Below are positions 1-64,000 of a stretch of 64,000 nucleotides of DNA, piece by piece. The DNA is taken from the NCBI RefSeq assembly GCF_056746865.1, contig NZ_CM163382.1; one strand, 5' to 3'. The position numbers were made by a program, and so were the translations under genes. The notes beneath the pieces were generated by a model, which saw nothing but the letters and a program-made list of their open reading frames with translations, had not been told where the DNA came from and made no database searches. Position 1 is the stretch's first letter, and each line of letters starts with the position of its first letter.

Positions 1-553
1 CTACTGCCGACGCCATACAGTGACGCGCGTTCGGGTCGATGTTGTTCGAACGGAAGCCCGCTTTGAACAGCTTGGACGCGGCATAACCTTCCCAGATAGT
101 CCACTGACCAGAACCGAACATACCGATCGATTCCGGCCCTTTTTCTTTCAGGGCGGTTTTGAATTTCTCTTCCATCACATCGAAGGCCTGATCCCAGGTG
201 ATTGGGGTAAATTCGCCTTCTTTGTCATATTTACCGTTTTTCATACGCAGAAGCGGCTGCGTCAAACGGTCTTTACCGTACATGATTTTGGGCAGGAAAT
301 AGCCCTTAATGCAGTTCAGACCACGGTTAACCGGTGCGTCCGGGTCGCCCTGACAGGCCACCACACGCCCCTGCTGCGTTCCGACCAGAACGCCGCAACC
401 AGTACCGCAGAAACGGCACGGCGCTTTATCCCATTTAATGGCTTCCTGCTGACCAACAACGGCGCGGGCAACGCCCGGCACGCTGAGACCGGCAGCCGCC
501 GCAGCGGCCGCAACGGCGTTAGCTTTCATAAAGCTACGACGACTGAGTTTCAT
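1..553 (-). CDS. napA: Periplasmic nitrate reductase catalytic subunit NapA, N-terminal ~184 codons; gene runs off the window start
   Basis: Reverse strand from ATG at 551-553 reads [19 protein letters not shown] (twin-arginine signal); sits downstream of napF/napD in operon order; no stop inside window. Confidence 0.85.
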
Positions 554-813
554 GGTGTTTCCTCACCTTGCTCTTCCTGCTGGTGATAAACCAGCGACAC
601 CGCCAGCACGCCCTCTACGTTGCGTACTGACTCAATGGTTTGAATCAGCGTTTCGCTGTCTTCTGCTTCCACCACCACAATCAACTGACCGCTCGGCGCG
701 TCGCTGACAGCAACTTCACAGCCGGGAAAGGCGTTCAGTTGGGTGCTGATGTCTGAAATTCGTTCGCTTTTGGCCTGCACGACCAGGCTGCAAACTTGCC
801 AGTTAGTGTGCAT
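550..813 (-). CDS. napD: NapD, chaperone for NapA maturation (87 aa)
   Basis: ORF track protein [17 protein letters not shown]...; stop overlaps napA start; position between napF and napA. Confidence 0.9.
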
Positions 814-1297
814 GGAGATACTCCGCAGTTATGGCTGATACCGGACAGCTGGCTGCACATGCTCCACATCCGTTGCAAAGTTGGCTATTAAGTTGCGGCT
901 GGTAGATCCCGGAGAGCGTCGGGCGAAAGATAATTGCCATTGGCTCACAGCTATCCTGACAGCGGCGGCATTCAACTGTTTGATACGCCAGGCACGCCTC
1001 CCCGATGGTGAACAGCAAATCCCAGGCCCTGGTGTGGCGCGGAGAAAATAGCGATTCGGGGCAAGCCTGCGCGCAGGCGTAACAGAAGCTGCACTCGTTA
1101 TTTTTGAAATTAACGCTCGGATAGCCACCCGCGCCGCGTTGCAGAATGTTGTTTTCACAAGCATTAATACAGGCGTCGCAGCGAGTGCAATGGGTCAGAA
1201 AATGAGATTCATCACCGGACCAGGGCGGACGGATACCGTTACTGGCTTTGCGCCAGCGACCAGTGAGTATGCCCCGACGGGATGCATCAATCTTCAC
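803..1297 (-). CDS. napF: NapF, ferredoxin-type iron-sulfur protein (164 aa)
   Basis: Several CxxCxxCxxxCP 4Fe-4S motifs in translation; first gene of nap operon; overlaps napD start. Confidence 0.9.
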   Translation of the reverse strand: MKIDASRRGILTGRWRKASNGIRPPWSGDESHFLTHCTRCDACINACENNILQRGAGGYPSVNFKNNECSFCYACAQACPESLFSPRHTRAWDLLFTIGEACLAYQTVECRRCQDSCEPMAIIFRPTLSGIYQPQLNSQLCNGCGACAASCPVSAITAEYLHAH

Positions 1298-1410
1298 ATT
1301 GACCTTCCATCATTAACGCGCTCTGAAAATTGAGAGCGACCAAATAAACCGCATAATTAATAAGCCATTTTTATAGCCGCTAAGATATTAAAGGATGTGT
1401 CAAAGATGCA

Positions 1411-1426
1411 TACCCCGATCGGGGTA
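1411..1426 (-). promoter_or_regulatory. Perfect 16-bp palindrome TACCCCGATCGGGGTA, NarP/NarL 7-2-7 type site in napF promoter
   Basis: Palindrome read directly; heptamer TACCCCT-like halves; lies about 115 bp upstream of napF start. Confidence 0.6.
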
Positions 1427-1431
1427 AAACC

Positions 1432-1445
1432 TGTAGCAGGATCAA
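1432..1445 (-). promoter_or_regulatory. Candidate FNR half-site pair (TGTAG-N4-ATCAA) about 20 bp upstream of the NarP palindrome
   Basis: One perfect ATCAA half-site; spacing to NarP site fits the -64.5/-44.5 architecture described for napF; other half-site is weak. Confidence 0.4.
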
Positions 1446-1704
1446 AAGAGTGGCGGGAAGCGTGGCAAAAACGGGCTTTTGCTCACATTTCAAATGGTTA
1501 TAAACATACTTATATAGCGATTAATTCACCAGAGATATTTATGTCGGTTTGTTCTCTCACCAGAATTTAACACTAAAAGAGCAGGTAAAATTGTCTGAAT
1601 GTTCTTTAAGTTATTCATAAAGCAAATTAATAAATCTGATGAATATGTTAACCTTCAGCGACATCATCGGTGAAAACCTATAAATGAAGAAGGAAAGCAA
1701 AAAA

Positions 1705-2193
1705 ATGAAGACCATTCTACCTGCAGTATTGTTTGCCGCTTTCGCCACCACTTCCGCCTGGGCGGCAGAAAGCGTCCAGCCACTGGAAAAAATCGCGCCT
1801 TATCCACAAGCTGAAAAAGGCATGAAGCGTCAGGTGATTCAGTTAACCCCGCAAGAAGATGAATCTACCCTGAAAGTAGAACTGTTAATCGGCCAGACGC
1901 TGGAAGTCGATTGCAATTTGCATCGTCTCGGCGGGAAGCTGGAAAGCAAAACGCTGGAAGGCTGGGGCTATGATTATTACGTCTTTGATAAAGTTAGCTC
2001 GCCGGTTTCGACGATGATGGCCTGCCCGGATGGCAAGAAAGAGAAGAAATTTGTCACCGCGTATCTGGGCGATGCCGGAATGCTGCGTTACAACAGCAAG
2101 CTGCCGATCGTGGTGTATACGCCAGACAATGTGGATGTGAAGTACCGCGTCTGGAAGGCGGAAGAGAAAATTGACAACGCGGTTGTTCGCTAA
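1705..2193 (+). CDS. eco: Ecotin, periplasmic serine protease inhibitor (162 aa)
   Basis: Translation [20 protein letters not shown]... with signal peptide; AGGAA Shine-Dalgarno ~10 nt before ATG at 1705; the longer ORF from 1684 is probably not the real start. Confidence 0.9.
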
Positions 2194-2214
2194 ACTACTG
2201 TGAAGTGCTGCAAC

Positions 2215-2340
2215 CCGTAGGCCGAATAAGGCGGTCACGCCGCATCCGATCCAACGCCCGAGCCGGTTGCCTGATGCGACGCTGGCGCGTCTTATCAGCA
2301 TACGCCACATCCGGCATACCATGCCGGATGTGGCACATCA
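2215..2340. repeat. REP/BIME palindromic elements between eco and mqo (convergent gene ends)
   Basis: Motifs GCCGCATCCG, GCCTGATGCGACGCTGGCGCGTCTTATCAG, GCCGGATGTGGC typical of E. coli REP units. Confidence 0.75.
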
Positions 2341-3999
<1,659 letters not shown>

Positions 4000-4165
4000 T
4001 TACTTTTAGTCGCTTTATTGCAGGTGAGATTTGCGCGGCATCAACGGTAACACTTAAGTAACAACATTTAAATAATGTTTATAAATTATATTCTAATTTT
4101 AGAAACATTATGATTTCGTTGATTAATTATAGGGTTATTAGAAATGAAGGGATTTTTAGCATATT

Positions 4166-4192
4166 GACCTGGCGGCAGCAGTCCGCCAGGTC
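4166..4192 (-). terminator. Perfect 10-bp inverted repeat hairpin (GACCTGGCGG-N7-CCGCCAGGTC) just downstream of yojI stop
   Basis: Inverted repeat read directly; no clean U-tract follows on either strand, so function as terminator is uncertain. Confidence 0.35.
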
Positions 4193-4204
4193 AGCGTCGT
4201 AATA

Positions 4205-5848
4205 TTATGCCGTCCGGGCAACGGCATCACGCGAAGCGGCATCGCGCTCTTCGCCCGTCAGCTCGCTAAGTTGCCCGTTGCGCATTTCCAGCAGGCGGTC
4301 GGCGTGGATAAAGTAATGATCATCATGACTGATGGCGAAAATCGTTTTACCCATCTCCTGCATCAGCGGCAGCAACACCTGATAAAACTCACGACGGAAG
4401 TGTGGGTCCTGATCCGCCGCCCATTCATCCAGCAGGATAATATCGCGTTCTTCTGCCAGCGCCAGCAACAGCGCGACGCGTTTTTTCTGCCCTTTCGATA
4501 ACTTCAGGTTAACAATACGCCCGTTGCTTAACTCAAGCTTATGAGCCATTTTCAGTTGCGCCAGCCACTTCTCAATCAGTTGCGGGTTAGCGGGTTGACC
4601 CTCCGGCCCCAGCAGTTGATCGAACAGCCAGACATCGGTAAACACTGCCGAAAACAGTTTGCGATAATCTTCCGGTTGTTCGCCGCTGACAGGTTTGCCA
4701 TCCAGCAAGATTTCGCCGCTTTGTGGCTGATACAAGCCCGTCAGCAACATCGCCAGCGTCGATTTTCCACTACCGTTGCCACCAATCAGAAACAGCAGCT
4801 CGCCACGTTTAATGGTGAGGTTAATCGGCCCAACGGAAAACGCATTATCCTGATAAGCAAACGTCACGTTACGCAGCTCCAGCGTTTGCCAGTTGGGAAA
4901 CGCCTGCGGGCGTGGAAACTCTGCTTTGAAAGGTGCGAGCGCGAATTTGTTCAGCTTGTTAAACGCCACCTGCGCCGTCAGCAGCGTCGGTAATGCGCCA
5001 ACCGCCGAAAGCAGCGGCGTACGCAGGAATAACAGCGTCAACGAATAGGTCGCGGCAACGTTGGTATCAGCCCAACCGAGACTGTTCGCCATCCAGAACA
5101 CCAGGCCGATTGCGCCCAGCATCATGATGTTTGACCAGTTCACGGCACTAAGATGGAAGGTGTCTGCGCGAATAATATGATGGCGATACTCTTGCGCATC
5201 AGGAATGTAGAGGTTGTTAAACACATACTCGGCGCGTTCCCGGTTCAGAGTCAGCTCTTTGCGCCCTTCGAGTACGGTTTGAAAATCCGTGTACAGCTTG
5301 TCTTCGGTTTCACGCAGGGTCGCCATATGTTTGTACACCCGCGCCACCAGCACAAAACCGCCCCAGATGGTGACTGCCATCCAGATAGCCGTTACCAGCA
5401 ACATTTTGCCCGACAGCATCCACAAGTACGCCGCGGAACCGATAGTGAGGATGATCCCCTGCACCAGTTCCGGCAGACGCACAAAAGCAATGGTGATATT
5501 GCGCACATCGCTGGTTAATCCCGCCAGCAACGAAGCGCTACCAAGTTGTTCAATGCGCTCGACGTGGGTATCCAGAATCCGCTTGATAAATTCGCTACGC
5601 AGTCGGTAAACGAAGTGATGGCCCAGCGTAGTAAGCGCCAGTTGCGATCCGAGAGTGACAGCCATCAACAGTAGCAATAATCCCAGAAACTCCGGCAACA
5701 CCAGCAGACTGGTATCTGCCGTTTCGATAAGACGCTGATTGATAAAAGCAATTAAGCCAATGCCTAATGCCGCACTGGCGAGGCTTAGCGCCATCACACT
5801 GATAAATGGCCAGCGATACTGCCGCCAGACAAGTACAAGAAGTTCCAT
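4205..5848 (-). CDS. yojI: ABC transporter, fused permease/ATP-binding (microcin J25 efflux type), 547 aa
   Basis: N-terminal TM domain plus Walker [13 protein letters not shown] signature LSKGQKKR, Walker B ILLDEW in translation. Confidence 0.88.
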
Positions 5849-5923
5849 GCAGAAAACCCGGACAATGAATTACAGCCCGCAGTTTAAACATCTTCGCGCG
5901 CACAGCAATAATAATTCTTATTT

Positions 5924-6574
5924 TTATTCTTTTTTACCTGCCTGACGGAATGTCAGGTTGTAGCGGCAGTCGGTGGTGAGTGGATGAAACCCCGCTTTCA
6001 ACGGTTGAATGCCATGATAAAACAGCCGCGATTCACCGCCCCATACCACCACATCGCCATGTTCCAACAACAAACGTTTTAGCGGATCATTTCGTTTCAG
6101 GCCGCCAAATTGAAAAATCGCGGGTAAGCCCAGAGAAACAGAAACAATCGGCGCGCGCAGATCCGGTTCGTCTTTATCCTGATGCAGCGACAGTTTCGCG
6201 CCAGGAGCGTAGCGGTTGATAAGACAAGCATCTGGCTGGAAATCTGGATAGCCCGCCGCCGTAGCCGCACGTTGACATAAATCATGAAAGCTTTGTGGCA
6301 TGGCGGGCCACGGTTTATTTGTTTGCGGATCAATGGGCGAATAGAGATAACCTTGCCGATGGGTCGTCCAGCCCAGATGCCCACAGTTGGTCATCGCCAC
6401 CGACATGGTATATCCGCCTGGAGTGACCATCTGGCGAAACGGCGACTGGCTGGCAACATCATTAATATCGCGGATCAGTTGCTCCGCAGCGTTAAAAGTA
6501 AAACGCCGTAAAATTACCGCACCAGCCGCCAGAGGCTCTTGCCACGGTTCAGCATCGGCAAACAGATCCAACAT
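5924..6574 (-). CDS. alkB: AlkB, Fe(II)/2-oxoglutarate-dependent DNA/RNA demethylase (216 aa)
   Basis: Translation MLDLFADAEPWQEPLAAGAVILRRF...; start codon overlaps ada stop (TAATG). Confidence 0.92.
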   Translation of the reverse strand: MLDLFADAEPWQEPLAAGAVILRRFTFNAAEQLIRDINDVASQSPFRQMVTPGGYTMSVAMTNCGHLGWTTHRQGYLYSPIDPQTNKPWPAMPQSFHDLCQRAATAAGYPDFQPDACLINRYAPGAKLSLHQDKDEPDLRAPIVSVSLGLPAIFQFGGLKRNDPLKRLLLEHGDVVVWGGESRLFYHGIQPLKAGFHPLTTDCRYNLTFRQAGKKE

Positions 6575-7638
6575 TATCTCTCCTCATTTTCAGCTTCGCG
6601 GCGCAGCAGTTGTGCTTTACGCAACACGCCCCAGCGGTAACCGGAAAGTGTGCCATCACCACGGACCACCCGATGACAAGGTATAACGATAGCGAGCTTG
6701 TTGGCGGCACAGGCGCTGGCAACGGCACGTACCGCTTTCGGTTTGCCGATGGCGTTAGCCAGTTGCTGATAACTGACGGTTTCACCGCAAGGTATCGTGC
6801 GCAATGCCTGCCAGACTTGTTGCTGAAAAGCAGTGCCGCGAATGTCCAGCGGTAACGTCAGCGGCGTATCGCGTTGATTGAGGCTGGCGATCACTTCACG
6901 CACATGTTGCTGAAACGTCAGATCGGCAGGCGCGTTGTCGGCAGCGGGAAACATCTGCTGCAACTCGCTGATTAATGTCGCGTCATCATCGCCCAGCAAT
7001 ATCGCGCAAATCCCCCGCTCGCTTTCTGCCACCAGGCAACGGCCCAGCTCACAATCAGCCAGCGCGTAACGCACCGCCAGATTTTCGCCACCGTGACGGA
7101 ATTGTTTAGCCGTCATGCCCAGCGTTTCGTCGGCTTTGCGGTAGTAACTGCTGCTGTCGGGAAATCCGGCGTTAAGAATAGATGTAGTCACGCTCTCCCC
7201 TTTCGCCAGCGATTCGCGCAAACGGCGAGCGCGCCAGGCCTGTTGCCAGGCTTTCGGCGTCATTCCGGTAGTCGCTTTAAACAACCGATGCAGATGGAAC
7301 GGGCTCATCGCCACCTGGTCGGCTAAGGTTTCCAGCGTTACAGGCGTTTCCTGTTCCAGCAGTCGGCAGGCGTGGGTGATTTTATCCAACCGATGTTGCT
7401 GGGCATTGGCTTTATCGGGTTGGCAGCGTTTGCAGGGGCGAAATCCGGCGGTGAGTGCCTCACTGGCATTTGCGTAGAAGGAGACGTTTTCCCGCAAAGC
7501 ATGTCTGGCGCGGCAAGACGGACGGCAAAAGATGCCTGTGGTGCGCACGGCGAAAACGAATTCGCCGTCGGCATTCGGGTCGCGGGCTAAGACAGATTGC
7601 CAGCGTTGATCGTCAGTTAAGCATGTGGCGTTTTTCAT
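6574..7638 (-). CDS. ada: Ada, O6-methylguanine-DNA methyltransferase / transcriptional activator (354 aa)
   Basis: N-terminal Zn-Cys cluster (CRPSCRAR...CKRC), AraC-type HTH, C-terminal PCHRV active site in translation. Confidence 0.92.
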   Translation of the reverse strand: MKNATCLTDDQRWQSVLARDPNADGEFVFAVRTTGIFCRPSCRARHALRENVSFYANASEALTAGFRPCKRCQPDKANAQQHRLDKITHACRLLEQETPVTLETLADQVAMSPFHLHRLFKATTGMTPKAWQQAWRARRLRESLAKGESVTTSILNAGFPDSSSYYRKADETLGMTAKQFRHGGENLAVRYALADCELGRCLVAESERGICAILLGDDDATLISELQQMFPAADNAPADLTFQQHVREVIASLNQRDTPLTLPLDIRGTAFQQQVWQALRTIPCGETVSYQQLANAIGKPKAVRAVASACAANKLAIVIPCHRVVRGDGTLSGYRWGVLRKAQLLRREAENEER

Positions 7639-7699
7639 AATCAGCTCCCTGGTTAAGGATAGCCTTTAGTCTGCCCGGTCACCATCGCGCAAAAACCAA

Positions 7700-7725
7700 C
7701 AATCTTGCGCTTTAATTTTTTTCGC
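7700..7725 (-). promoter_or_regulatory. ada promoter with Ada box (AAATTAAAGCGCA on reverse strand)
   Basis: Reverse complement of 7706-7713 is AAAGCGCA preceded by AAATT; about 70 bp upstream of ada start; overlaps the 3' end of apbE. Confidence 0.55.
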
Positions 7726-8767
7726 TGATAAGGAAGCTTTTAAACTGCGGCGACATCCAGGTTTTAAAACTATCGCCCTCTTTGGTGATCATATAAACCG
7801 CCAGCCCTTCCCGACGAACAACCTCTTTGGCTTTCTCCGGCCCCAGTACCATCAAGCCAGTATCCCAGGCATCGGCTACCAGCGCCGTCGGGGCAATCAC
7901 CGTCACGGATACCAGATTGTGTTCGATGGGACGCCCGGTTTGCGGATCGATAACATGAGAAAGACGTTTGCCATCCAGTTCGTAATAGTTACGGTAGCTG
8001 CCAGAGGTGCTAATGCCATGACCGTTGATATCCACCACGGCCTGAACCGCATTTTCTTTATCAGTTGGTTTTTGAATCGCTACCCGCCACGGCTGGCCTG
8101 CACCGTTCATACCACGGCTGTTCAGCGCGCCGCCCACCGACACCAGATAGCGGGAAATCCCTTCCTGCTCCATCAAGCGTGCTAGGTGATCCGCCGCATA
8201 ACCTTCACCGACGGTAGAGAGATCGACATATAAATCCGGCAGGTCTTTTTGCAGATATTGCTGGTGGGACTGATTAATCACCGTCAGGTGCTGTAAGCCG
8301 GTTTTGGCTTTCATCGCATCGATCTGTTCCTGGCTCGGAATTTGAACCGGCTGTTGTTCCGGACCGAAACCCCACAGATTCACCAGCGGCCCGACGGTTA
8401 TATCCATCGCGCCATCGGTCTTCGCGCCAATGCGTAGCGAGGTAGTGACGATATCGGCCATCGCTTCACTTACCGGCCACGGCGATAAACTTTGCGAGTC
8501 GTTAAATCGCATCAGCGCGGAATCTTTTTTATAGGTCGAAAGCAGCTGATCGTCGGCGTCCAGCTGGGTCTGAATCTTTTCTTTAAGTTCGGCACTGCGT
8601 TTGGCGTCAATGCCCGGGATGCTGGCACGCCAGAAGGTACCCATAGTTTTGCCTTCAAGAACGGTAACTTCAGTAGCGTGGGTTTTGGCGGGTTGTGGTT
8701 TTTGATCGCAACCAACAAAGAAGAGCGCGGCAGCCAGCAGTGCAACGCGGGTAAAGCTTATTTCCAT
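7712..8767 (-). CDS. apbE: ApbE/Ftp, FAD:protein FMN transferase lipoprotein (351 aa)
   Basis: Translation MEISFTRVALLAAALFFVGC (lipobox) ...; length and context match ApbE. Confidence 0.88.
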   Translation of the reverse strand: MEISFTRVALLAAALFFVGCDQKPQPAKTHATEVTVLEGKTMGTFWRASIPGIDAKRSAELKEKIQTQLDADDQLLSTYKKDSALMRFNDSQSLSPWPVSEAMADIVTTSLRIGAKTDGAMDITVGPLVNLWGFGPEQQPVQIPSQEQIDAMKAKTGLQHLTVINQSHQQYLQKDLPDLYVDLSTVGEGYAADHLARLMEQEGISRYLVSVGGALNSRGMNGAGQPWRVAIQKPTDKENAVQAVVDINGHGISTSGSYRNYYELDGKRLSHVIDPQTGRPIEHNLVSVTVIAPTALVADAWDTGLMVLGPEKAKEVVRREGLAVYMITKEGDSFKTWMSPQFKSFLISEKN

Positions 8768-8837
8768 ACGTGATTATCCTCATGCGAACGGTCGCAAGAG
8801 TACACCAAAAAACTGTGTTTGTACGCTGAAAACAATG

Positions 8838-8860
8838 AAAAAAGGGCCCGCAGGCCCTTT
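8838..8860 (-). terminator. Rho-independent terminator of ompC
   Basis: On reverse strand GGGCC-TGC-GGGCCC stem followed by TTTTTT; about 20 nt after ompC stop. Confidence 0.8.
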
Positions 8861-8878
8861 GTTCGATATCAATCGAGA

Positions 8879-9997
<1,119 letters not shown>

Positions 9998-10059
9998 TTA
10001 TATGCCTTTATTTGCTTTTTTATGCCACTGCATACTGATTAACCCTCATTAATCAGTCG

Positions 10060-10170
10060 GCAAGTCCATTCTCCCCAAAAATGCAGAATAATCCAACACG
10101 AATATGATACTAAAACTTTTAAGATGTTTCATTTATCGCTATAGATGTTTCAAAATGTAAATGCAAGGGA
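10060..10170 (-). promoter_or_regulatory. ompC promoter region with OmpR-binding boxes (TTTACATTTTGAAACATCTA... repeats on reverse strand)
   Basis: Repeated GAAACATCT-like motifs upstream of ompC on reverse strand; exact box limits not resolved. Confidence 0.55.
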
Positions 10171-10316
10171 ACTTTTTAAGATTATTGTGGAATGGCGAAA
10201 TAAGCACCTAACATCAAGCAATAATAATTCAAGGTTAAAATCAATAACTTATTCTTAAGTATTTGACAGCACTGAATGTCAAAACAAAACCTTCACTCGC
10301 AACTAGAATAACTCCC

Positions 10317-10409
10317 GCTATCATCATTAACTTTATTTATTACCGTCATTCATTTCTGAATGTCTGTTTACCCCTATTTCAACCGGATGCCTCGCATCCG
10401 GTTTTTTTT
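10317..10409 (+). ncRNA. micF: MicF antisense small RNA (regulator of ompF), ~93 nt
   Basis: Sequence GCTATCATCATTAACTTTATTTATTACCGTCATTCATTTCTGAATGTCTGTTTACCCCTATTTCAACCGGATGCCTCGCATCCGGTTTTTTTT, ending in a hairpin plus U-run; divergent from ompC. Confidence 0.85.
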
Positions 10410-10720
10410 ACCCTTCTTTACACACTTTTCATTATTCTGTGCTACCACAGAAAAACTATAACGCTTGTTAACTATTTCACAAATAATTAACATCAGCATA
10501 ATTTCCAGCAATCTTCGTTTATTTGCAATTAATTTCGTTGGGCTTTTTGTAGGTTATTTGTACAGCGAAATGGCGCTTGTACATCTATTTCCCCCAATGC
10601 AGGATGATAAATATCACGGGAGAATAGAAAATCATCAATCAGGTAAGAGTCTGGAATTTCACACTGTACCCTTTATACTGCCCTATCACTTCGCGAAGTT
10701 TTAACAGGTCATAAACACGA

Positions 10721-13393
10721 ATGCGTCAGAAAGAGACAACGGCCACGACCCGCTTTTCACTCCTACCGGGGAGCATTACCCGCTTCTTTTTACTGTTGAT
10801 CATTGTGTTACTGGTGACGATGGGGGTAATGGTACAAAGTGCCGTTAACGCCTGGCTGAAAGATAAAAGTTACCAGATTGTCGACATTACCCACGCAATC
10901 CAAAAGCGCGTCGATACCTGGCGTTACGTGACCTGGCAGATTTACGACAACATTGCCGCGACGACCTCCCCCTCCTCCGGCGAAGGTTTACAAGAGACGC
11001 GCCTGAAACAGGATGTCTACTATCTGGAAAAACCACGCCGCAAAACGGAAGCGTTAATCTTTGGCTCTCACGACAACTCAACGCTTGAGATGACTCAACG
11101 GATGTCCACCTATCTGGACACATTGTGGGGCGCAGAAAATGTACCGTGGTCGATGTATTACCTGAATGGTCAGGATAACAGTCTGGTGCTGATCTCAACC
11201 CTGCCCCTCAAAGATCTCACCTCCGGATTTAAAGAATCGACCGTCAGCGACATTGTTGATTCACGTCGTGCAGAGATGTTGCAACAGGCCAACGCCCTCG
11301 ATGAACGCGAAAGTTTTTCTAACATGCGCCGCCTGGCCTGGCAGAACGGTCATTACTTTACCTTGCGTACCACGTTCAACCAGCCAGGACATCTGGCAAC
11401 GGTCGTGGCTTTTGATCTGCCGATTAATGATTTGATCCCGCCGGGTATGCCGCTGGACAGTTTCCGCCTTGAGCCAGACGCGACGGCAACGGGAAACAAT
11501 GATAATGAGAAAGAAGGGACGGATAGCGTCAGTATCCACTTTAACAGTACGAAGATTGAAATCTCCTCGGCACTCAACTCTACCGATATGCGACTGGTCT
11601 GGCAGGTTCCTTATGGCACCTTATTGCTGGATACGTTGCAAAACATTCTGCTGCCACTGCTGCTGAACATCGGTTTGCTGGCGCTGGCGTTATTTGGCTA
11701 TACCACATTCCGCCATTTCTCCAGCCGCAGTACAGAAAGCGTCCCCAGCACGGCGGTCAATAACGAATTGCGCATTTTACGGGCAATTAATGAAGAGATA
11801 GTCTCACTGCTGCCGCTCGGCCTGCTGGTTCACGATCAGGAATCGAACCGCACTGTCATAAGTAACAAAATTGCCGATCATTTGCTGCCGCATTTGAATC
11901 TGCAAAACATCACCACCATGGCGGAACAACATCAGGGGATTATTCAGGCGACGATCAATAACGAGCTGTATGAGATCCGCATGTTCCGCAGCCAGGTCGC
12001 GCCGCGCACACAAATTTTCATTATTCGCGATCAGGATCGCGAAGTGCTGGTAAACAAGAAACTCAAGCAGGCGCAGCGTCTGTATGAGAAAAACCAGCAG
12101 GGGCGGATGACCTTTATGAAAAACATTGGCGATGCGCTGAAAGAACCTGCACAGTCCCTGGCGGAGAGCGCAGCTAAACTCAACGCCCCGGAAAGCAAAC
12201 AACTGGCGAATCAGGCAGATGTGCTGGTGCGGCTGGTCGATGAAATACAGTTAGCGAACATGCTTGCGGACGATAGCTGGAAAAGTGAGACGGTGCTGTT
12301 CTCTGTGCAGGATTTGATTGATGAAGTTGTGCCTTCAGTGTTGCCTGCCATCAAGCGTAAAGGTCTGCAACTGCTGATTAACAATCATCTGAAAGCACAC
12401 GATATGCGCCGCGGCGATCGCGATGCCTTACGACGCATTTTGCTGCTACTGATGCAATATGCCGTGACCTCAACACAATTGGGAAAAATCACCCTTGAGG
12501 TTGATCAGGATGAGTCCTCCGAAGACCGCCTGACGTTCCGCATTCTGGACACCGGAGAAGGCGTAAGTATTCATGAAATGGATAATTTGCACTTCCCGTT
12601 TATCAACCAGACCCAAAACGATCGCTATGGCAAGGCGGACCCGCTGGCATTCTGGCTGAGCGATCAACTGGCACGTAAACTGGGCGGCCATTTAAACATT
12701 AAAACGCGGGATGGGCTTGGTACACGCTACTCTGTGCATATCAAAATGCTCGCAGCTGACCCGGAAGTTGAAGAGGAAGAAGAGCGTTTACTGGATGATG
12801 TCTGCGTAATGGTGGATGTTACTTCGGCAGAAATTCGGAATATTGTCACTCGCCAGTTAGAAAATTGGGGTGCAACCTGTATCACACCCGATGAAAGATT
12901 AATTAGTCAAGATTATGATATCTTTTTAACGGATAATCCGTCTAATCTTACTGCCTCTGGCTTGCTTTTAAGCGATGATGAGTCTGGCGTACGGGAAATT
13001 GGGCCTGGTCAATTGTGCGTCAACTTCAATATGAGCAACGCTATGCAGGAAGCGGTCTTACAATTAATTGAAGTGCAACTGGCGCAGGAAGAGGTGACAG
13101 AATCGCCTCTGGGCGGAGATGAAAATGCGCAACTCCATGCCAGCGGCTATTATGCGCTCTTTGTAGACACAGTACCGGATGATGTTAAGAGGCTGTATAC
13201 TGAAGCAGCAACCAGTGACTTTGCTGCGTTAGCCCAAACGGCTCATCGTCTTAAAGGCGTATTTGCCATGCTAAATCTGGTACCCGGCAAGCAGTTATGT
13301 GAAACGCTGGAACATCTGATTCGTGAGAAGGATGTTCCAGGAATAGAAAAATACATCAGCGACATTGACAGTTATGTCAAGAGCTTGCTGTAG
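10721..13393 (+). CDS. rcsD: RcsD, phosphotransfer intermediate of the Rcs phosphorelay (890 aa)
   Basis: Translation MRQKETTATTRFSLLPGSITRFFLLLIIVLLVTMG...; C-terminal HPt-like region; directly precedes rcsB. Confidence 0.9.
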   Translation: MRQKETTATTRFSLLPGSITRFFLLLIIVLLVTMGVMVQSAVNAWLKDKSYQIVDITHAIQKRVDTWRYVTWQIYDNIAATTSPSSGEGLQETRLKQDVYYLEKPRRKTEALIFGSHDNSTLEMTQRMSTYLDTLWGAENVPWSMYYLNGQDNSLVLISTLPLKDLTSGFKESTVSDIVDSRRAEMLQQANALDERESFSNMRRLAWQNGHYFTLRTTFNQPGHLATVVAFDLPINDLIPPGMPLDSFRLEPDATATGNNDNEKEGTDSVSIHFNSTKIEISSALNSTDMRLVWQVPYGTLLLDTLQNILLPLLLNIGLLALALFGYTTFRHFSSRSTESVPSTAVNNELRILRAINEEIVSLLPLGLLVHDQESNRTVISNKIADHLLPHLNLQNITTMAEQHQGIIQATINNELYEIRMFRSQVAPRTQIFIIRDQDREVLVNKKLKQAQRLYEKNQQGRMTFMKNIGDALKEPAQSLAESAAKLNAPESKQLANQADVLVRLVDEIQLANMLADDSWKSETVLFSVQDLIDEVVPSVLPAIKRKGLQLLINNHLKAHDMRRGDRDALRRILLLLMQYAVTSTQLGKITLEVDQDESSEDRLTFRILDTGEGVSIHEMDNLHFPFINQTQNDRYGKADPLAFWLSDQLARKLGGHLNIKTRDGLGTRYSVHIKMLAADPEVEEEEERLLDDVCVMVDVTSAEIRNIVTRQLENWGATCITPDERLISQDYDIFLTDNPSNLTASGLLLSDDESGVREIGPGQLCVNFNMSNAMQEAVLQLIEVQLAQEEVTESPLGGDENAQLHASGYYALFVDTVPDDVKRLYTEAATSDFAALAQTAHRLKGVFAMLNLVPGKQLCETLEHLIREKDVPGIEKYISDIDSYVKSLL

Positions 13394-13409
13394 CAAGGTA
13401 GCCTATTAC

Positions 13410-14060
13410 ATGAACAATATGAACGTAATTATTGCCGATGACCATCCGATAGTCTTGTTCGGTATTCGCAAATCACTTGAGCAAATTGAGTGGGTGAATG
13501 TTGTCGGCGAATTTGAAGACTCTACAGCACTGATCAACAACCTGCCGAAACTGGATGCGCATGTGTTGATTACCGATCTCTCCATGCCTGGCGATAAGTA
13601 CGGCGATGGCATTACCTTAATCAAGTACATCAAGCGCCATTTCCCAAGCCTGTCGATCATTGTTCTGACTATGAACAACAACCCGGCGATTCTTAGTGCG
13701 GTATTGGATCTGGATATCGAAGGGATCGTGCTGAAACAAGGTGCACCGACCGATCTGCCGAAAGCTCTCGCCGCGCTGCAGAAAGGGAAGAAATTTACCC
13801 CGGAAAGCGTTTCTCGCCTGTTGGAAAAAATCAGTGCTGGTGGTTACGGTGACAAGCGTCTCTCGCCAAAAGAGAGTGAAGTTCTGCGCCTGTTTGCGGA
13901 AGGTTTCCTGGTGACTGAGATCGCTAAAAAGCTGAACCGCAGTATCAAAACCATCAGTAGCCAGAAGAAATCTGCGATGATGAAGCTGGGTGTCGAGAAC
14001 GATATTGCTCTGCTGAATTATCTCTCTTCTGTGACCTTAAGTCCGGCAGATAAAGACTAA
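13410..14060 (+). CDS. rcsB: RcsB, LuxR/FixJ-family response regulator (216 aa)
   Basis: Translation from ATG at 13410 MNNMNVIIADDHPIVLFGIRKSL...; AAGG Shine-Dalgarno upstream; receiver plus LuxR HTH. Confidence 0.93.
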   Translation: MNNMNVIIADDHPIVLFGIRKSLEQIEWVNVVGEFEDSTALINNLPKLDAHVLITDLSMPGDKYGDGITLIKYIKRHFPSLSIIVLTMNNNPAILSAVLDLDIEGIVLKQGAPTDLPKALAALQKGKKFTPESVSRLLEKISAGGYGDKRLSPKESEVLRLFAEGFLVTEIAKKLNRSIKTISSQKKSAMMKLGVENDIALLNYLSSVTLSPADKD

Positions 14061-14065
14061 TCACC

Positions 14066-14259
<194 letters not shown>

Positions 14260-14265
<6 letters not shown>

Positions 14266-17109
14266 TTCCCGCGATTTCCTGACCCTCTCGGCATATACCG
14301 TCAGCGTCTGTTTTATCACATCCAGCGTTACCGGCTTCGACAGGCAGCTGTCCATACCGGACTCCAGACACCGCTGCTTCTCTTCAGCCAACGCATTAGC
14401 AGTTACTCCGATTACCGGCAACGTCAGTCCCAACTGACGAATGCGTTGCGTCAAGCGGTAACCATCCATATTTGGCATGTTGACGTCGCTAAGCACGATA
14501 TCAATATGATTCTTGCTAAGTACATTAAGCGCATCGACGCCATCATTCGCGGTTTTACATTGATAGCCCAACGATCCCAACTGATCTGCCAGCAGACGTC
14601 GGTTAATCGGATGATCATCCACGACCAGAATCATCATATCGTCATTATCGCTGACCGCTTTGTCCGTCGACGGCAGAGCGTTAGCAGGATCGTCGCTCTC
14701 CATCTCGATCAAATAAATACGCGCCAACAATGCCGGTAGCTCATGCGGAGCAGCCACACTGTGTACCCACTCTCCTGGCGCTTTCTCCAGCGGAATACCA
14801 ATATGTCGACGACAGAAGGTCACTACCGCTCTGCCCTGCCATTTTTTACTCACTACCTCGTCAGTGATTAACACATCTTCGGGAGTCGGTTCCTGCCCTT
14901 CGTATGTTGTTACGACGATGCCGCTGCGCTGCAAACTGTTTTCCAGGAACTGACAGAGCGACGCATTGCGGACCGCCAGCCAGCAGCGTTTACCACTCAA
15001 CCCTTCCACGCCTTTTTTCTGCGGGTACTGAGCGCCGTACAACGGAATACGCACGGTAAACTGGCTGCCCATTCCCGGTTCTGAATCTACCGAGATATCG
15101 CCGTCCATCATGCTGATCAGTTTTTCACAAATCGCCAGACCCAGACCGGTCCCCTGGAAGTTTCGCTGTACGCCCGTTCCGACCTGGAAGAAGGGATCAA
15201 ACAAGCGCACCACTTCTTTCGCCGGAATCCCCACGCCGGTATCGCGAACACGGATAGAGAGATAATCGCCATCAGCGCGAACATGTAGAACTATACAGCC
15301 GGTATCGGTGAATTTTATGGCGTTACTCAACAGATTGGAGATGACCTGCTGTAAACGCATCGGGTCGCCATTTAAGGCCACTGGCACATCCGGTTCAATA
15401 AAGCAGTACAAGCCTAGCTGCTTGCGTACCACCAGCGGTAAATAGTTGGCGGTGATGTGGTTCATCACTTCACGCGGTGAAAACTCACGCGGTTCGATCT
15501 TCAACTGTTCCGATTCAATCTTCGAGAAATCGAGAATATCGCTGATAATTTTCAACAACAGGCTGGAAGAGTTGTTCATTGCCGTCACCAGACGATCGAC
15601 GCCTTTCGGTAACTCTTTGGTTTGCAAAAGATCCAGGTTACCGATAATGCCATACAGCGGCGTTCGCAGCTCATGACTGACGGTGGCAAGGAACATCGAT
15701 TTTGACTGGCTCGCCTGTTCCGCTGCTTGTGCCATCTCCTGCAACGACTCTTCCATCTTCACGCGCGAAGAAACATCCACCAGCACACAAATGGCCACGT
15801 TTTCATTACGATAGCGCGAATGGACGAAGCTGATTTGCAGATTGGTATTGTTGCTGGTCAGGACATCAACAAAATTGACCTGCTGCCCACAGATAATTTG
15901 TGTCAGCCGTTGGCGATCCTCATGCGTAAGCATATTGAGATAGGTATGCGCCAGTTCGTTACTTAAAATATTGACGCCATCAGCGGTACGCAAAATGCAG
16001 ATACCCACGGGCGCGGAGGCGACAATCTTGCGATTAAACTGCTCATGTTCTTCCAGTCGCAGGGCGTCGCTTTCCGCCGGAATGAAAATACGTCGCTCGT
16101 ACATCCGCGCGAGAGTAAACAATGCAGCTCCGGCAAGCACATTCAGCAAAATTGCGTTAAGGATCAACATGCGAATGCGTTCCAGCACCTTATCAACTGG
16201 CACCGAATAAACGATGCTTAGCGATGAGGGTGGCAGATTTTTCTTCAGCACCAGCTCCCGGAACCCTTCCGTATAGCCAAACCAGGAGCGTTCCTGCATC
16301 CAGCGAGGATCGCCCTTAATTTTGCTTTCTGGTCCGGTAAGCGAAATCAGGGTATGACCATTTTCATCAAGAATGGTAACCCCCATCGGCAACGTACCAG
16401 GTAAGAAAAAGTTCTCCATCCGGATGGTCTGCTCGACACCCAAAAGCGCCTGCAACCGGTTCGCCAGATAAACTGGCGTCAACGCGTAAAAATACCCGAC
16501 GCCAGGGCGCGGACCTTCGCTGATCCAGTAGAGGTTACTGCCGCTATCGTCTTGTGGTGCATTTCGATATTTATTGATGCGTTCATGCAAAGCTTTCAAC
16601 GCGGTATCGCGTTCCACTGGCATATCACGCAGACCGAAATTGGCCATGCAAAGGTTATCGCTGCCGATTAAAAATACCCGGTTGAGATCGTAAGCCGCAG
16701 AAAAATTATCGCGCCAGTAGCGCATAAACCACGCCAATGACTCCAGAGAGCCTCGCCAGGTGTTACTCATTGCGGAACAATCAGAGTCAGCAAACAGCGG
16801 TTCAAACGCAGGCACATCCGTCTGCGTTTCTCGTCCACGCGGGGAAAGCACACCGTTTTCTGCCGATAAGCGATTTTCAGCTATGTACTTCAGCTCTTTC
16901 ATCACATCAGAGGTGCGTTGAATAAAGCGCTGAGCCTGATCGGAACTCAGATTAAATTCCTGACGAATTTCCGATTCTCGCTGATGTAACGCATTAACGA
17001 TGTAAAAAACGGATGAAAAAGCAATCAACAGCCAGAGCACTAACGCCAATGCTCTGAACATGTAGCGCGAGGCTTTCAGGGTTGTACGAAAAGAAGCAAG
17101 GTATTTCAA
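14260..17109 (-). CDS. rcsC: RcsC, hybrid sensor histidine kinase (949 aa)
   Basis: Translation MKYLASFRTTLKASRYMFRALALVLWLL...; H-box SHELRTPL, ATPase G-boxes, C-terminal receiver. Confidence 0.92.
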
Positions 17110-17275
17110 AGGGGCGAAGCTCCGCCTCAGGTGACCGATGGAGTGTGGTTAAGGTAGCGGTAAAAGCGTGTTACCGCAATGTTCTCTCTTCTCTGGAATA
17201 TGATACACCGCCGAGAAATCATCACCTTAACCTCTGATAATCGTCATATACCGGACAAGACTAGTGGATTTCAGC

Positions 17276-19102
17276 ATGCATTATATGAAGTGGATTTATC
17301 CACGCCGCTTACGCAATCAAATGATCCTGATGGCAATCCTGATGGTCATTGTCCCAACGCTTACTATTGGTTATATCGTTGAAACGGAAGGACGTTCAGC
17401 AGTCTTATCTGAAAAAGAGAAAAAACTTTCTGCCGTGGTCAACCTGCTTAATCAGGCACTAGGCAATCGCTACGATCTCTACATCGACTTACCGCGTGAG
17501 GAGCGTATCCGCGCATTAAATGCAGAACTTGCCCCCATTACCGAAAATATCACTCACGCCTTCCCTGGCATCGGCGCTGGTTATTACAACAAAACGCTGG
17601 ATGCGATAATCACCTACGCACCTTCAGCGCTATATCAGAATAATGTGGGCGTTACCATTGCCGCAGATCACCCTGGTCGCGAAGTCATGCGTACAAATAC
17701 CCCTTTGGTTTATTCAGGCAGGCAGGTGCGCGGCGATATTTTGAATTCAATGATCCCCATTGAGCGTAATGGTGAAATCCTCGGCTATATCTGGGCCAAT
17801 GAATTAACCGAAGATATTCGCCGCCAGGCCTGGAAAATGGATGTGAGGATTATCATTGTGCTCACCGCCGGTTTGCTGATAAGCCTGCTGTTGATTGTCC
17901 TTTTCTCCCGTCGCCTGAGCGCCAATATTGATATCATCACCGATGGCCTCTCGACTCTGGCGCAAAATATTCCCACTCGATTACCACAATTGCCCGGTGA
18001 AATGGGGCAAATCAGTCAGAGTGTTAACAACCTCGCCCAGGCACTGCGTGAAACGCGGACACTTAACGATCTGATTATTGAAAACGCTGCCGATGGCGTC
18101 ATTGCCATTGACCGCCAGGGTGATGTAACCACCATGAACCCGGCAGCAGAAGTCATCACTGGCTATCAACGTCATGAACTGGTAGGGCAGCCTTACTCCA
18201 TGTTGTTCGACAATACTCAGTTCTACAGTCCAGTACTGGATACGCTGGAACATGGCACCGAACATGTAGCGCTGGAGATCAGTTTTCCAGGCCGTGACCG
18301 CACCATTGAACTCAGTGTCACTACCAGTCGTATTCATAACACGCATGGTGAAATGATAGGTGCTTTGGTGATTTTCTCTGATTTAACTGCCCGCAAAGAA
18401 ACCCAGCGCCGCATGGCGCAAGCAGAACGCCTCGCCACACTGGGTGAGCTGATGGCTGGCGTCGCGCATGAAGTACGTAATCCGCTAACGGCTATTCGTG
18501 GTTATGTACAGATCTTGCGCCAACAAACCAGCGACCTAATACATCAGGAATATCTGTCCGTAGTACTCAAAGAAATCGATTCAATTAACAAAGTTATTCA
18601 GCAATTGCTCGAATTTTCACGTCCACGCCACAGTCAATGGCAACAAGTCAGTCTCAATGCATTGGTTGAAGAAACTCTGGTACTGGTACAAACCGCCGGC
18701 GTACAAGCTCGGGTCGACTTCATAAGCGAACTGGATAATGAATTAAACCCGATTAACGCCGATCGTGAACTGCTCAAACAGGTACTACTGAATATCCTGA
18801 TCAATGCCGTCCAGGCTATCAGCGCACGAGGGAAAATTCGCATTCAAACCTGGCAATACAGCGACTCACAACAGGCCATTTCGATAGAGGACAACGGCTG
18901 TGGCATTGATCTCTCGCTGCAAAAAAAGATCTTCGATCCCTTTTTCACCACCAAAGCCTCAGGAACCGGGCTTGGTCTGGCGTTAAGTCAACGCATCATT
19001 AATGCCCATCAGGGTGATATTCGCGTCGCCAGTTTGCCGGGCTACGGCGCAACCTTCACGCTTATTTTACCGATCAATCCGCAGGGAAATCAGACTGTAT
19101 GA
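17276..19102 (+). CDS. atoS: AtoS, sensor histidine kinase (608 aa)
   Basis: Translation MHYMKWIYPRRLRNQMILMAILMVIV...; HAMP/PAS, H-box AHEVRNPL; ATG at 17276 preferred over upstream GTG. Confidence 0.9.
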   Translation: MHYMKWIYPRRLRNQMILMAILMVIVPTLTIGYIVETEGRSAVLSEKEKKLSAVVNLLNQALGNRYDLYIDLPREERIRALNAELAPITENITHAFPGIGAGYYNKTLDAIITYAPSALYQNNVGVTIAADHPGREVMRTNTPLVYSGRQVRGDILNSMIPIERNGEILGYIWANELTEDIRRQAWKMDVRIIIVLTAGLLISLLLIVLFSRRLSANIDIITDGLSTLAQNIPTRLPQLPGEMGQISQSVNNLAQALRETRTLNDLIIENAADGVIAIDRQGDVTTMNPAAEVITGYQRHELVGQPYSMLFDNTQFYSPVLDTLEHGTEHVALEISFPGRDRTIELSVTTSRIHNTHGEMIGALVIFSDLTARKETQRRMAQAERLATLGELMAGVAHEVRNPLTAIRGYVQILRQQTSDLIHQEYLSVVLKEIDSINKVIQQLLEFSRPRHSQWQQVSLNALVEETLVLVQTAGVQARVDFISELDNELNPINADRELLKQVLLNILINAVQAISARGKIRIQTWQYSDSQQAISIEDNGCGIDLSLQKKIFDPFFTTKASGTGLGLALSQRIINAHQGDIRVASLPGYGATFTLILPINPQGNQTV

Positions 19103-20484
19103 CTGCTATTAATCGCATCCTTATTGTGGATGATGAAGATAATGTTCGCCGTATGCTGAGCACCGCTTTTGCACTACAAGGATTCGAAACACATTGTGCG
19201 AACAACGGACGCACAGCATTACACCTGTTTGCCGATATTCACCCTGACGTGGTGTTGATGGATATCCGCATGCCAGAGATGGACGGCATCAAGGCACTCA
19301 AGGAGATGCGCAGCCATGAGACACGGACCCCCGTTATTCTGATGACGGCCTATGCTGAAGTGGAAACCGCCGTCGAAGCGCTACGCTGCGGGGCCTTCGA
19401 CTATGTTATCAAACCGTTTGATCTCGATGAGTTGAATTTAATCGTTCAGCGCGCTTTACAACTCCAGTCAATGAAAAAAGAGATCCGCCATCTGCACCAG
19501 GCACTGAGCACTAGCTGGCAATGGGGGCACATTCTCACCAACAGCCCGGCGATGATGGACATCTGCAAAGACACCGCCAAAATTGCCCTTTCTCAGGCCA
19601 GCGTCTTGATTAGCGGTGAAAGCGGCACCGGGAAAGAGCTGATTGCCAGAGCGATTCACTACAATTCGCGGCGGGCAAAGGGGCCGTTCATTAAAGTCAA
19701 CTGCGCGGCGCTGCCGGAATCGTTGCTCGAAAGTGAACTGTTTGGTCATGAAAAAGGTGCATTTACTGGTGCACAAACCTTGCGTCAGGGATTATTTGAA
19801 CGTGCCAACGAAGGTACTCTGCTCCTCGACGAAATTGGCGAAATGCCGCTCGTACTGCAAGCCAAATTACTACGCATTCTGCAGGAACGGGAATTTGAAC
19901 GGATTGGCGGCCATCAGACCATAAAAGTTGATATCCGCATCATTGCTGCCACCAACCGTGACTTGCAGGCAATGGTAAAAGAAGGCACCTTCCGTGAAGA
20001 TCTCTTTTATCGCCTTAACGTTATTCATTTAATACTGCCGCCTCTGCGCGATCGCCGGGAAGATATTTCCCTGTTAGCTAATCACTTTTTGCAAAAATTC
20101 AGTAGTGAGAATCAGCGCGATATTATCGACATCGATCCGATGGCAATGTCACTGCTTACCGCCTGGTCATGGCCGGGAAATATTCGAGAGCTTTCCAACG
20201 TTATTGAACGCGCCGTCGTGATGAACTCAGGCCCGATCATTTTTTCTGAGGATCTTCCGCCGCAGATTCGTCAGCCAGTCTGTAATGCTGGCGAGGTAAA
20301 AACATCCCCTGTCGGAGAGCGTAATTTAAAAGAGGAAATTAAACGCGTCGAAAAATGCATCATTATGGAAGTGCTGGAACAACAAGAAGGAAACCGAACC
20401 CGCACTGCTTTAATGCTGGGCATCAGTCGCCGTGCATTGATGTATAAACTCCAGGAATACGGTATCGATCCGGCGGATGTATAA
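19099..20484 (+). CDS. atoC: AtoC, sigma-54-dependent NtrC-family response regulator (461 aa)
   Basis: Receiver domain, AAA+ sigma-54 interaction domain (GESGTGKE, GAFTGA), C-terminal HTH; overlaps atoS stop. Confidence 0.92.
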   Translation: MTAINRILIVDDEDNVRRMLSTAFALQGFETHCANNGRTALHLFADIHPDVVLMDIRMPEMDGIKALKEMRSHETRTPVILMTAYAEVETAVEALRCGAFDYVIKPFDLDELNLIVQRALQLQSMKKEIRHLHQALSTSWQWGHILTNSPAMMDICKDTAKIALSQASVLISGESGTGKELIARAIHYNSRRAKGPFIKVNCAALPESLLESELFGHEKGAFTGAQTLRQGLFERANEGTLLLDEIGEMPLVLQAKLLRILQEREFERIGGHQTIKVDIRIIAATNRDLQAMVKEGTFREDLFYRLNVIHLILPPLRDRREDISLLANHFLQKFSSENQRDIIDIDPMAMSLLTAWSWPGNIRELSNVIERAVVMNSGPIIFSEDLPPQIRQPVCNAGEVKTSPVGERNLKEEIKRVEKCIIMEVLEQQEGNRTRTALMLGISRRALMYKLQEYGIDPADV

Positions 20485-20495
20485 CGCCAAAACTT

Positions 20496-20536
20496 GCTAT
20501 GCAGAAATTTGCACAGTGCGCAATTTTCTGCATAGC
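20496..20536 (+). promoter_or_regulatory. AtoC-binding inverted repeat (GCTATGCAGAAATTTGCACAGTGCGCAATTTTCTGCATAGC)
   Basis: 41-bp near-perfect palindrome about 85 bp upstream of the sigma-54 promoter; typical enhancer position. Confidence 0.7.
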
Positions 20537-20618
20537 CGCTCATTCTTCTTATAAATCCCCATCCAATTTATCCCTTCATATTCAATTAGTTAAATAACAA
20601 AATCCAATAATCTCATTC

Positions 20619-20634
20619 TGGCACTCCCCTTGCT
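20619..20634 (+). promoter_or_regulatory. Sigma-54 (-24/-12) promoter of atoDAEB: TGGCAC-N5-TTGCT
   Basis: TGGCACTCCCCTTGCT matches the GG-N10-GC consensus; about 45 bp upstream of atoD ATG. Confidence 0.8.
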
Positions 20635-20679
20635 ATTCCCTGACTGTACCCACAACGGTGTATGCAAGAGGGATAAAAA

Positions 20680-21342
20680 ATGAAAACAAAATTGATGACA
20701 TTACAAGATGCCACCGGCTTCTTTCGTGACGGCATGACCATCATGGTGGGCGGATTTATGGGGATTGGCACTCCATCCCGCCTGGTTGAAGCATTACTGG
20801 AATCTGGTGTTCGCGACCTGACATTGATAGCCAATGATACCGCGTTTGTTGATACTGGCATCGGTCCGCTCATCGTCAATGGTCGAGTCCGCAAAGTGAT
20901 TGCTTCACATATCGGCACCAACCCGGAAACAGGTCGGCGCATGATATCTGGTGAGATGGACGTCGTTCTGGTGCCGCAAGGTACGCTAATCGAGCAAATT
21001 CGCTGTGGCGGAGCTGGACTTGGTGGTTTTCTCACCCCAACGGGTGTCGGCACCGTCGTAGAGGAAGGCAAACAGACACTGACACTCGACGGTAAAATCT
21101 GGCTGCTCGAACGCCCACTGCGCGCCGACCTGGCGCTAATTCGCGCTCATCGTTGCGACACACTTGGCAACCTGACCTATCAACTTAGCGCCCGCAACTT
21201 TAACCCCCTGATAGCCCTTGCGGCTGATATCACGCTGGTAGAGCCAGATGAACTGGTCGAAACCGGCGAGCTGCAACCTGACCATATTGTCACCCCTGGT
21301 GCCGTTATCGACCACATCATCGTTTCACAGGAGAGCAAATAA
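20680..21342 (+). CDS. atoD: Acetate/acetoacetate CoA-transferase alpha subunit (220 aa)
   Basis: Translation [30 protein letters not shown]...; operon position. Confidence 0.92.
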
Positions 21343-21992
21343 TGGATGCGAAACAACGTATTGCGCGCCGTGTGGCGCAAGAGCTTCGTGATGGTGACAT
21401 CGTTAACTTAGGGATCGGTTTACCCACAATGGTCGCCAATTATTTACCGGAGGGTATTCATATCACTCTGCAATCGGAAAACGGCTTCCTCGGTTTAGGC
21501 CCGGTCACGACAGCGCATCCAGATCTGGTGAACGCTGGCGGACAACCGTGCGGTGTTTTACCCGGTGCAGCCATGTTTGATAGCGCCATGTCATTTGCGC
21601 TAATCCGCGGCGGTCATATTGATGCCTGCGTGCTCGGCGGTTTGCAAGTAGACGAAGAAGCAAACCTCGCGAACTGGGTAGTGCCTGGGAAAATGGTGCC
21701 CGGTATGGGTGGCGCGATGGATCTGGTGACCGGGTCGCGCAAAGTGATCATCGCCATGGAACATTGTGCCAAAGATGGTTCAGCAAAAATTTTGCGCCGC
21801 TGCACCATGCCACTCACTGCGCAACATGCGGTGCATATGCTGGTTACTGAACTGGCTGTCTTTCGTTTTATTGACGGCAAAATGTGGCTCACCGAAATTG
21901 CCGACGGGTGTGATTTAGCCACCGTGTGTGCCAAAACAGAAGCTCGGTTTGAAGTTGCCGCCGATCTGAATACGCAACGGGGTGATTTATGA
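21342..21992 (+). CDS. atoA: Acetate/acetoacetate CoA-transferase beta subunit (216 aa)
   Basis: Translation [29 protein letters not shown]...; overlaps atoD stop. Confidence 0.92.
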   Translation: MDAKQRIARRVAQELRDGDIVNLGIGLPTMVANYLPEGIHITLQSENGFLGLGPVTTAHPDLVNAGGQPCGVLPGAAMFDSAMSFALIRGGHIDACVLGGLQVDEEANLANWVVPGKMVPGMGGAMDLVTGSRKVIIAMEHCAKDGSAKILRRCTMPLTAQHAVHMLVTELAVFRFIDGKMWLTEIADGCDLATVCAKTEARFEVAADLNTQRGDL

Positions 21993-40500: not shown

Positions 40501-41296
40501 CGTTCTGGCTGTAGCTGTCATCAATCGAAATATCAATAAGATAGGGAGCCGACACGCTATTGGTATAAATTGCCCCACCATAACCTTCGGCAGTGTTATT
40601 TGTAAATGCGGTGTTATTTATTATTGTGAAACCTGACGGATGCGTGATATCGCTATTATTATCGGTGACATCGATTGCCCCCCCATCGCCATCACTGTAA
40701 CTTGTTGATGTATATGCCTGGTTGTTATCAAAAATAACTTTACTTAAATAGACGTCATTGTTGATGGTATAAATTCCACCACCTTTGCCGTCATTAGCGA
40801 TGTTATTGCGAAACACGGCGTTAGTGACACTTAAATCGACGACACCGGTATCGTTAGTACCAGAAGAATAGATTGCGCCACCATAGCCACCTGCAACGTT
40901 ATCGGAAAAAATAACATTAGTAAGATTCAGCGTTGAGTTTTCTTTAGCAAATATTGCCCCGCCGTTATTATATTCTCCTGAGACAGTATTATTGGCAAAC
41001 AGAGTCATTCCAGTTTCATTTTCTGGCGATAGAGAAAACTCCGCTCCTTGTTGCAAAAATACGGCCCCACCGCTGGCGTTATTGGTCATATCCGAAAAAA
41101 CCAGCCATTGCCCATCGGCGATGCTCCAGTCCTGCGTAATGCCTGAAAGGCTTTGCCTGCTGGCGTGACAACTCGCTTTGATATCATATCCCTGACATGA
41201 ATCAATGACCGCCGCGACACCGTTAGCAGAGAAAAGAGATGCAATCATTGACGGGAGTAAAGATAAATACTCCTTGCGTAGAAAAATAATCCGCAT
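37583..41296 (-). CDS. yfaL: YfaL, AIDA-type autotransporter adhesin (1237 aa)
   Basis: Signal peptide MRIIFLRKEYLSLLPSMIASLFSANGVAA, pectate-lyase-like passenger repeats, proline-rich linker, C-terminal beta-barrel ending KW. Confidence 0.9.
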   Translation of the reverse strand: MRIIFLRKEYLSLLPSMIASLFSANGVAAVIDSCQGYDIKASCHASRQSLSGITQDWSIADGQWLVFSDMTNNASGGAVFLQQGAEFSLSPENETGMTLFANNTVSGEYNNGGAIFAKENSTLNLTNVIFSDNVAGGYGGAIYSSGTNDTGVVDLSVTNAVFRNNIANDGKGGGIYTINNDVYLSKVIFDNNQAYTSTSYSDGDGGAIDVTDNNSDITHPSGFTIINNTAFTNNTAEGYGGAIYTNSVSAPYLIDISIDDSYSQNGGVLIDENNSAAGYGDGPSTAAGGFMYLGLSEVTFDIADGKTLVIGNTENDGAVDSIAGTGVITKTGSGDLVLNADNNDFTGEMQIENGEVTLGRSNSLMNVGDTHCQDDPQDCYGLTIGSIDQYQNQAELNVGSTQQTFVHALTGFQNGTLNIDAGGNVTVNQGSFAGTIEGAGQLTIAQNGSYVLAGAQSMALTGDIVVDDGAVLTLEGDAADLAALQDDPQSIVLNGGVLDLSDFATWQSCTSYNDGLAVSGSGGTVIGSQDVVDLAGGDNLHIGGDGLVSLANNNSYLGTTQIASGTLVVSDNSQLGDTHYNRQVIFTDNQQESVMEITANVDTRSTTTEHGRDIEMRADGEVAVDAGVDTQWGGLMADSSGQHQDEGSTLTKTGAGTLELTASGTTQSAVRVEEGTLKGDVADIFPYASSLWVGDGATFKTGADQDIQSIDATSSGTIDISDGTVLRLTGQDTSVALNASLFNGDGTLVNATDGVTLTGELNTNLETDSLTYLSNVTVNGNLTNTSGAVSLQNGVAGDTLTVNGDYTGGGTLLLDSELNGDDSASDQLVLNGNTAGNTTVVINPITGIGEPTSTGIKVVDFAADPTQFQNNAQFSLAGSGYVNMGAYDYTLVEDNNDWYLRSQEVTPPSPPDPDPTPDPDPTPDPDPTPDPDPTPAYQPVLNAKVGGYFNNLRAANQAFVMERHDHAGGNGQTLNLRVIGGDYHYTAAGQLAQHEDTSTVQLSGDLFSGRWGTDGEWMLGAVGGYSDNQGDSRSNMTGTCADNQNHGYAVGLTSSWFQHGNQKQGAWLDSWLQYAWFNNDVSEHEDGADHYHSSGIIASLEAGYQWLPGRGVVIEPQAQVIYQGVQQDDFTAANHARVSQSQGDDIQTRLGLHSEWRTAVGVTPTLDLNYYHDPHATEIEEDGSTISDDAVKQRGEIKVGVTGNISQRVSLRGNVAWQKGSDDFAQTAGFLSMTVKW
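38494..38573 (-). repeat. In-frame tandem repeat in yfaL encoding (PDPDPT)x4 linker
   Basis: Four 18-bp units GGATC(G/A)GG(A/G)TC(C/G)GG(T/A)GT... on the plus strand; translation PPSPPDPDPTPDPDPTPDPDPTPDPDPTP. Confidence 0.8.
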
Positions 41297-41829
41297 ATTA
41301 ATCTGACCATCATTTTCTATAAGACGGCATATTTAATCGCATTATACGATATGGGTTATTTTTCTTTTGTAAATTGTTCAACCCGGTGCAATGGCTATTT
41401 TGTTATTATTTCATGAATAATATCAGTGCGTCATAATTCAAGTTAATCACCTTAAGGGATATTAGTTATATTTAAACTGAATTAAAGTAATGAATAATTT
41501 TCTTATAATATAAGGTAAATTAACAAAATGGCTTCGCATTTAACAATAACCGAAGAGAAAACAACCATTTCGATATCAACAATCGCTTACATTCGCTTAT
41601 ATATTGACCAGAACTGATACATCAGATTATGTGATGACTCGTGCTTAGATCAATTTTTGCAATCATTAGCCAAAAGATTAATAAACCATCTATATCAATT
41701 TATCTAACCTATTCTTCCGTTCAAGAAATCGCCGAACAGTTATTTTTAACAAATTTTTCTCTTCCCATTGACTTTCCCGGACACCTTGTCTGACCTAAGG
41801 TGCGCGAAAGCCACTTTTTCCTTCCTGAG

Positions 41830-41838
41830 TTATCCACA
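41830..41838 (+). promoter_or_regulatory. Consensus DnaA box TTATCCACA in nrdAB promoter region
   Basis: Exact 9-mer match to TTATNCACA about 160 bp upstream of nrdA ATG. Confidence 0.6.
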
Positions 41839-41868
41839 AAGTTATGCACTTGCAAGAGGGCCATTTTC

Positions 41869-41915
41869 ACACTATCTTGCAGTGAATCCCAAACATACCC
41901 CCTATATATAGTGTT
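41869..41915 (+). promoter_or_regulatory. Candidate NrdR boxes / nrdAB core promoter (ACACTATCTTGCAGTG ... CCCTATATATAGTGTT)
   Basis: Two 16-bp partially palindromic boxes spaced about 30 bp apart; resembles the tandem NrdR operator arrangement; not compared to a database. Confidence 0.4.
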
Positions 41916-41991
41916 CTAAGCAGCTTCCCTCACTACAGGTAGTCTGCATGAAACTATTGCGGAAAGAATTCCAAAAACAGGTACGACATAC

Positions 41992-44277
41992 ATGAATCAG
42001 AATCTGCTGGTGACAAAGCGCGACGGTAGCACAGAGCGCATCAATCTCGACAAAATCCATCGCGTTCTGGATTGGGCGGCAGAAGGACTGCATAACGTTT
42101 CGATTTCCCAGGTCGAACTGCGCTCCCACATTCAGTTTTATGACGGTATCAAGACCTCTGACATCCACGAAACCATTATCAAGGCTGCCGCAGACCTGAT
42201 CTCCCGTGATGCGCCGGATTATCAGTATCTCGCCGCGCGCCTGGCAATCTTCCACCTGCGTAAAAAAGCCTACGGCCAGTTTGAGCCGCCTGCGCTGTAC
42301 GACCACGTGGTGAAAATGGTCGAGATGGGCAAATACGATAATCATCTGCTGGAAGACTACACGGAAGAAGAGTTCAAGCAGATGGACACGTTTATCGATC
42401 ACGACCGTGATATGACCTTCTCTTATGCTGCCGTTAAGCAGCTGGAAGGCAAATATCTGGTACAGAACCGCGTGACCGGCGAAATCTACGAAAGCGCCCA
42501 GTTCCTTTATATTCTGGTTGCCGCGTGCCTGTTCTCGAACTACCCGCGTGAAACGCGCCTGCAATACGTGAAGCGTTTTTACGACGCGGTTTCCACATTT
42601 AAAATTTCGCTGCCGACGCCAATCATGTCCGGCGTGCGTACCCCGACTCGTCAGTTCAGCTCCTGCGTACTGATCGAGTGCGGCGACAGCCTGGATTCCA
42701 TCAACGCCACCTCCAGCGCGATTGTGAAATATGTTTCCCAGCGTGCCGGGATCGGCATCAATGCCGGGCGTATTCGTGCGCTGGGTAGCCCGATTCGCGG
42801 TGGCGAAGCGTTCCATACCGGTTGTATTCCGTTCTATAAGCATTTCCAGACAGCGGTGAAATCCTGCTCTCAGGGCGGTGTGCGTGGCGGTGCGGCTACG
42901 CTGTTCTACCCGATGTGGCATCTGGAAGTGGAAAGCCTGTTGGTGTTGAAAAACAACCGTGGGGTGGAAGGCAACCGCGTGCGTCATATGGACTACGGGG
43001 TACAAATCAACAAACTGATGTATACCCGTCTGCTGAAAGGTGAAGATATCACCCTGTTCAGCCCGTCCGACGTACCGGGGCTGTACGACGCGTTCTTCGC
43101 CGATCAGGAAGAGTTTGAACGCCTGTACACCAAATATGAGAAAGACGACAGCATCCGCAAGCAGCGTGTGAAAGCCGTTGAGCTGTTCTCGCTGATGATG
43201 CAGGAACGTGCGTCTACCGGTCGAATCTATATTCAGAACGTTGACCACTGCAATACCCATAGCCCGTTTGATCCGGCCATCGCGCCAGTGCGCCAGTCTA
43301 ACCTGTGCCTGGAAATCGCCCTGCCGACCAAACCGCTGAATGATGTCAACGACGAGAACGGTGAAATCGCGCTGTGTACGTTGTCTGCTTTCAACCTGGG
43401 CGCAATTAATAGCCTGGATGAACTGGAAGAGCTGGCGATTCTGGCAGTACGCGCACTCGACGCGCTGCTGGATTATCAGGATTACCCGATCCCGGCCGCC
43501 AAACGTGGAGCGATGGGTCGTCGTACGCTGGGTATTGGTGTGATCAACTTCGCTTACTACCTGGCGAAGCACGGTAAACGCTACTCCGACGGCAGCGCCA
43601 ACAACCTGACACATAAAACCTTCGAAGCTATTCAGTATTACCTGCTGAAAGCCTCTAATGAGCTGGCGAAAGAGCAAGGCGCGTGCCCGTGGTTTAACGA
43701 AACCACTTACGCGAAAGGGATCCTGCCGATCGATACCTATAAGAAAGATCTGGATGCCATCGCTAATGAGCCGCTGCATTACGACTGGGAAGCACTGCGT
43801 GAGTCAATCAAAACGCACGGCCTGCGTAACTCCACGCTTTCTGCTCTGATGCCGTCAGAGACTTCTTCGCAGATCTCTAACGCCACTAACGGTATTGAAC
43901 CGCCGCGCGGTTACGTCAGCATCAAAGCGTCGAAAGACGGTATTCTCCGCCAGGTGGTGCCGGACTACGAGCATCTGCACGACGCCTATGAGCTGCTGTG
44001 GGAAATGCCGGGTAACGATGGCTACCTGCAACTGGTGGGTATCATGCAGAAATTTATCGATCAGTCGATCTCTGCTAACACCAACTACGATCCGTCACGC
44101 TTCCCGTCAGGAAAAGTGCCGATGCAGCAACTGCTGAAAGACCTGCTCACCGCCTACAAATTCGGGGTCAAAACGCTGTATTATCAGAACACCCGTGACG
44201 GCGCTGAAGACGCACAAGACGATCTGGTGCCGTCAATCCAGGACGATGGCTGCGAAAGCGGCGCATGTAAGATCTGA
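41992..44277 (+). CDS. nrdA: Ribonucleoside-diphosphate reductase 1 alpha subunit (761 aa)
   Basis: Translation [33 protein letters not shown]... (ATP-cone), active-site region NLCLEIALP. Confidence 0.96.
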
Positions 44278-44284
44278 TATTGAG

Positions 44285-44490
<206 letters not shown>

Positions 44491-44510
44491 ACTCCCAACA
44501 GGACACATTC

Positions 44511-45641
44511 ATGGCATATACCACCTTTTCACAGACGAAAAATGATCAGCTGAAAGAACCGATGTTCTTTGGTCAGCCGGTTAACGTGGCTCGCTACGAT
44601 CAGCAAAAATATGACATCTTCGAAAAGCTGATCGAAAAGCAGCTCTCTTTCTTCTGGCGTCCGGAAGAAGTTGACGTTTCTCGTGACCGTATCGATTACC
44701 AGGCACTGCCTGAACACGAAAAACACATCTTTATCAGCAACCTGAAATATCAGACGCTGCTGGACTCCATTCAGGGTCGCAGCCCGAACGTGGCACTGCT
44801 GCCGCTGATCTCGATCCCTGAACTGGAAACCTGGGTCGAAACCTGGGCGTTCTCAGAAACCATTCACTCTCGTTCTTATACCCATATCATTCGTAATATC
44901 GTTAACGATCCGTCCGTTGTGTTTGATGATATCGTCACCAACGAGCAGATCCAGAAACGTGCGGAAGGGATCTCCAGCTATTACGATGAGCTGATCGAAA
45001 TGACCAGCTACTGGCATCTGCTGGGCGAAGGTACCCACACCGTTAACGGTAAAACCGTAACCGTTAGCCTGCGCGAGCTGAAGAAAAAACTGTATCTCTG
45101 CCTGATGAGCGTTAACGCGCTGGAAGCGATCCGCTTCTACGTCAGCTTTGCTTGTTCCTTTGCCTTTGCAGAACGCGAACTGATGGAAGGTAACGCCAAA
45201 ATTATTCGTCTGATTGCCCGCGACGAAGCCCTGCACCTGACCGGTACTCAGCATATGCTGAATCTGCTGCGCAGCGGTGCGGATGATCCGGAGATGGCGG
45301 AAATTGCCGAAGAATGTAAGCAGGAATGCTATGACCTGTTTGTCCAGGCGGCACAGCAAGAGAAAGACTGGGCGGATTATCTGTTCCGTGACGGTTCGAT
45401 GATTGGTCTGAATAAAGACATTCTCTGCCAGTACGTTGAATACATCACCAATATCCGCATGCAGGCAGTCGGTTTGGATCTGCCGTTCCAGACACGCTCC
45501 AACCCGATCCCGTGGATCAATACCTGGCTGGTGTCTGATAACGTGCAGGTTGCTCCGCAGGAAGTGGAAGTCAGTTCTTATCTGGTCGGGCAGATTGACT
45601 CGGAAGTGGACACCGACGATTTGAGTAACTTCCAGCTCTGA
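44511..45641 (+). CDS. nrdB: Ribonucleoside-diphosphate reductase 1 beta subunit (376 aa)
   Basis: Translation from ATG at 44511 [35 protein letters not shown]...; AGGA Shine-Dalgarno; the upstream part of the long ORF is REP sequence. Confidence 0.95.
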
Positions 45642-45895
45642 TGGCTCGCGTTACCCTGCGCATCACTGGCACACAACTGCTGTGCCAGGATGAACACCCT
45701 TCCCTTCTGGCGGCGCTGGAATCCCACAATGTGGCGGTTGAGTACCAGTGCCGCGAAGGTTACTGCGGTTCCTGTCGCACGCGCCTTGTTGCAGGCCAGG
45801 TGGACTGGATTGCCGAACCGTTAGCCTTTATTCAGCCGGGGGAAATTTTGCCCTGTTGTTGCCGGGCAAAAGGCGATATTGAAATCGAGTTGTGA
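45641..45895 (+). CDS. yfaE: YfaE, 2Fe-2S ferredoxin associated with NrdB cofactor maintenance (84 aa)
   Basis: Translation [54 protein letters not shown]...; overlaps nrdB stop. Confidence 0.9.
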   Translation: MARVTLRITGTQLLCQDEHPSLLAALESHNVAVEYQCREGYCGSCRTRLVAGQVDWIAEPLAFIQPGEILPCCCRAKGDIEIEL

Positions 45896-45899
45896 TCGG

Positions 45900-45945
45900 G
45901 TACTAGCGCCAGATACGACGCTTACGCGTATTATCTGGCCTACAA
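45900..45945. repeat. REP-like palindrome between convergent yfaE and inaA (likely bidirectional terminator)
   Basis: GCCAGATACGACGCTTACGCGTATTATCTGGCCTAC inverted repeat. Confidence 0.45.
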
Positions 45946-45948
45946 CGA

Positions 45949-46599
45949 TTACATGGCGTAGTAATACGCTTTCACCTGCTCCCAGTCCGCTTTAGGGATC
46001 GGCTCCAGATATTTTTCCAGCTGGCGGAAGTCATGATTAATCGCTTTATCGCGACGCAAGCGGCGACGACTTTTCTCCAGATCAAGAAAACCAGCTTCTG
46101 CCTTACCTTCTGTTTTCACATAGATATGGCGAACATAACAACAGCCATGCTGACGATTAACGCTATGCATTTTCTTAAACGCCAGCGCCACTGCTTTCAA
46201 CATGGCTTGCCGTACTTCGTCAGAATAGGGCGTTACTGCATGCTGGGCATACCAGTCAGCAATGCTGATGAACCCCGCCATATCTTCAGTCACCAGCAAC
46301 GCGCGCCATTCCCCCTCAATTTTCACCGCTTCACCAAAAACGATCTTCGGCACGATGACACCGGCCCGTTCCAGTTCTTTAATTACCGCAACCTCACGGA
46401 CAATCGTTGGTCGGCCGAAAGGATAACGTACGGAATGAAACAGATGATGCGTCATGCGCTTTACATATAGCTTTTTGCCGTTGCGCTCGACGCATTGCAC
46501 CCCGCTCATACCATTACGGCGATAGTTAGGCTCTTCAACCCAGTCGCCCTCTGTTGCCCACCAGTGATTAAATTCGTCGTGCTTTGCTGAAACTGCCAT
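45949..46599 (-). CDS. inaA: InaA, pH-inducible Kdo-kinase/WaaP-like protein (216 aa)
   Basis: Translation MAVSAKHDEFNHWWATEGDWVEEPNYRRNGMSGVQCVERNGKKLYVKR... Confidence 0.9.
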   Translation of the reverse strand: MAVSAKHDEFNHWWATEGDWVEEPNYRRNGMSGVQCVERNGKKLYVKRMTHHLFHSVRYPFGRPTIVREVAVIKELERAGVIVPKIVFGEAVKIEGEWRALLVTEDMAGFISIADWYAQHAVTPYSDEVRQAMLKAVALAFKKMHSVNRQHGCCYVRHIYVKTEGKAEAGFLDLEKSRRRLRRDKAINHDFRQLEKYLEPIPKADWEQVKAYYYAM

Positions 46600-46679
46600 A
46601 CCCTATCGCCTGTCATTTTTTATTAACGACAATGACTATAGGTGGTTACCTGCGAAAAATCTTAATGAAACGTGTCGTA

Positions 46680-47870
46680 TTAATGAATTTCTTTTGCCAC
46701 TACTAGCGCGACACCGCTTTTACCCTTCATTTGCAGCGCATAGACTCCACCAGCCACTACCACTAATAGTGCACCCAGCAGATAAATCATTCGGTAGCCA
46801 GTATGTGCAACCATCATCCCCATCACACAGGCTCCCAGCGCCAGGCCTGCATCCATCGCATTGAAGAATAGGGAGTTTGCGACACCGATTTTATGCGGTT
46901 CCACTGAACTGATAATCTGCGTCTGAAAAACTGGCGTCACGGAACCATACCCGATACCAATCAACGCGCCAGAAACAACCATCATTATGCTTCCCTGGGT
47001 GTAGCCGAGAACCACCAGTCCAACCGTAAAGAACACAAGGCAAGGGTAAACCACATATTTCGGTCCTTTTTTGTCGCAGACATTGCCGGTAAAGGTACGG
47101 CAGATCATCAGGAAGATAGCGTAGCAAAGCAGGAAATTACTGGCTGCCGACATCAGGTTAAGTTCGCGTGCATAAAGCGCCAGAAAAGCAGAAACCCCGG
47201 CATACGAAAAGGTCATAAAAAAGGTGACCATCGCAAATGGCAACGCCGCGCGATCGAACATGGCGGCGAAGCCCATTTTCGGCTTTGAACCATCAGCATG
47301 GCTGATAACCGGCGGCACTGTCATAATCAGCGACAGAATAATCCCCACCGCTGCCACGCCGGTGCATAACCAGAAAGCCATATTAAAGGCCTCCCAGCGC
47401 GCCATATTCAGGCCAATCCACGGCCCGACCACCATTGCCAGCCCCATTGCCAGAGAGAAAAAACTGATGCCCTCCCCACGTCGGGAGGCCGGGATCAGCC
47501 GCGCGGAAATCGTTCCTTTTACCGTAGTAATAACCCCGAAGGTAATACCATGAAGCACCCGAATAAAAAGCAGTGATTCAATTGAGTGGCAAAAAGGATA
47601 CAACGCAGTGACCAACAAAAAGGCCAGAGAAGAGAGCACCAGAATAGTTTTATTCGAATATTTACCCACCCATTGCCCGGCAAAGGGGCGAATAACAATG
47701 GCGGCAATTAAAAATAAAGTCACCAATAAACCGGCTTTATCAGGAGAGGCATGCAAGCGGTCAGAGATATAAATTGGCAACAATGTTAGTAAAACATAAA
47801 AGACGAAGAAAATAATAAAGCTGATGATGGTTATTGCCCAAAAATCCTTCGTCCATAACTTCTCTTTCAT
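46680..47870 (-). CDS. MFS-family transporter, 12 TM predicted (396 aa), substrate unknown
   Basis: Highly hydrophobic translation with MFS-like loop motif RLIPASRRGEG; divergent from a LysR regulator. Confidence 0.8.
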   Translation of the reverse strand: MKEKLWTKDFWAITIISFIIFFVFYVLLTLLPIYISDRLHASPDKAGLLVTLFLIAAIVIRPFAGQWVGKYSNKTILVLSSLAFLLVTALYPFCHSIESLLFIRVLHGITFGVITTVKGTISARLIPASRRGEGISFFSLAMGLAMVVGPWIGLNMARWEAFNMAFWLCTGVAAVGIILSLIMTVPPVISHADGSKPKMGFAAMFDRAALPFAMVTFFMTFSYAGVSAFLALYARELNLMSAASNFLLCYAIFLMICRTFTGNVCDKKGPKYVVYPCLVFFTVGLVVLGYTQGSIMMVVSGALIGIGYGSVTPVFQTQIISSVEPHKIGVANSLFFNAMDAGLALGACVMGMMVAHTGYRMIYLLGALLVVVAGGVYALQMKGKSGVALVVAKEIH

Positions 47871-48021
47871 ACCCTACCGCCTGTCAGGATGACGCACGCA
47901 GACAACACTCCCGTTACTGCGGTTGCGTCAAATTGTGATGTACTTTGCAGAACAGAAGTATAAATGGCGGCATGCTATTAGAGAAATTAATCGTTTTAAT
48001 ATTATTGATTAGCAAACTCTA

Positions 48022-48900
48022 ATGACTCTTACCCAAATAAATTCTTTACTCGCCGTGCTGGATTACGGTGGCTTTACTGAAGCCAGCAAGCGATTGTTCA
48101 TGACGCAGTCGGCGGTAAGTCAGGCAATTGCTGCCCTCGAACAAGAACTTGGTGTGAATATACTGTTACGCGATCGCCGTAAAGCTATACAACTGACCAC
48201 AGCAGGTCATCGCATTGTGCATCATCTGCGCGCCATTAATCGGGAAGTTAACGCAGTAAAAGAGATAGCCGAGCAGGAAAAGCAGAACCCTCAAAGAACG
48301 CTGAGACTTGGTTGTTTCCCCAGCGTCTGCGCCTGTATCTTACCGGCTGTGATTCGCTACTTTGAAATTCATCATCCGAATATAAAAATTATTCCTTTTG
48401 AGGAAAATAGCACAGCGATTATTGATTCCCTTCAGAATGAATCCATTGATGCCGGTTTTGTTCATTTTCCGGTGAGCGGAATGTACTCCGTGCCCATTTA
48501 TCAGGATAAATTCACCGTAGTGTTACCGCCCAACCATGCTCTGGCAAAAAACAGCACTATTACAGTGGAAGAGTTAATGGGTGAACCATTAATTATTAGT
48601 AAAGGACGCTATGAATTAAGCATTATGGCACTATTTAAAGAAAAGAATATTACCCCACAGATAAAATATGAATTTAATCACCCGGATACAGCGATCAGTT
48701 TTATTCGACAGGGATTAGGCATCGCCTTATTACCAGAGTTAACGCTGAAAACCATTGCAGATGAATTGTGTTCCGTTCCTCTCGAACCAACCTTCTATCG
48801 ACAGATTTCGTTGCTGGCTAAAGAAAAGCCGGTAGAAGGCAGTCCACTGTTTTTACTACAAATGTGTACGGAACAACTCGTGGTGAGTGGAAAAATTTGA
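48022..48900 (+). CDS. LysR-family transcriptional regulator (292 aa); position of the K-12 yfaH pseudogene
   Basis: N-terminal HTH FMTQSAVSQAIAALEQELGVNILLRDRR plus substrate-binding domain; weak Shine-Dalgarno. Confidence 0.8.
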   Translation: MTLTQINSLLAVLDYGGFTEASKRLFMTQSAVSQAIAALEQELGVNILLRDRRKAIQLTTAGHRIVHHLRAINREVNAVKEIAEQEKQNPQRTLRLGCFPSVCACILPAVIRYFEIHHPNIKIIPFEENSTAIIDSLQNESIDAGFVHFPVSGMYSVPIYQDKFTVVLPPNHALAKNSTITVEELMGEPLIISKGRYELSIMALFKEKNITPQIKYEFNHPDTAISFIRQGLGIALLPELTLKTIADELCSVPLEPTFYRQISLLAKEKPVEGSPLFLLQMCTEQLVVSGKI

Positions 48901-49045
48901 TGTAAGACATGAGATTGATGACAAATGCAAGACTGCCTGATTCGCCACACTTAGTTGTACTATAGCCTTTACCAGGCGTAATAATTCGTTTTCACCTGAT
49001 TTTGGCCCACTTTGTGAATTGGCGATATATATTTATCCAGTTGGG

Positions 49046-49177
49046 AGAAGTGACAATGACTCCAGGTAGAAACCGGTATGAAGCGCCCGACTCACTGTCA
49101 AAACCGATTGTTGAGAGTAATGACACTCCGGCGAACAGTACACAGTTTACTCTGGAGCCATTCTCAATCTTCAAGTG
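49046..49177 (+). CDS. Candidate small protein (43 aa) MTPGRNRYEAPDSLSKPIVESNDTPANSTQFTLEPFSIFKWDT
   Basis: GGGAGAA Shine-Dalgarno 6-8 nt before ATG; internal to the 61-aa track ORF 49002..49187; no homology evidence. Confidence 0.25.
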
Positions 49178-49365
49178 GGATACCTAATAACTTGTCAGGG
49201 AAGTTATCAATATCTGTTTGTTACTTATTACCGTATTTATTAACAATAATGATACTTTCTAACATGCGTAAAGGTCTTCGTAATAAAATGAGCTAAATTT
49301 GATAGTGAATATATTTTGCAAAGATTAGATTGTATCTTGTTAACTCACACTACAAGGAATCATTT

Positions 49366-50436
49366 ATGCCAAATACATCTATTCACTTATCTCGCTGTAA
49401 TATTTTACAAAATAATAAATTGCAACCAGCAGAAGTTTACAAAGAATCACAACAAACCGCGAAACTTGAGATTTTTTGCGATGAGTTTCTAAAAATATCT
49501 CAAAGTAGATACGGGTTATCAACCTCAGCAGACAGCATAGCTAATTTATTGGCTTTTTTCACGAAAGCCTCAGATGCAATTGATAGTATCAAGACCCAAA
49601 AAATTGACGTTCACAGTTATGGTTTCGTACCAATAAGACATTTTGTCGAACATGTCATAACGTATAAAAATGAATTTGCAGCGGATTATGAACCCTATAC
49701 CCTTACCTTTACCCGAGGTGAAAACAACGAAGGTATTTTGAGTGTCGAAAGCAAAGAAGGGTTTATTTCACAAAGAACAATAAACTTAAATGAATATGAA
49801 ACTGCAATTAACATCATCAATGAACATGTTATAAAAGAAAATATCCACAACACGGTCCAGTCACCGACAGAAAAAGACATTTCAAAAATAAACAGCTCTG
49901 ATAAACCTTATAAAACCAGCAGTGAGGAAAGTATTAAAAGTCAACTTTACAGCGATCAAAAAAAATATACAGACCTGCTACTACATTCTGAGAAAAATAC
50001 AGAATGGTACAAATACGCATCCTCCGTGGAACGCTATGATAAATTCAAGAATTCTTCTAAGGAAATTAAAAATACCTACAAGCAAATTGTACAAGCGCAG
50101 AAAAAATTGAACCAAATGAAATACATAAATAAATTAAGTGGTGAGCTTATCGATATCGCCGACAAAAAGTTAGCACCATTAATAAATGATAGTTTCAGCT
50201 ATACACGAGATTTCTTTGCTTACTCAAAACAGGAAAATAACATCTTCACGTTTGATAATTCTAAGTTTGAAGATCCAAAGGAAAAAAAAGGTTTAATGGT
50301 ACAACACAGCAATGGACAACTGGTTATTACTGGTGAATATTGTCCTGAAGGTGTGCAAACAGCATTCACTCAAGACCAATATGATAAATTAATAAGATAC
50401 ATTAATATTTTCTTTACTTTTCCGAAATGCGAATAA
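49366..50436 (+). CDS. Hypothetical protein, A+T-rich ORFan (~356 aa), no signal peptide or TM
   Basis: Long ORF in visibly A+T-rich DNA; AAGGA Shine-Dalgarno 8 nt before ATG at 49366; Lys/Asn/Ser-rich; no recognisable motif. Confidence 0.7.
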   Translation: MPNTSIHLSRCNILQNNKLQPAEVYKESQQTAKLEIFCDEFLKISQSRYGLSTSADSIANLLAFFTKASDAIDSIKTQKIDVHSYGFVPIRHFVEHVITYKNEFAADYEPYTLTFTRGENNEGILSVESKEGFISQRTINLNEYETAINIINEHVIKENIHNTVQSPTEKDISKINSSDKPYKTSSEESIKSQLYSDQKKYTDLLLHSEKNTEWYKYASSVERYDKFKNSSKEIKNTYKQIVQAQKKLNQMKYINKLSGELIDIADKKLAPLINDSFSYTRDFFAYSKQENNIFTFDNSKFEDPKEKKGLMVQHSNGQLVITGEYCPEGVQTAFTQDQYDKLIRYINIFFTFPKCE

Positions 50437-50656
50437 TACTTTACAGTATAAACTGCAATACAATTTATTATTGAACCCAATTCATACTATTTAAGGAATA
50501 ACAATGCCCAGTGTTAGCTTTCTTAACGAATGAGTTTTACGCAAATATGTTGGCATCTTTTTTAACAGGATGCACCGGTTAATGAATAGAACAACCGGGA
50601 GTAACATTATTTCTCTTTAGCAGAGGATGGCGCATGAACGCCATCCTGCAATAGCA

Positions 50657-51733
50657 TTACTCTTTATTAAGGAATTTTACTGCCTTATCAGGGAAATCAG
50701 TAAACAGCCCATTTACACCCGCTTTGTTATACAGAGCATCATATAACTGATTCACATCAGTAGTGTATTCAGGCAGTTTATCTGACCGCACGGTATAAGG
50801 ATGCACTACCAGCTTGTTCTGCTGAGCATCTTGCACCATGCCAGTGAGTTTGATATTACCCGGCTGCGATGTCTCCTCAATCAACATATGGTAATCCGGA
50901 CCAATACCATCTGCATATTCCGCCACCTGTTTCATGGCTCCCGGCTTAAACATCCAGTCGTAGTTGTAATTAACCCAGCTTCCGTCCGGCTGTTTCTGCT
51001 GAGTTTCGTTCCAGTCGGTATAGGCAATCAGCTGTACCAGATTGAGGTCCATGCCCATTTTAGGTTCCAGCTCATTCTTAATACGCTTCAGTTCATCGGC
51101 ATCAAAACATTGCAAATAAACTTTGTCGTCCTTACCGGTGTAACCATATTTCTTCAGCACTTCCAGCGTTTTTGCCGCAATATCCTTCCCTTCCTGATGA
51201 TGGAACCACGGCGCTTTAATTTCTGGATAGATACCGATATTTTTCCCGGTAGAGTGATTTAACCCCTGAACAAATTCAATCTCTTCTTCGAAAGTGTGTA
51301 CCCGGAAGTCAGATTTACCCATCGGGAAACGGCCCGGATAAGTCTGTACTTTCTTACCGTTTTCAATATCGAAACCTTCGGTAAATTTCAGTGACTTAAT
51401 TTCATCGAGCGTGAAATCTATCGCGTAGTAACGACCGTCTTTGCGCGCCCGATCCGGGAAACGATCGGCAACATCAGTAACACGATCGAGATAATGGTCA
51501 TGCAGGACAACCAGATGGTCGTCTTTGGTCATCACCAAATCTTGTTCCAGATAATCCGCTCCCTGCGCATACGCCATCGCTTTTGCTGGCAGCGTATGCT
51601 CCGGCAAATATCCACTGGCACCGCGATGGGCGATGACTATTTTTTCGTTGTTATCCGCCGCCATTGCACCGCTTCCCATGACCATAGTGCTCATCATGAT
51701 CGCCATGCTAAGGTTTTTCAGCGTCAATTTCAT
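50657..51733 (-). CDS. glpQ: Periplasmic glycerophosphodiester phosphodiesterase (358 aa)
   Basis: Translation MKLTLKNLSMAIMMSTMVMGSGAMAADNNEKIVIAHRGASGYLPEHT... Confidence 0.93.
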   Translation of the reverse strand: MKLTLKNLSMAIMMSTMVMGSGAMAADNNEKIVIAHRGASGYLPEHTLPAKAMAYAQGADYLEQDLVMTKDDHLVVLHDHYLDRVTDVADRFPDRARKDGRYYAIDFTLDEIKSLKFTEGFDIENGKKVQTYPGRFPMGKSDFRVHTFEEEIEFVQGLNHSTGKNIGIYPEIKAPWFHHQEGKDIAAKTLEVLKKYGYTGKDDKVYLQCFDADELKRIKNELEPKMGMDLNLVQLIAYTDWNETQQKQPDGSWVNYNYDWMFKPGAMKQVAEYADGIGPDYHMLIEETSQPGNIKLTGMVQDAQQNKLVVHPYTVRSDKLPEYTTDVNQLYDALYNKAGVNGLFTDFPDKAVKFLNKE

Positions 51734-51737
51734 GCCA

Positions 51738-53096
51738 TTAGCCTCCGTTGCGTTTTTGCAGTAATTCCTGATGGCGACGTTTTTCGCCAATCATCACAAC
51801 AATCAACAAGATAACCGCCAGAATGCTGCCGCCAATCATTACCATAAAGCCGCCATCCCAGCCGAAGAAGTCCACGGTGTAGCCAACAATCGCGCTCGCC
51901 GCCACCGAACCGCCCAGGTAACCAAACAGCCCGGTAAAGCCCGCTGCCGTACCTGCCGCTTTTTTCGGTGCCAGTTCCAGCGCATGCAGACCGATCAACA
52001 TCACAGGACCGTAAATCAGGAAGCCGATAACAATCATACAGATCATATCGACGTTCGGATTGCCCGCCGGGTTCATCCAGTAAACGATAGTCGCGATGGT
52101 CACCAGTGTCATAAAGAAGACGCCGGTGGCCCCACGGTTACCGCGGAAGACTTTGTCCGACATCCAGCCGCACAGCAGGGTGCCCGGAATGCCCGCATAC
52201 TCATAGAAGAAGTAGGCCCAGGAGGATTTATCCAGCGCGAAGTGTTTCACCTCTTTCAGATAAGTCGGTGACCAGTCGAGGATGCCGTAACGCAGCAGAT
52301 AAACGAACACGTTGGCGATAGCGATGTACCACAGCAGTTTGTTCGGCAGCACGTACTGCATGAAGATTTGCTTCGCAGTCAGCTCCTGTTCCGCTTTTTC
52401 GTTATAGTCGTCCGGATAATCATTTTTGTACTCTTCGATCGGCGGCAGGCCACAGGATTGCGGGGTATCGCGCATCATCGCAAAGGCGAACAGTGCCACC
52501 AGAATGGCGCAGAATGCGGGCATATAGAGCGCGGCGTGCCAGTCATTGAACCAGGCCATCCCCAGCAGGAACAGCAGCGGCGGAATACCACCACCGACGT
52601 TGTGCGCACAGTTCCATACTGACACAATGCCGCCACGTTCTTTCTGCGACCACCAGTGCACCATAGTACGACCGCACGGCGGCCATCCCATCCCCTGGAA
52701 CCAACCGCAGAGGAACAGCAGCACAAACATCACCGCAATGCTCGACGTCGCCCAGGGCACAAAGCCCATAAAAAGCATCACCGCCGCCGCCAGAATCAAA
52801 CCTGCGGGCAGGAAAACGCGCGGATTCGAGCGATCCGACACCGAGCCCATGATGAATTTCGAAAATCCATAAGCAATCGAGATCCCCGAAAGGGCAAAAC
52901 CTAAATCACCGCGTGAGAAGCCCTGCTCGACCAGATAAGGCATAGCGAGCGCAAAGTTCTTACGAACCAAATAGTAAGCAGCATAGCCAAAGAATATCCC
53001 CAGGAAAATTTGCCAGCGCAATCGACGATAAGTCGGATCGATCTCCGCGGCAGGTAAGCGCGCTTTGTGTGGCGCTGGTTTAAAAATACTCAACAT
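51738..53096 (-). CDS. glpT: Glycerol-3-phosphate:phosphate antiporter (452 aa)
   Basis: Translation [48 protein letters not shown]... Confidence 0.95.
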
Positions 53097-53368
53097 TGAT
53101 AGCCTCCGTGGCCCGTGGTCTTATTTATGATTAACAGCCTGATTCAGTGGGAGAACCTGCCGTTTCTTGAGTTGCCGCGATGTTAAGAAAACATTCATAA
53201 ATTAAATGTGAATTACCGCACACATTATTAAATACGATGGGTTAAATGTTCAGAATGACGCATGAAATCACGTTTCACTTTCGAATTATGAGCGAATATG
53301 CGCGAAATCAAACAATTCATGTTTTTACTATGGCTAAATGGTAAAAAACGAACTTCAGAGGGATAACA
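53097..53368. promoter_or_regulatory. Divergent glpTQ / glpACB control region with a CRP-like site (AAATGTGAATTACCGCACACATT at 53204-53225)
   Basis: TGTGA-N6-GCACA read directly; A+T-rich divergent intergenic region; GlpR operator half-sites likely but not individually resolved. Confidence 0.6.
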
Positions 53369-57433
<4,065 letters not shown>

Positions 57434-57446
57434 ACTCCTTTCTGAT

Positions 57447-57478
57447 GCCCGGTAAGCATGTTGTTACCGGGCATTTTT
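57447..57478 (+). terminator. Rho-independent terminator after glpC
   Basis: GCCCGGTAA-GCATGTTG-TTACCGGGC stem-loop followed by ATTTTTG. Confidence 0.85.
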
Positions 57479-57625
57479 GCGTACACGATTCCGTGCCCAA
57501 TGTATGCGTTGCAACGCAGTGAAAATTCCTCTGAAAACGTCTCGCAAAGGCTGAAACTGGCAGATGTCAAAGGCCTGGGATAACCGTAATGTCGCGTCAT
57601 CATAAATATCAGGTGACGGACAACC

Positions 57626-58585
57626 ATGACCGAATCAACAACCTCCTCCCCGCATGATGCGGTGTTTAAAACCTTTATGTTCACACCCGAAACCGCTCGG
57701 GATTTTCTGGAAATACATCTACCAGAGCCGCTGCGCAAGCTTTGCAACCTGCAAACTTTACGCCTGGAACCCACCAGCTTTATTGAAAAAAGTTTACGCG
57801 CTTACTACTCGGATGTTTTGTGGTCTGTGGAAACCAGCGACGGTGAAGGCTATATCTACTGCGTGATTGAACATCAAAGCTCTGCAGAAAAGAATATGGC
57901 TTTTCGGCTAATGCGCTATGCCACTGCCGCCATGCAGCGTCACCTGGATAAAGGCTATGACAGAGTTCCGCTGGTGGTGCCATTGCTGTTTTATCATGGC
58001 GAAACCTCGCCCTACCCGTACTCACTCAACTGGCTGGATGAGTTTGACGATCCGCAACTTGCCCGGCAGTTGTACACCGAAGCTTTTCCGTTGGTGGATA
58101 TCACCATCGTACCTGACGATGAGATCATGCAACATCGGCGTATAGCTCTGCTGGAACTGATTCAAAAGCATATTCGCGACCGCGATTTAATCGGTATGGT
58201 CGACAGGATCACCACGCTTTTGGTTAGAGGCTTCACTAATGACAGCCAGCTACAAACGCTGTTTAATTATCTGCTGCAATGCGGCGATACCTCCCGTTTC
58301 ACCCGCTTTATTCAGGAGATTGCCGAACGTTCACCACTACAAAAGGAGAGATTAATGACTATTGCTGAACGGCTGCGGCAGGAAGGACATCAAATTGGCT
58401 GGCAGGAAGGTAAAATTGAAGGTTGGCAGGAGGGGAAATTGGAGGGGTTGCAGAAAGGCAAAGTAGAAGGTATGCATGAACAAGCCATTAAAATTGCCTT
58501 GCGCATGCTGGAACAGGGCTTTGAACGTGAGATTGTGCTGGCGACAACCCAACTCACTGATGCTGATATTCCGAACGGTCATTAA
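57626..58585 (+). CDS. rpnE: RpnE (YfaD), Rpn/YhgA-like recombination-promoting nuclease, PD-(D/E)xK transposase_31 family (319 aa)
   Basis: Translation [28 protein letters not shown]...YCVIEHQSS...; C-terminal repeat region [15 protein letters not shown]. Confidence 0.85.
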
Positions 58586-58597
58586 AAGGAGAGATTA

Positions 58598-58795
58598 ATG
58601 ACTATTGCTGAACGGCTACGGCAGGAAGGACATCAAATTGGCTGGCAGGAGGGTAAATTAGAAGGTTTGCAGGAAGGCATGCATGAACAAGCCATTAAAA
58701 TTGCTTTGCGCATGCTGGAACAGGGCATTGATCGTGACCTGGTGCTCGCGGCCACCCAGCTAAGCGAAGCCGATCTGGCAGCGAATAACCACTAA
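58598..58795 (+). CDS. ypaA: YpaA, small protein (65 aa) that is a tandem duplicate of the RpnE C-terminal module
   Basis: Translation [43 protein letters not shown]... nearly identical to the last ~77 aa of RpnE; own AAGGAGAG Shine-Dalgarno. Confidence 0.8.
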   Translation: MTIAERLRQEGHQIGWQEGKLEGLQEGMHEQAIKIALRMLEQGIDRDLVLAATQLSEADLAANNH

Positions 58796-58835
58796 TTAAC
58801 ACAGGCCCACAGCCGATCCCCATGGGCCTTTGATA

Positions 58836-59639
58836 TCAATAACTACCTTTTATGCGTGGCCCATTTTTGCCTGATTTAAACATCGCCAGTCGTTGATCCA
58901 GGGCATCGCTGTAGAGCATCGTGTCAACGCCAACAGCGACAAAGTTCGCTCCCCACGCCAGGCATTGCTGCGCCATATCAGGAGCCACAGCCAGAAAACC
59001 AGCCGCTTTACCCGCAGCACGGATCCGCCGAATGCTGGTTTCAATAATTCGCTGCACTTCCGGGTGCCCGGCGTTATCCGGGTAGCCCAACGAGGCAGAA
59101 AGATCCGCAGGTCCAATAAACACGCCGTCAATCCCTTCGACGTCGAGGATTTCGTCCAGGTTATCCAGTGCTGTTTTACTTTCCACCTGCACCAACAGAC
59201 AAAGCGAATCGTTGACTTGCGCCATGTAATTCTCAATGCGTCCCCAGCGCGCAGCCCGTGCCACACTGGCCCCGACACCACGCTCACCGTAGGGAGGATA
59301 GCGCGTGGCAGACACCACCTGACGTGCCTGATCGGCAGTATCGACCATCGGGATCAGTAGAGTTTGCGCGCCAATATCCAGGACTTGTTTAATCAGCGAC
59401 TTACTGCCTTCCACCGGACGGATCACGGGTTGGCTGGCATAGGGCGCTACCGCCTGTAGCTGGTGATAAAGATCCTGAATGGTGTTTGGCGCGTGCTCCC
59501 CGTCAATCAGCAACCAGTCATAACCGGAGGTGGCGGCAATTTCTGCCATATAAGAAGTAGTCGAGCTTAACCACAGACCAATTTGCACTTCGCCCTTGCG
59601 TAAACGTTCTTTAAAGGGATTGGTTAATAATGCGTTCAT
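58836..59639 (-). CDS. rhmA: 2-keto-3-deoxy-L-rhamnonate aldolase (267 aa)
   Basis: Translation [49 protein letters not shown]... (HpcH/HpaI aldolase family). Confidence 0.9.
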
Positions 59640-59655
59640 GGTGTTCCTTAACCTA

Positions 59656-60897
59656 TTAATGATGTGCCACGTCGGTCTGCGCAACAGTGCGATTTACACG
59701 CAGAGTGAAAATAATCAGCGAACCGATGACCGCCACCGCTGCCAGCGTCAGTAATCCCGCCGCATCGCTGGCAAACAACGTTTCTGCTTTCACGCGCAGG
59801 ATCGGGGCAATAAACCCACCCACTGCACCAAACAGGTTTACAAAACCAATCCCCGCCGCCAGCGCCGTACCGGAAAGCAGTTGTGTCGGCATCGTCCAGA
59901 ACACCGGCTGCACGGCAATAAACCCGATGGCTGCAACACACAGCGCTACGATCGCCAGTACTGGAGAAAGCAGCCCGGAGAGACCAATACCAATGCCTGC
60001 CGCCAGTAATGTCAGCGCCGCGACATTACGCCGTTCGCCGGTTTTATCGGAATAGCGCGGAATAAGCCAGGTCCCAAACAAGGCCGCGACCCACGGAATG
60101 GCGGTGACCACCGACGCCGTAAAGCCCACTTTTGTCCCCAACAATGCAGCAACCTGCGTCGGCAGGAAGAAAATTAATCCGTAAACCGCCACCTGAATGG
60201 TCAGGTAGATAATCGCCAGTTGCCAGACTCGCCCATTACGCAGCGCATCGCTCAGTCGAGAAGTCACTTTCTGTTGTTCTTCACTTGCCAGTTGGTTGAT
60301 AAGCAACGTTTTTTCTTCTTTACTCAGAAAACGTGCCTGCTCCGGCGTGTCATCAAGCCAAAAGAATGTGAATACCCCAGCGCCGACTGCCAGCAATCCT
60401 TCAATCACAAACATCCAGAACCAGCCGGGATGCCCCATAAATCCATGCATCTCCAGCAGCGCGCCGGAAAGCGGTGATCCCAGTGTTAACGCCAACGGTG
60501 CGCCCATATAGAACAGCCCCATAATGCTGGCGCGATTACGCTGCGGAAACCATTGCGAGGTGAGATAAATCATACCAGGGAAGAACCCGGCCTCCGCAGC
60601 ACCAAGCAGAGTGCGAACGATCAGAAATTTCGCTTCAGTATCGGCCCATGCCATGGCTGCCGAAAGAAATCCCCACAGCAGTGTTGTCGTACCAATCCAG
60701 GTTCTGGCCCCCAGTTTGCGCATCAAAAGATTCGCCGGAACACCCAGAAACGCATATACCACAAAGAAAATGCCTGCTCCCAGCGCATAAGCTTCATTAC
60801 TCAGCCCGGTATCAATCTGGTAGGTTTGTTTGGCAAAACCGATATTCGAACGGTCGAGAAACGCCAGCACATACAGCGCCAACTTGACATCCTCCAC
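59656..60897 (-). CDS. rhmT: L-rhamnonate MFS transporter RhmT, apparently 5'-truncated; ORF begins at a GTG inside the IS end
   Basis: Translation starts [24 protein letters not shown]..., lacking the usual cytoplasmic N-terminus and part of TM1; frame continues upstream into IS sequence. Confidence 0.75.
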
Positions 60898-62635
60898 GCC
60901 CTGAAGAACGTGGATCCCTGCTACGTTCAGGCTGTCGCCTGAATCATTTCGGTGGGTTCCTGCTTCAACGAGCGGCCTGACTGCACCATCTCTCCACAGG
61001 CAAGAACGGCGTGCCCCGCCGCTAAAATGTTACGAGCGCCATTTACATCGGCGTTCGCTGTATATCCACATACCTGGCATCTGAATTGACTTTGTGACAG
61101 GCGATTTTCTTTCGCAGTATGACCACAGCACGCGCAACGCTGGCTTGTGTACGCTGGCGGAACAGCAAGCAACTGACCGCCACTCCAGAGCTGCTTGTAC
61201 TCAAGCTGGCGGCGCATTTCATACCAGCCCTGATCCAGTATCGAACGGTTTAAACCTGATTTTGCCCGGACATTGCGCCCCGGCTGGCTGAGCGTACCCG
61301 CTGCTGACTTTGACATGTTGCTGACCTTCAAATCCTCAATGACTATCATTGCGTGGTTTTTGCTGACGGTCGTTGTGACTTTGTGAAGGTAGTCCCTGCG
61401 GATATTTGCGATACGGGAATGCAGTCGCTGTATTTTGCGTTTCTGCTTCTGCCAGTTGTTGCTGAATTTGACCCTGCGGCTTAACTGTCGCTGAAGTCTC
61501 GCCAGCTTCTTCTGGTTTTTCTGAAAACTGTTTACAGGCTCAAAGACTGTGCCATCTGACAGCGTGGCGAGTTTAGCCACGCCAGCATCCAGCCCGACCA
61601 TTGATGCTGAAGGGTGAACCGGAGTTGATACTTCACTTTCTGTCTGAATACTGATGTACCACTTACCGCAGGACTGGCTGACAGTGACATTTTTTACAAC
61701 ACCCGTGACCTGACGGCTGTTCCGGTAGCGCATCCAGCCCAGTTTCGGCAGAAAAATACGGCTGTTTTCCTGATCGAGCTTAACGCCCTGCGGATAGCGG
61801 AATGCATCATTCTGTCCCCGCTTTTTGAATCGGGGAAAAGCAGCCCGATTCTGGAAGAAGTTTTTGTAAGCCCGCTCAAGGTCTTTCAGTGACTGTTGCA
61901 ATGGCTGTGAGGGCGAATCTTTAAGCCATTGCGTTTCAGTGGCGTTTTTCCACTCAACCAGCCAGGAAGCCATTTTCCCGTAAGGGATGTATTTATTACC
62001 GGCCTCATGATTCTCATTCTGAAGCGCCAGAGCGCGATTGAAAACGAAACGACATGCGCCTGCGAAGCGCCTCATTTCACACTCCTGTTGACCACCTGGT
62101 CTTAACTGGAATTTAAATGCCTGTAATCGTTTCACAGGTCAAATGATACTTTGGTCTATGAAAAAAGAAACCGATATCCGGCGTGGAAGGCATTGTGTTT
62201 TCCTGATGCATGTTCACCTGGTCTTTGTCACCAAATACCGACGCCAGATTTTTGACCATGACGCGACAGAAAAACTACGCACTTACTTTTCAAATGTATG
62301 TGCTGATTTTGAAGCTGAACTGGTTGAAATGGATGGCGAACCAGATCACGTCCATTTGTTAATTAACTATCCTCCCAAACTGGCGATATCCAGTCTGGTA
62401 AACAGCCTCAAAGGCGTATCGGGTAGGTTACTGCGACGAGATCGACCAGATATTGCAGTCAGGTATTACTACAAAGGCGTTTTGTGGAGTCCTGGCTATT
62501 TTGCCAGTAGCTGCGGAGGTGCGCCAATATCCGTCATCCGCCAATACATTGAACAACAGCAAACACCTGGTCAGGTGGAAAACCGCGCCTTATATCCCCG
62601 CCCTGAAGGACGGGGTTTTACAGCGCACTGGATAA
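60887..62635 (-). mobile_element. IS200/IS605-family insertion sequence (~1.7 kb) with divergent tnpB and tnpA; boundaries approximate
   Basis: TnpB and Y1-transposase ORFs; both ends carry the same-orientation 17-nt motif CGCCCTGAAG(A/G)ACG(T/G)GG (60897-60913 and 62599-62615) embedded in imperfect hairpins. Confidence 0.75.
60927..62135 (-). CDS. tnpB: TnpB (OrfB), RuvC-like RNA-guided nuclease of the IS200/IS605 family (402 aa)
   Basis: Translation [37 protein letters not shown]..., C-terminal zinc-finger CACCGH...CQVCG and [10 protein letters not shown]. Confidence 0.88.
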
Positions 62636-62748
62636 AGTCATGGACTCAACAACCTCAATCCAGCCATGCTCACTGGCGATGTCCTGGCCGTTTAACCAAC
62701 GGCGCAGCATATTCAGTGCCATCATTGCGCACACTTCCTGACGGATAG
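62158..62748 (+). CDS. tnpA: IS200-like Y1 (HuH) transposase TnpA; 3' end uncertain, ORF reads through the element end into yfaY antisense
   Basis: Translation MKKETDIRRGRHCVFLMHVHLVFVTKYRRQ...HVHLL (HuH)...YYYKGVLWSPGYFASSCGGAPISVIRQYIEQQ; ORF is ~50 codons longer than typical TnpA. Confidence 0.65.
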   Translation: MKKETDIRRGRHCVFLMHVHLVFVTKYRRQIFDHDATEKLRTYFSNVCADFEAELVEMDGEPDHVHLLINYPPKLAISSLVNSLKGVSGRLLRRDRPDIAVRYYYKGVLWSPGYFASSCGGAPISVIRQYIEQQQTPGQVENRALYPRPEGRGFTAHWIKSWTQQPQSSHAHWRCPGRLTNGAAYSVPSLRTLPDG

Positions 62749-63826
62749 CCAGGCTGTAGCGCGTAGTGCTGAAACGCACACGCAGAGCGAAAGTGCCGTC
62801 TGGCGTGGCTAGCGCAAAGTTGAGATGTTCGTTCTCGAAACCAGAAACAGCCAGTGCCAGCCCGGCAAAATGGTTGGCCCGCCGTTCTGTAATCCAGTGC
62901 GCAGTTTGCGCCAGGGTTTCCTCCTGTGAAGGAACCACTTCACACGCCAGCAATGGAGCACCTGCGCGAGAAAGTTGCAAAGCCAATAAACCACCGGTGA
63001 ATTGCTCGCTCAACGTCAGGCTGAACTGGCGGTTTTGCAATTCGCGGCTGATCTGCGAGGGCAGTCCTTCGGTACCTTCGAAAATCACGCTCTGTCCGGC
63101 AACACGTTTAACGTCCAGCCACAGTTTTTCCATCGCCTGTTTCTCGCTTGCCGGTCCGGTGAGTTTCAGTTCGATAATCGGCATAGAAGAGCGATAGCCC
63201 ATTGTTACCCCCGGCGGCAGTTGCAGGGTGTCCAGGCTTTGTGCCAGATCGCTTTCCGAACGACCAAATGTAGTCAAACGCAGACAAACCGGCGGCTGCG
63301 GTAAAGAAAAACGCTCGCGCAGGCGCGGCAGGATTTCGTGCTCGACCATCACCTTAAATTCTGACGGTACGCCGGGGGTAAAGAACATCAGGCAACGATT
63401 AAGCTGCACGGCAAAACCACAGGCGGTGCCTACCGGGTTATTGATAAATTCAGCACTGGCAGGTAGCTCCGCTTGTTTACGGTTGCTCGGTGTCATTACT
63501 CGTCCACGTTCGTGGAAATAGCGTTCCATCTCTTTGAGCCAGGCCTCATGCAGCACCAGGCCTTCACCTTTTGCTGTTGCAGCGGCGAGTGCGCTTAAAT
63601 CATCACTGGTCGGCCCCAGCCCGCCGTTAACGATCAGCACATCGGCGTGCTGACTCCGTTCGCGAAGAATGGTCACTAAGTCATCAAGGTTATCTCCCAC
63701 CGTATTGCGGCGAGATAATGGCAACCCCTGATGAAAGAAAAAATCGGCCAGCCAGGCAGCGTTAGTGTCAACGATTTGCCCGTGTAACACTTCATCCCCG
63801 GTGGATAGCATTTCCACTTTTAACAT
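62618..63826 (-). CDS. yfaY: YfaY, CinA-like molybdopterin-binding (MoCF) domain protein (402 aa)
   Basis: Translation MLKVEMLSTGDEVLHGQIVDTNAAWLADFFFHQGLPLSRRNTVGDNLDDL...; stop abuts the right-end IS hairpin. Confidence 0.85.
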   Translation of the reverse strand: MLKVEMLSTGDEVLHGQIVDTNAAWLADFFFHQGLPLSRRNTVGDNLDDLVTILRERSQHADVLIVNGGLGPTSDDLSALAAATAKGEGLVLHEAWLKEMERYFHERGRVMTPSNRKQAELPASAEFINNPVGTACGFAVQLNRCLMFFTPGVPSEFKVMVEHEILPRLRERFSLPQPPVCLRLTTFGRSESDLAQSLDTLQLPPGVTMGYRSSMPIIELKLTGPASEKQAMEKLWLDVKRVAGQSVIFEGTEGLPSQISRELQNRQFSLTLSEQFTGGLLALQLSRAGAPLLACEVVPSQEETLAQTAHWITERRANHFAGLALAVSGFENEHLNFALATPDGTFALRVRFSTTRYSLAIRQEVCAMMALNMLRRWLNGQDIASEHGWIEVVESMTLSSAL

Positions 63827-63896
63827 GGTTATCTCCTGCTTTTGTTATCGAATCACTATAACGCAAAGGAAGATAAGGCGTAGTAAGAAACTGAAT

Positions 63897-63917
63897 GGCG
63901 CGACAGAATGCCGCGCC
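63897..63917 (-). terminator. Hairpin (GGCGCG-N9-CGCGCC) just downstream of yfaZ stop, possible terminator
   Basis: Inverted repeat read directly; moderately T-rich on reverse strand after the stem. Confidence 0.4.
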
Positions 63918-63925
63918 GGAAGGGA

Positions 63926-64000
63926 TCAGAAACTGGCGTTAACCCCAACATACGGGCCGTCAGCCACGGCGTTGTCGCGGTTACCGTCTTTACCAGAAAG
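63926..64000 (-). CDS. yfaZ: Outer membrane protein YfaZ, C-terminal end only (gene begins beyond window)
   Basis: Reverse strand reads ...GPYVGVNASF-stop, a typical beta-barrel C-terminus; expected neighbour of yfaY. Confidence 0.6.
   Translation of the reverse strand, partial: LSGKDGNRDNAVADGPYVGVNASF

Follow-up and report, generated by a model that had tools for sequence, protein, structure and literature searches.

A probable omega-RNA module at the 3′ end of tnpB in an IS609-like element of Escherichia coli, with a predicted guide from flanking rhmT

Omega RNAs of TnpB have been established since 2021. The interval at the 3′ end of tnpB in the window, a stretch of 64,000 nt, very probably represents the omega-RNA (reRNA) module of an IS609-like insertion sequence, with a guide read from the flanking rhmT gene. 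The boundaries of the element, the covarying structure of the scaffold, the constraint on the codons it overlaps, the logic of the TTAT motif and the integrity of TnpB were established here. The locus is real but ordinary: its textbook arrangement is known from earlier work on this element family, and the scaffold of an IS609 omega RNA has been published together with a TTAT TAM (PMC12781874; NAR 2026, Tables S1–S3, which list an 'IS609 omega-RNA scaffold', an IS609 TnpB, the TTAT TAM and ISAba30 scaffolds). All features are listed in Table 1.

Table 1. Features of the IS609-like element and its omega-RNA module, in positions of the window
Feature	Position	Strand	Remarks
IS609-like IS200/IS605 element	60884–62631	−	1748 bp; order LE, tnpA, tnpB, RE
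Element termini	62631 (LE start); 60884 (RE end)		CCAGTGCG (LE); GGAGGATGTCAA (RE)
TTAT target motif, presumed TAM	62632–62635	−	Flanks LE, within the last codons of yfaY
tnpA (Y1 HUH transposase)	62143–62631	+	Divergent from tnpB; core complete
tnpB (insQ)	60927–62135	−	402 aa, GTG start
Omega RNA (reRNA) scaffold	60884–61043	−	tnpB codons ~365–402 plus 43-nt non-coding RE
Long-range helix CAUUUU/AGGAUG (compatible with the data)	61024–61029 with 60888–60893	−	3′ half just before UCAA and guide
Hairpin CGGCG-GGGCA-CGCCG (helix 2)	61007–61021	−	Within codons A372–V377
Basal stem CCUGU/GCAGG and enclosed short hairpin (helices 3 and 4)	60957–61000	−	RAGATH-18-like core CCUGUGGAG...CGUUGAAGCAGGAA
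Hairpin UUCAGGC-GACA-GCCUGAA (helix 5)	60926–60943	−	Spans tnpB stop codon
RE subterminal hairpin (helix 6)	60894–60913	−	DNA CCACGTTC-TTCA-GGGCGTGG; RNA CCACGUUC-UUCA-GGGCGUGG
Predicted guide, canonical 16 nt	60868–60883	−	GUUGGCGCUGUAUGUG; rhmT sequence directly beyond RE

Element boundaries, TTAT motif and guide

The minus-strand interval from 60884 to 62631 is an IS609-like IS200/IS605 element in E. coli. It carries a Y1 HUH TnpA, subterminal hairpins in both LE and RE and a tetranucleotide 5′ of the insertion, with no target duplication, in the arrangement TTAT/LE ... RE(TCAA)/flank. At the corresponding locus of E. coli 042, RefSeq annotates insQ/tnpB plus tnpA. The limits were set by aligning the element with five further insertions in E. 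coli and with uninterrupted rhmT. In the six E. coli insertions and in about 45 loci of other genera, similarity ended at 60884, after ...GGAGGATGTCAA, and the next 16 nt differed wholly between loci; apart from one TCAC and one TTTAA, the RE termini of the aligned insertions all read ...GGAGGATGTCAA. Among the well-aligned insertions, LE was flanked by TTAT (13), TTAC (three) or TTAG (one).

The first bases past the RE end on the minus strand (60883–60868) read GTTGGCGCTGTATGTG and are coding-strand sequence of rhmT. The first-pass annotation had derived the guide from rhmT and placed it at about 60870–60895. Its origin in rhmT was borne out, but positions 60884–60895, directly 3′ of the RE hairpin, are occupied by the invariant scaffold tail GGAGGAUGUCAA; as the element ends at 60884 and not at ~60895, the predicted guide runs from 60883 to 60868, with a length of 16 nt that was taken over from ISDra2 as an assumption. 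In strain NU14, where rhmT is uninterrupted, CCGTTTAT is followed directly by GTTGGCGCTGTATGTG, so that a sequence identical to the guide lies immediately 3′ of TTAT. This uninterrupted site was found in 3829 of 5426 complete E. coli genomes. The motif present at 13 LE flanks also stands directly ahead of the guide match in uninterrupted rhmT, and TTAT, which is also used as the IS609 TAM in Table S2 of PMC12781874, is presumed to be the TAM of this copy. No self-target consisting of TTAT and the guide-matching sequence was found in the window, the sole guide match being the RE-guide junction itself, with TCAA where TTAT would be.

Scaffold structure and overlap with tnpB

A covariance model (R1) was built from 34 sequences, none of them from Escherichia or Citrobacter, comprising 31 genomic loci and three scaffolds from PMC12781874. 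A covariance-model search at the tnpB 3′ end had been proposed in the first-pass annotation; using R1, it returned a full-length match to the minus strand at 60884–61043 (178.6 bits, E = 8e-45, model positions 1–160 of 160). The only other R1 match in the 64 kb was the LE hairpin (E = 0.03). The module is far beyond chance. An omega RNA had been expected on the minus strand at about 60890–61080, and this match agrees with that strand and location; the upper limit of 61080, by comparison, falls in ordinary coding sequence, as the R1 match begins at 61043 and the conserved structure at about 61029. The scaffold lies on the tnpB strand, covers the tnpB 3′ end and RE, and stops exactly at the transposon boundary.

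Six helices with a total of 35 pairs were defined, in which 93.1% of cells were paired, compared with 42–50% in slid controls. Two-sided changes were found in 21 of the 35 pairs (111 cells), and none of 500 shuffles reached any of five measures. The minimum-energy fold of the single sequence yielded the same helices. Since the single-sequence folding z-score was only −1.9, covariation was relied on instead.

The individual helices were supported as follows. Helix 2 was paired in 96% of cells and showed two-sided changes in five of five pairs; its closing pair, which occupies two codon wobble positions, was A-U in 27 sequences and G-C in 19. In the basal module (helices 3 and 4), two-sided changes were again seen in all five pairs of the inner hairpin. 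Helix 5 was paired in 84% of cells, with two-sided changes in five of seven pairs, and was recovered in the single-sequence minimum-energy fold; for helix 6, the RE hairpin, the corresponding values were 91% and five of seven. Both RNAalifold and the single-sequence fold predicted the long-range helix, which was 96% paired; its changes were one-sided only, as both strands are almost invariant. The data are compatible with this helix but do not prove it.

A different hairpin, at 60901–60930, had been put forward in the first-pass annotation as part of the scaffold. Its arms CTGAAGAACGT (60901–60911) and ACGTTCAG (60923–60930) are present, but their pairing is not conserved. In 49 sequences 68.6% of cells paired, and the covariation score of 0.092, compared with a shuffle mean of 0.097, was reached by 343 of 500 shuffles. 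With no covariation and 69% pairing this hairpin was rejected, two neighbouring hairpins being conserved instead.

The overlap with the reading frame was also reflected in the codons. The fraction of synonymous differences in tnpB was 0.435 for codons 1–360 and 0.195 for codons 368–402.

Since the RE hairpin presumably serves in DNA as the TnpA recognition site too, its covariation alone is no proof of a role in RNA. Recognition of subterminal hairpins by IS200/IS605 TnpA was reportedly established by Barabas and co-workers in 2008, and LE of this element carries a near-twin of the RE hairpin. It could accordingly be argued that only DNA signals of RE are conserved, namely a single-stranded hairpin and the TCAA cleavage site for TnpA, and that the RNA has no function. 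We consider this very unlikely: four more compensating helices are located 45–145 nt inside tnpB, in a region for which no requirement by TnpA is known, wobble positions covary, synonymous change is halved over the last ~35 codons, and the module resembles the RAGATH-18, HgcC and sotRNA families.

It is scarcely credible that the hairpins are a terminator or 3′-UTR stabiliser of tnpB, or a new 5′ leader or start of the truncated rhmT, and not a guide-RNA scaffold. Both tnpB and rhmT are encoded on the minus strand and RefSeq calls a chimeric yfaV (rhmT) ORF with its start inside RE, but a U-tract is absent after either hairpin and a terminator scan was negative there. Furthermore, the module is kept beside unrelated flanks in dozens of loci and therefore cannot have evolved to serve rhmT.

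TnpB, TnpA and the predicted nuclease activity

TnpB was aligned over its full length with ISDra2 TnpB (8bf8/8exa; E = 8e-55) and matched the NCBIfam model guided_TnpB with 388 bits (cutoff 100); RefSeq already names the gene RNA-guided endonuclease. The first-pass annotation had described an apparently complete RuvC and zinc-finger C-terminus and had suggested verifying the catalytic residues against ISDra2 TnpB. This description was confirmed. All three RuvC residues are retained, D183, E267 and D363 aligning with D191, E278 and D361 of ISDra2, and both CxxC pairs of the zinc finger are present (C334/C337 and C353/C356).

The following mechanism is proposed, in which transcription, processing, RNP formation, the 16-nt guide length and cleavage are carried over by analogy from characterised relatives (ISDra2 and others). 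Minus-strand transcription through the tnpB 3′ end would yield an RNA with a scaffold of ~150 nt, running from 61043 or 61029 to 60884, which would fold into five local helices and one enclosing long-range helix and end in the invariant GGAGGAUGUCAA. The next ~16 nt, GUUGGCGCUGUAUGUG, read from flanking rhmT, would be the guide. Bound by TnpB with its intact RuvC triad and zinc finger, this RNA would direct cutting of double-stranded DNA in which TTAT is followed by the guide-matching sequence. Predicted targets are the uninterrupted rhmT allele and the joint left after excision (TTAT joined to GTTGGCGC). The resident copy would be spared because TCAA, derived from RE, replaces TTAT before its guide-matching sequence.

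It is possible, although we do not think it probable, that the locus is a genuine omega-RNA gene by descent whose E. coli copy is decaying and largely silent, with TnpB barely translated, TnpA crippled and no working RNP. Several observations point in this direction. tnpB starts with GTG and its upstream −10-like box reads TATCAT, where other genera have ATG and TATAAT, and no obvious Shine-Dalgarno sequence precedes the GTG; because of these three features, TnpB levels may be low. A consensus scan of 60600–62700 revealed no sigma-70-like promoter on the minus strand; it returned two plus-strand sites only, no more than chance would give, and argues neither for nor against an internal promoter of the RNA. 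The insertion is fixed with 100% identity in 189 genomes, and IS609 copies occupy fixed chromosomal sites in most E. coli.

Decay is further suggested by tnpA. The protein spans positions 2–126 of the 126-position NCBIfam model transpos_IS200 (147 bits), contains the HVH motif, and can be aligned with TnpA structures from IS608, ISDra2 and Sulfolobus up to and including the catalytic-Tyr motif QYIEQQ. However, the stop codon has been lost, and the ORF runs through LE into yfaY, to 62748: homologous TnpA proteins end in QTPG*, but in Escherichia the copies in the window and in L008 (Escherichia sp.) read on as QTPGQV.... RefSeq lists tnpA as partial in the window; where the gene is still present in annotated chromosomal copies of E. 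coli (L001–L005), it is marked as a pseudogene. The RefSeq flag 'missing C-terminus' results from the lost stop codon; a truncation of tnpA at the LE side was rejected, as LE is complete. With E. coli tnpA copies lacking a stop codon, excision of the element may have ceased. Excision is the event that TnpB is thought to counteract.

Against decay, an intact tnpB ORF is found in the window and in copies L002–L004 and L006, with a dN/dS of 0.2–0.28 among E. coli copies, and the catalytic and zinc-binding residues are all in place. Measured against the family model, the scaffold shows no change that would disrupt it. Sense transcripts over tnpB 3′ ends have been described, reportedly including one in E. 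coli K-12 RNA-seq data (Gomes-Filho et al. 2015; PMC4615843). A module that still encodes a guide RNA for an intact TnpB is the preferred reading.

Related RNAs and the loss of rhmD and rhmR

TnpB of ISDra2 (Deinococcus radiodurans) and its omega RNA/reRNA were reportedly characterised by Karvelis and co-workers in 2021, with structures 8bf8, 8exa and 8h1j. The two proteins correspond end to end, including the D-E-D triad and the zinc finger. In both systems the RNA extends over the tnpB 3′ end and RE, the flank provides the guide (predicted for the window), and the transposon target motif doubles as TAM, being TTGAT in ISDra2 and, presumably, TTAT in the window. The 3′ ends match in architecture (GAGAAUC, a hairpin with a UUUA loop and GAGGUUCAA in ISDra2; GGGAUC, a hairpin with a UUCA loop and GAGGAUGUCAA in the window), and an internal UGGAG...GAAG module is common to both scaffolds. 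The upstream helices, in contrast, cannot be aligned by eye, tnpA and tnpB are divergent in the window, and activity has been shown for ISDra2 and is predicted for the window copy.

The closest published scaffold is that of IS609 in PMC12781874, which is 81.5% identical over 200 nt and has the same GGAGGAUGUCAA end; its TnpB is 84.5% identical and its TAM is TTAT. Differences between the IS609 and ISAba30 scaffolds of that study and the window are largely compensatory within helices. The published IS609 is a metagenome-derived relative, distinct from the E. coli chromosomal copy; both its scaffold and its TAM are predictions, and the study presents neither a secondary structure nor a covariation analysis. 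The related IS609 TnpB was assayed there for trans-cleavage only, and SfaTnpB had the top activity of nine candidates.

Three Rfam families of TnpB-associated RNAs matched at the expected place but showed resemblance only, and membership was rejected as all scores were below the gathering thresholds: RAGATH-18 (RF03064; 29.5 bits, E = 0.01, 29.8–30.9 bits in homologues, threshold 44.9), HgcC (RF00062; 20.1 bits, 22–32 in homologues, threshold 50) and sot0042 (RF02656; 14 bits, threshold 88). The basal consensus of RAGATH-18 equals the CCUGUGGAG...CGUUGAAGCAGGAA core base for base, but the likeness is limited to this basal module, the apical 44 model positions being replaced by 17 nt in the window. 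IS607 TnpB reRNAs are built around RAGATH-18, as in ISFba1 (Ren et al. 2024; PMC11061315, structure 8iaz). There the module is located downstream of tnpB and the partner is a serine recombinase, whereas in the window it lies inside the tnpB reading frame and the partner is a Y1 TnpA. Among solved structures, ISDra2 TnpB and an AI-designed relative ranked first, and the distinct family that came next was ISFba1 TnpB (8iaz; E = 1e-45). The families of sotRNAs (sense-overlapping transcripts at tnpB 3′ ends; PMC4615843) and HgcC, which were defined in archaea, share with the window RNA the strand and position relative to tnpB and a terminal hairpin with a UUCA tetraloop.

What is gained is a set of exact coordinates, a covariation-supported fold and a predicted target, TTAT plus GTTGGCGCTGTATGTG, for one E. 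coli IS609 copy, and the case illustrates that a TnpB guide RNA can be placed correctly from raw sequence by naive reading. Of modest value are the structure model for the IS609/ISAba30 clade, with its RAGATH-18-like core inside a reading frame, and a precise TTAT-to-TTAT loss of rhmD and rhmR that is relevant to IS200/IS605-mediated deletions. The biological gain is otherwise small.

This loss was delimited as follows. The IS609 copy stands in place of precisely the 2.35 kb that separate a native TTAT in the last codons of yfaY from a second native TTAT at about codon 22 of rhmT; rhmD, rhmR and the 5′ end of rhmT are thereby removed. Neither RE joined to the native yfaY-distal flank nor the 5′ part of rhmT joined to LE was present in the 5426 complete E. 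coli genomes, and IS-IS recombination as the source of the deletion is neither supported nor excluded by these missing junctions. An unlikely joint reading is that the element made its own deletion, for example through a one-ended strand transfer in which TnpA joined RE to a TTAT further downstream on the same strand, and that TnpB now cuts incoming intact rhmT. The guide matches the wild-type rhmT of ~70% of E. coli, and such cutting would lock the deletion against recombinational repair.

Boundaries and target site of the element

Of 5426 complete E. coli genomes, 189 carry an identical copy of the 2.5-kb stretch containing the element, among them strain 042, in which RefSeq annotates insQ ('RNA-guided endonuclease InsQ/TnpB family protein') and a partial IS200/IS605 tnpA. 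The element is flanked by yfaV (rhmT) on one side and yfaY on the other. Boundaries were determined by alignment with five other E. coli insertions (near yeaQ, yfeD, yedK and ydcO, and one on a plasmid) and with the uninterrupted rhmT of strain NU14. Read along the minus strand, the right end (RE) terminates in ...GGAGGATGTCAA at 60884, beyond which the sequence differs from locus to locus, and the left end (LE) starts with CCAGTGCG at 62631, directly preceded by TTAT. The element therefore covers 60884-62631 (1748 bp), in the minus-strand order LE, tnpA (reverse), tnpB, RE. The NU14 site reads CCGTTTAT/GTTGGCGCTGTATGTG, so the bases after the window RE are exactly those following TTAT in uninterrupted rhmT. 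The guide from the rhmT flank proposed in the first-pass annotation was retained, with the element boundary before it moved to 60884. This rhmT site is uninterrupted in 3829/5426 genomes. Of the insertions aligned across several genera, 13 have TTAT at the LE flank, 3 have TTAC and 1 has TTAG.

The IS609 copy (60884-62635, compared with 4035-6383 of the NU14 locus) does not lie at a simple insertion site. LE joins a native TTAT within the final codons of yfaY, and RE joins another at about codon 22 of rhmT; the 2.35 kb separating both TTATs in other strains (rhmT 5' end, rhmD, rhmR/yfaX) is absent here. Both junctions are exact target sites, and neither single-site intermediate of this TTAT-to-TTAT replacement was found in the 5426 complete E. 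coli genomes. The tnpB 3' end with RE is present in 5355/5426 of these genomes (median two locations per genome), often at a fixed position, for example adjoining ydcO. Within E. coli, IS609 with its guide-RNA module is thus almost universal and for the most part immobile.

Structure and conservation of the RNA module

Scanning of 100,044 species genomes yielded 52 related loci; in about 45, nucleotide similarity to the window tnpB 3' region stops at the same base, after GGAGGATGTCAA. When 49 distinct sequences were aligned, the published IS609 and ISAba30 scaffolds among them, a conserved block of ~150 nt was seen, followed by unrelated sequence. A six-helix model was obtained using RNAalifold and manual inspection.

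Reading frames and modelled RNA helices (window positions)
Feature	Position	Strand
tnpB ORF, 402 aa	62135..60927	minus
Divergent tnpA ORF	start 62143/62158	plus
Helix 1, long-range, CAUUUU with AGGAUG	61029-61024 with 60893-60888	minus
Helix 2, CGGCG/CGCCG	61021-61007	minus
Helix 3, basal stem CCUGU/GCAGG	within 61000-60957	minus
Helix 4, short hairpin	inside basal stem of helix 3	minus
Helix 5, UUCAGGC/GCCUGAA, across tnpB stop codon	60943-60926	minus
Helix 6, RE hairpin, UUCA loop	60913-60894	minus

Over the six helices 93.1% of cells were paired, versus 42-50% with partners slid by 1-3 columns. Two-sided changes occurred in 21 of 35 pairs (111 cells), and 0/500 shuffles attained any of the five measures used. 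One helix 2 pair is A-U in 27 sequences and G-C in 19, both positions being codon wobble positions. The long-range helix 1 (96% paired) is compatible with the alignment; being nearly invariant, it is not proven. The hairpin at 60901-60930 previously assigned to the scaffold exists as a motif but was rejected as a conserved pairing (68.6% of cells paired, covariation at shuffle level); its halves fall in two separate conserved hairpins.

A covariance model was built from 34 sequences, leaving out every Escherichia and Citrobacter sequence. The search at the tnpB 3' end, suggested as a check in the first-pass annotation, returned a full-length match at 60884-61043 (minus, 178.6 bits, E 8e-45); the sole other match in the 64-kb window was the LE hairpin (E 0.03). 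The omega-RNA (reRNA) interpretation originally placed at 60870-61080 is supported, with coordinates and helices corrected. Full-length homologues (18-19) were codon-aligned, and identical amino acids with different codons were counted; the synonymous-difference fraction was 0.435 for codons 1-360 versus 0.195 for codons 368-402. From codon 379 on, many tnpB codons are nucleotide-invariant, with amino-acid identity no higher there.

Relation to described guide RNAs

Minus-strand matches to Rfam RAGATH-18 (60957-61000, 29.5 bits, E 0.01), HgcC (60871-60994, 20 bits) and sot0042 were all sub-threshold and are therefore resemblances, not memberships. At the same relative position, HgcC and RAGATH-18 were matched in several scanned homologues and sot0042 in two. 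IS607 TnpB reRNAs have RAGATH-18 as their core (PMC11061315), and Gomes-Filho et al. tied sotRNAs and HgcC to tnpB 3' ends, also reporting an example from RNA-seq of E. coli K-12 (PMC4615843). An 'IS609 omega-RNA scaffold' terminating in GGAGGAUGUCAA, used with TAM TTAT, was published in 2026 (PMC12781874); this scaffold and that of the window share 81.5% identity, and the two TnpBs share 84.5%. The ISDra2 scaffold in the same table shares the 3' architecture of the window: G-GAAUC, UUNA-loop hairpin, GAGG(A)U(G)UCAA, guide. The window locus is an ordinary example of a type of system that has been described before. The RAGATH-18-like core (UGGAG ... [quoted passage not shown] It is also visible by eye in the ISDra2 scaffold.

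TnpB, putative activity and neighbouring genes

The suggested alignment to ISDra2 TnpB (8bf8/8exa) was full-length (E 8e-55). All three catalytic residues are kept, D183, E267 and D363 aligning to D191, E278 and D361, as are both CxxC pairs (C334/C337, C353/C356), confirming the RuvC/zinc-finger C-terminus read as apparently complete. NCBIfam guided_TnpB scored 388 bits (cutoff 100). TnpB is under purifying selection, given a dN/dS of 0.2-0.28 among E. coli copies (codons 1-365).

RNA processing and binding are reportedly described for ISDra2 and other characterised TnpBs by Karvelis 2021, Altae-Tran 2021 and Meers 2023. By analogy, we infer that the omega RNA would be excised from the tnpB transcript and then bound by TnpB, and that the complex would direct cleavage of TTAT + GTTGGCGCTGTATGTG in uninterrupted rhmT or in the joint left by excision. 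The resident copy has TCAA where the uninterrupted site has TTAT, and no other TTAT + guide target occurs in the window.

The window tnpB has a GTG start and a -10-like TATCAT; no minus-strand promoter passed a consensus scan. The tnpB ATG of other genera has a perfect TATAAT seven bases ahead of it and no Shine-Dalgarno sequence (compare window 62136-62160, minus), which suggests leaderless tnpB mRNA there; with TATCAT and GTG, the E. coli copies would be ill suited to leaderless translation. Only 7-22 nt separate the start codons of tnpA and tnpB, which lie on opposite strands. The tnpA homologues of Serratia, Morganella, Klebsiella and Pantoea end ...QTPG*. In the Escherichia copies examined (window and an Escherichia sp. 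copy), tnpA lacks this stop codon (see window 62560-62748, plus); the codon at that position is CAG, so the ORF runs through the LE hairpin into the flank (here yfaY). This probably explains the RefSeq 'partial' flag on every copy retaining tnpA.

In RefSeq, yfaV (rhmT) is annotated as an intact 424-aa MFS transporter with a start overlapping the tnpB stop. Its first 16 codons derive from RE (60884-60930, minus), making it a chimeric ORF with the native N-terminal 22 residues replaced; loss of rhmD and rhmR presumably disables rhamnonate use in any case. Upstream of rhmA, the stretch 57626-58795 (plus) holds rpnE (annotated as ISNCY family transposase/recombination-promoting nuclease) and, after it, a short duplicated rpnE C-terminal fragment that is a pseudogene in RefSeq.

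Follow-up and report, generated by a model that had tools for sequence, protein, structure and literature searches.

The mechanistic reference for the IS200/IS605 family is IS608 of Helicobacter pylori, whose transposase TnpA binds the single-stranded form of the subterminal palindromes, its cleavage sites being read by guide tetranucleotides (PMC3201880). Each end of IS608 carries a subterminal imperfect palindrome, the two being in direct orientation; the element encodes a Y1 HUH TnpA together with a TnpB, and has at its right end (RE) a spacing of 10 nt and the right cleavage tetranucleotide TCAA (PMC3201880), all of which recur at the locus analyzed here. The IS609 of E. coli K-12, located between ydcL and ydcO and annotated as insQ plus the pseudogene yncK, is 1748 bp long, with C...TCAA termini, a TTAT flank, and divergent tnpA and tnpB genes. 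This divergent organization is the IS605 arrangement. IS609 differs from IS608 in the spacing at the left end (LE), which is 16 nt versus 19 nt, in the target, which is TTAT versus TTAC, in the irregularity of the stem, which is a T.G mismatch versus an extrahelical T, and in having tnpA divergent from tnpB, unlike IS608. No paper describing the ends, the target, or the TnpB TAM of IS609 was found.

The locus lies in a stretch of 64,000 nucleotides of contig NZ_CM163382.1, referred to as the window. Two related 17-mers, CGCCCTGAAGAACGTGG at 60897-60913 and CGCCCTGAAGGACGGGG at 62599-62615, are both found on its plus strand. We are highly confident that they belong to the LE and RE subterminal imperfect palindromes of a complete IS609, a 'peel-and-paste' element of the IS200/IS605 family with an IS605-type divergent tnpA and tnpB, which occupies 60884-62631 (1748 bp) and whose active, canonical top strand is the minus strand of the window. 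Its boundaries follow from nine other copies, three empty sites, and the curated K-12 feature. The initial annotation had placed the two motifs at these positions, in the same orientation and each in a context capable of forming a hairpin, and had read them as the subterminal palindromes recognized by TnpA; reading of the sequence and the searches agree with it. When CGCCCTGAAGGACGGGG was searched for on both strands of the 64-kb window with up to two mismatches, exactly these two sites were returned, with a chance expectation of 0.00 from 100 shuffles. Comparison of the ends with each other extends the similarity to 21 nt at 86% identity (60893-60913 versus 62595-62615, repeat family D4), and folding gives a stem of 8 bp and a loop of 4 nt at each site. 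In every copy, at all loci examined, the motifs lie within the IS, as expected for subterminal palindromes of an IS200/IS605-type element, and their recognition by TnpA would follow by analogy.

The boundaries of the element were determined from the other copies. Nine of them, at no fewer than seven unrelated loci, share a common sequence that runs exactly from TTGACATCC... (60884) to ...GCGCACCG(G), i.e., ...GCGCAC(C/T)G, and this conserved block is followed by GATAA in all copies, or by GGTAA in the plasmid variant. Empty sites were needed because conserved sequence by itself does not tell where the target stops and the IS starts; indeed, the delimitation obtained from conservation alone, a TTATC target and an element of 1747 bp, was corrected by three of them to TTAT and 1748 bp. 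The K-12 empty sites at yeaQ/yoaG, ytfA, and yajI all read ...|ATAA... without the G and, therefore, the IS begins with the G at window position 62631, and the minus-strand target is TTAT. In the three pairs of occupied and empty sites, the insertion is exact after TTAT, with no base gained or lost. The curated K-12 feature has the ends TTAT|CCGGTGCG... and ...GGATGTCAA| over 1748 bp, and the window copy ends in the same way, with both ends matching the other copies and the K-12 boundaries to the base save for three substitutions that are private to the window copy. For the window copy itself there is no simple empty site, owing to a deletion that is discussed below. The ends thus sit where the motifs had predicted them and not elsewhere, and the earlier suggestion that the end of the element is altered is not sustained.

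On the top strand, the layout is 5'-TTAT | C-CAGTGCGCTGTAAAA - LE hairpin - tnpA (read toward LE) - tnpB - RE hairpin - AGGATGTCAA | -3', with LE adjoining yfaY, 3' of TTAT, and RE adjoining yfaV. The target, or left cleavage tetranucleotide, which the initial annotation had proposed to look for beside the tnpA-side end, was located at 62632-62635 (TTAT on the minus strand, ATAA on the plus strand). Here, the tetranucleotide is part of the host gene yfaY and directly precedes LE; TTAT, or TTAC in three variants, flanks LE in all copies examined, and TTAT is also present in the empty sites. The LE tip consists of 16 nt, CCAGTGCGCTGTAAAA on the minus strand (62616-62631), with private substitutions at 62622 and 62629. 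In the RE tip, AGGATGTCAA (60884-60893, minus strand), the right cleavage tetranucleotide TCAA ends 10 nt beyond the foot of the hairpin on its 3' side, and this tip is invariant in 14 of 14 copies with an RE, from five genera. Compared with the K-12 IS609, the window copy has the same hairpins; it differs in occupying another locus, in nine private substitutions, and in residing in a 2.35-kb deletion rather than in a simple insertion. Its identity to the copy that BL21 carries between ydcL and ydcO is 98.2%.

The LE palindrome (62596-62615, minus strand) reads CCCCGTCC-TTCA-GGGCGGGG from 62615 to 62596, with a T.G at stem position 6, and contains the second 17-mer. The RE palindrome (60894-60913, minus strand) reads CCACGTTC-TTCA-GGGCGTGG from 60913 to 60894 and contains the first; here, the private substitution at 60907 gives the stem a second T.G. 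Folding of 56-nt segments of minus-strand single-stranded DNA gave -11.3 kcal/mol (z -2.8) around 62596-62615 and -7.9 kcal/mol (z -1.8) around 60894-60913, and slightly weaker values on the plus strand (-10.6 and -6.8 kcal/mol, respectively). The hairpins fold better on the minus strand because the T.G found there is a C.A on the other strand. These 20-nt end hairpins are in direct orientation and conserved across genera, and the element has no terminal inverted repeats, in agreement with membership of the IS200/IS605 family.

IS609-like loci of Photorhabdus, Proteus, Klebsiella, Yersinia, and Salmonella were fetched by means of the 138-aa TnpA, the Salmonella locus covering the tnpA side only, with a divergent LE. 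Together with plasmid pPEC422_6, these elements have the same LE/RE architecture and, where RE is covered (not in Salmonella), the same RE tip; some have a TTAC flank. Both hairpins are conserved in Escherichia, Photorhabdus, Proteus, Klebsiella, and Yersinia. Stem position 3 of the RE hairpin changes from A-T to C-G in a compensatory manner (Klebsiella) or to T.G, while at stem position 6 every LE has a non-Watson-Crick pair (T.G, T.T, or C.T), as does every RE but that of Yersinia. In the loci of a Klebsiella plasmid and of Yersinia ruckeri, the LE tip beside the hairpin reads TTATAT, not GTAAAA, which gives rise to a longer, near-perfect palindrome, GCGCCTTATAT-hairpin-ATATAAGGCGC, and in these loci the flank is TTAC.

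With IS608 as reference, each palindrome would form a hairpin on single-stranded DNA, with a stem of 8 bp that includes a T.G mismatch and with TTCA as the loop. The Y1 transposase TnpA would bind both hairpins; its left cut (TTAT|C) would fall 16 nt before the LE hairpin and its right cut (TCAA|) 10 nt after the RE hairpin. The LE palindrome at 62596-62615 is, by the same analogy (PMC3201880), a putative TnpA binding hairpin, and its stem irregularity may mark the active strand in the way the extrahelical T does in IS608 (PMC5027513). The pairs of guide and target AAAA-TTAT (E. coli, Photorhabdus, and Proteus) and AAAG-TTAC (pPEC422_6) fit the IS608 pairing rule. For the 4 nt located 5' of the LE hairpin, the pair ATAT-TTAC (Klebsiella and Yersinia) does not fit this simple rule. 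The donor joint left by excision of the window copy may read ...GACTTTAT|GTTGGCG....

The insertion has affected the end of yfaY (62618-63826, minus strand), which here encodes 402 aa ending in ...MTLSSAL*, compared with 400 aa ending in ...MTLSV* in K-12, a comparison that the initial annotation had suggested. Homology with K-12 resumes on the yfaY side at 62631/62632. The Ser codon at 62630-62632 straddles the junction between host and IS, and the codons at 62621-62629 and the TAA stop at 62618-62620 fall within the 16-nt LE tip. The TTAT target sits four codons from the end of yfaY and the IS lies 3' of it; therefore, the yfaY frame now finishes within the LE tip, which supplies a new stop in place of the former end. 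The substitutions in the LE tip alter this IS-derived tail from SGAP*, the translation of a typical LE, to SSAL*.

It had further been proposed that the IS end may contribute both the last codons of yfaY and its transcription stop. The first part stands, for the last three whole codons and the TAA, while the second does not, with the T run on the wrong strand and a negative terminator scan. This bears on another reading of the hairpin at 62596-62615, namely that it is chiefly an intrinsic terminator, for tnpA on the plus strand or yfaY on the minus strand, and that its likeness to the other end is secondary. We consider this reading unlikely. Its G+C-rich 8-bp stem is indeed followed on the plus strand by TTTT and then by TTA (62618-62620), the reverse complement of the yfaY TAA, as the initial annotation had seen (TTTTA adjoining the yfaY stop), and the native 3' region of yfaY, with an inverted repeat of its own, has been deleted, so that yfaY needs a new transcript end. 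The TTTT run, however, is on the strand that is sense for tnpA and has only four T, whereas in the yfaY transcript it is AUAUAAGG that comes after the LE hairpin, and the terminator scan called nothing at this hairpin on either strand. Moreover, the same hairpin is found at RE without a T run, the LE hairpin is conserved across genera together with the 16-nt tip and the TTAT flank, and the Klebsiella and Yersinia variants have ATAT instead of the T run. A weak secondary role of the LE hairpin as terminator for tnpA may nevertheless exist beside its role as an IS609 end. A separate terminator-like hairpin, CACCTGACCAGGTG followed by TTTGCTGTTG, is found on the minus strand at 62564-62577. It lies within the IS, opposite the 3' end of tnpA and approximately 40 nt past the stop codon of yfaY; from this pattern match, yfaY transcripts may have a substitute end there.

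The tnpA gene (62158-62574, plus strand) encodes a Y1 HUH transposase, and its open reading frame spans 62143-62748, with candidate starts at 62143 and 62158. The protein matches the NCBIfam profile NF033573 with 146.8 bits, against a cut-off of 55, over the whole profile (2-126 of 126), and in the alignment of TnpA proteins the HVHLL motif and the Tyr in RQYIEQQ, which are those of a Y1 HUH transposase, are invariant. Its relatives in Salmonella, Photorhabdus, Proteus, Klebsiella, and Yersinia are 82-88% identical and 138 aa long, ending in ...QQQTPG/S/D. In the window, 138 codons (62158-62571) are followed by CAG at 62572-62574, whereas the DNA of the orthologues from these five other genera and of plasmid pPEC422_6 has TAG at this position, with tnpA ending 21 nt before the LE hairpin. 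The CAG is shared by the K-12 IS609 and is present in eight of eight other E. coli chromosomal copies examined. From this comparison of sequences, the loss of the stop is a feature of the chromosomal IS609 lineage of E. coli and not special to the yfaY locus. As a consequence of the change from TAG to CAG, the frame runs in this lineage through the LE hairpin into the flanking DNA of each copy. In the window, it is open to 62748, antisense into yfaY, for 58 codons past the ancestral stop position, approximately 20 in the IS and approximately 38 antisense to yfaY. The initial annotation had recognized both the passage of the frame through the hairpin, for which it gave about 50 codons, and the loss of the natural stop. 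The E. coli database proteins of the TnpA family range from 143 to 254 aa because the open frame enters flanks that are specific to each locus.

That the open tnpA frame results instead from truncation or rearrangement of the element end beside yfaY is very improbable. The label of 'missing C-terminus' given to tnpA by PGAP and the two private substitutions in the LE tip would agree with such an event, but LE is, up to the TTAT flank, that of eight other copies base for base and matches the start of the K-12 IS609, the TnpA domain is complete (2-126 of 126), and the open frame is accounted for by the single change from TAG to CAG that is common to all chromosomal copies examined. The PGAP label reflects, judging from the profile matched in full, the lost stop and not a truncated domain, and tnpA is flagged as a pseudogene by PGAP in every chromosomal copy examined. 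The copy at the K-12/BL21 locus is, in addition, flagged for an internal stop in tnpA, which the tnpA of the window does not have. In each of the eight further chromosomal loci that were fetched, tnpB has kept an intact 402-aa open reading frame while tnpA is flagged as a pseudogene, with the stop lost and, in some, internal stops too. In K-12 mutation-accumulation lines, zero IS609 events were recorded (PMC5009759), although the copy at the K-12 locus is the one with the additional internal stop. Finally, that the shared 17-mer is a chance match or host sequence, for which only its short length speaks, can be given practically no credence, in view of the 0.00 matches expected in shuffles, of a K-12 homology that ends at 60883 and returns at 62631/62632 and so leaves both copies of the motif in inserted DNA, and of the fact that both accompany the IS at seven or more other loci and are inside it at every locus examined.

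The complete IS609 also carries an intact tnpB (insQ; 60927-62135, minus strand), a 402-aa open reading frame for an RNA-guided endonuclease that matches NF040570 with 388 bits against a cut-off of 100, and the identical sequence is annotated as insQ/TnpB in E. coli 042. It is divergent from tnpA (62143/62158, plus strand), which is the organization of IS605-type elements. A predicted omega-RNA scaffold, made up of the 3' end of tnpB and RE, covers 60884-61058 on the minus strand: for the last 175 nt of the top strand in eight sequences, the RNAalifold consensus has 53 pairs, five of them with compensatory double changes, one of which is in the RE hairpin. In Rfam, the scaffold has sub-threshold matches only, to RAGATH-18 (E 0.007) and HgcC (E 0.09). 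RNAs of the RAGATH-18 and HgcC families are transcribed from the 3' ends of tnpB genes, and related RNAs act as guides of TnpB nucleases (PMC4615843, PMC11061315). According to this model, the RE hairpin is probably also the last stem of the predicted omega RNA that would guide TnpB, and the guide would continue into yfaV, at about 60864-60883. The LE hairpin gives a weak match to sot0042 in Rfam.

Relative to K-12 and to the closest strain with an empty site, AR_0372, 2348 bp are missing at the locus, comprising the end of yfaY, yfaX (rhmR), rhmD, and the first 62 nt of yfaV. The junctions are at window positions 60883/60884 and 62631/62632, and the lost DNA corresponds to 4601-6948 of the empty-site locus. 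On the top strand, the lost segment starts immediately after the TTAT of yfaY and ends with a TTAT in yfaV (...CCGTTTAT|GTTGGCG). The second endpoint is attributed to the transposase because only 0.65% of the positions in the region follow TTAT on that strand; from the sequence of the two junctions, the TTAT-to-TTAT deletion almost certainly implicates the transposase, with the second endpoint chosen by it. The yfaV-RE junction is found in 189 of 5426 complete E. coli genomes and the LE-yfaY junction in 187 of 5426, and by megablast the yfaV-IS-yfaY arrangement is identical in strain 042 and others. Among the same 5426 genomes, the deletion without IS, a simple insertion at the yfaY TTAT, and an insertion at the yfaV TTAT, the three intermediate junctions, each gave zero hits.

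Three routes fit the deletion. The conventional one, two insertions of IS609 in the same orientation followed by homologous recombination, fits the junctions observed. As a tentative and rather doubtful proposal, TnpA may have made the 2348-bp deletion in a single step, in which RE would be cut at TCAA| and its 3' end joined to the second TTAT|, on the same strand in yfaV, with the intervening DNA released as a single-strand circle. If true, this would be a transposase-catalyzed adjacent deletion; in the literature searched, no description of adjacent deletions by IS200/IS605 elements was found. A deletion between TTTAT/TTTAT repeats followed by insertion is formally possible but less economical, given that it needs two coincident events. 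Slippage at the IS end was considered and found unlikely, with no bases shared between the breakpoints at RE/old flank and in yfaV.

The remaining part of yfaV, without its first 62 nt, occupies 59656-60883 on the minus strand, and its frame is open into RE and through the right end of the IS (60884-60942, minus strand). In strain 042, PGAP places the start of yfaV inside the IS, at the equivalent of 60930 (a CTG codon), with a 4-nt overlap with the tnpB stop.

Megablast finds IS609-like sequence at a query coverage of 80% or more in 4836 of 5426 complete E. coli genomes; the median number of matching places is four per genome. The end hairpins of IS609 are, therefore, real but ordinary structures of an element that is already catalogued and present in most E. 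coli, and the only mildly unusual item at this locus is the TTAT-to-TTAT deletion. The exact coordinates obtained for this copy, which include its ends, the TTAT target, the hairpins, and the point where the omega-RNA guide likely begins, have little importance beyond correct annotation. They explain a YfaY that is two residues longer, a yfaV start inside the IS, and a tnpA called a pseudogene with a 'missing C-terminus' despite its complete catalytic domain. In the deletion allele, the L-rhamnonate cluster lacks its dehydratase and regulator genes; the allele marks a lineage that amounts to 189 of the 5426 complete E. coli genomes searched, strain 042 included. On a small scale, this deletion from TTAT to TTAT records in nature a reduction of the genome driven by an IS200/IS605 element.

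Nine substitutions in the window copy, at 60907, 61116, 61172, 61292, 61695, 61794, 62034, 62622, and 62629, set it apart from seven other chromosomal copies of IS609, none of which has them. Of the nine, three lie within the approximately 66 nt of the end structures, one in the RE stem beside the loop (60907) and two in the LE tip (62622 and 62629), and could reflect decay of the ends or drift.
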